Below the pieces are notes generated by a model, which was given only the letters and a program-made list of their open reading frames with translations, made no database searches and was not told the DNA's origin. Below, one piece after another: positions 1-64,000 of a stretch of DNA of 64,000 nucleotides (the stretch's first letter is position 1; each line of letters begins with the position of its first letter). Source of the DNA: Rhodothermales bacterium (lineage in GTDB: Bacteria > Bacteroidota > Rhodothermia > Rhodothermales > JABDKH01); the NCBI GenBank assembly GCA_965224105.1, contig CBDCYH010000002.1:2028930-2092929 (forward strand), given 5' to 3'. A program made the position numbers and the translations under genes.

Positions 1-137
1 CCACGGGCATGCGCTGAGATCAACAACTGGTTAAGCTGCTCCACCTGGTGCCTGACCTCCTTCGCCATCAGGTAATCCTGATCACGCAAAAGGTAGTTAA
101 CCACTTCGTCAATTTTTTCGGGTGCTGGATCGTCCAT
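1..137 (-). CDS. Hypothetical protein, 5' part only (runs off window start)
   Basis: ATG at 137-135, open frame MDDPAPEKIDEVVNYLLRDQDYLMAKEVRHQVEQLNQLLISAHAR to the window edge; co-oriented with the upstream amidohydrolase. Confidence 0.55.
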   Translation of the reverse strand, partial: MDDPAPEKIDEVVNYLLRDQDYLMAKEVRHQVEQLNQLLISAHAR

Positions 138-203
138 GGGGGATCCTCAGGGATAATGCTTCTCCTACAGATGACTATACGTTAGAATCTCCCGGTTTTG
201 TTC

Positions 204-1814
204 TCATTGGTCATTGGTCACAGGCATAGGCCCTGCTGGAATCCCATTCTCCACCTTCGATTTCCGGACTATCTCGCGAACATCGGACAGAAGCTTTCGA
301 GCATCGAAAACAATTCCGTCCTTGATCGTCCACTTTACTCCACCGACTCTCTCTACAAGCCCATTCTCGTCGTTTAGCTTTATCGCGCCAGTTCCGTAGA
401 GCGTTTTCAGATTTCGAATCGGATTCTCTTCGAGGACAATCATATCAGCAAATTTGCCCACCTCGAGGCTCCCGATTTGCTTATCCATGCCGATTGCCTC
501 GGCTCCCTTAAGCGTTGCCGACCATATGACTTCAAGAGGATGAAACCCGGCCTCTCGCAATAACTCTAGCTCGCGGATGTAACCGAATCCATATGTTTTG
601 TAGATGTACCCCGAGTCGCTTCCCGTCGTTACCCGACCACCGCGATTCTTGTATTCATTTATAAATTGCATCCACAACTGGAAATTTCTTTTCCAGGCGA
701 TCTCTTCCTCCGTGCCCCAGTCGAACCAGTACGATCCGTGTGCCCTGCGACTAGGCCTAAAGAACTCCCACAGCGAGGGTAGTGTGTATTCGTCGTGCCA
801 CTCAGCCCTGGCTTCACGCATAAAGTCACGGCTTGCCTCGTAGATGGTAAATGTTGGGTCGATTGTAAAGTCGAGTGCAATCAGCGAGTCCATTACCGCG
901 TTCCACCGTTCACTTCCGGGAGGAGCAGCTTGCGCCCAGAGTTTACCAGCCTCGCCAAATCGGTGCTGTTCGTTATTGTAGTTGTAATCTAGCGGATAGT
1001 CCTGTACCCGCCGATCGGTGAAAAGCGCTTCCGGCAAACCATACCAGTGTTCCATTGTGGTTAGGCCAGCAGATGCGGTGTTGAGCACATTCATTCGAGT
1101 AACGTGAAGTTGCGCGTGGTGCATCGCCGAGCGCAAACCCTGTTTTCCAGCTTCGTCCAGTGCCGCCGTAAGTATGTCCGGTCGGGCTCCAAAAAACTTG
1201 ATACCGTTGGCTCCCTCCGCCTTTATGTGGCGAACCCACTCCCGTGCGGCTTCCGGTGTAGTGATCTGACCCCTATCCCAGTTCGATCCAAAGCTTAGAT
1301 AAAACTGAATCCTCGGTGCGGTGATGTCATTTCGCTCGCTCTTGGATTGATGATCCAGCGCCCATGCAAGTCCGTTGCCACTGCCCGGATCCCGAATCGT
1401 GGTAATCCCATGACCCAGCCAGAGCTTGAACACGTACTCAGCGGGTGTGCCTTGGGACGTCCCGCCCATATGCCCATGCATGTCAACAAAGCCCGGCAGG
1501 ACGTACATACCATGTGCATCAACCTCGAAATCACCCTTGGCCGGGCGGCGCTGCTCGTTTATCTCTACGCCCGGGTATCCAACGCTGCGGATTTGGGCAA
1601 TCCGATTATTCTCGACCACGATGTCGACGGGGCCCCGAGGGGGTGCTCCAGTACCATCGATAATGGTTGCGCCCCGGATGATCAGACGGTCAAAAGGACC
1701 TTCGCCTTCCGTTCGTGGAGGTGCTTCCGGGATCTGACCGGAAGACGTCTCTGGAAGTCCGATCAGAACAACAGCGAACAATAGCGCCCACAGTGTTTTT
1801 TTCTGATGAATCAT
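204..1814 (-). CDS. Secreted amidohydrolase family protein (metal-dependent hydrolase, TIM barrel)
   Basis: Signal peptide from ATG 1814 (MIHQKKTLWALL...); GATIIDGTG beta-sandwich start, DMHGH metal motif, TGSDSG, GSLEVGKFADMIVL tail. ORF track extends to 1880. Confidence 0.85.
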   Translation of the reverse strand: MIHQKKTLWALLFAVVLIGLPETSSGQIPEAPPRTEGEGPFDRLIIRGATIIDGTGAPPRGPVDIVVENNRIAQIRSVGYPGVEINEQRRPAKGDFEVDAHGMYVLPGFVDMHGHMGGTSQGTPAEYVFKLWLGHGITTIRDPGSGNGLAWALDHQSKSERNDITAPRIQFYLSFGSNWDRGQITTPEAAREWVRHIKAEGANGIKFFGARPDILTAALDEAGKQGLRSAMHHAQLHVTRMNVLNTASAGLTTMEHWYGLPEALFTDRRVQDYPLDYNYNNEQHRFGEAGKLWAQAAPPGSERWNAVMDSLIALDFTIDPTFTIYEASRDFMREARAEWHDEYTLPSLWEFFRPSRRAHGSYWFDWGTEEEIAWKRNFQLWMQFINEYKNRGGRVTTGSDSGYIYKTYGFGYIRELELLREAGFHPLEVIWSATLKGAEAIGMDKQIGSLEVGKFADMIVLEENPIRNLKTLYGTGAIKLNDENGLVERVGGVKWTIKDGIVFDARKLLSDVREIVRKSKVENGIPAGPMPVTNDQ

Positions 1815-1872
1815 GGAATATGGCAGATTAATTCGACTAAGGATCGAATTGTTAAGGTACGTGCAGAAATAC

Positions 1873-1899
1873 TGTAACAATAAAGCACTCCTCCCGTTA
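1873..1899 (+). promoter_or_regulatory. Candidate ECF-sigma promoter TGTAAC-N16-CGTT
   Basis: TGTAACAA at 1873-1880 and CGTT at 1895-1898, 38 nt before ATG 1937; same pattern at 5998 and 55865. Confidence 0.5.
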
Positions 1900-1936
1900 G
1901 CGTAGAGAATCTGTGAATCCCTAATGAGAACCTGCC

Positions 1937-3088
1937 ATGTGGATTTTTACCAAAATTCTAGGCGTTGGTACAATTGCTCTAGGAGTAGCCATCGTCGGAT
2001 CGTCGATCATCTCGGCCATCACCCCTAAACATGACCATCACGACGTAGCAGAAATTGCTCTCGTTGAAGAAGCCATAGAAAGTCACATTCACGAAGTGCA
2101 GCGCTCGGTTGAGCGCCACCTGGATAATGTCGCAGAGCACATTGAGGTAATCGTTGATGAGGCTGACTATTCATACGCCGACGACACCATCAGAAAGACT
2201 TTTGATGTTTCGGAAGGAGGAGTCTTGACCATTGATACCGACCTGGGAGCGATCGATGTCGTTTCCGGCAATTCCGATCAGGTAGAAATCGTGATCGAAC
2301 GCGTTGCTAAAAGCAGTCGCGGCAAGGAGAATATGGAAAAGCTTGAGTTTTCGTTCGATCAGGACGGCGGTTCCGTTGGAGTTTTTGGAAAGTGGACCGG
2401 AGCAAAGCAGCGCAATTGGAGGGGACGTGATCTGAAAGTCAAGATCACCGCAAACGTACCAACCAACTACAACCTGGATGCAAAGACATCCGGTGGCTCG
2501 ATAGCGGTCGCAGATTTGAATGGGAATGTGAACATCAACACGTCGGGTGGAAGCTTGAAGCTTGGAAATATCACGGGCGCAGTGAAAGGGCGGACCTCTG
2601 GCGGCAGTATTACTTTGCTCGGCGGTGGTGGAAGCGCAGATCTGGTAACCTCTGGCGGAAGCATTACGCTCGGTGAAGTGAACGGCGAGGTGAGCGCAAA
2701 TACGTCGGGTGGTTCAATCAAGATTGACAGAGCGCGTGGCTCGGTTGATGCATCAACATCAGGCGGCAGCGTAATCGTAAACGAAGTAATGGGTGCACTG
2801 AACGCGTCAACATCTGGTGGATCTATTAGAGCGACAATAACCGAACAGCCAGCTGAAAACTGTAGCTTGACCACATCCGGTGGGTCCGTACATGTAAAGG
2901 TTGCCTCGGATGTGAAGTTTGATATCGACGCAAAGACCTCCAGCGGTTCCAGACTCCGAACCGACTTCGATATTCTTGTTGAAGGCGGCTCGCTGAAAAA
3001 GAATGCTGTACGCGGAAGCGTAAACGGCGGAGGTCCAACTCTCTACCTGAGAACTTCCGGTGGTGGAATATCAGTCAACCAGATTTAG
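1937..3088 (+). CDS. DUF4097-type beta-strand-repeat (adhesin-like) protein with N-terminal membrane anchor
   Basis: Repeated TSGGSI/TSGGSL units, hydrophobic N-terminal segment, C-terminal LRTSGGGISV. Confidence 0.85.
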   Translation: MWIFTKILGVGTIALGVAIVGSSIISAITPKHDHHDVAEIALVEEAIESHIHEVQRSVERHLDNVAEHIEVIVDEADYSYADDTIRKTFDVSEGGVLTIDTDLGAIDVVSGNSDQVEIVIERVAKSSRGKENMEKLEFSFDQDGGSVGVFGKWTGAKQRNWRGRDLKVKITANVPTNYNLDAKTSGGSIAVADLNGNVNINTSGGSLKLGNITGAVKGRTSGGSITLLGGGGSADLVTSGGSITLGEVNGEVSANTSGGSIKIDRARGSVDASTSGGSVIVNEVMGALNASTSGGSIRATITEQPAENCSLTTSGGSVHVKVASDVKFDIDAKTSSGSRLRTDFDILVEGGSLKKNAVRGSVNGGGPTLYLRTSGGGISVNQI

Positions 3089-3113
3089 GTTATCGTAGAC
3101 TGATGGTCTTGCA

Positions 3114-3147
3114 GGGAGGATACGTTTCGTGTCCTCCCTTTCTTTTT
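3114..3147 (+). terminator. Intrinsic terminator
   Basis: GGGAGGA (3114-3120)/TCCTCCC (3132-3138) stem followed by TTTCTTTTT, between convergent genes. Confidence 0.75.
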
Positions 3148-3159
3148 GTGCCGGTTGCA

Positions 3160-3942
3160 CTAGTCCTGATTAAATCGCGGCTTGCGCTTTTCCAGAAATG
3201 CCTGAAAGGCTTCCTTCGCGTCAGAGGACTGAAGTCTCGCGACAAAGTTTTTGGTTTCCGTTTGCAGTGCCATGGCGAGCACATCTTTCGTGTGTGATCG
3301 GAGCAGTTCTTTGGTAAGGACCAAAGACGCTGAAGGTTTTGCGGCCAGGTCCGCCGCGATGGCAACTGCTCGTGAAACAGCCTGACCTGGTTCAGCGATC
3401 TCGTAAAGTAAACCCATCTGCATCGCATCCTCCGCTCCAAATCTGTCGCCCGTCAAGAGCAAACCAGCAGCGCGATGGTAACCTAGCCAGTGCGGTAACA
3501 GGTAACTGGATCCGGCTTCCGGACAAAGGCCAAGATCGACGAATGGCAGCTGGAATACTGCGGTCTCATCAGCAACAAGAAGATCGCAGTGTAGCAGCAT
3601 GGTTGTACCGATCCCTACAGCCGGGCCTGCAATTCCGGCAACAACAGGTTTGCTGCAGCCAATGAGCGCATTCAGAAAGTTGTATACCGGGCTGCTTTCC
3701 CCGGTTGGGGGATGCGCAAGGAAATCTTTCAAATCGTTTCCTGCGGTGAAGCAGACATCAGATCCGTGGATGACGTGCACCCTCACATCGGGGTTCGAAT
3801 CGGCGACAACCAAGGCGTCGCCCATTTTCGAATACATCGAGTCGGTTAGTGCATTCTTTTTGGCCGGGCGACTAATTTGTAACACATGTACTGCTTGATC
3901 CACCGAAGAATGGATGGAGTGCTCTATTTGTGGGGTACTCAT
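3160..3942 (-). CDS. Enoyl-CoA hydratase/isomerase family protein
   Basis: RPAKKNAL, FTAGNDL, GPAVGIG and LGLCPEAG crotonase-fold motifs. Confidence 0.9.
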   Translation of the reverse strand: MSTPQIEHSIHSSVDQAVHVLQISRPAKKNALTDSMYSKMGDALVVADSNPDVRVHVIHGSDVCFTAGNDLKDFLAHPPTGESSPVYNFLNALIGCSKPVVAGIAGPAVGIGTTMLLHCDLLVADETAVFQLPFVDLGLCPEAGSSYLLPHWLGYHRAAGLLLTGDRFGAEDAMQMGLLYEIAEPGQAVSRAVAIAADLAAKPSASLVLTKELLRSHTKDVLAMALQTETKNFVARLQSSDAKEAFQAFLEKRKPRFNQD

Positions 3943-4037
3943 TTTGGGATGAAACGTATAGTCGTATCGTTAATAGAAGGGGGCAGCTATATTTGCATTC
4001 GCAAGAACTCGTGCGACGAACCCATCAGTATATTATA

Positions 4038-5597
4038 ATGAAATACGCTCTTGCGGTACTTTCCGCCTTTCTGGGAATCTGTCTTCCAACCACTGCCACC
4101 GGCCAATCCATTACCGGAGGCACCGTTGCGTGCACAGGAGGAGCTGCCGCAGGATATCCCTGTCAAAACGTCGACCTGATCGCATATCTCAATCTCACTG
4201 ATCTGGGCGCGTCGGGCGCGGATTTGAACGACGTTTGGGGGTGGACCGATGGACAAACCGGAAATGAATACGCGTTGGTCGGCCGGACGAACGGAGTGTC
4301 TATCGTTGATATCACCAATCCAGAACTCCCTGTCCTTATCGGGGATCTGCCCATGTCTCCCGGTACGACACCCAATGCGTGGCGGGACTTCAAGGTCTAC
4401 CGAGACCATATGTACGTAGTCGCGGACAATGTTGGCAATCACGGCATGCAAGTCCTTGACCTAACACAGGTCCGCAATGTGACATCGCCGCCTGTGACGT
4501 TTACAGCAACTGCCATCTATACGCAAATAGGGAGTGCGCACAATATTGCCATCAACGAGGCAAGCGGTTTTGCTTATATAGTTGGGACTTCTTCCGGCGC
4601 CAATACCTGCGGAGGAGGGTTGCACATGGTTGACATCCGCACGCCAGATAGTCCACAGTTTGCAGGGTGTTTCAGCGATCCAAACACGCCAAGGACCTTG
4701 GGCTCGGGGGCGGGATACACACACGATGTTCAATGCGTAATCTATCGAGGGCCTGACACAGAGCATGTTGGTAAAGAAATCTGTATTGGTTCAAACGAAT
4801 CAGGAATTAGTGTTGCTGATGTGACGAACAAGACCGCTCCGGTATCTCTCGGCGTCGGCATCATTCCTAACGCCTCGTACATCCATCAAGGCTGGTTAAC
4901 GGACGACCATCGATATAGTTATCAGAATGATGAGTTGAACGAGGTTCAGTCGGCGACGGTCATTAATACTACGACACATGTGTTTGATCTTGCCGACCTC
5001 GACGATCCGCAGTTGGCAAACACCTTTGACGGATCCACGACAGCGATCGATCACAACCTCTATGTCGTCGGGGACTATATGCTTCAGACGAATTACCTGG
5101 CGGGTTTCAGGGTGTGGGATATTGCCGACAGGGTAAACCCAACGGAGATCGGATATTTTGACATTGCTCCGTCCAATGACTCGCCGTCATTTGGTGGAGC
5201 CTGGAGCAGCTATCCGTTTTTCAAATCAGGAGTCGTTCCGGTTACGGCAGACGGGGACGCGGGATCGATCGCTGGATTGTATTTGCTTCGTGCATCTACG
5301 ACTAACCTAACGGCCGACCAGCCTCGCGCTGGTTCGCATGGCATCACTATCGACGCTTTCCCGAACCCGGCAACCGTCGCGTTGACAATCGAACTTTCAG
5401 CCAACGCCGCTTCCACTATTAGCGTTGACGTTGTGGATATTCTTGGTCGCGCAGTTAGAGGAGTTTCGGTCTACTCTGTCGGAACTGCTGGTAAGGTGTC
5501 GCAGGATATCGATACTGGAGATTGGCCGGCGGGCGTGTATTTGATCCGGGTGTCGACAGATTCGGGAATGGTTGTGGAAACGATAGTTGTGGACTGA
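4038..5597 (+). CDS. Choice-of-anchor B (LVIVD-repeat) secreted protein with T9SS C-terminal sorting domain
   Basis: Signal peptide from ATG 4038; LNDVWGWTD, WRDFKVY, SAHNI, YTHDVQC, YIHQGWLT, DHNLYV and GAWSSYPFF motifs; C-terminal AFPNPA...DILGR...PAGVYLIRV. Confidence 0.85.
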   Translation: MKYALAVLSAFLGICLPTTATGQSITGGTVACTGGAAAGYPCQNVDLIAYLNLTDLGASGADLNDVWGWTDGQTGNEYALVGRTNGVSIVDITNPELPVLIGDLPMSPGTTPNAWRDFKVYRDHMYVVADNVGNHGMQVLDLTQVRNVTSPPVTFTATAIYTQIGSAHNIAINEASGFAYIVGTSSGANTCGGGLHMVDIRTPDSPQFAGCFSDPNTPRTLGSGAGYTHDVQCVIYRGPDTEHVGKEICIGSNESGISVADVTNKTAPVSLGVGIIPNASYIHQGWLTDDHRYSYQNDELNEVQSATVINTTTHVFDLADLDDPQLANTFDGSTTAIDHNLYVVGDYMLQTNYLAGFRVWDIADRVNPTEIGYFDIAPSNDSPSFGGAWSSYPFFKSGVVPVTADGDAGSIAGLYLLRASTTNLTADQPRAGSHGITIDAFPNPATVALTIELSANAASTISVDVVDILGRAVRGVSVYSVGTAGKVSQDIDTGDWPAGVYLIRVSTDSGMVVETIVVD

Positions 5598-5617
5598 TCG
5601 AACTCCCGAAAACAGTA

Positions 5618-5760
5618 AAGCCTGAGTCCCCTAAAACTCAGGCTTCGGTCTTACCGGTTTCCCAGGCCGGTGAAGACGATAAGCAAAGAATTGCTTTTGA
5701 TGTGCATCCAAGAGAAGACGGATGCGTATTTGGTTTTTAGGTTTGGCGTTGAAAAAAACT
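5618..5760 (-). ncRNA. Candidate structured small RNA, copy A
   Basis: Hairpins at 5618-5645, 5648-5677 and 5681-5696, plus conserved AAGACGG (5715-5721) and TTTTTAGGTT (5734-5743); repeated about 170 nt downstream. Confidence 0.55.
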
Positions 5761-5777
5761 GCCAGTGAAGTTGCAGC

Positions 5778-5930
5778 AAAAAAATAAGCCCGAGTTCCCC
5801 TAAAAACTCGGGCTTGGTCCATACCGGTTTCCCAGGCCGGCAAGACAATAAGCAAAGAATTGCTTTGTGATGTGCACAGATACATAAGACGGACGGCTTA
5901 AGAATTTTTAGGTTAGAGAGCTCAAAATTC
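5778..5930 (-). ncRNA. Candidate structured small RNA, copy B
   Basis: Hairpins at 5786-5815, 5817-5846 and 5850-5865; A7 tract at 5778-5784 (U-tract on minus); compensatory and G-U changes relative to copy A; promoter directly upstream. Confidence 0.6.
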
Positions 5931-5934
5931 GCAG

Positions 5935-5962
5935 ATAATACCCTGTAGGGCCTCAATATCAA
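5935..5962 (-). promoter_or_regulatory. Sigma70-like promoter TTGATA-N16-TATTAT
   Basis: Minus strand -35 TTGATA (5962-5957) and -10 TATTAT (5940-5935); predicted start near 5929, at the 5' end of copy B. Confidence 0.55.
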
Positions 5963-5997
5963 CGATTTCATCTTGAAATGAGTGTACGACCCACACT

Positions 5998-6023
5998 GGT
6001 AACAAGAAGTCTTTTCCAGCGTA
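5998..6023 (+). promoter_or_regulatory. Candidate ECF-sigma promoter GGTAAC-N16-CGTA
   Basis: GGTAACAA at 5998-6005 and CGTA at 6020-6023, upstream of ATG 6067. Confidence 0.45.
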
Positions 6024-6066
6024 GGAAGAAGCCAAGTCATTTTTTCGGCAACCCCATTCTAAGAAC

Positions 6067-6780
6067 ATGAAAAAAATATTATTGGTAGTGACATCTTGCC
6101 TAATCGGCTTTGGCGCAAGCGCTCAGGACCTGATGACAGACGCAAGAGCAGTTGTTACTGCTGCATATGAAGCGACGGGAGGAGAAGCCTGGCGGGACAT
6201 ATCGTCGATGGTTACGACAAACGAATTGTCGATCGAAACTCCGCAGGGCGAGCTCGCAGGTACCGCTACGCTAACCATGCGTTATCCTGGATTCCTTCAC
6301 GCGGTGATGGACCTCGCCTTCGAGGATCCGATGGCTCCTGCAATCGGAGAGATGATTCAGTTCATTTCACCCGACACCGCTTACATGAAAATGGCACAGG
6401 GAACCGAGCCTTTGCCTAAGGGCACCGGCCCAGATTATCCGTCTCGGGAGTTGGAGCTTCTTGAAAAAGAGGACGCATCGTTTTCAATGACCGTTGAAGA
6501 CATCGAAGGAGCCAAGAAGTATGTCGTGACGGTTGCTTCGGGAGAAGAAAGTGCAGACACGGTTGTGGTTCAATACGATACGGAGACTTTGCTGCGCGAA
6601 AGAAGCGTTGACAATTCGCAGGGCGTCGAGCTAACGACAACGTATTCCGACTATCGAACCGTTGAGGGCAAGACGATAGCGCACAAGGTGCGACGAACCG
6701 GAGGTGGTGGACCTCAAACCATCCGTACAAAGACGGTCGTCTTTAACAAAGATGTGGATGCTGTCTTTGCGGAGATGTAG
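6067..6780 (+). CDS. Secreted hypothetical protein, possibly LolA-like fold
   Basis: Signal peptide (MKKILL...ASA|Q), AYEATGGEAW start, C-terminal YSDYRTVEGKTIAHK typical of lipoprotein-sorting-like beta proteins (fold is inference). Confidence 0.65.
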   Translation: MKKILLVVTSCLIGFGASAQDLMTDARAVVTAAYEATGGEAWRDISSMVTTNELSIETPQGELAGTATLTMRYPGFLHAVMDLAFEDPMAPAIGEMIQFISPDTAYMKMAQGTEPLPKGTGPDYPSRELELLEKEDASFSMTVEDIEGAKKYVVTVASGEESADTVVVQYDTETLLRERSVDNSQGVELTTTYSDYRTVEGKTIAHKVRRTGGGGPQTIRTKTVVFNKDVDAVFAEM

Positions 6781-6806
6781 TCTGTCGACTTACCTGACTA
6801 AATAGA

Positions 6807-6848
6807 AAAGGCGCCGTCGGAATTGTCCAGCGGCGCCTTTGCTTTTTT
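6807..6848. terminator. Bidirectional intrinsic terminator
   Basis: AAAGGCGCCG (6807-6816)/CGGCGCCTTT (6831-6840) with A- and T-rich flanks between convergent genes. Confidence 0.8.
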
Positions 6849-6861
6849 GCCTCGCGGCTTA

Positions 6862-8079
6862 TTACTTGCGTGTAACCTGTAAGTCGGTTCTACGATTTTG
6901 TCGCCTGCCTTCTGCTGTGTCGTTGGTCGCGAGTGGCATGTCAGAACCATATCCCATGGCTGTTAGTCGATCTGCACTTATTCCTTTGGAGATCAGATAC
7001 TCCATGACCACATTCGCTCTTTGTTGCGACAGTTCTTTGTTTGCCGCATAGTCTCCCGTGTTGTCCGTATGACCCTGGAGCTCCAGAGAGATGGAAGTAT
7101 ACGCGTTTAGGATCTTGACCACATTATCAAGCTGGTCCATGGAACCTTCCCTCAGCGTAGCACTGTCGGTTTCGAACTTAACCCGATCGAGGGTAAACGT
7201 TCGCGTCAGCTCCCCGCCGCCCTTAAGGAAATCAATAAACCCGGCCAGCACTCCGCCTTCCGGGAGGCCGAGGTCCTGCCAGGTCGGCGCGTTTTCAAAG
7301 TCGAACATACTCGCAACAGCACCTGCTGCGTCTGATATGGCTTCACCGGTGGCATCGACAGCTGCGCCAGCCGCATCACCAACGGCACTTGCAGCGTCGC
7401 CGGCAGCATCAACAGCTGTGGTCGCGGCTTCGCCGACAGTCTCAGCCGCATCTCCAATACATCCACGGAGAGCCCATAGAAGGAGCAATAACAGCAGCAA
7501 TGGGATCAACCACCAAAGCCATCTCATTCCGGTTGATGCAGCACCCGCTATCGCGTCTCCGGCGTCATCTGCCAGGTTGGCGGCTGTCCGTCCTGCAGCT
7601 GCACCGGCATCTTTCACGGTGTCTACTGCCGATTCTACCGCATCTCCAACTGCATCGGCGGCCGCACCAACTGCACCACCCACTGCGCCTGCGGCTGCAG
7701 CAAGGGTACCAGAAATGTTACTGAAATCCAGACCCTGCAGCCATGCAATGGATCGGTCCATATCGGCGGCATTGGCGAAGTAGCGACTACGAGCAACCTC
7801 CTTCATGTTGCCGGCGCGGATGATGAAGTATGGCTGGCCATCATTCGTGATGCGCTCGTAGCGGTCGGGTTTAACTGCGTTCGTCGTTACACTGGCAATT
7901 CCCGTATCACGAGCCTGAACGGTTGAATACGCCTGGCTGTACAAAAGAGCGTTTCCCTCCATATCATTTACATGGAAGTAATGCTGTTTGCCAGCCTCGT
8001 CTGTAAAGGACTCAAAACCGGGACGCCCCGATTTTGACCGTCTTGAGAAATCGTACTCGTTGGCGTCTGAACTTGACAT
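6862..8079 (-). CDS. OmpA-like peptidoglycan-binding protein with N-terminal DUF1508/YegP-like repeats and an internal TM helix
   Basis: N-terminal HYFHV..GNALLYSQAYST..RDTGIASV and PYFIIRAGN.KEVARS repeats; WWLIPLLLLLLLLW TM; C-terminal LQGHTDNTG...NKELSQQRA..V and NRRTD. Confidence 0.8.
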   Translation of the reverse strand: MSSSDANEYDFSRRSKSGRPGFESFTDEAGKQHYFHVNDMEGNALLYSQAYSTVQARDTGIASVTTNAVKPDRYERITNDGQPYFIIRAGNMKEVARSRYFANAADMDRSIAWLQGLDFSNISGTLAAAAGAVGGAVGAAADAVGDAVESAVDTVKDAGAAAGRTAANLADDAGDAIAGAASTGMRWLWWLIPLLLLLLLLWALRGCIGDAAETVGEAATTAVDAAGDAASAVGDAAGAAVDATGEAISDAAGAVASMFDFENAPTWQDLGLPEGGVLAGFIDFLKGGGELTRTFTLDRVKFETDSATLREGSMDQLDNVVKILNAYTSISLELQGHTDNTGDYAANKELSQQRANVVMEYLISKGISADRLTAMGYGSDMPLATNDTAEGRRQNRRTDLQVTRK

Positions 8080-8324
8080 TTTCTAATACTATTGATGGAC
8101 TAATGTGTGGGGACCCCAAGATACAAACTCAACTCCCATTACAATGACGCAAGTGGATTTCAAATTCTTCAGACTTTAATCTATGCGTTTGTAATATAAT
8201 TGGATACGTATAATGTCAGGCGTCGATTTCTGAGTAGCGCTGATGGGCCCATTTGCCAGGAATCACTGATTAGAAAGTCATTCAAGTTTTATCTTGAGTC
8301 ATTCTATACGGAAGACTAACGGTA

Positions 8325-9542
8325 ATGTATCCGGACACATATATAATTGATGGGATCAGAACGCCGATTGGACGAATCGGTGGCTCGCTAGCTACCATCC
8401 GAACGGACGACCTGGGAGCATTGGTAATTCGCGAGATTCTTAATCGGAATCCGTCCATTCCGCCAGAAAGCATCGACGATGTTATCATGGGATGCGCCAA
8501 TCAGGCAGGCGAGGACAACAGAAATGTTGCTCGGATGTGTTTGCTTCTCGCTGGCTTACCGTGGAGTGTGCCGGGCGAAACCGTCAACAGACTCTGCTCA
8601 TCTGGAATGGCAGCTGCAATCCATGCCGCGCGGGCAATCACCTCGGGGGATGGGGATGTTTTTATTGCCGGCGGTGTCGAAAATATGACACGGGGTCCGT
8701 TTGTTCTCTCCAAAGCATCCAGCGCCTTTGGTAGGGATGCGAAGTTATTCGACTCGAGTTTTGGGTGGCGGTTTGTTAACCCCAGAATGGAATCGATGTA
8801 CGGAACAGATGGAATGGGACAGACCGCAGAGAACCTGGTAGATCGTTACCACATCAGTAGGCAGGCCCAGGATCAATTCGCGGCGGCGTCTCAAGCCAAG
8901 GCGGCGGCCGCACGGGACAATGGCAGGCTTGCCGAGGAGATTATACCCGTTAAAATTCCTGTCAGGAAAAGTGATCCAATATTGTTTGAGCATGACGAGT
9001 TTATTCGACCGGGAACTACATCCGAGGTGCTTGCAAAACTCCGGCCCGCGTTTCGGTCAGCCGAGGACGGTGGGAGTGTAACTGCAGGTAATTCAAGCGG
9101 ACTCAACGATGGGGCCGCAGCAATGATTATTGCCAGTGGGACTGCGGTAGAAAAGTATTCGCTGAAACCGTTGGCGCGGATTATAAGCTCAGCTGTCACT
9201 GGCGTTGAACCCAGAATTATGGGTATCGGGCCAGTGCACGCATCGGCACGAGCGTTGGAGAAAGCTGGGCTCGCGATGGAGCAGATGGACATCATTGAAC
9301 TCAACGAGGCTTTCGCCGCGCAGTCCCTGGCATGCATCAGAGAATGGGGCCTTGCAGACGATGACCCGCGTATTAATCCCAACGGTGGAGCCATTGCACT
9401 TGGCCATCCGCTCGGTATGTCTGGCACCCGAATCTTACACACCGCTGCGCTTGAGCTCTCGCAGAAGAACCTACGTTACGCGCTTGTGACGATGTGTGTA
9501 GGAGTTGGGCAGGGGTATGCTACTGTAATTGAGCGGGCCTAA
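8325..9542 (+). CDS. pcaF: Acetyl-CoA C-acyltransferase (3-oxoadipyl-CoA thiolase-like)
   Basis: GCANQAGEDNRNVARM, NRLCSSG catalytic Cys, NEAFA, GHPLG and MCVGVGQG. Confidence 0.85.
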   Translation: MYPDTYIIDGIRTPIGRIGGSLATIRTDDLGALVIREILNRNPSIPPESIDDVIMGCANQAGEDNRNVARMCLLLAGLPWSVPGETVNRLCSSGMAAAIHAARAITSGDGDVFIAGGVENMTRGPFVLSKASSAFGRDAKLFDSSFGWRFVNPRMESMYGTDGMGQTAENLVDRYHISRQAQDQFAAASQAKAAAARDNGRLAEEIIPVKIPVRKSDPILFEHDEFIRPGTTSEVLAKLRPAFRSAEDGGSVTAGNSSGLNDGAAAMIIASGTAVEKYSLKPLARIISSAVTGVEPRIMGIGPVHASARALEKAGLAMEQMDIIELNEAFAAQSLACIREWGLADDDPRINPNGGAIALGHPLGMSGTRILHTAALELSQKNLRYALVTMCVGVGQGYATVIERA

Positions 9543-9583
9543 CCCCACTGTTGCGACTGAAACCCATGCTGCATCACCTCCGG

Positions 9584-9667
9584 TACCCGGGGTGGGACTC
9601 GAACCCACACGACATCGCTGTCAACGGTGTTTGAGACCGTAGCGTCTACCAATTCCGCCACCCGGGC
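9584..9667 (-). tRNA. tRNA-Leu(CAA)
   Basis: GCCCGGGTGGCGGAATTGGTAGACGC, anticodon arm ACGGT-CTCAAAC-ACCGT, long variable arm, GTGGG-TTCGAGT-CCCAC; CCA not encoded (CCG follows). Confidence 0.95.
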
Positions 9668-9833
9668 ACATTCGATACCATCGTCGCCAGGACCAGTGCT
9701 GACAACTTTTCGACGGCCACGAATATACCGCTAATCTTTTTCCGAAACGAATTCAAGTCCATTGCCTCGGAGTATCCCGGGTAGCTGCCGCTGGTTACCT
9801 TGAGTTCTATCCAGACCTTAACTATTGCCGGAC

Positions 9834-10790
9834 ATGATTCTCCAACCAACTCTCGCAATATCCTGCCTCGCGCTGCTATCACTTTCCGCGTGTGTGACTC
9901 CCATCCACAACGATGAGTCGTTTGAAATGGGGATGCCCACTGATTCGGTTGAAGTCTTCGGGTCTGGGATACTCTCCGACAACGCTATCACCCGTGACTT
10001 CACTATCAATTCCGCCGGCACTGATCTATTCTACACCAGAGTCGCTCCCAAGAATCGCATCAGCGTTATCATGCATGCGACAAAGAATGCGGATGGCCAA
10101 TGGAGCTTGCCCGAGATGGCTCCATTCTCAGGAAGGTACGCGGATCTCGAACCAGCCTTTTCGCCTGATGGTAAGCGATTATTTTTCGCTTCCAAACGTC
10201 CTCGGTCGGAAGCGGACAGCAGAACCGACTTTGACATCTGGGTGGTTGACTGGACAGGCAATGGTTGGTCAGAGCCACAGAACCTCGCGATGAACACCAC
10301 TGGCGATGAGTTCTATCCTTCGGTGGCTGCGAACGGCAACCTCTACTATACTGCGCAGCGGGACTCGGCACCGGGACGCGAGGACATATTCGTGAGCACG
10401 CAGGCGTCGGGATACTCTGATGAGACTGCCTTGGGCCCGGGTGTCAACACCGATAAGTATGAATTCAATGCATTCGTTTCACCTGACGAAGAATATTTGC
10501 TGTTTACCAGCTTTGGGAGGGAGGACGACCTGGGCGGAGGAGACCTCTATATCAGCCGGCGTTCCGCGAACGGCGCATGGGGGCCTGCAGAGAATCTGGG
10601 ACCCAACTACAACTCTCCAGCCCTGGATTTTTCACCCTTCGCCTTTCCGGATGGGCAGATACTTGTCTTTTCATCTGAGCGCACGGAGATACCAGCGGCA
10701 TTCGGCTCTCCCATAACAGCAGAATCGTTCGAAGCCATGCTGGATTCCCCGGTCAATGGCAACATGAGTTTGTATTGGGTGAAGTGGTAG
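9834..10790 (+). CDS. PD40/WD40-like beta-propeller lipoprotein (TolB-like)
   Basis: Lipobox LSLSAC; repeated P.FSPDG.RLFF.S, PSVAANG and AFVSPDE motifs. Confidence 0.8.
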   Translation: MILQPTLAISCLALLSLSACVTPIHNDESFEMGMPTDSVEVFGSGILSDNAITRDFTINSAGTDLFYTRVAPKNRISVIMHATKNADGQWSLPEMAPFSGRYADLEPAFSPDGKRLFFASKRPRSEADSRTDFDIWVVDWTGNGWSEPQNLAMNTTGDEFYPSVAANGNLYYTAQRDSAPGREDIFVSTQASGYSDETALGPGVNTDKYEFNAFVSPDEEYLLFTSFGREDDLGGGDLYISRRSANGAWGPAENLGPNYNSPALDFSPFAFPDGQILVFSSERTEIPAAFGSPITAESFEAMLDSPVNGNMSLYWVKW

Positions 10791-11019
10791 CCCCGGTCGC
10801 GAGTGGCCGGAATATCTGGATGGTACAGCGGAGAGTTTGGACCGCGGTTTGTAATAGTCTCTCGAAACGATCTTTTGATACTGACGATAGACCGAATTAA
10901 GCGAAATTCGCCGAATTTAGGACTCTCAAAACGGGATTGATCAAAGCGAGACTCAGAGATGAGACCCAACTTGATCATTCTGATACTCGCAGACTCACTC
11001 CACCAGAGTTACTACTGAC

Positions 11020-11703
11020 ATGGGAAATCAACAGCTACTACTACTCGTACTGGGTACAATAATCGCCGGCCTCGCCGTTGCCGCTGGCGCCAGTGCCTTT
11101 GAAGCCAAACGGCAGAAAGCCGCTATGGAGCTCGACCAGGTTGCACTTATGGACCTTGCTGCCAAAGCTCAGACCTGGAAAATGAAACCACGCGTACTAG
11201 GCGGTGGCGATCATACTCCCAAGCAAAATTTCGCCGACATGTCAGTTGCCGATCTTGGTGTATCCTCAGCAGAACACCTTTTCGCTGGGCTAGGAGAAGC
11301 TGGTGGCGAGACATCTGTAGACAAGGACGTTGTTCAGACCCAGGACGGCACGTGCTACCATGTTCGCAAGAACGAAGAAGGTCTTACGATTTCGACTCTG
11401 AAGGAGTCATGCGAAAAGTCTGACTGGAGCAGCTCGATCTTTGTTAAGGGCACAACCCCAGCAGACATTACCTGGTTGTCAAGAGACGACATCACTACGA
11501 TGGCAGGCGGTTCTCTTGGACTGGCTTCAAGCGGAACGCTCGGATCAGTTGATTCAACGTCAACTGGTTACAACATCGGTTCGATTGACGAGGAAGGAAA
11601 CGGCGGAAACGGCGGCGGACTTCCTGAGTCATGTGATGAGGAGCTGGAACTTCGTGACCAGCCACTCGACTGCCTCCAGGAACTCATCGAAGATTCCATC
11701 TAG
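11020..11703 (+). CDS. Hypothetical protein with pilin-like N-terminal hydrophobic helix
   Basis: MGNQQLLLLVLGTIIAGLAVAAG followed by an amphipathic helix and GGG; four Cys in the C-terminal half. Confidence 0.6.
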   Translation: MGNQQLLLLVLGTIIAGLAVAAGASAFEAKRQKAAMELDQVALMDLAAKAQTWKMKPRVLGGGDHTPKQNFADMSVADLGVSSAEHLFAGLGEAGGETSVDKDVVQTQDGTCYHVRKNEEGLTISTLKESCEKSDWSSSIFVKGTTPADITWLSRDDITTMAGGSLGLASSGTLGSVDSTSTGYNIGSIDEEGNGGNGGGLPESCDEELELRDQPLDCLQELIEDSI

Positions 11704-12776
11704 ACGCGGCGACCTTTCCACTGAACCCGACCCAGCCACGTACTAACGGCGGAGTCGATATTGAGGATCGCTGTCAGTAGGAAAGAAATTGGAGCAAGCA
11801 GGCTAACCCACAAGGGAAACCTGCCAAGCCGATCTGTGATTAGCTTCATCACGAAAAGCAACAACAGGAAGCCAACCCAGAGAAACGGTGCCGCCAAATA
11901 GGTGAGTACAAAGTGGCACCAGAGAAAGAGAAAAGTCGCGACACTTCCCCCCAACATCAAGTAAGCGTTTTTCCGAAATCCACCCCACGCATCACGCATT
12001 GAGTTGTACATAAAGACCTCGATGTCATCCTGAAGATTAACCAGTGCGGGTCTGATTCTTTTTTCAGTAAGCAGCCTGCCAATCATCACATCCTCGAGCA
12101 CCTCATTCTTTACGGCAGCATGCGGTTCGTGCTCGAAGTAGTGTTTGGTGTCGATCATCCAGCATTGCCCATTGAGCGCTCCAAACGCTCGTACACGCAT
12201 ACGCTTGGTTAGCCACCAAGGCAGGCCGGTCATTATCGCGTTGATCACCATGCTGGTGAGTAGGTCGCCGCCTCCGCGAAGCCTGGTTACTCCAGTCAAT
12301 ACGGTGTTTTCTCCGGCGCCATGATGGTGCCGAACAAAATTTCGTAGCGCATCTTCGTGCCGCAGGCGCGAGTCAGCATCCAGGAATAATATCTTCTCCT
12401 TGCCAACATTTCGTGTGACGGAGAACAACGCGTATACTTTTCCTACCCAGCCCTCGGGCGGTCCGTCGCCCTCGATCAGACGAATGGACAGGTGCGGATA
12501 TCGCGATATGAAATCCCTGACAATCGCTCCAGTTCTATCTTCTGATCCATCATTATAAACGATAATCTCATAATCCGGATAATCCTGCCGGACGAGGGAT
12601 TCGAGAAGGCGGCCGATATTTCTTTCTTCGTTACGCGCGGGGATAACCGCCGAAATCGATGGGAATCGATTCGGTGTAGACGGCTTGTGTCGGCGGAGGT
12701 AGAATAGTCCACCAATCAGATTTATCCACAGAATCGCATGGGTGACGGCGACGTAGACCAGTAGCGCGGTCATCAT
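11700..12776 (-). CDS. Glycosyltransferase family 2, similar in layout to carotenoid glycosyltransferases (CrtQ/CruC type)
   Basis: VIPARNEE, YNDGSED, GWVGK, LFLDAD, NGQC, EDV motifs and C-terminal WKGR; N- and C-terminal TM segments. Confidence 0.8.
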   Translation of the reverse strand: MMTALLVYVAVTHAILWINLIGGLFYLRRHKPSTPNRFPSISAVIPARNEERNIGRLLESLVRQDYPDYEIIVYNDGSEDRTGAIVRDFISRYPHLSIRLIEGDGPPEGWVGKVYALFSVTRNVGKEKILFLDADSRLRHEDALRNFVRHHHGAGENTVLTGVTRLRGGGDLLTSMVINAIMTGLPWWLTKRMRVRAFGALNGQCWMIDTKHYFEHEPHAAVKNEVLEDVMIGRLLTEKRIRPALVNLQDDIEVFMYNSMRDAWGGFRKNAYLMLGGSVATFLFLWCHFVLTYLAAPFLWVGFLLLLFVMKLITDRLGRFPLWVSLLAPISFLLTAILNIDSAVSTWLGRVQWKGRRV

Positions 12777-12832
12777 CCGACGGGCTCGACGTCTAGCATG
12801 GCAGATCCCTGCAGAAAAAACTTTCGTCAGCG

Positions 12833-12860
12833 TGTCCCTTCCGCCTGGTGCCGTTCGTCA
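12833..12860 (+). promoter_or_regulatory. Candidate ECF promoter TGTCCC-N17-CGTC for the YciI-sigma operon
   Basis: TGTC at 12833 and CGTC at 12856-12859, 39 nt before ATG 12899. Confidence 0.5.
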
Positions 12861-12898
12861 TAGGAGTAAATCTATTTATCCCAAAACAGAAGATAGTT

Positions 12899-13243
12899 AT
12901 GAAAAACTTTATGCTCATTTTCAAAGGTCCCGATTACGGTCAGCTCGGTTTGTCGCCAGAGGAGACGCAAATTCAAATGGGGAAGTGGTTCTCGTGGGTT
13001 GACAAACTGCAAAAGCAAGGCATCTATGGCGGCGGGGAAGCACTCCACCCAACCGGCAAGAAGGTGACCGGCGTGGATACCGTCACGGATGGGCCATTTG
13101 TTGAAGCAAAGGAACTGGTCGGTGGATATTTTATCGTCCAGGCGGAGGATATGGATGCGGCAATCGAAATATCAAAAGACTTTCCTGATTTTCATCTGGA
13201 CAGCCACGTCGAAGTACGGGAGGTCGTAGTATTTGAACAATAG
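12899..13243 (+). CDS. YciI (DGPF) family protein
   Basis: TDGPFVEAKELVGGYF and VEVREV motifs; ATG 12899. Confidence 0.9.
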   Translation: MKNFMLIFKGPDYGQLGLSPEETQIQMGKWFSWVDKLQKQGIYGGGEALHPTGKKVTGVDTVTDGPFVEAKELVGGYFIVQAEDMDAAIEISKDFPDFHLDSHVEVREVVVFEQ

Positions 13244-13245
13244 GA

Positions 13246-14484
13246 ATGGATAGCGAATCGCACAACGAACTGGTCGACCATCTTTTCAGAGAGGAGCACG
13301 GAAAGATGGTCGCCGTCCTTACCCGCATTTTTGGTTTTCACCAGCTGTCGATGGTTGAGGATGTTGTGCAGGAGTCCTTTCTCAGTGCCCTTAGGTCCTG
13401 GCGCACAGAGATACCGAGCAACCCTCGCGCGTGGTTAATGCGCGTTGCGCGGAATCGCGCGGTAGATTGTATTCGCCGTGGTAAGCTAAACCTCGAAGTG
13501 CTCCAGTCGATGGATCCTTCCGCGGTGGTAGTTAGCATTAATGAGCTGTTCCATGATCGCGAGATTGCGGACAGCCAGCTGAGACTGGTGTTTGCCTGTT
13601 GCCACCCTGTGCTCAACGAGCGTGATCAGATTGCGTTTACGTTGCAGTTGGCAGGGGGGTTTGGTGTGCGGGAGATAGCGCGAGCGTTGCTTACAAAGGA
13701 GGAGGCTGTGAAGAAGCGGTTGCAGCGAGCGCGCGCGCGGATAGTGAGTGGAAACGTGGAGATGGCAATACCGTCTGGCGGTGCCGTGGAGGCGAGGCTG
13801 GGGGCGGTTCTAAGGGTACTGTATCTCATTTTCAACGAGGGATACCATTCGGTATCCAGCGACACCGTTATTCGGCGGGACCTTTGTGCCGAGTCGATGC
13901 GCTTAGCAAAATTAGTTTGCGAGCACAAAACCACAAACACAGCAGATTCCAATGCTCTGGTTGCGCTAATGTGTTACCACGCTTCACGATTCGACGCCCG
14001 CATCGGACCTGATGAAGAGATTATCCTCCTGGAAGACCAGGACAGATCCAAATGGGATCGAGAGCTTCTTAATATCGGCAACCGATACTTTGCGAGAGCG
14101 GCGTCGACCGGAGTCAGTAGTCGCTACCTCCTCGAGGCTGCTATATCTGCGCAGCATGCGTTTGCCCGTTCGTACAGAGAAACGCGCTGGGACCATCTTC
14201 TCACTCTGTACGATTCTCTGTACCAACTCGAACCGTCTCCAATGATCCAGTTGAATAGAGGTATCGTCCAGGCAGAAATGGGAGATGTTGATGAAGCACT
14301 AACGGCGATTGGACTGCTTTCTGTGGACGACTTTGTTGGAAGGGAGGCACTATACCATTGTGTAAAGGCCAGGCTGCTGGGAAAGCTGGGAAGGGAAGAC
14401 GAAAAGGTAACTCAACTACGACTGGCATTGGCTTCGAGTAATACGGCGGCAGAGAAGAAGCTGATCGAAAGTTTGCTACCGTGA
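13246..14484 (+). CDS. ECF sigma factor with long C-terminal (TPR-like) extension, YciI-associated type
   Basis: VEDVVQESFLSA, PRAWLMRVARNRAVD, QLRLVFACCHP, YLIFNEGY and LLEDQDRSKWD motifs. Confidence 0.9.
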   Translation: MDSESHNELVDHLFREEHGKMVAVLTRIFGFHQLSMVEDVVQESFLSALRSWRTEIPSNPRAWLMRVARNRAVDCIRRGKLNLEVLQSMDPSAVVVSINELFHDREIADSQLRLVFACCHPVLNERDQIAFTLQLAGGFGVREIARALLTKEEAVKKRLQRARARIVSGNVEMAIPSGGAVEARLGAVLRVLYLIFNEGYHSVSSDTVIRRDLCAESMRLAKLVCEHKTTNTADSNALVALMCYHASRFDARIGPDEEIILLEDQDRSKWDRELLNIGNRYFARAASTGVSSRYLLEAAISAQHAFARSYRETRWDHLLTLYDSLYQLEPSPMIQLNRGIVQAEMGDVDEALTAIGLLSVDDFVGREALYHCVKARLLGKLGREDEKVTQLRLALASSNTAAEKKLIESLLP

Positions 14485-14485
14485 C

Positions 14486-14881
14486 CTACTCGTTCATCAG
14501 AGAATACTCAAACTCGTAGGAGTGCCGGCCGTCTTCGATGATGATCTGCATGGATCCTGTCAACCCTGCTAATTCCTCCGTGCCAGAATCGGGAACCACG
14601 ATGATACTTTGAGACGGCTCTCCCCGAGACATCGTGCTGCTGTGTTGCAAGGCAAACGAACCCTTCTTCCCATCCAACTCGCCGCGAACTCGTTCCATTG
14701 CTACATATCCAGCTGATCCCTGGACCTCGCCCATTGTAGCAATCATTTGGCCGTTGCTTTGACCAACAATGTCACCTGCGAACGTCTTGTCGATGGATCT
14801 CCTACCAATCGTCGGCTCATTCAGATGTGAATCATCCTGAGGTTCAAGTTTGACCACGAAGGTCCCGGTTGCCTTTTTCAT
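14486..14881 (-). CDS. DUF3224 family protein
   Basis: IDKTFAGD, SAGYVAMERV.G.L.G..GSFALQH and VVPDSGTEELAGL motifs. Confidence 0.85.
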   Translation of the reverse strand: MKKATGTFVVKLEPQDDSHLNEPTIGRRSIDKTFAGDIVGQSNGQMIATMGEVQGSAGYVAMERVRGELDGKKGSFALQHSSTMSRGEPSQSIIVVPDSGTEELAGLTGSMQIIIEDGRHSYEFEYSLMNE

Positions 14882-14933
14882 TCTACTCTGGTTGTTGTGA
14901 TTCCCGAGGGAGTTGAAGCCAAATTGTGTCGGC

Positions 14934-15299
14934 CTACGCTATGGACAGCCGTTGTGTTTCATATGTCAGAGTTGTGTCTTCGACCAGAAGGTTGCTGAGG
15001 CGCCCATAGCCACACCCCGGACTTCTCTCTGCTGGAATCGACGAGACGATGGATCCATTCTCATCAGAATATCCCACGACAGTACTGTCCGACGCAAAGC
15101 TGATACGAATCCCTTCGATCGGAATTGACGTGTTCTCGTCGAGGACGACGCTGTTTACCCTCAAGGTGTCCGCTGTCCAGCAGCCGCAAAACGATTGCGC
15201 GCACGGAACCTGAGCCATTCCTCCCGTCGGAGCGGCGACAAAAATCAATACCACAAAGCGGCGAATCCATTTTACGGATTGATTACGATGCGTTTCCAT
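14934..15299 (-). CDS. Small secreted hypothetical protein (Cys-containing)
   Basis: ATG 15299 overlaps the peptidase stop; hydrophobic segment, then CAQSFCGC and a carboxypeptidase-regulatory-like beta segment. Confidence 0.45.
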   Translation of the reverse strand: METHRNQSVKWIRRFVVLIFVAAPTGGMAQVPCAQSFCGCWTADTLRVNSVVLDENTSIPIEGIRISFASDSTVVGYSDENGSIVSSIPAERSPGCGYGRLSNLLVEDTTLTYETQRLSIA

Positions 15300-16653
15300 A
15301 CAACTGGTAGAATCGGATGATCGACCGGATTCCCTCTGCATAGCGATCCAGCCCAAAGTGTTCGTTGGGAGAATGAATTGCGTCGGAGGTAAGGCCAAAC
15401 CCCATCAGAACCGTGTCCAGGCCGAGGATTTCTTTGAACTCTGCGACCACGGGAATAGAGCCACCCTCTCGTGTAAAGAATGGTTTCCTTCCGTACTCCA
15501 TTTCCATTGCCTTTGCCGCGGCTTGCATGGCCGGTGCCTCCGTGTTGACCAACAGCCCTTTGCCACCGTGCAGTTTAGTGAACTTCACTTGCATCGTGTC
15601 TGGAGCGTTCTTCAGAAAGTACTGTCGAAGTTGTTCTGAAACTTCATCGGTGTCCTGGTCAGGAACCAACCGCATGGAAATTTTAGCTGATGCTTCCGAC
15701 GGCAATACCGTTTTGGCGCCTTTGCCGGTATATCCACTCCACATTCCATTGACATCGAGAGTAGGCCGGGATGTAGTAGCCTCAAGAATAGAATATCCTT
15801 CTTCGGTCCGCACTGCGGCAACATCAATCGAATCCATCCAGTCCTTCTCATCAAATGGGAGTGACTTGAAGGTGGCTCTCTCGTTTTCTGTAACGGGGAT
15901 CACCTTGTCATAGAATCCTGGGATAGTAACGCGATGGTTCTCGTCGTGCAGATTAGCAATTAGAGATGCCAGAGCGTTTGCAGGATTTTCTACCGCGCCA
16001 CCGAACACACCAGAATGCAAGTCGCGATCTGGTCCGCGCAGTGTTACTTCGCAGTAGGCCAGCCCCCGCAATCCGGACGTAATTGACGGCACGCCCTTTT
16101 CAAACATCGCAGTATCGGAAATGGCGACTACATCTGCAGATAGTTTATCGACATTGGCCCGGATGAAATCAGCCAGGTGTTCGGACCCGCTTTCCTCTTC
16201 GCCCTCTGCGAGAATTTTAATGTTCACTGCCAGCCGATCGTCGGCTTCGATAAGTGCCTCTAGCGCTTTAACGTGCATCATCAGTTGACCCTTGTCATCG
16301 CATGCGCCTCGAGCATATACACTTCCGTCTTTCACTACGGGCTCGAAGGGCGGTGAATTCCAGAGGGCAAGTGGATCAGGAGGCTGAACATCGTAATGAC
16401 CGTAAACAAGAATAGTCGGCGCCGAGGTTGAAGTGATGTGTTCCGCGTAAACGATAGGATGCCCTTCTGTTTCGCAAATTTCAACCGTTGCGACCCCAAT
16501 ACTTTTGAGCTCATTTGCCAGCCACTGTGCTCCATCGCGCACGGAACTGGAATAATCTGGATCGGTGCTGATGCTGGGAATCCTCAGGAATTCGAGCAGC
16601 TGATCCACCGACCGAGCCATGTTTTTGTTAGCGATTGCGAGAGCTTTTTCCAT
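15283..16653 (-). CDS. M20/M25/M40 family dipeptidase
   Basis: YGHYDVQP, RGACDDKG, EGEEESGS, GGSIPVV and HSPNE motifs. Confidence 0.9.
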   Translation of the reverse strand: MEKALAIANKNMARSVDQLLEFLRIPSISTDPDYSSSVRDGAQWLANELKSIGVATVEICETEGHPIVYAEHITSTSAPTILVYGHYDVQPPDPLALWNSPPFEPVVKDGSVYARGACDDKGQLMMHVKALEALIEADDRLAVNIKILAEGEEESGSEHLADFIRANVDKLSADVVAISDTAMFEKGVPSITSGLRGLAYCEVTLRGPDRDLHSGVFGGAVENPANALASLIANLHDENHRVTIPGFYDKVIPVTENERATFKSLPFDEKDWMDSIDVAAVRTEEGYSILEATTSRPTLDVNGMWSGYTGKGAKTVLPSEASAKISMRLVPDQDTDEVSEQLRQYFLKNAPDTMQVKFTKLHGGKGLLVNTEAPAMQAAAKAMEMEYGRKPFFTREGGSIPVVAEFKEILGLDTVLMGFGLTSDAIHSPNEHFGLDRYAEGIRSIIRFYQLYGNAS

Positions 16654-16710
16654 GAAGGGTTGGAGTTGGAAATCTTGGGGACGGAATATACGGTCGGGCG
16701 CAGAAGAACT

Positions 16711-17271
16711 CTAAAACTCGCTCTCGTCGCGCCAGCGTTTGAGTTTCCATGATAAGGTGGAATCCTCCCGCGCTAACAGAAAGTTGACATTGCCGTCACC
16801 GCGGAACTCGTCTCCGGAGTCCAGGGCAATGTTAAGATTGAACGATCGTATTACGCTCGCCTGTCGGCCATTGTCAAATTCGTTTTGACTAAGGATCTGA
16901 TTCCATTCCAGTCTGACTAGCGTGGAGTTCAGAAAGAGCCGGCGGGTGCTTTCGAGATCCTGCGTAAAGCCCCACTCTCGCTCAACCTGCGAATCAAAAT
17001 CGAAATAAATAAACCGGAAGGTGGAATCCAATAGCGGTTCATACAGGCCGATATCCCTCAGTTCGTACGAAGACTTGAATGCGGTGAAGTACCCGGAGAT
17101 TGTTCGGGGGTCTCCGAGCAGATCGTCAAGGGGATCACCTTCTTCGAGGGCCGGGGCAAACGGGTTACATCCAGCGACAAAGCCAATAAGCAGAATCGCG
17201 ACAACAACTACCGTTGTCGAAATCTGATTGCCGACGTCTAGGCCACGAACGATTCCTTGAAGTCGCTCCAT
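16711..17271 (-). CDS. Hypothetical lipoprotein (possible NTF2/SnoaL-like fold)
   Basis: Lipobox FVAGC|NPFAP; C-terminal WKLKRWRDES; true start may be downstream of 17271. Confidence 0.65.
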   Translation of the reverse strand: MERLQGIVRGLDVGNQISTTVVVVAILLIGFVAGCNPFAPALEEGDPLDDLLGDPRTISGYFTAFKSSYELRDIGLYEPLLDSTFRFIYFDFDSQVEREWGFTQDLESTRRLFLNSTLVRLEWNQILSQNEFDNGRQASVIRSFNLNIALDSGDEFRGDGNVNFLLAREDSTLSWKLKRWRDESEF

Positions 17272-17810
17272 GAAATCTGATTCTCAATTTCCTGATCCAC
17301 CCAGGTAGAAAGGTACCACAATCCGTCATCGCCTTTTTCGAATTGCCATGTGAGCCTACCCTGCGCCGTGGTTGGCGCATCCTGACGGCTGTGATCGATC
17401 CGGAGTACATAGGTAGCATCGAGGCGGGCGGTGGATTCATCCACTACGCTGAACGTACGGTCGTTGAGCTCGAGGCTTGCATTCGAAGACTCAGGCGTTG
17501 CTGCGATGGCCGTTGTGAAATACTGTTCCTCCTCGGTGGTGCTCCAATTTAGCCAGATGGAGGATCTGGCTGCTGCGGTAGCTGTCGGTGTGAACAAAAA
17601 TCCTGGCGACAGGGACCGGCGATAATTCTGGGGACTCTTTTGACCAACCGCGAGCTCGATATTTTGTATCACTTGCTCCGGAGTATCCGGCTGGAGGAAC
17701 TGGCTTCCGTCGACGATGGGTGGTTCGGGGGTGCGAGTGTCAAAAACTCCGCAGCCGGAAGACAGTGTCGCGGCTACGAATAATAGAAACGCTCGTTTGT
17801 GTAGAGGCAT
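17238..17810 (-). CDS. Hypothetical lipoprotein (possible NTF2/SnoaL-like fold)
   Basis: Lipobox LSSGC|GVFDTRTPEPP; C-terminal WYLSTWVD. Confidence 0.7.
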   Translation of the reverse strand: MPLHKRAFLLFVAATLSSGCGVFDTRTPEPPIVDGSQFLQPDTPEQVIQNIELAVGQKSPQNYRRSLSPGFLFTPTATAAARSSIWLNWSTTEEEQYFTTAIAATPESSNASLELNDRTFSVVDESTARLDATYVLRIDHSRQDAPTTAQGRLTWQFEKGDDGLWYLSTWVDQEIENQISWSDFKESFVA

Positions 17811-18547
17811 CAGGTCGTCACCCTAGATGAAATAAGAATCAAACGCGGGCAGTCTTCGTGCCAATCCGATCCATCGTAATTTCCCATCGTTCGGATTAGC
17901 GAAAGTCCCGCTTGTTGATACATCCGTTCGAAATCTTCCAGCTCATACAAGCGAACGGACTCGTTGAAGACATACCGCTCGCCATTTTGGCTAATCGTAA
18001 TTTCTTTTTCCACGCGCTGGCCAACGATCGCTCTCTCCTGGACGACGTGCACGGCTCCTGTTTCTGACTCGGACCTGGGGACAAAGTTGGCCCGCACCTT
18101 AGTGGCGTTGAGGTAATCTTGAACGAAATAGCCGCCGGGGATGAGGGCTTTGCACATAGCGCCAACGGCCTTTTGGTCATCGTATTCGTCATCAAAGAAT
18201 CCAAAGGCCGTAAACAGATTTACCACCGTGGCGAAGCGGTTGACAAAGAGGGAATCTCTCATGTCGGCAACAAGAAAGCTGATGTCTACTCCTTCCTTGC
18301 GGGCGCGTTGGCGGGCGCTTTCGATAGATCGTTTGGACAGATCGACACCCGTTACGTCATACCCTCGTTTAGCGAACGGAATGGCATGGCGACCTCGACC
18401 GCAACCCATGTCCAGCAGTCTCCCCGGTTCTTGATCCAGCGTTGCAATGAGGGTCTCGACCAAAACAATGGCTTCCTCCTCACTTCGATGCTTGTAGACG
18501 AGCTCGTACTCGTCGCTGTCAAACCAGGTCTGATACCACGGAATCAT
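17810..18547 (-). CDS. Class I SAM-dependent methyltransferase
   Basis: LLDMGCGRGRH, VTGVDLS, ADMR and NLFTAFGFF motifs. Confidence 0.9.
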   Translation of the reverse strand: MIPWYQTWFDSDEYELVYKHRSEEEAIVLVETLIATLDQEPGRLLDMGCGRGRHAIPFAKRGYDVTGVDLSKRSIESARQRARKEGVDISFLVADMRDSLFVNRFATVVNLFTAFGFFDDEYDDQKAVGAMCKALIPGGYFVQDYLNATKVRANFVPRSESETGAVHVVQERAIVGQRVEKEITISQNGERYVFNESVRLYELEDFERMYQQAGLSLIRTMGNYDGSDWHEDCPRLILISSRVTT

Positions 18548-19785
18548 TGAGCGCCCACGGTTGCTTCGAGCGTTTCAAGGACGACATCAACAGGTGTCAC
18601 CGTTTCTACCCAGTGGTTGATTCGGATGATGACCTCGTCAAGCATGGCATCGGGGCATGAGGCACCCGCGGTAAGGACAATTCGGACCGGGCGTACCGGT
18701 GGCATCCAATCGCTGGTTACCACGGTCTCAGCCTCGTGCAGATCAAAGTGTCGAATTTTCTGTGGACCAAGTATTTCTGCTGCATCCTTGATGAAGTAAG
18801 TCGGCATGTGCTGCTCGCACAGTTCAACCAGATGCGAAGTGTTGGATGAATTGTAGCCTCCGACTACGATCGCTATATCCGCCTTCTCCTGGAGTAGTGC
18901 GTATGTGGCATTCTGATTCTCATTGGTTGCATAACACAAGGTGTCGCTTGTGTCCGCAAAATGGTCTCCGATATTTTCTGAACCAAACCGCTCAATCATT
19001 GCTTTCCGAAGCAGTTCGGTTATCGCGGCCGTCTCCGAGGCCAGCATGGTAGTTTGGTTCACGACTCCGATCCGCTTGAGATCCGAATCAAACTCGAACG
19101 AATCAGAATGTTTGTCGGCGAACGCTGAGTAGAAATCAGCTCGCGAAAGACTTCCCCGAATAGCGTCTGCCAGGATTTGCGCTTCCTCAATGTCCCTTAC
19201 GACAATTACTTTTGCAGATTTATTAGCGTGTGAAATGGTTGCTCTTGTCTCTTCGTGTTCTCTCTTGCCGTGGATGACAACCGTATGGCTAGAGGTCCCA
19301 ATTTGATCGCTTCGCCGCCATACTTTTTCGACGAACGGGCAGGTGGTGTTGTAAGTCTTTACATCAATACCCCGATTTGCCAGGTTCTCCTTTATTTCCA
19401 CGGTGGTTCCAAACGCCGGAATAATTACGACATCGTCCGGAGTCAGATCGTCAAACGGGATGAGTTGCTCACCCATAGTGGTACGAAGAAAGTTGACTCC
19501 CCGTGATTGGAGGTCTTCGTTAACACGAGGGTTGTGGATCATCTCGGAGAGCAGATAGATTCGTTTTCCCGGATTCTCATCAACAGCGCGATAGGCAATC
19601 TCGATCGCGTTTTCAACCCCATAGCAGAATCCGAAATGCCGGGCAATGAGATATTGGACATCGCCAAAGTCAAGCACAGAAGGGGATAGGTCCTTTTTAC
19701 GCGGATCGTTTTCTGATCTGGCTGCTTTTACTCTGCTTATTACAGAGCTTCGATAAAACTCCGGTACCTCGAACTTTCGCGGCAT
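18544..19785 (-). CDS. ispH: 4-hydroxy-3-methylbut-2-enyl diphosphate reductase
   Basis: HFGFCYGV, IHNP.V, TTCPFV, NQTT, TLCYAT, GGYNSSN and TAGASCPD; all three Fe-S Cys present. Confidence 0.95.
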   Translation of the reverse strand: MPRKFEVPEFYRSSVISRVKAARSENDPRKKDLSPSVLDFGDVQYLIARHFGFCYGVENAIEIAYRAVDENPGKRIYLLSEMIHNPRVNEDLQSRGVNFLRTTMGEQLIPFDDLTPDDVVIIPAFGTTVEIKENLANRGIDVKTYNTTCPFVEKVWRRSDQIGTSSHTVVIHGKREHEETRATISHANKSAKVIVVRDIEEAQILADAIRGSLSRADFYSAFADKHSDSFEFDSDLKRIGVVNQTTMLASETAAITELLRKAMIERFGSENIGDHFADTSDTLCYATNENQNATYALLQEKADIAIVVGGYNSSNTSHLVELCEQHMPTYFIKDAAEILGPQKIRHFDLHEAETVVTSDWMPPVRPVRIVLTAGASCPDAMLDEVIIRINHWVETVTPVDVVLETLEATVGAQ

Positions 19786-19845
19786 CGCTGCCTATCCTCG
19801 TTTGTCCATTGAACGACTAGCGTACGCAACCTGCGTCCAAACGGT

Positions 19846-20970
19846 TCAAAGTCGTTGTGATATTGTAGGCAGTATTGCATTCTTCCACGCATCAAACGTG
19901 TCAGATTCAATGTTCTTCCTTGCTTGCCACATCAGCCACGAATAGAACGTGAGATTTTGAAGTGATGCGAGTCGCATACCTAGCAGTTCGTTGCTCATGA
20001 TGAGGTGTCTGAGATAGGCCCTCGAAAAATTCTGGCAGGCGTAAGCGTCGATTCCGGGGTCTATCGGCGAGTAGTCCGACCGCCACTTTTTGTTGCGGAT
20101 GTTTACTGTGCCCTCGGTGGTGAATATCGTTCCGTTGCGCCCGTTCCGCGTTGGCATCACGCAATCGAACATGTCGATGCCTCGATGGATATTTTCCAGG
20201 AGATTTGCCGGGGTACCTACGCCCATGAGGTAGCGCGGCTTGTTGGTTGGTAGGATTTCTGTAGAGACTTCGACCATCTCATACATTTGTTCTGCAGGTT
20301 CTCCTACAGACAGGCCACCAATAGCGTAACCCGGGAAGTCCATTGCGGCTAGTCTCTCCGCGGAGTCCCTTCTGAGTTCCGGGTACACTGCCCCCTGCGT
20401 AATTCCGAATAGCTGTTGATCGAATCCGTACGCGGCGTCGGTTGCGTTAAAACGGTCAAGGCACCTACCTGCCCAGCGGATCGTCAGCTCGTTAGACTTT
20501 TTAGCGTACTCGAATGTCGCATCTCCCGGCGGACACTCATCAAGCACCATCATGATGTCCGAACCGATTGCCCGTTGCGAGTCGATCACACTTTCCGGCG
20601 TAAATTTGTGACTCGAACCGTCTAGATGGCTTTGGAAGGTGACTCCCTCTTCACTAATTGACCTTCGTGATGCGAGCGAATAAACCTGATACCCTCCAGA
20701 GTCCGTAAGGAGTGCCTTATCCCAGGATATGAATTTGTGCAATCCACCCGCTTCACGGAGCAATTCTGTGCCTGGTCGTAGAAAAAGATGGTAGGTATTC
20801 CCCAGGATGATCGGTGCATCGACGTGCTCTGTCAATTCCCGAGGCGAAATTCCCTTTACAGTACCAACAGTTCCGACTGGCATAAAAGTGGGAGTCGGGA
20901 TCGGGCCGTGCGTAGTCTCGAGGATACCTGCTCTCGCAGATCCGCACGTCGCACTAAGTGTGAATGACAT
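19846..20970 (-). CDS. tgt: tRNA-guanine transglycosylase
   Basis: TPTFMPVGT, NTYHL, TDSGGYQ, LDECPP, GITQG, GGLSVGE, RYLMGVG and DMFDCVMPTR. Confidence 0.95.
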   Translation of the reverse strand: MSFTLSATCGSARAGILETTHGPIPTPTFMPVGTVGTVKGISPRELTEHVDAPIILGNTYHLFLRPGTELLREAGGLHKFISWDKALLTDSGGYQVYSLASRRSISEEGVTFQSHLDGSSHKFTPESVIDSQRAIGSDIMMVLDECPPGDATFEYAKKSNELTIRWAGRCLDRFNATDAAYGFDQQLFGITQGAVYPELRRDSAERLAAMDFPGYAIGGLSVGEPAEQMYEMVEVSTEILPTNKPRYLMGVGTPANLLENIHRGIDMFDCVMPTRNGRNGTIFTTEGTVNIRNKKWRSDYSPIDPGIDAYACQNFSRAYLRHLIMSNELLGMRLASLQNLTFYSWLMWQARKNIESDTFDAWKNAILPTISQRL

Positions 20971-20981
20971 CGTTCGCTAAT

Positions 20982-21596
20982 TCAAGCGGCGGTTGTGTTG
21001 GTCTTGGAGCGCATGGAATCGATGCGTTTATTCGATTCGAGGGAAAGCAACTTCGCAGCGATGTCAATCTCATTATCATCCAATCCCAGGACGAGCTTTT
21101 TCCTGCCATGGACGACAACAAGGACATCGGTCGTGACTCGCGTTGCGAAGGTCACCGTTGAAGTCGCCCGTCTGTAAACGTCATGATATTCTTTTGCACT
21201 GATCCGGTAGATCGAATCCACGTCTTCAAGAGCAGCCTGCATTACCGGCTTGCCGTCCTGGTATATTTTCATGTCCCGGGTTCGTATTTCTACAGCGAAT
21301 AGCGGCGAGAAGCCGACGACTCCTAAAGCCAGTATCAATCCCGCGAACGTCACCTGTCCCGACCAGTACGCCAGCGCCACTTTTCCATTGGGGTCGGAAG
21401 TTACGAAGGGTTCGACGATCGCCCAGGACAATTGTTGTGCCAGCACGAAGACGAGAACCACGACGGATATTGCCAAAATATAAACTGAGCCCGCCTTCCA
21501 ATCGTCGCTAATCCGCGAATGCAGGTACCGTCCCAGTATGGAATACTGAGGGTCAAATTTTCGCTTGATTATGAAGTAGCTTTTTGCAGACATCAT
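20982..21596 (-). CDS. Hypothetical membrane protein (2 TM plus soluble beta domain)
   Basis: Two hydrophobic segments; embedded in the operon. Confidence 0.65.
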   Translation of the reverse strand: MMSAKSYFIIKRKFDPQYSILGRYLHSRISDDWKAGSVYILAISVVVLVFVLAQQLSWAIVEPFVTSDPNGKVALAYWSGQVTFAGLILALGVVGFSPLFAVEIRTRDMKIYQDGKPVMQAALEDVDSIYRISAKEYHDVYRRATSTVTFATRVTTDVLVVVHGRKKLVLGLDDNEIDIAAKLLSLESNKRIDSMRSKTNTTAA

Positions 21597-21650
21597 TCAC
21601 GGGATTAGCCCGACGGGCTCAGTGCATTGGTGTGCTGACCCGGGAAGTCG

Positions 21651-22718
21651 TTACTGATCCTGATTTCCGGAACCCAGCACACGGCTCGACGCTGACACGG
21701 AATCTTCTCGAGCCTGGAGTCGCTGCTCCCACTCCAGAAGCTCACGTTCTCTCTCTCCGATTTTTCGCTGCGATTCTGTAATGGCTTTTTCGCGAATCTC
21801 GAATGGGGCCTGCTCCATGTAGCCCCTTTCTTCGAAGTATCGCTTAAACAACCAGTTGTGTTTGGCAGCTTCGGTTAACTCTGCAAACCGGAATGCCGCA
21901 ACGGCGCTCCAGTTGGCGGTGTTGTTCATATTCTCCAGAATACTATACATCTCGCCGGTTATCGCCTGCACTGAATCTGCAGATTTGATAAGCGTATTGT
22001 ACAACTCCGGATCATTGAGCAGTTTGGCCATTGTTCCGTCACCAGATTCTATGCTGTTAAGAATCGTGCTGATACCCTCTGTCGTTGCAGCGGCGACCTC
22101 AACCATTACTTCTGCGTTGGTCGCAAGCGAATTTAGAACCCGCTTTGTTTCTTCGGTGGTTGAGACAATGCTTTTGTAGAGGGTGGAGTCGTATACAATT
22201 CTACCCAGCGTACCCTGGCCATTTGCAACGTCCAGCATGATCTCTTCGAAGGTAACAGCGGCCCGTTCAAAATTTTGGACCGATACGAGAGCTTTGTCGG
22301 TTATTTCAAACAAGTCAAATGGATCTACGCCTGTGATCACGTCGTCATCATCGATTGGATCTCCGGTCGCTGATGTAGAGACGAGCACCACAATTTGACT
22401 GCCGACAAGCCCATCGCTCTTGATTTGCGCCTCGGTATTTTTTCGGATTACCTTCCTGGCATTTTCGGAAATAGCCATGGAAACCTGAATTTTCCCCCCT
22501 GGATTTTCAGGTAGCTGCACTGCCTCCACTCGGCCGACGTTGACGCCTTGATACTGAACTGCCGCGCCCAGCGGCAGGCCCGCTACCTGATTGAAAGTCG
22601 CGCTTATGGGGAAGGTTTTGCTAAACAGGAAAGTGCGGTTTGCAATTGCGAATAACGCAATCGCAAACAGAACGAAACCTAGAATTACCAGAAGGCCGAC
22701 GCGGGCTTGTCGTGACAT
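21651..22718 (-). CDS. mlaD: MlaD/MCE-family protein with long helical tail
   Basis: N-terminal TM, VAGLPLGAAVQYQGVNVGRV, IKSDGLVG and GTLGRIV/GTMAKLLND repeats. Confidence 0.85.
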   Translation of the reverse strand: MSRQARVGLLVILGFVLFAIALFAIANRTFLFSKTFPISATFNQVAGLPLGAAVQYQGVNVGRVEAVQLPENPGGKIQVSMAISENARKVIRKNTEAQIKSDGLVGSQIVVLVSTSATGDPIDDDDVITGVDPFDLFEITDKALVSVQNFERAAVTFEEIMLDVANGQGTLGRIVYDSTLYKSIVSTTEETKRVLNSLATNAEVMVEVAAATTEGISTILNSIESGDGTMAKLLNDPELYNTLIKSADSVQAITGEMYSILENMNNTANWSAVAAFRFAELTEAAKHNWLFKRYFEERGYMEQAPFEIREKAITESQRKIGERERELLEWEQRLQAREDSVSASSRVLGSGNQDQ

Positions 22719-22750
22719 GGGCGGAATTGCAACTTGATCCGATAAAACAA

Positions 22751-23479
22751 CTATCCTTCGAAGAAGTTGCGAATCGCCGGATGGGTCGAGGCCTGCATTT
22801 CGCTAAGCGACCCGCTTTGGATAATCACGCCGTCGTGCAGGAAGTGGACCGAGTCCGCAACCATTTCGGCGCAAAGTAGGTCGTGAGTGATAACAACCGC
22901 TGAAATTCCACGCTCGTCACGCAATCGGGCGATTAATCTGGAAACACGTCTTACAGATTCGGGATCGAGGCCGGTTGTAGGTTCGTCGTACAACACGATA
23001 TCGGGATTCAGGACGATTGCCCGGGCAAGCGCTATACGCTTTTTCTGACCTCCACTCAATTCCGACGGCATAGAATCCGATTTTTCCGGCAGGTCAACCC
23101 AGTCGAGCAATTCGACAATTCGCTCATCCTGCTGTTGACTGCTGAGCGGAGAGTGGCGGTGCAAAATGAATGCAAGATTTTCGCGAACGGACATGGAGTC
23201 GAACAGCGCACCACCCTGGAATAGATACCCGACATTCAGCCTCACCTTGTCCAACTCGGTGGCATTCATCCCGAGCACCGATTGGCCGTCGACGAGGATA
23301 TCGCCACTATCCGGATCGATGAGCCGAACGATGGTTTTCACCAGGACACTTTTTCCACTTCCAGACGATCCCATAACCGCTACAGTTTTCCCGCGCGGGA
23401 CATCCAGCGATACACCCTTCAGGACGTGGTTATCGTCAAAGCTCTTGGCAACTTCGACTATTTGAACAATGTTATCCAA
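22751..23479 (-). CDS. mlaF: ABC transporter ATP-binding protein, MlaF type
   Basis: GSSGSGKS, FQGGALFDS, LSGGQKKR and YDEPTTGLDP. Confidence 0.9.
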   Translation of the reverse strand: MDNIVQIVEVAKSFDDNHVLKGVSLDVPRGKTVAVMGSSGSGKSVLVKTIVRLIDPDSGDILVDGQSVLGMNATELDKVRLNVGYLFQGGALFDSMSVRENLAFILHRHSPLSSQQQDERIVELLDWVDLPEKSDSMPSELSGGQKKRIALARAIVLNPDIVLYDEPTTGLDPESVRRVSRLIARLRDERGISAVVITHDLLCAEMVADSVHFLHDGVIIQSGSLSEMQASTHPAIRNFFEG

Positions 23480-23497
23480 CCGATTGGTTCGACGAAA

Positions 23498-24277
23498 TTA
23501 AATGGCGAAAAACATCAATGAGATTCTAACAACGATTACGTCTGCGAGGAAGATCAGCAGGGCTGAGAGGACCACCGATTTCATTGCAGCCTGGCCAACT
23601 TCCCGCGTACCCCCGCGGACGTTGTATCCAAGATAGCAGCTTACGCTCGCCACGAGGAATCCGAAAATGCTTGTCTTAAGTGTGTCGACGATTACATCAG
23701 AAAACCGGAGCGACTCAAACGCCGTGTTAAAGAAAATCCGGTAATCGGTATCACTGGAGATGACGGATTCAAGGTAGCCACCTATCAGGGCAATACTATC
23801 AGCCCAGATAGTTAGTAAAGGAAAAATGATGACGCATGCCAGCACGCGGGTCACCACCAGATAGTTGTAGGGTCTTAACGCGGCGACTTCGAGCGCGTCG
23901 ATCTGCTCGGTTACGCGCATTGAACCTATCTCTGCACCAATTCCCGCGCCAAGGCGACCTGCCAGCACGAGTGAGGTTATCATTGGCCCGATTTCCTTAA
24001 AGATCGACAAGGCCAACATACTGGGCATCACTGCTTCGGCCCCAAATCGAGCAAGGGTACCCCGAGACTGCATGGCCATCACTACACCGATGGCAAATCC
24101 CGTTACCGACACTAGAATAAAGCTCTTGCTCCCCGCTTCGTCAATTTGGTGTAGCAGCTCGCGACCTTCGAAGGGTCGACGCCACACTTTCCTGAAAAAG
24201 TTGAGCGCAAAGAGGGTGTATTCACCTACCCCTTTTGCTGACTCGGCCAGAATGCTCTCGCGCCAAAAATTTCTCAC
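23498..24277 (-). CDS. mlaE: ABC transporter permease, MlaE type
   Basis: EIGPMITSLVLAGR.GAGIGAEIGSMRVTEQIDAL and GGTREVG. Confidence 0.9.
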   Translation of the reverse strand: MRNFWRESILAESAKGVGEYTLFALNFFRKVWRRPFEGRELLHQIDEAGSKSFILVSVTGFAIGVVMAMQSRGTLARFGAEAVMPSMLALSIFKEIGPMITSLVLAGRLGAGIGAEIGSMRVTEQIDALEVAALRPYNYLVVTRVLACVIIFPLLTIWADSIALIGGYLESVISSDTDYRIFFNTAFESLRFSDVIVDTLKTSIFGFLVASVSCYLGYNVRGGTREVGQAAMKSVVLSALLIFLADVIVVRISLMFFAI

Positions 24278-24325
24278 TGCGGTGGATCCTCCCTGAGCCT
24301 CAAGGTAAGCAGTACCATGCAGATT

Positions 24326-27300
24326 TTAGTATGCGTATTGCCACAGGAGATTAACGCTGATGGATTCTCGCTGCGTTAGCCGCAACAGGAGTCTCTTAAC
24401 GACTTCCAGTTCGAGCGTGATTTCTCTGGGTGATGATTCGGATGAGGTGGCCGATTCGTCTCTCAGCGAAAGCGCCTGGCTGACTGCCAGGAATACGCGG
24501 GGGTGAATATATTTGCCAGCCGTTAGTCGTGTGTCCAGCCCATCCTGTTCTATCTCGACAACATCCAGGCCTAGCTCCGAACCTGCCAGACCTTCCAGGA
24601 AACCGGTGAGCCTACCGATAGCCAAATCAGCAGCCAAGGTTCCACCCGTGCCACCTCCGAGTTGCAACGATTCGCTGGCTGGCCGACCAAAGGCGATGTA
24701 TGACAAAATATTTGTTTGATCCATTGTTGGATCGCTGTCCAGTGTTAGTTCGAGATCATCCAGGGTACCGGACGCATTTAGTGTTATCACTACTCGGTTT
24801 TCATCTGATCTCCGTTTCACATCGTACGACGCCTGGATATCAAGTACAGGGTCGGCGACGGGCCCGTTGTACACGACCGATCCGCGATCGATTACAAACT
24901 TCTTTCCGAATGCCTCGACTTTACTCCGGCCAGCTATCGCATCTACTGGCCCATAGAGCTCAAGGTCTCCGCCCGATTCTTTCTGGGCGTCCAGGTCACC
25001 GTAAAGCTGGACGTTCATTTTTGGATTTGCGTTGGATCGCAGCCATGTATTCCGTTCGAGCTCGACGTTTACATCCAATGTGAGGGCCTTGTAGAAATCA
25101 AATGTTGTGGTGTCGCTGGCGGTCACCTGTTTTCCAAAGACACGTTCAAGCTCCCGCAAATCATCCTCACCGAGCTTGACCGGTTCGAACTCCTCGATCT
25201 CATCATTCAAAAACAAATCACCCTCGATCACCTGAACATAGCCACTTAGATACGGGCTTTTTGTGGTGCCAGACATCAGCAAGTCGGCGGAGACGCGTCC
25301 TCGATACAGGCTGTTGTCGACGGCAAAGAAATTTTCAGCGCTCAGGCTGATATCGACGTCTCCCAGGTTGAGCTGGGTAAGCTTCACAACGCCATCTGCG
25401 AGCAGCTCGCCCTGACCGCTCCTTATTTCCGCATGTTCAATCGCTATTTCGTCTCCGTTAAATGTAAGCTCTGCCGTGATCGGCTCGTAGACACGGCCAA
25501 AAACGGGCAGACCAAGCCTCCCATTCGATACCGTGGCTGTCCCGGCCAATTCAGGACTATCCACGGTTCCTGTAACATCGATGTCGGCCGTCAACTTTCC
25601 TCCTACGACGTTGACTATTGTCGGGTCGAAGAAAGGCTCTAACCAATCAGAAGCAAACTCATCCGCAATAAGTTTGAAGTTTACCTCACTGTCGGCGGTT
25701 GCAGTTCGTGCACTAACCCGCACTCCCGACTCAGTCTGGCCTTGCGATGACGACAGGCGGAGGTCAACCGGGAGGTAGCCGACTGCCGTCAAAACACTTC
25801 CGTCTTCGTGCTCGATTATTCCGTCCAGGGTAAGTCGCAGGTCCTCATAAGAAAGATCTAGCTGGAGATGCCCAACGTCTCGTGATTTGTTCTGTATATC
25901 CAGACCCAGATCCCCGATCATCACAGGCGCATTGGCGTGGCCGGTGAGGTCGATATATCCGTTCAGTGTCCCGTCGAGGCCGGAAAGTTTCATCAGGTCG
26001 GCGAACCCTCCTATGCGGATGTTCTCCAACGTGAGCAACAAACTCTGCTCTCCATTGAGATCGATCAACCCGTCAACAGCGATCTGTTGATCATCGGTGA
26101 AGATCAACATATTTCGGATTTCCCACTTGTCGTCGAGCGATATTTCTGCAGGTTGCAGGAGAGACCAGGTATCTGCGTCGACCTGCATGTCGAGATTGTT
26201 GACAAGGAATGTGCGGACAGAATCGCTGAGGTTCATCGTTCCAAAAAGATATCCCCGGCGCCTTCTGTCCATGGTTGGAATCACCTCAATTTTGAGGCTG
26301 TCATCTGCAATCGAGCCGAGGATATTCGTGTTCCGAACAGCTATGGACGGCGTAGAGAATTGCAACACATTGCCCGAGAATTCTGCCTCATCAATTTCCC
26401 AATTCTTGTTAACCAGAACGTCTGCATAGAAACTTGTTGCGCCCGTGACAAAGTCACCGTACGCCAGGGATTCGGTCTCCGATTCTATGTTGACATCTAG
26501 GAGATTGGAGTTGCCGTCGCTATCGAAGGTTATTTTTGCAATTCCGCGTCCATGCAGGTCCGGGCTTGATCGTAGGAGAGGCTGAAGCAGGTGCAAGTTT
26601 TTGGCATTCACATCCAGCACCAAGGGCGTTGCTGCGGGGGCAGAAGCGAGGGCAAGCTGGCCCCCACCTGAGACGTCCAGGGCGTTCGAGATCAACTCCA
26701 GAGACCGGAAGGTTAACAGACTGTCTCGCAGCGTCCCATCAACCGACAGATTTTGCATATCTAAATCACCCAGACGACCTTTCGAGCTGGTGGCCAGCAA
26801 GTCCCAACCGTTTCCAACCTTCTTGAGGTCAATTGATCCTGTAACCGCCGAGGCAACCGAGTCAAGGCCGATAAGTGCAGCAACGTCGGTACTATCGAAT
26901 CTCGCATCGAGAGAGTGAAGCCTATTGTAACCGTCAAGATGCAGCGTACCCGAGGATGACCTACCGTTTGAGACTGTCTGCCAGGTAGCTACGCTCATTG
27001 AGTCGGTGGGCACCCACTCGATCCAGCCCTCATCAATACGAAGACCGTTAATCGTCGAGGACGGCAGGATCGACAGAACCTCGCGATCTTCGAGGACAGT
27101 GGAGCGAACGTTGAGCCCGGTTTCCAAGGTGGGGATGCCTATCATCGGACCGACATTCAAATTTGAAAACGTGGCACCAGTAAGCCTTATAGTCGGCGGT
27201 TTGACGGGCTCGCCAGACTCCACGCGGTTGACGACTATTTGTGCTGCAAACGATTGATCTTCTTTTCCGATTCGCACTCTACCATCCAGGGTGTTCACTA

Positions 27301-29335
27301 ATCCATCGATAGTGCCCGTAATACGACCCGTTTCAATCACCTCATCGTTCAACACAGACTGATCAAGCTCCACCGTATAGTTCAGGTGCGGCTGTTTTCC
27401 AGGAAGTGACCGCACCCAGTAGCGGCCATCGGCTTCTGTTTTTGCGATGTCCGAGTTGAGGATGTCAACAACATTCATATCCTCAAAGTCACCAGTCGCT
27501 GTATAGAGCTTGCTCGGAATATCGAATTCTACCAGATAGTCGAAATTACCCGGACCGAGGAAACCGGATCCGTCCGCGGTAAGTGCCTTGGCGTCCCACT
27601 CCACCCGGGCTTTTGTCGAATCGACCCTGTACTTTCCATAGCTCGATCCCTGAAGGTCGACCAAAAGAGCGCCCGTTGTTTTTGCCAGGTCGACGACTCC
27701 TTGCGATCGACCGCTAACCACTACAGGAATTTTCGAATTCCAAATCCTTCCGACTTCGAGAGAATCCGTGGATAATGTGCTGATGTTGAGACGGCGTCTA
27801 TCAGCTTGATATTCGATAGCAGCTACCAGTGGCCGGCCGTCAACTTGCGACTCCAGATTCACCTTCGTTATGCCGCCTCGCGTGCTGGTGCGAACTATTC
27901 CTTCATCAATCGCATACTGACCCAGTGTAGATGGGGTTATTGAAATTGTTGATCGAAGACGGGCACCGCCGGCAGGCGTCAAGTCTCCGTTTATGTCGAG
28001 ATGGCCCGTCAGGGATGATGCCAGCCTCTGAGAGACCAGCGCCAGGTCGAGGTTTGAGAAATACCCTTTCGCGGATGCGGGCGTGTTTGTGTTTGCGAGG
28101 TCGGCATTTACTGCCAGTGTTGCATTGCCGGCCCCGACTCCAAGCGTCGTATTCCCGGACCAAAATCCTTCGCGTCCTCTCAGTTCAAAGTCAGCTCGTC
28201 CAGATCTTCCATCCGCGAGCTGAATGTTTTGCAATGCGCCATTGACGCTACCGCCCATGGCCCGGATTTCACTTCCGCGAACGTCTATCCGGCCCGAACC
28301 TGTTATACTCTCGACTCCCGTCTCATTTGCCAACAGGAGGTTGGGATTCACGTTGGTTAAAGTAGCTTCCCCAAAGATTCCATTGGCATTTTCCAGGACG
28401 AAGCCAGTCCAAATATTCCCTCCACCTGCTACTGCATCTATCTCCACGCCTACACTTGCAGCCGACCCCGCGATTGTCACAGACCCCGATGCAGAGCCCT
28501 CCGGGTTGAGCCATGGAGCAAATTCGGTAGCATCACTCAGGGCGAGCGAAGACGCGTCAATTTGAAACCTGAACGTTTCGTCTGGAGGATACCTTTTTGG
28601 TGCTGGTAGTGGAAGTCGCGCTTGGCCCTCAGCTCTTACATCAGATCTCTGTGTTGCGAATGTAGCGGACTGTAGCACTAGTAGACTGTTTGCGTAGGCG
28701 GCGTGCATCCTGAGCTCGCCATCGATGTCGCCAGTGACAACCCGCGCCGATAACGAATCGATATTTGCTGTAATCTCACCTGGCACGCGCAAATCAAAAA
28801 TTCGCGCGGTTAGGCGATCCATTGTTACGGTGTTTTTCTCGAGCGGTTGGACGACTCCTACCGAGTTTCGAATCTGGAGGTCACCAACTCGCAGGACAAT
28901 GGGATTCTCCGTTGCCTCTGCCTCGAATGCCCTTACAAAATCCCATGTAGAATCCGGTAATTGCGTCGCCGCGAGTACGAGGCCATCAATTTCCAGCATC
29001 GAGATTTCGAATGACCGTCGGGCAAGACTGCGCAAGTTGTAGCGGACGCTAAGTGTGTTAGCGGTGAGTAGCGTGTCGCCGCTGTTCGATCTGATGATCA
29101 CCCCGGACAACTTCGCTCCGGATAATAAACCTCCAGTTACCCTACCTACTTCTATCTGCGCATTTTGGAATGTTGGGATGGAGGCCATGATCCTGTTAGT
29201 CAGACTTGTCGCAACAGGTGGCAAGCGCAGGAGGAGAACAAGCAGGACAATCAGCAACAAGAGAGCCAACAGGAATCTGCCGAGCGGCCGTGCCGCTCGT
29301 GTTCGTTTTTCTGATGATGTCGCTGGGGAAGTCAT
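24326..29335 (-). CDS. tamB: Translocation and assembly module TamB (AsmA-like)
   Basis: N-terminal TM anchor, ~1600 aa of beta-taco-like sequence, C-terminal DUF490-like region (DPVLDIQA, DSDPTMDQTNILSYIAFG, AGKYI). Confidence 0.85.
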   Translation of the reverse strand: MTSPATSSEKRTRAARPLGRFLLALLLLIVLLVLLLRLPPVATSLTNRIMASIPTFQNAQIEVGRVTGGLLSGAKLSGVIIRSNSGDTLLTANTLSVRYNLRSLARRSFEISMLEIDGLVLAATQLPDSTWDFVRAFEAEATENPIVLRVGDLQIRNSVGVVQPLEKNTVTMDRLTARIFDLRVPGEITANIDSLSARVVTGDIDGELRMHAAYANSLLVLQSATFATQRSDVRAEGQARLPLPAPKRYPPDETFRFQIDASSLALSDATEFAPWLNPEGSASGSVTIAGSAASVGVEIDAVAGGGNIWTGFVLENANGIFGEATLTNVNPNLLLANETGVESITGSGRIDVRGSEIRAMGGSVNGALQNIQLADGRSGRADFELRGREGFWSGNTTLGVGAGNATLAVNADLANTNTPASAKGYFSNLDLALVSQRLASSLTGHLDINGDLTPAGGARLRSTISITPSTLGQYAIDEGIVRTSTRGGITKVNLESQVDGRPLVAAIEYQADRRRLNISTLSTDSLEVGRIWNSKIPVVVSGRSQGVVDLAKTTGALLVDLQGSSYGKYRVDSTKARVEWDAKALTADGSGFLGPGNFDYLVEFDIPSKLYTATGDFEDMNVVDILNSDIAKTEADGRYWVRSLPGKQPHLNYTVELDQSVLNDEVIETGRITGTIDGLVNTLDGRVRIGKEDQSFAAQIVVNRVESGEPVKPPTIRLTGATFSNLNVGPMIGIPTLETGLNVRSTVLEDREVLSILPSSTINGLRIDEGWIEWVPTDSMSVATWQTVSNGRSSSGTLHLDGYNRLHSLDARFDSTDVAALIGLDSVASAVTGSIDLKKVGNGWDLLATSSKGRLGDLDMQNLSVDGTLRDSLLTFRSLELISNALDVSGGGQLALASAPAATPLVLDVNAKNLHLLQPLLRSSPDLHGRGIAKITFDSDGNSNLLDVNIESETESLAYGDFVTGATSFYADVLVNKNWEIDEAEFSGNVLQFSTPSIAVRNTNILGSIADDSLKIEVIPTMDRRRRGYLFGTMNLSDSVRTFLVNNLDMQVDADTWSLLQPAEISLDDKWEIRNMLIFTDDQQIAVDGLIDLNGEQSLLLTLENIRIGGFADLMKLSGLDGTLNGYIDLTGHANAPVMIGDLGLDIQNKSRDVGHLQLDLSYEDLRLTLDGIIEHEDGSVLTAVGYLPVDLRLSSSQGQTESGVRVSARTATADSEVNFKLIADEFASDWLEPFFDPTIVNVVGGKLTADIDVTGTVDSPELAGTATVSNGRLGLPVFGRVYEPITAELTFNGDEIAIEHAEIRSGQGELLADGVVKLTQLNLGDVDISLSAENFFAVDNSLYRGRVSADLLMSGTTKSPYLSGYVQVIEGDLFLNDEIEEFEPVKLGEDDLRELERVFGKQVTASDTTTFDFYKALTLDVNVELERNTWLRSNANPKMNVQLYGDLDAQKESGGDLELYGPVDAIAGRSKVEAFGKKFVIDRGSVVYNGPVADPVLDIQASYDVKRRSDENRVVITLNASGTLDDLELTLDSDPTMDQTNILSYIAFGRPASESLQLGGGTGGTLAADLAIGRLTGFLEGLAGSELGLDVVEIEQDGLDTRLTAGKYIHPRVFLAVSQALSLRDESATSSESSPREITLELEVVKRLLLRLTQRESISVNLLWQYAY

Positions 29336-31488
29336 CAGAAGGCCTGTCCAATTGTTAGGTGGAGTCGAAACCGTCTGACAAAATCTTCTTCGGTGCTGCC
29401 TGCAAAGGCTTCAGCGGGGCTTTGCAGGTCTTCCGTCGACGGGTTCAGCTTGTAGGCAAGATCAAGACGGACAAACCCAAACGGCGTCTCGTACCGGACA
29501 CCTGACCCCGTCCCGAATTTTGCATCAGAGAAATCAATTTTCCCATTGTCTGCCGCCTGGAGAGCGCCGGACGCGTCGCGAGATGATGCGGATGACAACA
29601 CTCCCGCGTCGACGAAAGTGGCCAGCTTCCACTTTGACCCCAACCCCGGAAATGGAAAAAGAAACTCCATGCTGGCGACGACACGAGACCGACCTCCCAC
29701 GGCCTCGTACGCATAATTCGGATTGCTCGTCGAACTGTTGCGCGTTTCCTTAATCACTTTCGCTCCAAGCAGTTTGTCCGGCCAACCCCGTACACTGGTT
29801 GCTCCACCTGCGTATAGAAGTATATCCTCGAACCGGTTCTCGAAAAGAAGACTGTCTGTTGTTGTTAGCGAGCCATCGAGGGCGTCGCTGCTTTTTCCAA
29901 GTGGAGTTACCGTTCCTGCCGAGAGTCTGGCCACGATATTTGATCCCCGCGTCACGGGTACGAAGCCAACAACATCAGCACCCACTTTGAAATACTCGAT
30001 CTCAGAGCCGATAGTGCTCGATCCAGTTTCTACTAGCGGCGTTATTCGGAATCCTCGTCGCGGATTAAAAAAATTGTTTGTCCAACCGAGCGATCCGGTC
30101 AGCGATACGATGCTTCTGTTAAACGGATCGCGCGTAAGCGCAGAGCCAGCATTGATGGGCGAGGTGTGCAGCACAAACCCAAACCGGTGGCTGAGGCTGA
30201 CCGTACGGAAGGGATAGATCTCATACACGGCCGATGAGCTCACTCCGTACTCGCGACGGTTCAATCCCCAGGGTGACCCGCTGACTTCCAGTTGCGCGTC
30301 ACGCTCGAATTGTACAAACGGAGTTATAGTACCTGTAAGTTTGCGAGAGAACAGAGCGGGCTGCAGGAGAGCCACGGAGGTCTCGATAAACCGCGGCGCT
30401 ACGTTGTCTCCACCGGGCGATGCAAGCAGTCCAGACTTTGCAACGAATTTGAATGTGAGGTTTCTTCCTCCACCCTGGAAATTCCTATGCCTCCATTCTA
30501 TCCCGCTGGCCAAACCTTCGGCAAGGGAGTAGCCCGCGTTTGGCGATACAAATCGCAACTTGGACTCGCGCACCCGATAGCGGACCGTGACGGTACTGTC
30601 CCGGTCCTGGTCCGGGAGATCGGCAGTGACAACGCGAAACAGTTTAAGGCCAAACAGTTCGCGCTGCCCCTCGATCATCTTTTTCCGGGAGTACGGATCG
30701 CCGACCGTGAACGGCAGCTCGCGCGTGATAACATCTTTAGACACGCGCTCGGTTCCTTCAATAATAATCTCGGAGAAGCGTCCGCTTGGGCCAAGATCCA
30801 CGACAAATCGGACATCTGCTGCAAAGTTAACCGAGTCGATGGTTGATTCGGTACGAACAATTGCGTGCGCAAAACTTATTTCGTTCAACCACGAGGTGAG
30901 TTGACCCTGAATAGACGCCTCCTGAAAGAACGTAAACCGGCTTCCCAATTCGAGGCTTATCCGATCCCGATAGCGTGTCCACTTATTGAGGAGTTCTCCG
31001 TCGAAGGAATAGGCCAAATAGTTGCCATCCGAGTCAAAGAATCCAAAGTCCTGAATGATTATCGGTTCTCCTTCGGCAATCCGGAAAGTGATGTCCACGG
31101 AATTGTCCTCGGCATTGTACCTTGATCGCCGGTAATCAATCTGCGGGAAAAGGAATCCGTTACGATTATAAAAATTGCGAAGGTGGACAACGTCTTTCGC
31201 AAGCTGGACGGGATCGAAAGGGAAGATGTTGTTCTGCCAGAATTTGAACTTGGTCCAGGGATTGGCCTGCTCTGTAGCCAGCTGGGCAAGGAGTTCGGCC
31301 TCGGAGAACGTTTGCTGATCTACAAACTCAAAGCGTATCGAGCTGACGGTAGTTTGCTCGTCAACGAGAAAAAGAGTCGGATCGGCAGGAGTCGATAATT
31401 CCTGCGCATGGGATTGGCCAGCCGCTCCCGAAACTGCCAGTGCAACCGCGATAATTAGATTCGAACAACGCGACCGCATTTCGACCAT
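29335..31488 (-). CDS. tamA: Omp85-family protein, TamA-like (POTRA domains plus barrel)
   Basis: POTRA-like repeats, AGGATSVRGW, GVRYETPFGFVRLDLAY and C-terminal IGQAF; TGATG overlap with tamB. Confidence 0.85.
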   Translation of the reverse strand: MVEMRSRCSNLIIAVALAVSGAAGQSHAQELSTPADPTLFLVDEQTTVSSIRFEFVDQQTFSEAELLAQLATEQANPWTKFKFWQNNIFPFDPVQLAKDVVHLRNFYNRNGFLFPQIDYRRSRYNAEDNSVDITFRIAEGEPIIIQDFGFFDSDGNYLAYSFDGELLNKWTRYRDRISLELGSRFTFFQEASIQGQLTSWLNEISFAHAIVRTESTIDSVNFAADVRFVVDLGPSGRFSEIIIEGTERVSKDVITRELPFTVGDPYSRKKMIEGQRELFGLKLFRVVTADLPDQDRDSTVTVRYRVRESKLRFVSPNAGYSLAEGLASGIEWRHRNFQGGGRNLTFKFVAKSGLLASPGGDNVAPRFIETSVALLQPALFSRKLTGTITPFVQFERDAQLEVSGSPWGLNRREYGVSSSAVYEIYPFRTVSLSHRFGFVLHTSPINAGSALTRDPFNRSIVSLTGSLGWTNNFFNPRRGFRITPLVETGSSTIGSEIEYFKVGADVVGFVPVTRGSNIVARLSAGTVTPLGKSSDALDGSLTTTDSLLFENRFEDILLYAGGATSVRGWPDKLLGAKVIKETRNSSTSNPNYAYEAVGGRSRVVASMEFLFPFPGLGSKWKLATFVDAGVLSSASSRDASGALQAADNGKIDFSDAKFGTGSGVRYETPFGFVRLDLAYKLNPSTEDLQSPAEAFAGSTEEDFVRRFRLHLTIGQAF

Positions 31489-31544
31489 AAGTGTTCAATC
31501 GCAAGTTGATGGCGCGTCTCTCGCGTCTATCGTGTTTGGAAATC

Positions 31545-32540
31545 CTAGGTACCTCTGTTGGTGTCCAACTCTACAACTGCAAGTGTGTCTACAGTTTCGG
31601 CGGGAGCAGGCTCCAGTGCTGCTGGAATGGAGTCGGGTCGGGCTATTACTGTTGAGTCGGTCTCCACAGTGTTCGTATCGTCGAGTTCACCTGCTGCTTG
31701 AACGGCCATGCCGATAGCCGCTGCCTCGGCGGGCGAAATCGCCTTAACGTATATATCTCCGTGGAAGGTTTTACTTTCAATCGTGGCGCCACCGCCACCG
31801 AGAGTACCACGAAACTTCGATCCCGCACCGGTAGGGTCAAGTGCCTGGTTACTGAAGGTGAGGCCTTGCGTTCTCACAATACCGGAACTTGTCGCTGTCT
31901 CGACTTTTGCCGCCGCGTTTCCTGGTAACGCCAAAACGATATCGCCGTTGGACGTGTTTAATACCGCGCGGGAATTGGCACGCGCGGCGAGGAAGCTTGC
32001 GGAGACGTCGCCGTTTCGAGTTCGCATCGTGACCTTGTCACTTGAGCCAGCATATTTAATCGAGCCGTTCATCAGGCCGGTCGTAACAGGACCATCTACG
32101 CCAACAATCTGAACATTGCCGCTCCGCATTTCGATTCGCAGCTCCGTGCCAATCGGTATTCGGGCAGTGACATTTACAGAGCTCAATTCAGGACTGGGCG
32201 TGTCCACGGAGAATGTGTAGGATGTCTCATCCCCAACTTCCTCCACCGTAATTTTTTCTGCCAACCGTTGCGCGGCATCATCAGAAGAACCCCGAGCCAC
32301 AACGGTGAAGTCCAGCGATGCGCTAGTCGAATTTGTGCCGACAATATCAACGTTCCCGTTTGTGCCTTGGATAACAATCGACCGGCCGCCCGGGATAACC
32401 CCTCTACTGTCCGTCTTGGAATAAACAGAATTTCCGAGAACGAGAGTGCCGTCGTCTTCCTGGGCGATTTCGGTTCGACCACATGCGGCCATGAGAGCCA
32501 CAGCGACAAGGAGGATGGGCAGGAAATTGAGAGTTCGCAT
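31545..32540 (-). CDS. DUF4097-type beta-strand-repeat lipoprotein
   Basis: ATG 32540, lipobox LMAAC; repeated TxNGxI units (TRNGDV, TSNGDI, TFHGDI). Confidence 0.75.
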   Translation of the reverse strand: MRTLNFLPILLVAVALMAACGRTEIAQEDDGTLVLGNSVYSKTDSRGVIPGGRSIVIQGTNGNVDIVGTNSTSASLDFTVVARGSSDDAAQRLAEKITVEEVGDETSYTFSVDTPSPELSSVNVTARIPIGTELRIEMRSGNVQIVGVDGPVTTGLMNGSIKYAGSSDKVTMRTRNGDVSASFLAARANSRAVLNTSNGDIVLALPGNAAAKVETATSSGIVRTQGLTFSNQALDPTGAGSKFRGTLGGGGATIESKTFHGDIYVKAISPAEAAAIGMAVQAAGELDDTNTVETDSTVIARPDSIPAALEPAPAETVDTLAVVELDTNRGT

Positions 32541-32806
32541 TTTCGTTCCGCGATAGTGCAATAGGAGGGTAGCTTCGTAAAGAGTTGAACGCCGTTTCTG
32601 TGCCAAAACGTTCCGGCAATGGATCGTGGGAGTTCAGTCGCAATAACTACGCAAATTCCGGGCAGGATCAATGCATTGCTTGAATATTCCGGAAACTTGT
32701 CGTGCTGCTGTAGCAGCGTGATGTGTCAAAACGCACGAGGAGTGCTGGATCGTGAGGCATTTTCGTACACGGGGTGTCTCACTCGGCTGGACCCGAAAGG
32801 GCGTCC

Positions 32807-34090
32807 CTATGCAGAGGCTTTTCGGCTTTCGTATAGTGGGTCGCTGCCATCCCGAACTGTGCTTTCGGTGATAACGCACGAGCCAACATCAGGTCGGGAG
32901 TGGATGTCGAACATGATATCGAGCATCGTGTCTTCCATTATCGCACGCAGACCACGTGCGCCCGTGCCAAGGGCGTGTGCTTTTTCGACGACGGCGTTGA
33001 GCGCCTCGGGTTCGAAACTCAGATCGACGCCGTCCATGGCAAACAATTTTTTGTATTGTTTTACGAGCGCGTTCTTTGGCTGGACAAGGATGCTTTTCAT
33101 CGCTTCGTTGGACAATCCGTTGAGCGATGAGATAACCGGCATGCGACCAATCAATTCGGGAATGAGGCCGAATCTTAGGAGGTCGTCCGGTTCCACATGC
33201 TGAAAGATCTCTGGATCTCGCTTGTCAAACTTTTTCTGCGTCTTGGTAAGAAAGCCAATCGAGTTGGTAGACAGGCGATGCGAAATTATATCCTGAAGGC
33301 CATCAAAGGCACCACCACAAATAAACAGGATGTTGGAAGTGTCTATATTGATGAGACTCTGTTCGGGATGCTTTCTGCCACCCTTTGGTGGGACGCCAGC
33401 AATCGTTCCTTCCAGGATTTTAAGCAACGCCTGCTGCACTCCCTCACCAGAAACGTCTCGTGTGATCGACGCGTTGTCACTTTTTCTTGCGACCTTGTCG
33501 ATTTCATCAATATAGATAATACCCCGCTCGGCGCGTTCAACATTGAAGTCAGCAGCGTGCAGGAGGTGGGCAAGGATACTCTCGACGTCCTCACCCACGT
33601 ATCCCGCTTCGGTTAGCGCGGTGGCGTCTGAGATAGAAAATGGAACGTCCAGTATTCTCGCAAGCGTCCTGGCCAGGAGCGTCTTTCCGGTTCCGGTAGG
33701 CCCAATGAGGAGGATATTCGATTTCTCGAGTTCGACATCCTCGAAATCATGCACGTAGTCCTTGGAGTCAACCCGTTTGTAATGGTTGTAAACCGCGACG
33801 GACAAAGCCTTCTTTGCGCGGTTTTGTCCGATTACATATTCGTCAAGCGACTGTTTGATTTCCGAGGGAGTAAGCCGTTGCTGCTGCTGGGTTGACGGTC
33901 GGCTAACGTTGTTGCCGGCCGAAATGGTGCTGTGGTACGTTGCCAGATCACTCCTAACAATCCCCGCTGCGTCGTTGATGCACCTGTCACAGATGTAGAC
34001 ATCCGGGCCAGCCACCATCGACGTCACCTCATGGGCGGTGCGCCCACAAAATGAACATCGAATAACATCATCGCCCCGCTTAGTACTCAT
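32807..34090 (-). CDS. clpX: ATP-dependent Clp protease ATP-binding subunit ClpX
   Basis: CSFCG...ICDRC zinc-binding domain, [30 protein letters not shown] loop and GARGL. Confidence 0.97.
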
Positions 34091-34232
34091 AACAACAGTT
34101 TTGGTGTTTACCGGACGTAATTCTCCCTATCAAGTGGTGGTAGAATACGTTGAGTAGATAATCGATCTTTTTCGCTTATCCTTTAAAGATACGCACGATT
34201 TGACATGATCGCCATGTCGAAAAACGCGGACC

Positions 34233-35246
34233 TTGGTACCCACCGGCCCGCCCAAGGTTGCTCCCGAAATGAGATTTATCACATTGAAACCAGAAGAGCG
34301 CCAAATGGCAACCGCTCTGCCAAATGAATTCCTGGAACGGCTTCGAGGAATAGCGCCAGACGATTACGATGCCGTCGTTGCAGCAATGGCTGAGGATCGG
34401 CTGACTGGATTTCGTGTGAACACACTTAAGGCGGATCAAGATAGTGTTGGGGTCACGCTCGAGCGGCAGGGAATCGAAGCCCGTTCTTTTGTCGGCCTCG
34501 AGAACGCTTTCACGGTTGAGCCAGGGGCGAGAAAAAGGCTGCTCGAATCCGACCTGGTTGCAAATGGCTCTATTTATGTCCAGAATATCGCCAGCCAGGT
34601 GCCGGTCGTCGCGATGGATGTGACACGAGAGGCGCGTGTGCTGGACCTTTGCGCGGCACCCGGCGGAAAGACGTCGCAGATTGCCGCACTGATGCATAAT
34701 GACGGGCATATCGCAGCTGTGGAGATCTCCAGGAAAAGGCACTACAAGCTTAACAACGTTCTAAAACTCCTGGGCGTTACCAACACGAGAACATTTTGCA
34801 GGGATGGAACCACCGTGTGGAAACACAGACCAGGGTATTTTGACAAGATTCTCCTCGACGCGCCCTGCTCATCCGATGGTCGATTTCACATATCCGACGA
34901 GAAAACATTCAAGTATTGGAGCGTCCGGAAAATCGCCGAGTGCGTTGGCAAACAGAAAGCGCTCATCGAGTCTGCGGTGCAATGTCTGGTGCCTGGAGGG
35001 AGTCTCGTATACTCAACATGTTCGATCGCCCCCGAGGAAAATGAAGGCATTGTCGATTGGTGTGTCAGAAAGTTTGATGTCCGAGTCGAGCCGGTTCGGC
35101 TAAAGGTGAACTTCGGAAATGCACGAGCCGGGCTTACAAACTGGGAAGGCTACGCTTACGACCCACAGGTTGTCGAGGCGATGCGCCTCCTTCCTGACCG
35201 CAGCATGCACGGGTTTTTTGTCTGCCGACTGGTTCGAAATGGATAG
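34233..35246 (+). CDS. RsmB/NOP (RsmF-like) RNA m5C methyltransferase
   Basis: DLCAAPGGKT, DAPCS and YSTCS motifs; start may be ATG 34269 or 34305. Confidence 0.9.
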   Translation: MVPTGPPKVAPEMRFITLKPEERQMATALPNEFLERLRGIAPDDYDAVVAAMAEDRLTGFRVNTLKADQDSVGVTLERQGIEARSFVGLENAFTVEPGARKRLLESDLVANGSIYVQNIASQVPVVAMDVTREARVLDLCAAPGGKTSQIAALMHNDGHIAAVEISRKRHYKLNNVLKLLGVTNTRTFCRDGTTVWKHRPGYFDKILLDAPCSSDGRFHISDEKTFKYWSVRKIAECVGKQKALIESAVQCLVPGGSLVYSTCSIAPEENEGIVDWCVRKFDVRVEPVRLKVNFGNARAGLTNWEGYAYDPQVVEAMRLLPDRSMHGFFVCRLVRNG

Positions 35247-35335
35247 CATCCGAGGCGCTTGCTACTCAACGCGATAGCTTGTTAGATTCAAGCATTCCCA
35301 TTCCCAATCCCATACCTCAATCCTGGACCTGCTGG

Positions 35336-37555
35336 ATGTCTACCTGCTTCACCAAGGGGAAGAAAAAGCTTGCGACCCGACTAGTGTCTGTCGTGTTGGT
35401 CACCTTGACCGTTGTCGCACACAGCGTTCGTGCTCAGTCATTCTCCTGTGAGGACGGAATATACACCGAGGCGGGACTCCCGAAATTAAACTGCATCGAA
35501 CTTGTGCCCGTACCCTCACTTCGTGACGTACGAGCGCACGTGCAGCTGCACAAACAATCATCGCCGTTTTCTGTCGCAGTGACGAGAGAGGGGATACACC
35601 GTTACGATCTGGAATTCCGAATCGAAGGCCTGCCAGATCCGTCCACGCTTGGAGGGTTTAACTCGTTTATTGCGTGGGTGGCGGGTCCTACATTCCACCC
35701 AATGCAAAAACTGGGGGTGATCTCCAACGGTGTCACCAAGGTTGGAAAGGTAGACCTCAACAAATACGTCATCCTCGTAACCGCGGAACGATCCGCAGAT
35801 GTAACTGAGAAGGCCGGACCGCTAGTGCTGCGGGGGAGATCACCGAGCAGCATGCTTGAGCCCCACGACATTTTTCAGATTGCTCCGATTGCTCTTTTTG
35901 ATGTGCCAGGAATGGGAATGGATTCAACCTCCGGCCATGATCATTCTCACCAGACGGGTGCTCGTGAGTGGGACTTGCCGCCGCACGGTCGGCATTTTCC
36001 CATGCAGCCCGGAATGAGTGGCCTTGCCCCCGACACCCCGCCGTTGTCGTTCCACGTTGACACCACCGAAATTCCCTTCGTCACGCCACGCCGTTTACTT
36101 ACGGTTGCTCACGGAGACACCGTGCAGCTTACTGCCGGATTTGTCAGGAGGAAGTTGCGTGGCCGAGATATTGTCCAGCTTGGTTTCAATGGTCAACAAC
36201 CCGGACCGATCCTACATGTAAAGGAGGCGTCGACGATTTTTGTTGCATTCAAGAATAAAGTGTTCGCGCCAACGACCATACATTGGCACGGGCTGCGACT
36301 GGAAAATGAGTTCGACGGCGTGCCCGGGCTTACCCAGGATCCGGTTCTGCCCGGCGAAACATTCTTGTACAAGATTCGCTTCCCCGATCCTGGTCTCTAC
36401 TGGTATCATCCGCATCATCGCGAGGATGTTTTGCAGGATATGGGATTGTATGGCAACATGCTGGTTAAACCCGGTGACCCAGATTATTATTCCCCGGTAC
36501 ATAGGGAAGAGGTTCTGATCCTCGACGACTTCACTATCTCCGACGCCGGACCTGTCCCATTCGGACGCGATGCTGTGAACTACGCACTCATGGGGCGCTT
36601 CGGAAACGTCATGCTCATTAACGGCGAACCCGACTATGAGTTAACGGTCGACAGTGCCGCTGTCGTAAGGTTTTTCTTGACGAATGTGTCGAACACGCGC
36701 ACATTCAACCTCTCTTTCGGCGATCTGCCGTTGAAAGTGATCGCATCGGATGTCTCAAGATTTGAGCGAGAGGTTTGGGCTGAGTCCGTCGTTATCGCCC
36801 CCGCGGAACGCATAATTCTCGAAGTTATGCTGGATTCACCTGGCAAGCACCATCTGGTAAACCATGTGAACGGGCTGATTCATCTAACGGGAGAATTTGT
36901 GCAGGAGATCGACACACTGGGAGTAATCAACACTACGTCCCGGCCAGCGCATCCTGATTTTGAGCGCTCGCACAATACGCTTCGGGAAAATAAAGCCGTC
37001 TCCGCGGACATTGATAAATATCGATCCCACTTTGATCGCGCACCAGACAAATCTTTGACCTTGACGTTGCGTGTAGATTCTTTACCGCCCATTGTCCAGC
37101 AAATGATGCGGCTCGATCCTGTCTATTTCAATCCCGTGGAGTGGACCAGCAGTATGCCCATGATGAATTGGCAGACGACATCTAATCAGGTGAGTTGGAT
37201 TCTTAGGGACGAAGAATCAGCAAAAGAAAATATGGACATCAATTGGTCATTTAGGGTCGGCGAGGTGACGAAGATTCGATTGCACAATGACCGTGATGCA
37301 TTCCATGCCATGCAGCATCCGGTTCATCTGCACGGCCAGCGGTTTCTGGTCGTGGAGCAAGATGGGATAAGGAATGAAAACATGGTTTGGAAAGACACGG
37401 CGATGCTGCCGGTTGGCTCGACCATGGATATTCTTGTGGACAATTCGAATCCTGGGAAATGGATGTTACATTGCCACATCGCTGAACATCTGGAGGCGGG
37501 CATGATGATGATGTTCCAGGTTGTTGGCACAGATAGACTGAAACAATCTTATTGA
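35336..37555 (+). CDS. Three-domain multicopper oxidase with extra N-terminal domain
   Basis: HWHG, WYHPH, HPVHLHG and HCHIAEHLEAGM copper motifs; signal peptide from ATG 35336. Confidence 0.9.
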   Translation: MSTCFTKGKKKLATRLVSVVLVTLTVVAHSVRAQSFSCEDGIYTEAGLPKLNCIELVPVPSLRDVRAHVQLHKQSSPFSVAVTREGIHRYDLEFRIEGLPDPSTLGGFNSFIAWVAGPTFHPMQKLGVISNGVTKVGKVDLNKYVILVTAERSADVTEKAGPLVLRGRSPSSMLEPHDIFQIAPIALFDVPGMGMDSTSGHDHSHQTGAREWDLPPHGRHFPMQPGMSGLAPDTPPLSFHVDTTEIPFVTPRRLLTVAHGDTVQLTAGFVRRKLRGRDIVQLGFNGQQPGPILHVKEASTIFVAFKNKVFAPTTIHWHGLRLENEFDGVPGLTQDPVLPGETFLYKIRFPDPGLYWYHPHHREDVLQDMGLYGNMLVKPGDPDYYSPVHREEVLILDDFTISDAGPVPFGRDAVNYALMGRFGNVMLINGEPDYELTVDSAAVVRFFLTNVSNTRTFNLSFGDLPLKVIASDVSRFEREVWAESVVIAPAERIILEVMLDSPGKHHLVNHVNGLIHLTGEFVQEIDTLGVINTTSRPAHPDFERSHNTLRENKAVSADIDKYRSHFDRAPDKSLTLTLRVDSLPPIVQQMMRLDPVYFNPVEWTSSMPMMNWQTTSNQVSWILRDEESAKENMDINWSFRVGEVTKIRLHNDRDAFHAMQHPVHLHGQRFLVVEQDGIRNENMVWKDTAMLPVGSTMDILVDNSNPGKWMLHCHIAEHLEAGMMMMFQVVGTDRLKQSY

Positions 37556-37564
37556 GAGGACGCC

Positions 37565-38983
37565 ATGAAGCATATCCTGGTGACAATTGTATTGCTGATC
37601 GTTGCATTTCCCGTGGTTGGGCAGAGCACGGACTTCGATCCTTCGGTGCAGGAGTTTATTTCCGTTTCGGATGACACCTTTGCTCTAAGAGGAGTAGTGG
37701 TTATCGATGGGACGGCCAGTCCCGCCGCTGAGAATCAGACGGTTGTTGTCGACGGCGGCCGAATCGCGGCAGTGGGCCCGGTGGGAGACGTATCCATTCC
37801 TGATGGTGCAACAGTTTACGATTTACCTGGACATACGTTGATTCCTGGTATGGTTGGGTTGCACAACCACACGTTCTACATGACGTCCAAGCGATCACTT
37901 CAACTCAATCGAAGTGCTCCGCGTTTATACCTTGCCTCCGGCGTAACGACCATCAGGACTACTGGCAGCAATGCTCCCTACAGCGAGATCAATTTGAACG
38001 CAGCGATTGCAGCCGGGAATGAGGCGGGACCCGACATATTCTCGACGGGGCCGTATATGACCGGTGGATCGGGAATGAGCACGATGACTCGGCTGGATGG
38101 TCCGGAAGATGCACGAAGAGTTGTACGCTATTGGGCAGAGGAGGGGGTAACCTGGTTCAAAGCCTACACACTCATCAGCAGGGAGGAACTTGGTGCAGCG
38201 ATTGACGAGGCGCACAAACTTGGAGTAAAAGTGACGGCGCATTTGTGCAGCGTTACGTATCAGGAAGCAGTTGCGCTGGGGATCGACAATCTCGAACACG
38301 GGCTGTTTGCAAATACCGACTATGCCTCGAACAAGGTGCCAGACCAGTGCCCGCCGGGATTCCGGACGGAATTTCCTGATTTGGATCTGGATAGCCCCGA
38401 GGTCAGGAAGACATTCCAGATGATGATTGATAACGACGTCGCGATGACCTCGACGCTGGCAGTGTATGAAATGTATGTTCCTAATCGCCCGCCTCTAGAG
38501 GAAAGAGTCCTCGACGCGATGTCACCCGACGTTCGCGAGGAGTACTTAACGACGCGGTCGCAGATTGCTGCGATGGGTGATCAAGCGCCATTCACCGAGG
38601 CGATTTTTCGCAAGGGCCAAGACTACGAGTACGCCTTTTATAAAGCTGGCGGATTACTGGCATCGGGCGTCGACCCAACGGGTTACGGCGGTGCACTTCC
38701 TGGTTTTGGCGATCAGCGGAATTACGAACTGCTCCGGGAGGCAGGCTTTACTGCAGAGGAAACGGTTCAGATAATTTCCGCCAACGGTGCGAAGGTGTTG
38801 GATATTTTTGATGAGGTCGGGACGATCACTCCCGGCAAGCGTGCAGATCTGGTGTTGATTGACGGAGACATCGTTAACATGCCGGCTGAGATTCGTAATG
38901 TTGTCACCGTGTTCAAGAACGGGGTTGGGTTTGACTCGGCGAGTCTGATTGAATCGGTATCGGGTGAAGTAGGTGTCAGGTAG
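37565..38983 (+). CDS. Secreted amidohydrolase family protein
   Basis: Signal peptide, VVIDGT, GLHNH, KAY, TAHL, SGVD and GKRADLV motifs. Confidence 0.85.
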   Translation: MKHILVTIVLLIVAFPVVGQSTDFDPSVQEFISVSDDTFALRGVVVIDGTASPAAENQTVVVDGGRIAAVGPVGDVSIPDGATVYDLPGHTLIPGMVGLHNHTFYMTSKRSLQLNRSAPRLYLASGVTTIRTTGSNAPYSEINLNAAIAAGNEAGPDIFSTGPYMTGGSGMSTMTRLDGPEDARRVVRYWAEEGVTWFKAYTLISREELGAAIDEAHKLGVKVTAHLCSVTYQEAVALGIDNLEHGLFANTDYASNKVPDQCPPGFRTEFPDLDLDSPEVRKTFQMMIDNDVAMTSTLAVYEMYVPNRPPLEERVLDAMSPDVREEYLTTRSQIAAMGDQAPFTEAIFRKGQDYEYAFYKAGGLLASGVDPTGYGGALPGFGDQRNYELLREAGFTAEETVQIISANGAKVLDIFDEVGTITPGKRADLVLIDGDIVNMPAEIRNVVTVFKNGVGFDSASLIESVSGEVGVR

Positions 38984-39842
38984 GATTGGCGCGCTTTAAC
39001 GCGTAGTGATCGATCAGGAATCTTTTTCTGTACATCAGTTGAGCGCATTCGAGAGTTTTTCCGGAGTAGTACAGGTTGAAAGATCCGCCAATGGCAGCCC
39101 CGGCGACAGGCATGAGCTGCGCCAGCTTTGCCCGCGTTAGCTGAATGCCAAGTTTTTCAACCGCTTTCTTTACAGAGTATGCCAGCGAGGACTGACTCAG
39201 CGCTTCGATTCCTTGTTTTTTTGCCAGACCGGCACTAACTCTTTCGACGGGTTTGCTAGCCAGGTTGTTGACGAGCTCGCGCTCACCCGATGCAACGTTT
39301 AGGACTTGAAGGGCGAACAGTCTCTCGCCTTCGTCCTCGATGTCATATCCGTAGTGCGTCGCATATTCGCCTGTCGCCTTCAGGTTGATCGCGACGAGTG
39401 CTACGATGTCCGGTACTATTCCGGCAGCCCCGGCGTAACCGGTCGCGGCACCACTAGCGGTCGCAAGCGATCGATATTTCGGACTAACACCGGTGCACAG
39501 TTCGTCGATTTTCTCGAGTGGGTATCGGAATGCATCGCCAGGTTTCTCAATCTCCAGTCCGGCCGTTCGCGCATCCCGGTAAATTCTCTCCGACCATACC
39601 CAGTCGTGAGACATCTCATTGACGAGTTGCAGCATCCCCGCAATTACATGATCAATTGTCCATTCCACTCCGGGAATCGCTTTGGCCATTTCTGTGAGGC
39701 TGTCGAGCTGCCGACCAAAAAAACCGGAAAGATCCTGAGCGAAGCTTTTTGGCGGGTTCAGCCACTCGTGGATTTCCTCCCACCGCATCTTGTCGTAGTC
39801 GCTAAATCGAGACGTGTCTATGTATGCAGGTAATATGGGCAT
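38976..39842 (-). CDS. EcsC family protein
   Basis: SGAATGYAG.AG..PD.VALV, YATHYGYD and KLAQLMPVAGAAIGGSFN. Confidence 0.8.
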   Translation of the reverse strand: MPILPAYIDTSRFSDYDKMRWEEIHEWLNPPKSFAQDLSGFFGRQLDSLTEMAKAIPGVEWTIDHVIAGMLQLVNEMSHDWVWSERIYRDARTAGLEIEKPGDAFRYPLEKIDELCTGVSPKYRSLATASGAATGYAGAAGIVPDIVALVAINLKATGEYATHYGYDIEDEGERLFALQVLNVASGERELVNNLASKPVERVSAGLAKKQGIEALSQSSLAYSVKKAVEKLGIQLTRAKLAQLMPVAGAAIGGSFNLYYSGKTLECAQLMYRKRFLIDHYALKRANPT

Positions 39843-39884
39843 GAGGAATTATACGGTCGCGTTTCTACGGGGATGCAGCGGAGG

Positions 39885-41888
39885 CTAATTATTAATTGGC
39901 CAGTGGATTCCGAATCGAATGCGCTGCTGCGCAAGTGGATAGGATGGCACGATCATATTGCCGGTGAGGGCGGTGCCAGACAGGATGTTATCAATCCCCA
40001 GGAATAGCGTAGCTCCGCGAACACCACCTTGCGCGTAAAAATCTATTGCCGCAGATCCTTCGGCTTGCCGCGTGTCTCTGGGATCGGCCAACACCAACAG
40101 CCCTGTTGGTGTATGCAGTCTGAGACTAGTCATGTTATTCCAGTATCGGCCGCGGATGAGAACAGTAAGGTCGAGGTCGCCATTATAGAGCAGGTGCCGT
40201 GTACCAACCTCCCCAACCCCAAAGTACTTGGGCCGGGAGGATTCCAGGATTGCGGTAGTTGAATTAGTGCCCGCAGGCGGCAACGAGAGCGTAGGTGTGA
40301 ACTTCAGGAAGGGGCCGCTTGCTGATTGACAACGCATACAGACATCAAGCGTCAAATTACCGAACGATATCGCTTCCGAAGACTGCATCAGCGTGATCGA
40401 ATCCGGAACGGCAGTCTTTTGCCAGTAACGGTAGTCACTTTCGCGCGACAACCCAGCTTCCAATGCAACAAAACTGGACTTTGGATACGTCGAAGCCACG
40501 ATACGTCCGTTGATACTTAATACAGAGCTCGCCTCCACCGTGCTGCTACCGCTAGCAAAAGCGGACAAGCCGTTCAACTCGAGCAAAGTCGGATCGTTAC
40601 CAGTCACGGCGGCTGATCCACTTGCATTCAGGTTGGGGAAGAGTGTAGTCAGCTCCAGTCTTGCGTCTGGCAAAACCTTTCCTGTGTTCCCTGCCAGCCC
40701 TACGGAGTAGCGTGCTGCGATTGTTCGTGACGGAAGATTTCCACCGGTCATCACAGACCAGTTGTTTTTACTTCGCTCATCAAGCGAACTGTTTCCGCGA
40801 CCCTCGACGGAGGAACGAACAAAATCTGCCGCTATGTGGGACAACAATTCGCCAGCTGGAAGTCGTGCATTGAAACTAACCGAGGTACGTTGCCCCACAG
40901 TCGTTACAGTATCCCGGATTCCGTTTCGTTCGTACCGGAAAGAGTTCTCCAGGTTTGAGTGGTAAGCAGTAATCCATGGCATCAGCACCGATTTGAATCC
41001 CAGACGACCAGAAATGTCTGTTCTTTCCTGGCGCCTCTCGTCATTCGAGTTTTCCGTTCGGGCATCGAAGCGGTCGTATATGCTGTTCGGGTCCGATCCT
41101 TTTTGCAAGACACCACCGTGTGTCTGAGCATTTTGCGTGTTGCGTAGAAATTCTAACTGCGACAATACGTTGGAAGAGCGTAGTTGAAACGCACCATTAA
41201 ATTGCCTTCCGCGAGACACTTTCGAGCCTGGATATTCACCTGCAGCGCTTAGGCCTCCGTATCCGAAGAAGATGCCGTACCGATTGGATCGACCAAACCA
41301 TTTTGATGATCGTTCTTGTGCGTGGAAGATGGAGACCGTCTGCAATCCCTGGCTCGAGGTAAAATATTGGGCTTCGGTTACGGGAGTTTCTCTCTCAAGG
41401 GAGACTTTCTCGAGGGAGATCGTCGAGGCATTGCGCGGTAGGAATGGAGTCGATCGAAGCGAATCGATGGAGGAGCGGGGGATGAATTCGTACTGCGGCC
41501 GTCCGGTCAACACATCAGAAAAATCAACCTGCTGATGAGTGAGTGCGGGCCCCTGCATGCTCGGCCACGCTGACAGGTGTGATGGCCATCCGGGCACACT
41601 CAGATCGTACAGGAACATTGATCCGGCTCGACCCAGCTCAGACACAAGATCGGGCCCGGGTAGGTGTACCGCTCGCTTGCCAATAACACGACCATCGTGG
41701 ATGGGGTTGAATGACGGGAGCCTCAGGAGCGGTTGGGCAGGTTCGGTTATTGTCGTTGCGTTGAGGGAGTCGCTGCGGACACGGAGCGAATCAGTTCTTT
41801 CACCGGCGGCTTGTTCTTGTGCCGATGTGCTTTGTGGAAGCACGCGAGTGCACATTAAAAAGAACGCAACCGCTGATTTCCAATGCAT
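39885..41888 (-). CDS. Putative porin / TonB-dependent-receptor-like outer membrane protein
   Basis: Signal peptide, plug-like segment (FSDVLTGRPQYEFIP), alternating beta strands, C-terminal RFGIHWPINN. Confidence 0.65.
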   Translation of the reverse strand: MHWKSAVAFFLMCTRVLPQSTSAQEQAAGERTDSLRVRSDSLNATTITEPAQPLLRLPSFNPIHDGRVIGKRAVHLPGPDLVSELGRAGSMFLYDLSVPGWPSHLSAWPSMQGPALTHQQVDFSDVLTGRPQYEFIPRSSIDSLRSTPFLPRNASTISLEKVSLERETPVTEAQYFTSSQGLQTVSIFHAQERSSKWFGRSNRYGIFFGYGGLSAAGEYPGSKVSRGRQFNGAFQLRSSNVLSQLEFLRNTQNAQTHGGVLQKGSDPNSIYDRFDARTENSNDERRQERTDISGRLGFKSVLMPWITAYHSNLENSFRYERNGIRDTVTTVGQRTSVSFNARLPAGELLSHIAADFVRSSVEGRGNSSLDERSKNNWSVMTGGNLPSRTIAARYSVGLAGNTGKVLPDARLELTTLFPNLNASGSAAVTGNDPTLLELNGLSAFASGSSTVEASSVLSINGRIVASTYPKSSFVALEAGLSRESDYRYWQKTAVPDSITLMQSSEAISFGNLTLDVCMRCQSASGPFLKFTPTLSLPPAGTNSTTAILESSRPKYFGVGEVGTRHLLYNGDLDLTVLIRGRYWNNMTSLRLHTPTGLLVLADPRDTRQAEGSAAIDFYAQGGVRGATLFLGIDNILSGTALTGNMIVPSYPLAQQRIRFGIHWPINN

Positions 41889-42538
41889 TATTCTGGAAAC
41901 AGACCGAACAACCGGCTTTCGATTAGGCCAAGGATTTCTCGCCGATGCGCATCACTTCCGACAAAATCAAGGTGATCTGCCTCAACGATAAGCTTCGGAC
42001 CCGCGGAGTAATCAGATATCCATTCTTCGTAGAGCACGTTCAGTCGCTCGAGGTACTCGATGCGGATGGTGGATTCGAATTCTCTACCGCGGAGTTGAAT
42101 ATGATTCACCAAGGTTGGCACTGATGCGCGCAGGTAAACCAGGAGGTCGGGGGGGGTGAGGTACGAAGTCATGACGGCGAACAAATTCTGATAGTTGTCA
42201 AAATCGCGTGTTGACATCAAGCCCATCTCGTTTAGATTCCGGGCAAAGATGCGCGCGTCTTCGTAAATCGAACGATCCTGAATCACAGAGTAGGGCGCCT
42301 GTTCAATGTCGCGCTGGTGATTGAATCGGCTCGAAAGGAAATAGACCTGGAGATTGAACGACCACCTCTTCATGTCCTCGTAGAAATCCTCGAGATACGG
42401 ATTGTTATCTACGCTTTCATAGAAGGCCTCCCACTTGAAGTAGTCGGAAATGATTTTTGTTAGCGAACTTTTTCCGGCTCCGATGTTGCCGGCAATGGCG
42501 ACGTACTTTTTATTGGGATGTTTTTTGGATGTCGCCAT
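41888..42538 (-). CDS. Deoxynucleoside kinase
   Basis: GNIGAGKSS P-loop, NPYLEDFY, QDRSIYED and RGREFE. Confidence 0.92.
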   Translation of the reverse strand: MATSKKHPNKKYVAIAGNIGAGKSSLTKIISDYFKWEAFYESVDNNPYLEDFYEDMKRWSFNLQVYFLSSRFNHQRDIEQAPYSVIQDRSIYEDARIFARNLNEMGLMSTRDFDNYQNLFAVMTSYLTPPDLLVYLRASVPTLVNHIQLRGREFESTIRIEYLERLNVLYEEWISDYSAGPKLIVEADHLDFVGSDAHRREILGLIESRLFGLFPE

Positions 42539-42636
42539 CAGTCGCGAAGGTAAGGCAGAGATTGGCCTTTGTTTTGGTACCTATCAGGATAGGGAATTTG
42601 CTGATGAGTGTCTCGTAGAAGGTTCTGCAAAACGAC

Positions 42637-43752
42637 TTACGCGACCACGTTGCTGTCGGTGTTGCCACGTAGGCGTGCGTCGAAATCCTTTGCACCGAAG
42701 GAAGTGCCCACTCCGATGGCGGCGGCGATAACGGGGTGATCCAATGGGACTGTTCGTGTTTTGTTTGCGACTTCTGACAGTTCGATGCTGGACAAGTGGC
42801 TCTCCCTGAGCACCACCATTCGTCCGTACACTTTTTCTGCGACCATGCTTGCCGCGTAGTGTCCGAATGCCGTCGACAGAATTCTGTCGTACGGCGTTGG
42901 GCTTCCACCGCGCTGGATGTGACCCAGGACCGAAACTCTAACCTCACTCCGCAACTGGTCCCTCAACTCATGCGCCAGCATGTTGCCAATGCCCCCGAGC
43001 CTGATCGGGTCGGGCGAGGATTCGATCCGTCGCTTCACCTGCATCTCGCCACCTCTCGGTTTTGCTCCCTCGGCGATCACAATTATGGTAAAGCGCTGTC
43101 CGCCAGACTCTCTGCGGCGGCAGACCTCAACAATCTCCTCAATGTCGTACACCAACTCCGGCAGCACAATTACGTCTGCCCCGCCGGCCACTCCCGCGTA
43201 CAGAGCGATCCATCCGGCATACCTTCCCATCGTTTCCACGATCATCACGCGGCTATGGCTCTGGGCGGTGGTGTGCAATCGGTCAATGGCCTCCGTGGCA
43301 ATGGTCACCGCAGAATCGAATCCAAATGTCCGATCCGTACCCATAAGGTCGTTGTCGATGGTTTTCGGGACGCCAACAACGTTCAGTCCTTTTTCCTGGA
43401 GACCGTGCGAGATCGACATGGTGCCATCGCCGCCTATCGCGACAATTGCATCGAGCCCGAGCTCATTGTAATAAGTAACGACGTCGCCGGAGACGTCTGC
43501 TCCACTGCTGCCGTAGTAGTTGAAGGGGTTTGCCTTGTTGCTGCATCCCAGGACGGTTCCCCCGAGACTCAATATCCCACTTACATCCCGATAGGACAGG
43601 CTATGGGCGCGGCGTTCAATTAGTCCTGCGAACCCTTCTTCAAAGCCGATCACCTGTGCGCCATGCTGTCGGATAAGGCTCTTCGACACCGCGCGGATCA
43701 CAGCGTTCAGACCCGGACAGTCCCCCCCACCCGTTAATACACCTACTCTCAA
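42637..43752 (-). CDS. pfkA: 6-phosphofructokinase (PfkA family)
   Basis: TGGGDCPGLN, GGDGT, PKTIDND, ETMGR and GHIQRGG. Confidence 0.92.
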   Translation of the reverse strand: MRVGVLTGGGDCPGLNAVIRAVSKSLIRQHGAQVIGFEEGFAGLIERRAHSLSYRDVSGILSLGGTVLGCSNKANPFNYYGSSGADVSGDVVTYYNELGLDAIVAIGGDGTMSISHGLQEKGLNVVGVPKTIDNDLMGTDRTFGFDSAVTIATEAIDRLHTTAQSHSRVMIVETMGRYAGWIALYAGVAGGADVIVLPELVYDIEEIVEVCRRRESGGQRFTIIVIAEGAKPRGGEMQVKRRIESSPDPIRLGGIGNMLAHELRDQLRSEVRVSVLGHIQRGGSPTPYDRILSTAFGHYAASMVAEKVYGRMVVLRESHLSSIELSEVANKTRTVPLDHPVIAAAIGVGTSFGAKDFDARLRGNTDSNVVA

Positions 43753-43925
43753 TGGATACCCCCGTTAGATTTCAAAGCCTGAAAATACACAATGGTATTA
43801 ATCCGAATGTGGCCCGCATGGCAAGAACCTTCACATCAAATTTGTTTTTAGCGCAGAATACCTGAAATTTGAGGAGGGCGGTGAAAGTTCGCCGCAGGAA
43901 ATGGAAAACCACCCATCAGAAGCAA

Positions 43926-45989
43926 ATGGCCATGCATAGTCACGAAGAGAAGTCAAGCGATCAGGTAATTCCGTTTGTACCGGCTTCAACAAGCTTTCCT
44001 GAGATCACCCTGAAGGCAGTGATTCTCGGTGCAATTTTGTCGGCTGTTCTGGCAGGGGCAAATGCCTATCTCGGATTAAAGGTGGGCCTCACCGTCTCGG
44101 CGTCGATCCCCGCGGCTGTGATATCCATGGCCATTTTGCGGATGTTTCGTGAGCACAATATTCTGGAGAATAATATCGTCCAGACTGCGGCGTCGGCTGG
44201 AGAAGGGTTGGCGGCCGGTGTGATTTTCACTCTGCCCGCATTGATCATGTTGCAGTACTGGCAGGGCTTCAACTTCCTGCCGACCATGGCGATCGCCCTG
44301 TGTGGTGGGATCCTTGGTGTGCTTTTTACTATACCTCTTCGGAGGGCGCTCATCATCGAGGCGAAGCTGCAGTTTCCGGAAGGTGTTGCCACAGGCGAGG
44401 TTCTTAAAGCCGGCGAGCAGGGTGGGGCGGGCGCCAAACTGATCGCCATCTCGGCGGCGGCCGGAGCCGCACTGAAGTTTGCACAATCGGGCCTCAAACT
44501 TTTCCCGTCCAAGGCAAGCGGTGCCTTTACAGCAGATAAGGCAGTCTTTGGTTTTGGGTCAGAACTGGGTGTCGCGCTTCTTGCTGTAGGCTACATAATC
44601 GGACTCAACATCGCGACGCTGGTTTTCCTTGGCGGTTTGATCTCGTGGCTGTTCGCAATACCGATTTGGAGTGCGCTCGCAAGTCCGGAAGAGATCGCTG
44701 CCCTGGGCGAAGGGCTCCACGGCTACGAACTCGCCGAGACCATCTGGAGCAAGAAGGTGCGATACCTCGGTGTCGGCGCGATGGCAACAGGCGGGCTGTG
44801 GGCACTGGTTTCGCTAATCCAGCCGATTCGCGACGGCGTCCGGTCCTCGATGGCCGCCCTCAAGGTGTCGCGCAGCGGTGGGAAAGTAGAGGTCCTCCGG
44901 ACAGAAAATGATATGCCCATCAACTACGTGTTGACCGGTACTTTAGCACTGGCCGTTCCCATCCTGGTTGTCTTTTTCTTTGTGGTGGATAAGGGCGCCC
45001 TCGGAATAACAAGCGGGTTGCATTTCGCCACGATTTTGTTCGGTGTGGTATTCGCACTGTTTGCCGGATTTCTCTTTTCGTCTGTCGCTGGTTACATGGC
45101 AGGCCTGGTGGGCTCGTCTAACAACCCCATTTCCGGAGTTACCATCGCAACGGTTCTTTCGGTCTCGCTCATTCTGCTTGTTCTGCTTAAGTCCCAGATT
45201 GATTTCAGTGTGGACTCTGCAAAGGCAACCGCAGCTGCCGCAACTGCGATTCTTGTTGGCGCGGTTGTGTGTTGCGCAGCGGCGATTGCCGGGGATAATA
45301 TGCAGGACTTGAAGGCAGGACAGCTGGTCGGGGCAACCCCGTACAAGCAACAGATCATGCAGATCGTTGGTGTCGTCGCGGCCGCAATCGCCGTCGCTCC
45401 AATCCTTGACCTCTTGTTCAACGCGTATGGTCTCGGAGATGTCATGCCACGTCCCGGTATGGATATGGACGACGCACTTGCCGCTCCGCAGGCGACGCTA
45501 ATGAGTTCCGTCGCGGATGGGGTGTTCAGACAGAATCTACCGTGGACATTCATCTGGATCGGAGCTCTTATCGCCGTCGCGGTTATTCTGCTTGACAAAT
45601 ATCTGGAGTCACGAGGCTCGTCTTTCCGAACACCGGTACTCGCAGTCGCTGTCGGAATTTACCTTCCTCTCGAGCTGGAAGTACCGATGTTCATCGGCGG
45701 ATTGATTGCCTACTTCGCGGCAAAGGCGTTAAAGAATCGCGGCGCAAGTGAGCGTCAGATCGAAGGGGCGAGTCGAAGGGGACTACTGTTCTCTTCCGGG
45801 CTCATCACTGGCGAGGCTCTGGTTGGAATACTCCTTGCGATTCCGTTTGCCGCGGCACAGAGCACAGATGTGCTTAAAGTGGACCTGCCCATTTCCAATG
45901 AAGTGGCGGTAGCGTGCGCGGTGGCGGCATTCTGTTTCTTCTGCCTCTGGCTGTATCGCATTGCCACGTCCCGAGAAGCAACTGCATAA
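43926..45989 (+). CDS. OPT family oligopeptide transporter
   Basis: AYLGLKVGLTVSASIPAAV, ENNIVQT, FPEGVA, DNMQDLKAG and APQATLM. Confidence 0.92.
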   Translation: MAMHSHEEKSSDQVIPFVPASTSFPEITLKAVILGAILSAVLAGANAYLGLKVGLTVSASIPAAVISMAILRMFREHNILENNIVQTAASAGEGLAAGVIFTLPALIMLQYWQGFNFLPTMAIALCGGILGVLFTIPLRRALIIEAKLQFPEGVATGEVLKAGEQGGAGAKLIAISAAAGAALKFAQSGLKLFPSKASGAFTADKAVFGFGSELGVALLAVGYIIGLNIATLVFLGGLISWLFAIPIWSALASPEEIAALGEGLHGYELAETIWSKKVRYLGVGAMATGGLWALVSLIQPIRDGVRSSMAALKVSRSGGKVEVLRTENDMPINYVLTGTLALAVPILVVFFFVVDKGALGITSGLHFATILFGVVFALFAGFLFSSVAGYMAGLVGSSNNPISGVTIATVLSVSLILLVLLKSQIDFSVDSAKATAAAATAILVGAVVCCAAAIAGDNMQDLKAGQLVGATPYKQQIMQIVGVVAAAIAVAPILDLLFNAYGLGDVMPRPGMDMDDALAAPQATLMSSVADGVFRQNLPWTFIWIGALIAVAVILLDKYLESRGSSFRTPVLAVAVGIYLPLELEVPMFIGGLIAYFAAKALKNRGASERQIEGASRRGLLFSSGLITGEALVGILLAIPFAAAQSTDVLKVDLPISNEVAVACAVAAFCFFCLWLYRIATSREATA

Positions 45990-46000
45990 ACCATGTCGCT

Positions 46001-46687
46001 ATGGATGTAACCTATTTTGGGCACTCCGCCCTGCAGCTAGACTTGCAAGGCGCGGTAGTCCTGGTAGATCCGTTTATATCGGGTAATCCGAAAGCGGGAG
46101 ATGTGACCGCCGCCGACTTGCATCCGGACGTGCTGTTGCTCACACACGCTCACTTCGATCACTTTGGAGATACCCCCGCCATCCTCGAGGCGAATCCGCA
46201 AACAACCTTGGTTGGCAACTTTGAGATTAGCGGATACGCAGAAAGACAGCTCGGGCATACAAACTGCATCGGAATAAATATTGGCGGCGGTGTGAGCTTC
46301 GATTGGGGAAGGGTAACTACGACTCCGGCTCTGCACTCTTCCTCCTTTCCAGATGGGACATATGGCGGAAATCCGTGCGGTTATATTCTCGAATCAAACG
46401 GTAAAACAGTTTACCTCGCGGGCGACACCGCACCGTTTGCAGAAATGGCGTGGCTCGGTGAAGATTTCGATATCGACATCGCCTTTTTGCCAATAGGCGA
46501 TCTCTTCACCATGGGGCCGGTCCAGTCCGTACGGGCCGCCAAGATGCTGCAACCCGATCTCGTAGTTCCCATTCACTACAATACGTTTGACGCGATAAAT
46601 GTTGACACGGACGCCTGGATAGAGATGATAAACTCCGCGGGACTGGAGGCGCGGATCGTACCTCCGGGCGAAACGATTGGCATCTAG
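46001..46687 (+). CDS. Metal-dependent hydrolase, beta-lactamase fold (UPF0173-like)
   Basis: TYFGHS, DPF, THAHFDH, AGDT, LPIGD.FTM and PIHYNTF. Confidence 0.9.
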   Translation: MDVTYFGHSALQLDLQGAVVLVDPFISGNPKAGDVTAADLHPDVLLLTHAHFDHFGDTPAILEANPQTTLVGNFEISGYAERQLGHTNCIGINIGGGVSFDWGRVTTTPALHSSSFPDGTYGGNPCGYILESNGKTVYLAGDTAPFAEMAWLGEDFDIDIAFLPIGDLFTMGPVQSVRAAKMLQPDLVVPIHYNTFDAINVDTDAWIEMINSAGLEARIVPPGETIGI

Positions 46688-46720
46688 TGGAGTAACCACG
46701 GGGTAAAACCCACTCTGCCA

Positions 46721-47710
46721 GTGAACAGAATCACTCACAAAGCGGCTTTCTGGGGCTTCTGTTCAAAGGAGATCAGATCTCGTATTCTCTGTGCTGTTGT
46801 GATTTCATGGTTCATACCCCTGAGTCCGTCCGCGCTCGCACAGAGGCCTTTCCGAGCGTACGAAACCTTTTACCGCGACGAATCGGCAAGACGCGAATTC
46901 TTCGACCGTTACGCGCTGACCGGTGAAGTGTCCTACCGACCGGCAGGGTCCATCGTATCCGAGGGCCTGGCAAGTTCCTCGGCCGATCCGTTCGGGTTTA
47001 GTTTCCGGTTTGATTACGAACTTGCTCCGCGGTTTGACCTCGGCGTGATAGTCGATGCGGCAAGCGGCTTTGCGGGACGATCGCTCTCCGTTAGCTGGAT
47101 CTCGCTAAAGTATTACCGAACTATCGACAATACCGACTACGCTTTTCGGTTGGCGGTAGACCCTTCTTCCGACGCCAGAACAGGTTTTCCGCAAACCGAT
47201 CTTGCGTTCATCTATTCCGCAGTGCTGTCTGCAGAACTTGCCTCAGACTTTGCCATCGGGATGCGCCGGATTAGGATTGGGTATGAACAACTGATTCCCA
47301 CAGATCCGACGAATCCAAACCCCGTCATCAACCCCGGGATAACAGACTTCAGCGTAATCTATACCCGCGCACTTGGTTGGGAGTTGAACGCAACCATGTC
47401 CTACAAGGCCGTATTTGATCCCGCCGGAAGCAATGTGTACTTCGCGGTCCTTGGACAGGCCGGCGCGTACAATCTAGTTGAGGCTTTGCCTGTTGGAACC
47501 GATTCGAACGGCGAGCTGGATCCGGACGGCGCCGACGAAACCGGCGTTCTGCGGGGCGGCGTGATTTGGCTACGTTCGGGGATGGAATTTTCCAGACCAT
47601 CGTATGAGTTTACTCCATTCCTCGGGTTGCCCATTCAGCAGTGGGCACCAGAAAACAGGAATTGGCCAGCTGCGCGCCTGCGCCTGGGCATTCAACTAAT
47701 GTTGCGGTAG
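46721..47710 (+). CDS. Hypothetical secreted/outer-membrane beta protein
   Basis: Signal peptide ending ALA|Q; alternating aromatic/hydrophobic strands. Confidence 0.6.
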   Translation: MNRITHKAAFWGFCSKEIRSRILCAVVISWFIPLSPSALAQRPFRAYETFYRDESARREFFDRYALTGEVSYRPAGSIVSEGLASSSADPFGFSFRFDYELAPRFDLGVIVDAASGFAGRSLSVSWISLKYYRTIDNTDYAFRLAVDPSSDARTGFPQTDLAFIYSAVLSAELASDFAIGMRRIRIGYEQLIPTDPTNPNPVINPGITDFSVIYTRALGWELNATMSYKAVFDPAGSNVYFAVLGQAGAYNLVEALPVGTDSNGELDPDGADETGVLRGGVIWLRSGMEFSRPSYEFTPFLGLPIQQWAPENRNWPAARLRLGIQLMLR

Positions 47711-47716
47711 AGCCCT

Positions 47717-48211
47717 GTGACCATTGGTGTAATCTCCGACACACACGGCTATTACCATCCTGCGATAGACGACGTTTTCGAAAGCGTCGACCACATTCTT
47801 CACGCAGGAGACTTGGGCTCTCTTGAGATACTCGACTTGCTCTCGAATCTCGCCCCCGTTACGGCCGTCTATGGAAATATCGACGGCCACAACGTTCGTA
47901 AAGAACTAGAGGAAACGGTCACCCTAGACCTTGGGGGAGTTACTTTTACGATGACGCATATCGCGGGCAGACCAGGGAGGTGGCAACGGCAGATGGATTC
48001 GTATCTTCGCGAGAATACCCCCGACGTTTTTGTTTGCGGTCACAGCCACATTCTCCAAATCGAACGAGTGAGATCGATCAATAACATGCTTTTTGTAAAT
48101 CCTGGTGCTGCCGGGAAGCAGGGGCTCCACAAGATTAAGACGTGCGCGCGACTTAGTGTCGAAGGCGGATCCTTGACCGGTGCCGAAGTTATCCACCTGG
48201 ATGAACAATAG
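47717..48211 (+). CDS. Metallophosphoesterase (YfcE-like)
   Basis: SDTH, HAGD, GNID, TH, GHSH and NPG motifs. Confidence 0.9.
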   Translation: MTIGVISDTHGYYHPAIDDVFESVDHILHAGDLGSLEILDLLSNLAPVTAVYGNIDGHNVRKELEETVTLDLGGVTFTMTHIAGRPGRWQRQMDSYLRENTPDVFVCGHSHILQIERVRSINNMLFVNPGAAGKQGLHKIKTCARLSVEGGSLTGAEVIHLDEQ

Positions 48212-48212
48212 T

Positions 48213-49940
48213 ATGTCGCTCGATAAACAATCTGCAAGCGAACGCCATACACTGCGCGCGCTCCAGGAAAACAGCCAGTTCCTGAACACAACTCTCGACC
48301 TGGATTTTGTCCTGAACAACCTGCTTCTTTCGGCGCTGAGCAAGCTTTTTGTTACCAAAGGAGCTGTTTGGTTGCGCGATGGTGAGGTAGAGGGAGATTC
48401 GGCCTGTGTATTTGAGCCCGCGGTCAACAAAGGTTTCCGAAAGGGTCAGATCCAGCCTGTGCAGCTGGAGGTATCCAGTATGCCGGGAAAGACCCTGGTT
48501 GGCGCAGAAGTCCCGGCGCCCCTGGCGTCAGTCGGGGTACACCTTGTAGCTCCCATCGCATCAGACAAAAAACTGATTGGATTTCTGGCGCTCGCCAAAA
48601 AGGCAACGGATAAAGATTTTCAGGAAACTGAAATCGAATTTCTGGAATCGCTTGTTAACATTTCGGCTGCCGCAATTCGCAATTCAATTGTGGTTGATGA
48701 TCTGCGGAACGCAAACACGCAGCTAGACAGCAAAGTGCAGCAGCTCAATACACTTTTTGATATTGGGCGAGAGTTCAACTCAACGCTGGATCGCAACCAC
48801 GTCGCGAAATTGTTGTCCTTCGCGCTGATGGGGCAAATGGCCGTCGGGCGCTATGCGTTCTTATTCCGGAGCGCAGGACAAAGAGAAGACGAGACCCGGG
48901 TGGTGATGAGCGCTGTCTTTGATACCTCGACGTTGGATGAAAAAAAAGAATTGATTTTCGATATCGTTGCGAAGGGAGGGGAGCAGAATGGGAACCCTCT
49001 CGCGGCGCTCGAAGAAATTGGCCTTGAGAATGTTGAGCTGGCTATTCCACTCCGCCATCATGGACTCGACGTGGGGGTACTTCTCCTGGGACCGAAACTA
49101 ACTAAGGCGGAGTACGAACCCGAGGACACGGAATTCGTAACGGCGCTCGGCAACCTTGCAGTTACCTCCATTCGAAACTCGTTCCTCGTCGAGCAACAAA
49201 TCGAAAAAGAGCTGCTCGAGGAAGAGATGCGACTGGCCAGAGAAATACAGGAGCGCCTGCAACCAGAGACTCCTCCTCCGTTCGACGGGCTCGACATCGC
49301 AATGCTGGCAATACCGAGCAGACACGTCGCGGGCGATTATGTCGATATAGTAACACTGGATCGGAACAGACTGCTCCTGGCAATCGGAGACGTAACTGGC
49401 AAAGGTCTTCCTGCCTCTCTGCTGATGTCCAATCTGCAGGCCGCTCTGCATGTCTTGGTGCCTATGCCTCTGTCGCTTGAGGAAAGCACGAGTCACATCA
49501 ACCGGGTCATCTGTGAAAACACTGACATAAGTCGGTTTGCCACGTACTTTCATTGCATCTACTCCGGGGACACAAAAGAATTGGATTTCGTAAACGCGGG
49601 GCACAACCCTCCGTACCTGGTCAAGCGCAATGGCGACGTCCTTGAGTTGGACAAAGGTGGGCTGTTGTTGGGTGTAATGCCGAACGCGACTTACGAAAGA
49701 GGTTCTGTCGCGCTTGAATCGGGCGACACCCTGTGCATGTTCACGGATGGAATAACGGAAGCAATGTCTCCCGATCAGCAAGAGTACGACGAGGTACGTT
49801 TGTTAGCAGTACTGCAGCGAACCAGGCAATTACCTGCGGATCAAATCATGGCGGAAATCAGATCTGATCTCGCCGCTCACACATGTGGTCGCGAAGCTGC
49901 ATCAGATGATGTAACCATCGTGGTGATGAAGGTTATCTGA
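48213..49940 (+). CDS. GAF-GAF-PP2C (SpoIIE/RsbU-like) serine phosphatase
   Basis: Two GAF-like segments, EEEMRLAREIQ linker, GDYVD, GDVTGKG, NAGHNPP, TDGITE and DDVT. Confidence 0.9.
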   Translation: MSLDKQSASERHTLRALQENSQFLNTTLDLDFVLNNLLLSALSKLFVTKGAVWLRDGEVEGDSACVFEPAVNKGFRKGQIQPVQLEVSSMPGKTLVGAEVPAPLASVGVHLVAPIASDKKLIGFLALAKKATDKDFQETEIEFLESLVNISAAAIRNSIVVDDLRNANTQLDSKVQQLNTLFDIGREFNSTLDRNHVAKLLSFALMGQMAVGRYAFLFRSAGQREDETRVVMSAVFDTSTLDEKKELIFDIVAKGGEQNGNPLAALEEIGLENVELAIPLRHHGLDVGVLLLGPKLTKAEYEPEDTEFVTALGNLAVTSIRNSFLVEQQIEKELLEEEMRLAREIQERLQPETPPPFDGLDIAMLAIPSRHVAGDYVDIVTLDRNRLLLAIGDVTGKGLPASLLMSNLQAALHVLVPMPLSLEESTSHINRVICENTDISRFATYFHCIYSGDTKELDFVNAGHNPPYLVKRNGDVLELDKGGLLLGVMPNATYERGSVALESGDTLCMFTDGITEAMSPDQQEYDEVRLLAVLQRTRQLPADQIMAEIRSDLAAHTCGREAASDDVTIVVMKVI

Positions 49941-51198
49941 GAGGTCCCTTGCTCCTCTGTTCTGCCGTTGACTCGAAAACGGACGTCAGGAGCTCTAGAT
50001 CCGCATCCGTTTGAGTTACATTCCGTCGGTCCATTACAATGCGAGCCACATCAATGGCGCGCGGCAGTCGGTACTCGGCGAACCCTGTATCCGGCCCTCC
50101 CCACATGAATGATGGAACGAACCGCGGCTGATACCCTGCACCAAAGAGATTGCAGGACACTCCAATACAGGTGCCGGTGTTAAACATGGTCGAGATGCCA
50201 CACTTGGAATGATCGCCCATTACCAATCCCATGAACTGCCGGCCCGTAGAAACAAACTCGCCTTCGGATTCACTATAGAGCGCAACTTTGCCGTAGTCAT
50301 TTTTGAGATTGGAATTATTGGTCGCCGCTCCCAAATTGCACCACTCTCCGAGGAGGGAATGCCCCAGGAATCCATCGTGCGCCTTGTTGGAATGGGAGTG
50401 CATTATTGATGTGTGGACCTCGCCCGCAACTTTGCACACGGGTCCGAAGGCGCTTTGGCGAATGTTTGCCCCAATTTTGATGATACAATTTTCGCCTACG
50501 TATACCGGGCCATGAACGACGGCTCCGTGGGAGACTACCGATCCGGCGTCGAGAATTATTGGTCCGTTGGTAGCATCCAGAATAACTCCCGCCTCGATCC
50601 TCGATGTCGGTTTGGTAAGGATGCGCTCCGAGTTGAGGAGCACTGCCGAATCCGCAATGGAGACTTCCGGCCTTTCAAAGATGTTGTACCCTTTGGAGAG
50701 CGTGTCAAATACGGACTCGATATTCGCACCCAGCACATCGAGCAATTGCCAGATAGAATTGACGAGGCAGTTCGATTCAATTGTAGTCGAAGGTAGATCG
50801 TCGAATGAATCCGGATCCCAAACATTGCATCCCGGTGCAGACGGGTACCACGCTGCCACAATTTCGGAATTGAATCGGATGGCCTGCGCCTCTCCATCCG
50901 CGAGGTCTATGATCCGTGAAACAACCGATGGGTTAGCGTCAACCAATAATCTGCCGTTGACAAACAGAACGTCGAGTCCATTGGGAATGTGATTGGTGAG
51001 GACGTCTAGATTTGCAGCCGCCACTTCTGCGAGTTCCGGTCGAGTTTGCAACAACAGCTGTGAGGCATCGATGGTCCGAGCGATAGATTCCAACAAAGTC
51101 TCCGCGCCGATCCGCAGGTCGAAGACGGGCCGCGTCCGGGTTAGGGGATAGAATTGTCGGAAGCCGTCGTCTTCAAAAACGCAGAGATACACAGGCAC
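49933..51198 (-). CDS. GlmU-like putative sugar nucleotidyltransferase with hexapeptide repeats
   Basis: PLTRTRPVFDLRIG, GPIILD, NKAHDGFLGHS, WCNLGA and GDHSKCGI. Confidence 0.85.
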   Translation of the reverse strand: MPVYLCVFEDDGFRQFYPLTRTRPVFDLRIGAETLLESIARTIDASQLLLQTRPELAEVAAANLDVLTNHIPNGLDVLFVNGRLLVDANPSVVSRIIDLADGEAQAIRFNSEIVAAWYPSAPGCNVWDPDSFDDLPSTTIESNCLVNSIWQLLDVLGANIESVFDTLSKGYNIFERPEVSIADSAVLLNSERILTKPTSRIEAGVILDATNGPIILDAGSVVSHGAVVHGPVYVGENCIIKIGANIRQSAFGPVCKVAGEVHTSIMHSHSNKAHDGFLGHSLLGEWCNLGAATNNSNLKNDYGKVALYSESEGEFVSTGRQFMGLVMGDHSKCGISTMFNTGTCIGVSCNLFGAGYQPRFVPSFMWGGPDTGFAEYRLPRAIDVARIVMDRRNVTQTDADLELLTSVFESTAEQRSKGPLR

Positions 51199-51353
51199 AA
51201 CCTAGTCTGAAAAACAATCGAATTCGGGTCGAAACGGGAGGCAACGAGAAAAATACAACTATCTTGAAATTATCGTCGCGCCAGGCCCCGTATTAATCCC
51301 ACGGCCGGACTGGTAGGTTAACTATCGCAACTTATCTAAAGAATTAATCAGTA

Positions 51354-52019
51354 ATGAAGTTTTTCATCGATACCGCAAATCTTGATGAGATAGAAGAAGC
51401 CAATCAGATGGGCGTCCTGGATGGAGTCACAACGAATCCATCACTGATGAAAAAGGCGGGGGGTTCCAATTTTCATGAGCACATCTACAGGATCTGCGAA
51501 CTTGTTGATGGCGACGTGTCGGCCGAGGTGGTCGCGACGGACTATTCGGGTATAATGGCAGAAGGGAGGGAGCTTGCCAAGATTCACAAGAACGTTGTGG
51601 TGAAGGTCCCGCTGATACTCGACGGCATTAAAGCAATCAAGTCGTTCACAGAAGAGGGAATCCGGACCAATTGCACGCTTTGTTTTTCACCAACCCAGGC
51701 TCTGATTGCCGCGAAGGCCGGAGCAACGTACATCAGCCCATTCATTGGCCGCGTTGACGATATCTCGGGCGATGGCCTTGAGCTTGTCGAACAAATACTC
51801 GTAATCTATCATAACTACGGTGTCTCAACCCAGGTGCTGGCGGCTTCGATCAGACATCCTGCACATGTAGTTGCGTGTATGGAGATGGGTGCGGATGTGG
51901 CGACGATGCCACTCAAGGTTATCAAGCAGCTCCTGAAGCATCCGTTGACCGATAACGGATTAGAGAAATTTCTCGCAGACTGGGATGCGTATCAGCGGCA
52001 AGCTGCCGCGGCGCTTTAG
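51354..52019 (+). CDS. tal: Transaldolase (short TalC/FSA family)
   Basis: FIDTAN, GVTTNPS, catalytic VVVK; Glu in VSAEV and Phe in YISPF match the transaldolase rather than the aldolase signature. Confidence 0.88.
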
Positions 52020-53417
52020 ATGAAATTTGTTTCACTCGGTGCCTCTGAGCGGATCGGTGCGAGCTGTCACTATCTAGATCTCGACGGAACCGGGATTTTC
52101 CTTGACTCCGGATCCGATCCCGACCGGGAAGGGGCCGACAGCCTGCCCGCTTTTTCCATCGTAACAGAGTCAGACGGGTGGCCAGCCGATCACCTGATTA
52201 TTACACACGCCCATCACGATCACATGGGCAGTTTACCAGTGCTGATCCGGAAGTATCCACGGATAAGGATACACATGACCTCTCCTACGCGCGACCTCCT
52301 GGAGAAATTACTCCCGAACTCTGCGCGCCTGCAGAAACGAAAAATAAAGGAAGGATCGACCAAATCTCAGCCGACGTTTCAACTCGATGAGGTGGAAGCC
52401 ATTTCGCACCTTTACGAAGCCCACAACTACGACGAGTGGGTGCCACTGGATGGAGAGAATACCGGCGCAAATGTAAAGATGCGATTCCTGGATTCCGGCC
52501 ATGTTCTCGGGTCGTCCAGTGTTGAGCTCACCTATGAAAGAGATGGACAACCTTTCCGCGTCTACTATTCTGGTGATGTTTCACTTACTCCACAAACCAT
52601 CCTCGCGGGAGGTGTTGTACCAGATCCGGGTGTTGATGTAATGATAATGGAATGTACCCTTGGCGCAGATGAAATCGCTCCATTGACCGACCGCGCTGGC
52701 GAAGAGAGAGATCTGGGGTTTTCAATACAGAAGGTGCTGGACCGAGGCGGGGTCGTTGTGATTCCGGTGTTTGCTCTTGGGCGTGCTCAGGAAGTCATTG
52801 CCCTTATCGACCGCTACATCAATCAAGGACTCGTACATCCCGATACCCCAATTTACACAGCGGGTACCATGCGGGCGATCGCAGATATTTATGACAAGAC
52901 GCGTCACATAACCAGGCGCGTTGACTCTGCATTTGAAGTTTATGATGTGCCGCAAAAAAGAATTCCGAAAAGTGCATCGGGGTTACAGCGTGCGCTCGAG
53001 GAACCATCCATCTTTGTGGTCTCCTCGGGGATGTTGTTTGAAAAAACGCTCTCAAACAAAATCGCTAGGCATGTGATTTCGGAACCGGAGAGTGCAATTT
53101 TTCTTGTCGGTTATGCTGCGGAAAAGTCGCCGGCCGAACGACTTCTGCAAGCGGTGGAAAACGGCGACAATTCTGTTGTTCTTTCTGATGATATGGGCCC
53201 GCAAGAATTGCGATGTGAGGTCCAAAAATTTCGTCTAACAGGCCACAGCCACCGGGAGGATTTGTTAGAACTGGTAGACGAAGTGCAACCGAAGAGGTTG
53301 GTCCTGGTCCACGGGGAAACGGAAGCCCGAGCCTGGATCGCGGAGGAGGTCGCAAAACTCGACGAGCGGATTGAAATCACGATCCCGGAAGAAGGGAAAG
53401 TGGTTGAATTCCATTAG
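52020..53417 (+). CDS. MBL-fold beta-CASP hydrolase (predicted ribonuclease)
   Basis: IGASCH, THAHHDH, SGHVLGS, YSGD, FALGRAQE, SSGML and GHSH. Confidence 0.85.
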   Translation: MKFVSLGASERIGASCHYLDLDGTGIFLDSGSDPDREGADSLPAFSIVTESDGWPADHLIITHAHHDHMGSLPVLIRKYPRIRIHMTSPTRDLLEKLLPNSARLQKRKIKEGSTKSQPTFQLDEVEAISHLYEAHNYDEWVPLDGENTGANVKMRFLDSGHVLGSSSVELTYERDGQPFRVYYSGDVSLTPQTILAGGVVPDPGVDVMIMECTLGADEIAPLTDRAGEERDLGFSIQKVLDRGGVVVIPVFALGRAQEVIALIDRYINQGLVHPDTPIYTAGTMRAIADIYDKTRHITRRVDSAFEVYDVPQKRIPKSASGLQRALEEPSIFVVSSGMLFEKTLSNKIARHVISEPESAIFLVGYAAEKSPAERLLQAVENGDNSVVLSDDMGPQELRCEVQKFRLTGHSHREDLLELVDEVQPKRLVLVHGETEARAWIAEEVAKLDERIEITIPEEGKVVEFH

Positions 53418-55030
53418 TCTGGCGAGTTTTTGTGATAACGGGTTAGTTGTTCGGCTTCAGGCCAATTTTCCTGGGCGACTATTACGTAGGGATCGAGCTG
53501 GTTGTAAATTTTGTTCGACGCATTTGAACCTGCAAGTCGCTGGGCCATAGTTGCGCGCAAAAGCAGGCGCACGGTTGGTTCCACCCTGGCAAAATCCGCG
53601 CGGCTGTACTTTGCAAAAGCAGAATCCACGGCTACAATATTCCAAAACGCGTTCATCTCACTGGAGGGTATCCGGAAATCGTTGGCTGTGGCGTCGGGGT
53701 CTTTTCTCCAGGCCAGAACGACGGATTCATCGATGCGATCAATCCATGATCGTACGAATGACTGAATCTTATTTCTGTAGCGGAGATCAATTATTAGGGT
53801 GTCGGCCAAAGCGAACCCAGAGAAGTTGTCGAGGACGATGTCTGGGTGGATCCCACCACCGCCGATCACGTCACGACCATGCACCGTTGAAAAACGCAGG
53901 TTGCTGGAGTCGGAGTCAACGAACTTGCGTGCGAGATAATCATCACGATTGGCAGAAGAGTAGTCCGTTTGAATCAATCGGCCTGTTGGTGTGAAATATC
54001 GCGAGACGGTCATGTGGAGCAGGCTTCCGTCCGACAACTGATACTGCTGCTGAACCAGCGCCTTACCAAACGTGCGCTCTCCAATAATCAACGCGCGATC
54101 ATTGTCTTGAAGTGCACCCGCTACGATCTCGCTGGCAGATGCCGAATTCTCATTAACTATCACAATCAGTGGCTGTTGTTCGAACGAGTCCCCAGGTTTA
54201 GATTTTGACACATTGTTATTCTGCTCGATCCGACCTCTGGTTTCCACGATCCGCTGTTCTCCCCCCAGGAATTCGTCGACCATCTTCACAGCCTCCTCCA
54301 GAATACCTCCGGGATTGTCGCGGAGATCAAGGATCAACCGGTTCATTCCAGATGCCACCAGAACTTCGAGATGCTTTTCGAATTCGGCAAACGTGTTTAC
54401 CGAAAACCTGCCAACCTTTATGTAACCCGTCCGGTCGTCCAACATGTGGGCACCGTCTATAGAAAAAATGGGAATGCGCTTTCGAGTGATCTCGAAATCC
54501 ATTTCTGCGTCTACTGATGGGCGAAACACCCGTATGCTAACATCCGTGTCCGTTGGACCCTTGATTAAATACTGAAGTGTGTTAGAAGCGTCACCTGTGA
54601 CGGTTGAATCGTTAACTCCAATGATTCTGTCGCCTGGCAGTAATCCCGCTGCTTCGCTTGGCGCGTTCGGCATCACAGAGCTTATCCGGGCCGTGTCATT
54701 GATCACCTGGTACCAAATTCCGATACCGCCAAATTCTCCCTCGAGATCCTCCTGCACCTCGCGGACATCCGAAGCAGCAATAAAGCGGGAGTGCGGATCC
54801 AACTGCCCGAGCATTCCCTCAATTGCTCCTTCCGAAAGCTCATTAGAATCGATCTCTTCGACATATCTCTTTCGCAGGAGATCGTATGCTTCGGAAATTC
54901 GTTTCTGCTCGACAGACTTGCCGACAGGCCGGCCAATATCAAGTAAGTTTCCAGCGAACACTCCGGCAATAAAAATTGCCAACGCCAGGAAGACTAGTCC
55001 GAATCGATAGGATGTATTTCGGTTTGTCAC
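53414..55030 (-). CDS. S41 family C-terminal processing peptidase
   Basis: LDPHS, PDZ domain (GEFGGIGI), DLRDNPGG, SASASEI, GERTFGK and YFTPTGR. Confidence 0.92.
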   Translation of the reverse strand: MTNRNTSYRFGLVFLALAIFIAGVFAGNLLDIGRPVGKSVEQKRISEAYDLLRKRYVEEIDSNELSEGAIEGMLGQLDPHSRFIAASDVREVQEDLEGEFGGIGIWYQVINDTARISSVMPNAPSEAAGLLPGDRIIGVNDSTVTGDASNTLQYLIKGPTDTDVSIRVFRPSVDAEMDFEITRKRIPIFSIDGAHMLDDRTGYIKVGRFSVNTFAEFEKHLEVLVASGMNRLILDLRDNPGGILEEAVKMVDEFLGGEQRIVETRGRIEQNNNVSKSKPGDSFEQQPLIVIVNENSASASEIVAGALQDNDRALIIGERTFGKALVQQQYQLSDGSLLHMTVSRYFTPTGRLIQTDYSSANRDDYLARKFVDSDSSNLRFSTVHGRDVIGGGGIHPDIVLDNFSGFALADTLIIDLRYRNKIQSFVRSWIDRIDESVVLAWRKDPDATANDFRIPSSEMNAFWNIVAVDSAFAKYSRADFARVEPTVRLLLRATMAQRLAGSNASNKIYNQLDPYVIVAQENWPEAEQLTRYHKNSPD

Positions 55031-55037
55031 AGATTTT

Positions 55038-55808
55038 CTACTTCATTTGACAGATCCCACACACGAGCAGATCGGCTGAGGAAGATACTCTATCGAGTTC
55101 ACTGATACTCTTCCATGATCGGCGCATCCCCGATGACCACAAGATATCGTCTACGATAAGAACGGCGCCGGCGGAGAAATGTGGCAAGATTCGTGTTACA
55201 TAGCGCAGCAGTGCCTGTCCATCGTGATGGCCATCGATATGTGCAAGGTCAATGTTTTCCGTAGTCGGCAGGATTTGGTCTAGAGTTTCATCGAACGTGC
55301 CGCACACGATGCTTTCCGCTGGCAGTTCGAGTCGCTGTAGCGTCGCTCTTGCCTCTTGGGATAGAGACTCACCCCCTTCAATTGAGATCAATATTCCGGA
55401 ATTGTTTTCGCGAAGGGCAGACAGCATGTACGATGCTGAAATCCCGAGGCACGACCCCAGTTCCAGGCAAATGTCCGGTTCTGTCTGGCGTGTTATCTGA
55501 TACAAGAATTCACCCTTGTACGCCGGGGCGCTCGAATCAGATATTTCGGAAATTTTTCGTTCAACCTCGGTGCCCGTTTGCGCCCCATCAGCCCTAGATT
55601 TGCCCACGCCAAAATCCCGGTAGGTGAGTGTCTCGGTTGAGCGATTATGCCGAGTCCTCTCTGCCTCGATCTTTTTCCAGTCCCTTCTTGCACTTTCGTC
55701 GACGTTGTCGACGCCGGCGAGTATTTGACCCAGAGGGGTAGCAGGCCCGAGCTTGCGGCTCATGCGTCTCCGTTGGAATGCAAACAGGGTTCGTTCTAAG
55801 ATATCCAA
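55038..55808 (-). CDS. Class I SAM-dependent methyltransferase (Methyltransf_24-like)
   Basis: LELGSCLGISA, HIDGHH and IVDDILWS. Confidence 0.8.
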   Translation of the reverse strand: MDILERTLFAFQRRRMSRKLGPATPLGQILAGVDNVDESARRDWKKIEAERTRHNRSTETLTYRDFGVGKSRADGAQTGTEVERKISEISDSSAPAYKGEFLYQITRQTEPDICLELGSCLGISASYMLSALRENNSGILISIEGGESLSQEARATLQRLELPAESIVCGTFDETLDQILPTTENIDLAHIDGHHDGQALLRYVTRILPHFSAGAVLIVDDILWSSGMRRSWKSISELDRVSSSADLLVCGICQMK

Positions 55809-55864
55809 CGTGAAATGCGCAGGGGGGTTGTTTTGAGCTGCTCTCTGGAAAATAGGAGTTCCCT

Positions 55865-55892
55865 TGTAACAAACGGCCGATCAAGTCCGTCT
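55865..55892 (+). promoter_or_regulatory. Candidate autoregulated ECF promoter TGTAAC-N17-CGTC
   Basis: TGTAACAA at 55865-55872 and CGTC at 55888-55891, 36 nt before the ECF start at 55928. Confidence 0.6.
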
Positions 55893-55927
55893 TTGGGATA
55901 GATTCAAGACATGCGCGACCAACTCCG

Positions 55928-56473
55928 TTGGAGTTTCAGTTGACTCGAACAGTTTACGAGAGACAAGTGAGATTGTACCGAGACCGTGTTTACGGCCTGG
56001 CATGGCACATGGTGGGTGTCCAATCGGATGCGGAAGACATAACGCAGGAGGTATTTCTCCGGTTGTGGCAACGGCGAAGGCAAATAGACGAGGATCGGGT
56101 AATAGGATGGTTACTACGTGTGACAAGGAACTGCTGCATCGACCTGCATCGGAAAAAGAAGTCGACATTTGCAAACTTGCGCCCGGTAGATATTGATTCT
56201 GATGCGGTCGCCGGGAAAGAGTTGAGCCCGCTTGCAGCTGCCGAGGGGAAGTGGTTTGACCAGATGCTGAAAGAGGGGATTGATCGCCTACACGATCCTT
56301 ACAAGAGCATTCTGATTCTCCGTGAGATGCACGAAATGAAATACAGTGAGATTGCAGAAGTGTTGGATATGCCGCTTGCCACAATCAAAGTGTATCTGCA
56401 CCGAGCACGAGCAAAGCTGCGAAAGGATCTGATCAACAGGGATGTCCTTGAGCGTAACTCATACGAAGGATAA
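55928..56473 (+). CDS. ECF RNA polymerase sigma factor
   Basis: DAEDITQEVFLRLW, WLLRVTRNCCID, YSEIAEVLDMPLATIKVYLHRAR; TTG start. Confidence 0.92.
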   Translation: MEFQLTRTVYERQVRLYRDRVYGLAWHMVGVQSDAEDITQEVFLRLWQRRRQIDEDRVIGWLLRVTRNCCIDLHRKKKSTFANLRPVDIDSDAVAGKELSPLAAAEGKWFDQMLKEGIDRLHDPYKSILILREMHEMKYSEIAEVLDMPLATIKVYLHRARAKLRKDLINRDVLERNSYEG

Positions 56474-56488
56474 AAGGATGTTGGTAAC

Positions 56489-56989
56489 ATGAAGGAGATG
56501 CATATAGACGAAACGATTGAGCGATACGTCGATGGGGAAATGACGACGGGTGAGCGGGAGGCTTTCGAATCTCGGATGGGTTCATCACCAGACCTGGCAA
56601 GAGAAGTGCGCCTGGCAGAAGAGATTAAAATGGCTCTTGCCAGTTTTGAAACCCCTGCTTGTCCGGATGCAGTTATCGATCGGCTCTACCGCGACATAGG
56701 CAGGCAATCGCCACTTGCAGCGCTGACTTCGAGATGGCAAACCGTTGCAGTAGCGTGTGCGATTCTCTTTGGGCTCATAGTTTTTACCAACCAACAAATG
56801 TCGGCAGGCGCTGAAGTGGACCAGGCTGTAGAAGATGCAAGGTGGGCGTTGCAATTCGTGTCTGATCTAGGCAGCACTTCGGACGGAGCAAACAGATCGC
56901 AAATTATCGAATCAGCGGTGCTGGACCCCATTCAGCATGCGCTCGATTTTGTTTTCGTAGACGAGAATTACAATGATAAGAATGAATAG
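56489..56989 (+). CDS. Anti-sigma factor (anti-sigma domain without zinc ligands, single TM)
   Basis: IERYVDGEM...FESRMGSSP (no HxxxCxxC), TM segment, directly after the ECF gene. Confidence 0.8.
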   Translation: MKEMHIDETIERYVDGEMTTGEREAFESRMGSSPDLAREVRLAEEIKMALASFETPACPDAVIDRLYRDIGRQSPLAALTSRWQTVAVACAILFGLIVFTNQQMSAGAEVDQAVEDARWALQFVSDLGSTSDGANRSQIIESAVLDPIQHALDFVFVDENYNDKNE

Positions 56990-57518
56990 GATTGGTCTAT
57001 ATGTCCTGACACTGGGACTTTTCGCAACTATGCCTTCTGCTGCGGTTCAGGCTCAGTCATTGCAGGACGAAAAGGGATATGTTGATATCGCATTGTTGGA
57101 AAACTGGTTCGATACCGACCCAACCATGGAGGTTAACATTAAGGGAACGCTCCTTCGGCTTGTTGCAAAGGCAACTCAGTATGACGATCCCGAGCTATCC
57201 GAAACGCTCACTCGCTTGAAGGCCATCCAGGTCAGGGCGTTTGAACTTCGCCGGTCCGATCGAAGGAAGGTGCTCGACAGAACATCTGGCCTTACCGAGG
57301 CGCTCCTGGATGATGGCTGGGAGGTAGTTGTCCGTGTGAGGGATGATTCCGAACACGTCCACATGTACATGAACTCACTCGACGACGTGGTAGTCGGACT
57401 CTTCGTCGTAGTGATTGACGACAGCGATGACGAAGCCGTGTTTGTCAATCTTGTCGGGGAAATTGATCCGGAGGAATTTGGTCGGGTGGGAAGGAAATTT
57501 AACTTTAGCACCAAGTAA
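56973..57518 (+). CDS. DUF4252-like secreted protein
   Basis: Signal peptide; EVNIKGTLL, GWEVVVRVRD and FVNLVGEIDP. Confidence 0.75.
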   Translation: MIRMNRIGLYVLTLGLFATMPSAAVQAQSLQDEKGYVDIALLENWFDTDPTMEVNIKGTLLRLVAKATQYDDPELSETLTRLKAIQVRAFELRRSDRRKVLDRTSGLTEALLDDGWEVVVRVRDDSEHVHMYMNSLDDVVVGLFVVVIDDSDDEAVFVNLVGEIDPEEFGRVGRKFNFSTK

Positions 57519-58030
57519 TGTTCACCCTGTTCAAGAAAGCCAATGCATATCTCCTTCTCGTGTGCTTTGTTGCAAGTGGTTGCATCTATTCCCGCGAGAT
57601 CGTCCGGACGGAAAAGGATATCGAAAGGGAGTTTGATGCAGAACTGAGAAGAAATGCAATTGTAAACGTTGGACCGGTTACGGTGGGGTTGGCGCGGGCC
57701 GTGATGCGATACATTGATGATGATGATGTACAACTCGTGCGCTACATCCTGGGAGATGTCAAGAGGATGAAGTTCGGAATCTTCGATGTTCGCAGGGCTC
57801 CTGAGTCCGGAATTGACGTGTCAACCCTGGACAGGTTTGATGACTGGGAGATAGCACTAAAAGTGCGCGATGAATCGGATGAAGTTTATCTCATGTATCG
57901 CGAAAACGAAGACGCGATAAGCGATATTTTCCTTTTTCTCGTGGAAGATGACCAGCTCGTAATTGCACGTGCTTCCGGACACCTCGACCACGCAGTGTCA
58001 GAAATTATTGCTGAGTACGAGTCAAACTAG
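57518..58030 (+). CDS. DUF4252-like lipoprotein
   Basis: Lipobox VASGC; WEIALKVRD and LVIARASG; paralogous layout to the preceding gene. Confidence 0.7.
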   Translation: MFTLFKKANAYLLLVCFVASGCIYSREIVRTEKDIEREFDAELRRNAIVNVGPVTVGLARAVMRYIDDDDVQLVRYILGDVKRMKFGIFDVRRAPESGIDVSTLDRFDDWEIALKVRDESDEVYLMYRENEDAISDIFLFLVEDDQLVIARASGHLDHAVSEIIAEYESN

Positions 58031-58113
58031 GGTTTACAGCCCCGCTGTGATATAGCCGAGTGCGGCGAAACTCCTATATTAACAGGCAATCGTAGCCATA
58101 ATAGAGGAATTCT

Positions 58114-64000: not shown

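Follow-up and report, generated by a model that had tools for sequence, protein, structure and literature searches.

Two adjacent structured sRNA genes belong to a previously uncatalogued multi-copy sRNA family of Rhodothermales

Results and Discussion

Two adjacent sRNA genes on the minus strand

In a 64,000-nt stretch of a Rhodothermales bacterium genome (assembly GCA_965224105.1, contig CBDCYH010000002.1, positions 2,028,930 to 2,092,929 of the forward strand; hereafter the window), two direct repeats on the minus strand (5608-5916; about 138 nt each, about 170 nt apart, 83% mean column identity) are real adjacent genes for structured non-coding sRNAs. The pair belongs to a previously uncatalogued multi-copy sRNA family of Rhodothermales, which is supported by covariation. 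With a probability of roughly 60%, we read it as two adjacent genes of about 138 nt from a vertically inherited, paralogous Rhodothermales family whose products probably act in trans as base-pairing regulators.

A preliminary description made from the letters of the window alone had proposed two minus-strand units about 170 nt apart, and this was borne out, as both score about 150 bits with a covariance model (CM) and dozens of independent homologues exist elsewhere. The element order in both units is AACCUAAAAA, CCGUCUU and (G/A)UGCACAUCA, followed by the hairpins P1, P2 and P3; all motifs and hairpins named in that description are present in both copies where it had placed them. The elements, by window position, are as follows.

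5778-5916, minus strand: upstream sRNA copy, whole CM match (150.7 bits with model R1, 99.2 bits with model R2), including the U7 tail at 5784-5778
5608-5745, minus strand: downstream sRNA copy (150.7 bits with model R1; fold z-score -5.2)
5905-5914 and 5743-5734, minus strand: 5' unpaired motif AACCUAAAAA, invariant between the copies
5886-5892 and 5721-5715, minus strand: unpaired motif CCGUCUU, of which CCGUC is invariant in an alignment of family members
5875-5868 and 5705-5698, minus strand: motif GCACAUCA
5868-5877 and 5707-5698, minus strand: unpaired motif GUGCACAUCA, the family hallmark GCAYWUC
5850-5865 and 5696-5681, minus strand: P1 hairpin AAGCAA-UUCU-UUGCUU
5817-5846 (loop 5836-5828) and 5677-5648 (loop 5666-5658), minus strand: P2 hairpin with the invariant nine-base apical loop CCUGGGAAA
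5786-5815 and 5646-5617, minus strand: P3 intrinsic terminator from the terminator scan, with the loop UUUAGGGG in the upstream copy
3930-5597, plus strand: convergent neighbouring gene, given for context; secreted protein with a type IX secretion C-terminal sorting domain (Pfam Por_Secre_tail)
6067-6780, plus strand: divergent neighbouring gene, given for context; 237-aa protein without a Pfam family

P3 is a GC-rich hairpin with the loop UUU(U)AGGGG, which is followed by U7 in the upstream copy and by an interrupted U tail (5616-5608) in the downstream one. As predicted, both terminators were recovered on the minus strand by the scan, and the U7 tract is present on the upstream copy. The alignment of the two copies likewise contains the compensatory change in P3 (C-G versus U-A) together with one extra pair, and in P2 two Watson-Crick pairs are replaced by wobbles that are possible on the minus strand alone, A-U by G.U and U-A by U.G with a shifted bulge. 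A conserved peptide frame had been denied, rightly so, as the indels between the copies amount to 1, 1, 1, and 2 nt and the open reading frames of the region are not conserved in homologues. Compared to the rest of the family, which carries CCUGAAA at the place of AACCUAAAAA, the window copies have also lost the GCACUUCU motif in the P1 loop. The latter is kept by most members and by the orthologous downstream copy described below, and in most long members it represents a second GCACUUCU. Also lost from the window copies is the GGGUGGA linker found after P1 in most long members.

Promoters and transcript starts

An A/T-rich box just 5' of the conserved motif and an intrinsic terminator suggest that each gene is probably transcribed alone. 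The candidate promoter elements are listed here.

5935-5962, minus strand: sigma-70-like promoter candidate TTGATA-N16-TATTAT of the upstream copy, matching 10 of 12 consensus positions
5921-5930, minus strand: A/T box GAATTTTGAG, alternative -7/-10 element of the upstream copy at the position of the family A/T run
5751-5760, minus strand: T-run box AGTTTTTTTC, likely the own promoter element of the downstream copy

The sigma-70-like promoter had been pointed out before; within 1.6 kb it is indeed the sole match of this type, although chance alone would produce about one. At the orthologous metagenome locus, AAATTTTC occupies the position aligned with TATTAT. In most family members, the U of CCUGAA is preceded at a distance of about 12-22 nt by an A/T-rich box, often a T run with TTTG or TTTC at its end, and this box resembles the sigma-A -7 element TAnnTTTG of Bacteroidota. 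The upstream transcript may start either near 5929, if TATTAT is used, or near 5914, if GAATTTTG (5930-5923) is used. For the downstream copy, the sequence points to a promoter of its own that is probably independent of read-through: the type and spacing of AGTTTTTTTC recur upstream of the family loci L125, L143, L159, and L160. Since this T-run box lies at the family-conserved position, two separate transcripts are likelier than a single read-through product of about 310 nt.

Covariation and conserved architecture

For the covariation test, 21 long members were aligned with MAFFT in a structure-blind manner. Changes on both sides were found in 18 of the 31 proposed pairs (P1, 4/4; P2, 6/10; P3, 8/12). 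While 88.6% of the alignment cells pair, this value drops to 22-51% upon shifting the partners by 1-3 columns, and none of 500 shuffles reached the observed values. With compensatory changes in P1, P2, and P3, homologues keep the stems. Moreover, the G.U pairs speak for the given strand: 89.4% of the cells pair when it is read, compared with 82.8% for its complement. A possible helix between CCGUC and GGUGG (P0) shows no covariation in the 21-member alignment and cannot be judged because both of its sides are conserved.

Motifs were counted over 66 distinct members. The hallmark GCAYWU(C) occurs in 64 of them and is present twice in 45, GGUGG lies within the terminator region of 53, a YUGAA motif is found in the first 16 nt of 41, and CCGUC is carried by 37. 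The number of P2-type hairpins with a UGGGAA loop is variable, with none in 32 members, one in 26, two in six, and three in two. In the source genome, terminators with GGUGG loops and hairpins with UGGGAA loops are both confined to family members; hence, such loops are not a general trait of the genome's terminators.

Distribution and copy number

BLAST of the 3.4-Mb source genome returned the two window copies only, and one weak match was obtained in a relative. The first covariance model (R1) was built from these three sequences and the second (R2) from the 21 long members, the latter also detecting forms of about 110 nt without P2. By use of R1 and R2, one to five copies per genome were found in 12 of 13 genomes, covering all seven genera, of the taxonomic family to which the source genome belongs. 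Short forms were found with R2 in eleven genomes of seven further Rhodothermales families. A third model (R3), built from the short forms, was applied to 401 genomes sampled from the class Rhodothermia and detected the sRNA family in 54 of them, nearly all Rhodothermales, with three weak matches outside the order; in this search, some families gave no match at all, including one with complete genomes of about 3.4 Mb. The pair had been considered a possible orphan system, which does not hold in view of this spread over the order Rhodothermales. Among the cultured carriers are Salinibacter altiplanensis AN15, Salinivenus lutea DBO, and Salinivenus iranica CB7. A scan of the genome collection with a loose pattern gave about 120 matches, almost all of them due to chance; of 100 loci checked with the model, one was genuine.

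By CMs and motif search, the source genome contains four members in total, the window pair and two diverged ones:

Contig C1, 547070-547184: short-form member
Contig C2, about 205163-205271: diverged member with a P2-like CUGGGAAA hairpin and a GGUGGA terminator loop

An orthologous tandem pair in a metagenome

The sole contig returned by the metagenome scan (L317) carries the tandem pair in identical orientation, flanked by orthologues of both window neighbours (60% amino acid identity for 6067-6780 and 50% for 3930-5597). In both organisms, the upstream copy has the loop UUUUUAGGGGAA and the downstream copy the loop UUUUAGGGGA. Identical blocks of 19 nt, such as CCGGCCUGGGAAACCGG, are shared by all four sequences, and the loop CCUGGGAAA is invariant among them as well. 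Additional compensatory changes are seen in P3, where C-G stands for U-A in the downstream copy and G-C for A-U in the upstream copy. As the tandem pair of L317 resides between diverged orthologous flanks, the duplication is old, predating the split of the two lineages, and both copies have been retained under selection. The short-form paralogue immediately follows an enoyl-CoA hydratase gene in the source genome as well as in two genomes of another genus. This syntenic pattern is one of vertical inheritance under purifying selection and not of mobility.

[quoted passage not shown]

According to the preliminary description, the 5' end pairs with P3 in a conserved manner. The complementarity of 5' CCUAAAA(A) to UUUU(U)AGG of the P3 loop is indeed real in both window copies, with 11 and 7 contiguous pairs, and is kept at the one orthologous locus, where an A-U is replaced by G.U in one copy and a one-base bulge is required in the other. 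Among the remaining family members the complementarity is weak, with only 4-6 possible pairs, typically CUGAA/UUUGG with two wobbles. Matched duplexes of 5' end and loop are just slightly more stable, at -6.5 kcal/mol versus -6.0 kcal/mol for mismatched ones (permutation p of about 0.03, ignoring relatedness). A 5'-P3 contact thus appears plausible for the own subclade of the window pair but is not established for the family as a whole.

Comparison with Rfam

The RNAs had not been recognized as a known Rfam family, and the search against Rfam 15 is in agreement with this. At the locus, no match was obtained at E<=10, the best one being MicC with 24 bits versus a gathering score of 90 and covering the terminator only. 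Nine other family members gave nothing below E=0.3. The absence of an Rfam 15 match, the compensatory stem changes and the heterogeneous neighbours, which are detailed below, together support the earlier notion of a duplicated, independently transcribed non-coding sRNA that is not a leader, whereas no support was found for the attenuator or antisense system named there as the alternative.

Base pairing or protein binding

As base-pairing regulators, the RNAs would have a mostly unpaired 5' third carrying CCUGAAA/CCUAAAA, CCGUC, and GUGCAYWUC, followed by the small P1, zero to three P2 hairpins with the UGGGAA loop and a terminator with a G-rich loop (GGUGGG; AGGGG in the source genome). The unpaired pyrimidine-containing motifs would serve as seeds that pair with purine-rich sites like AGAAGUGC or AGAAAUGC. 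Such sites may lie around the translation starts of several mRNAs, with GCAYWUC(U), CCGUC and/or CCUGAAA as candidate seeds. Paralogues would provide dosage or differential expression. The tandem pair stems from the old duplication, with both copies retained. By analogy with other sRNAs, seed pairing is favoured on account of the short invariant motifs in a largely unpaired 5' part that diverges elsewhere, the repetition of one motif in a hairpin loop, the strong terminator and the scattered paralogues.

Searches for targets gave no signal. Against 2634 crude translation-start regions, RNAduplex did not score the sRNAs any better than shuffled ones, and the energies looked inflated. Antisense sites sought in the genome with blastn-short were matched at chance level, and seed-complement counts in the genome revealed no clear enrichment. 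The sequencing runs containing the window are of metagenomic DNA. In metatranscriptomes from salt lakes and halite, contigs of 151-219 nt carry family members, giving a weak hint of family expression.

The repeated identical motifs and the G-rich loops are as compatible with protein binding as with base pairing. A sponge or decoy RNA similar to CsrB/RsmZ is conceivable, albeit unlikely, in which GGA-containing apical loops on one to four hairpins would sequester an RNA-binding protein. GGA is contained in the UGGGAA of P2 and in GGUGGR or AGGGGA of the terminator and the P1-P2 linker, and the loops are the most conserved parts of the RNA, as exemplified by CCUGGGAAA in the four sequences of the own clade and by GGUGG in the majority of terminator regions. 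Furthermore, the variable number of P2-type hairpins resembles the binding modules of sponge RNAs, identical motifs are repeated inside one RNA, and the duplex scan did not provide a base-pairing signal. However, CsrA (PF02599) was not found in the source genome, while the controls from E. coli, B. subtilis, and T. maritima were positive; ProQ was not found there either, and Hfq is absent from the whole taxonomic family. The only candidate partner is an RRM-1 (RRM_1) protein, one of which is encoded in the source genome, but its distribution over the order does not follow that of the sRNA family; RRM-1 was not found in the two genomes of genus g7 and is listed for one genome only within Salinibacteraceae. 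In addition, half of the members are without P2, leaving just one or two G-rich sites. Somewhat more doubtful still is a specific version of this idea, a modular decoy for an RNA-binding protein in a lineage devoid of CsrA, Hfq, and ProQ, where the number of hairpins would have expanded and contracted and the loops would titrate a global regulator.

Cis-acting elements and repeats

Riboswitch, attenuator and leader functions were considered and rejected. The gene next to the pair in the downstream direction of the minus strand is convergent (3930-5597), as stated in the preliminary description, and the minus strand beyond the RNAs contains only the end of this gene. At other loci, the following genes on the same strand are unrelated, encoding an M16 peptidase, an amino-acid permease, a sulfotransferase, a Cys/Met PLP enzyme, a sugar-phosphate isomerase-like protein, an NMN transporter or a Na/Pi cotransporter, and at 7 of 27 loci the gene downstream runs in the opposite direction (considering the longest flanking ORF per locus). 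As the neighbours differ between copies and are often convergent, the RNAs are not leaders or riboswitches. A cis-acting role in the broader sense, either as tandem attenuator/riboswitch or as bidirectional terminator and 3'-UTR structure for 3930-5597, is very improbable. It could account for the position of the downstream-copy terminator hairpin, only 20 nt beyond the stop codon of the convergent gene, and for the same-strand genes located within 43-183 nt at some loci, but not for the lack of a following minus-strand gene at the window pair nor for the unrelated or convergent genes elsewhere. Read on the plus strand, moreover, the hairpins are without a U tail, and the conserved 5' motifs and the promoter box are far from any terminator function.

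A REP/MITE-like repeat, a mobile element or a small-protein gene is hardly credible: the element is multi-copy and sometimes tandem, and ORFs of 84 and 129 aa span the region, but only four diverged members in 3.4 Mb argue against REP or MITE elements, as do their orthologous, syntenic placement in related genomes, compensatory change in place of near-identity and the absence of terminal inverted repeats, and the 1-2-nt indels between the copies and the lack of a conserved ORF start in homologues speak against a protein.

Related regulatory RNAs

The closest analogue of the Rhodothermales family is FopS/GibS of Bacteroides thetaiotaomicron, comprising 14 paralogues with a single-stranded 5' seed and a terminator (PMC11697453). 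The FopS sRNAs are transcribed from canonical Bacteroides promoters (sigma-ABfr), repress susC mRNAs at their translation starts and are bound by the RRM protein RbpB; the corresponding model has been deposited in Rfam (PMC11697453). Both systems represent multi-copy paralogous sRNAs, their hosts belong to one wider lineage and lack Hfq, ProQ, and CsrA, and both show a mostly single-stranded conserved 5' part followed by an intrinsic terminator; the short forms of Rhodothermales are built from an unpaired 5' region, one small hairpin and the terminator. Also shared are scattered intergenic loci, some just behind a gene, and an A/T-rich promoter box near the start. In contrast, there is no sequence or CM similarity, with cmscan giving no match (Rfam 15 may not include the FopS model), and the published FopS consensus does not resemble the Rhodothermales motifs. 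The long forms of Rhodothermales possess extra hairpins with conserved G-rich loops that are absent in FopS, the copy number is 1-5 versus 12-15, and a link to an RRM protein of the RbpB type is not supported by co-occurrence in Rhodothermales.

A variable number of hairpins with GGA-containing loops may be a feature in common with CsrB/RsmY/RsmZ, as may a terminator hairpin that also bears the motif, and paralogous copies occur in both. However, the Rhodothermales loops read UGGGAA or GGUGGG and not A(N)GGA, only one to four sites are available, half of the members are without P2, CsrA was not found in the source genome and the 5' part consists of conserved unpaired pyrimidine-containing motifs. 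Qrr, OmrA/B, and AbcR are sibling sRNAs of Proteobacteria with repeated seeds and depend on Hfq. Similar to the Rhodothermales RNAs, some of them form tandem or neighbouring duplicates, keep short invariant unpaired motifs amid divergence and have their own terminators, whereas Hfq is absent here and a sequence relation does not exist.

Significance

A literature search for sRNAs of Rhodothermus or Salinibacter did not retrieve any paper, and RNA-based regulation in Rhodothermales is apparently undescribed; the source genome is without all three classical sRNA partner proteins. A trans-encoded sRNA is an ordinary kind of object and does not establish a new principle. What is gained is a new family to be added to Rfam and to genome annotation and, with members in cultivable and genetically studied halophiles (Salinibacter, Salinivenus), an entry point to post-transcriptional control in these bacteria.

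Further members of the sRNA family in the same genome

Besides the tandem pair in the window, two further loci of the same genome carry members of the sRNA family:

Contig C1, 547070-547184, minus strand (L263:201-315 / L273:1501-1615): third member, short form lacking the P2 hairpin
Contig C2, about 205163-205271, plus strand (L316:364-472): fourth member, diverged

The short-form sRNA on C1 follows an enoyl-CoA hydratase gene, starting 13 nt past that gene's stop codon, and synteny with this locus is found at L135 and L152, two loci from another genus. The C1 sRNA may be derived from a 3'-UTR. The diverged member on C2 bears CUCCGUCUU, a P2-like hairpin with the loop CUGGGAAA and a terminator with the loop CUGUGGUGGA, and is preceded by a T8 box. 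It was not detected by the genome-wide model searches of this genome; once the search filters were switched off, it scored 28 bits.

Searching the genome for terminators with GGUGG loops also brought up, outside the window on C2 (608730-609907), at least seven near-identical units, each with TGGAATGACACGTGGGGGGTGTCGTTCACCG and mostly spaced by about 150 nt. The units probably belong to a repeated protein domain or else to a tandem repeat.

Elsewhere in the window, a GC-rich hairpin (GGCGCCG...CGGCGCC, 6790-6905) is located between the convergent genes 6067-6780 (plus strand) and 6862-8079 (minus strand), the latter encoding a protein that Pfam assigns to the OmpA family, with a DUF1508 domain at its N-terminus. 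This hairpin, which is most likely a bidirectional terminator, gives weak matches to the Rfam sRNAs ncS01, BSnc120 and STnc40, all scoring far below the gathering thresholds.

Stand-alone terminators and tandem pairs in other Rhodothermales

Several Rhodothermales genomes possess isolated terminator hairpins with the same GGCCCGG...UGGUGGGGG...CCGGGCC sequence but lacking the upstream sRNA motifs, found as matches covering model positions 78-115 only. These could be further diverged family members or terminators sharing the same loop. Family members are also arranged in tandem at L127, L134 and L158, loci from other Rhodothermales genomes, combining a long with a short form in two genomes and two short forms in the remaining one. 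Neighbouring duplication is therefore recurrent within this sRNA family.
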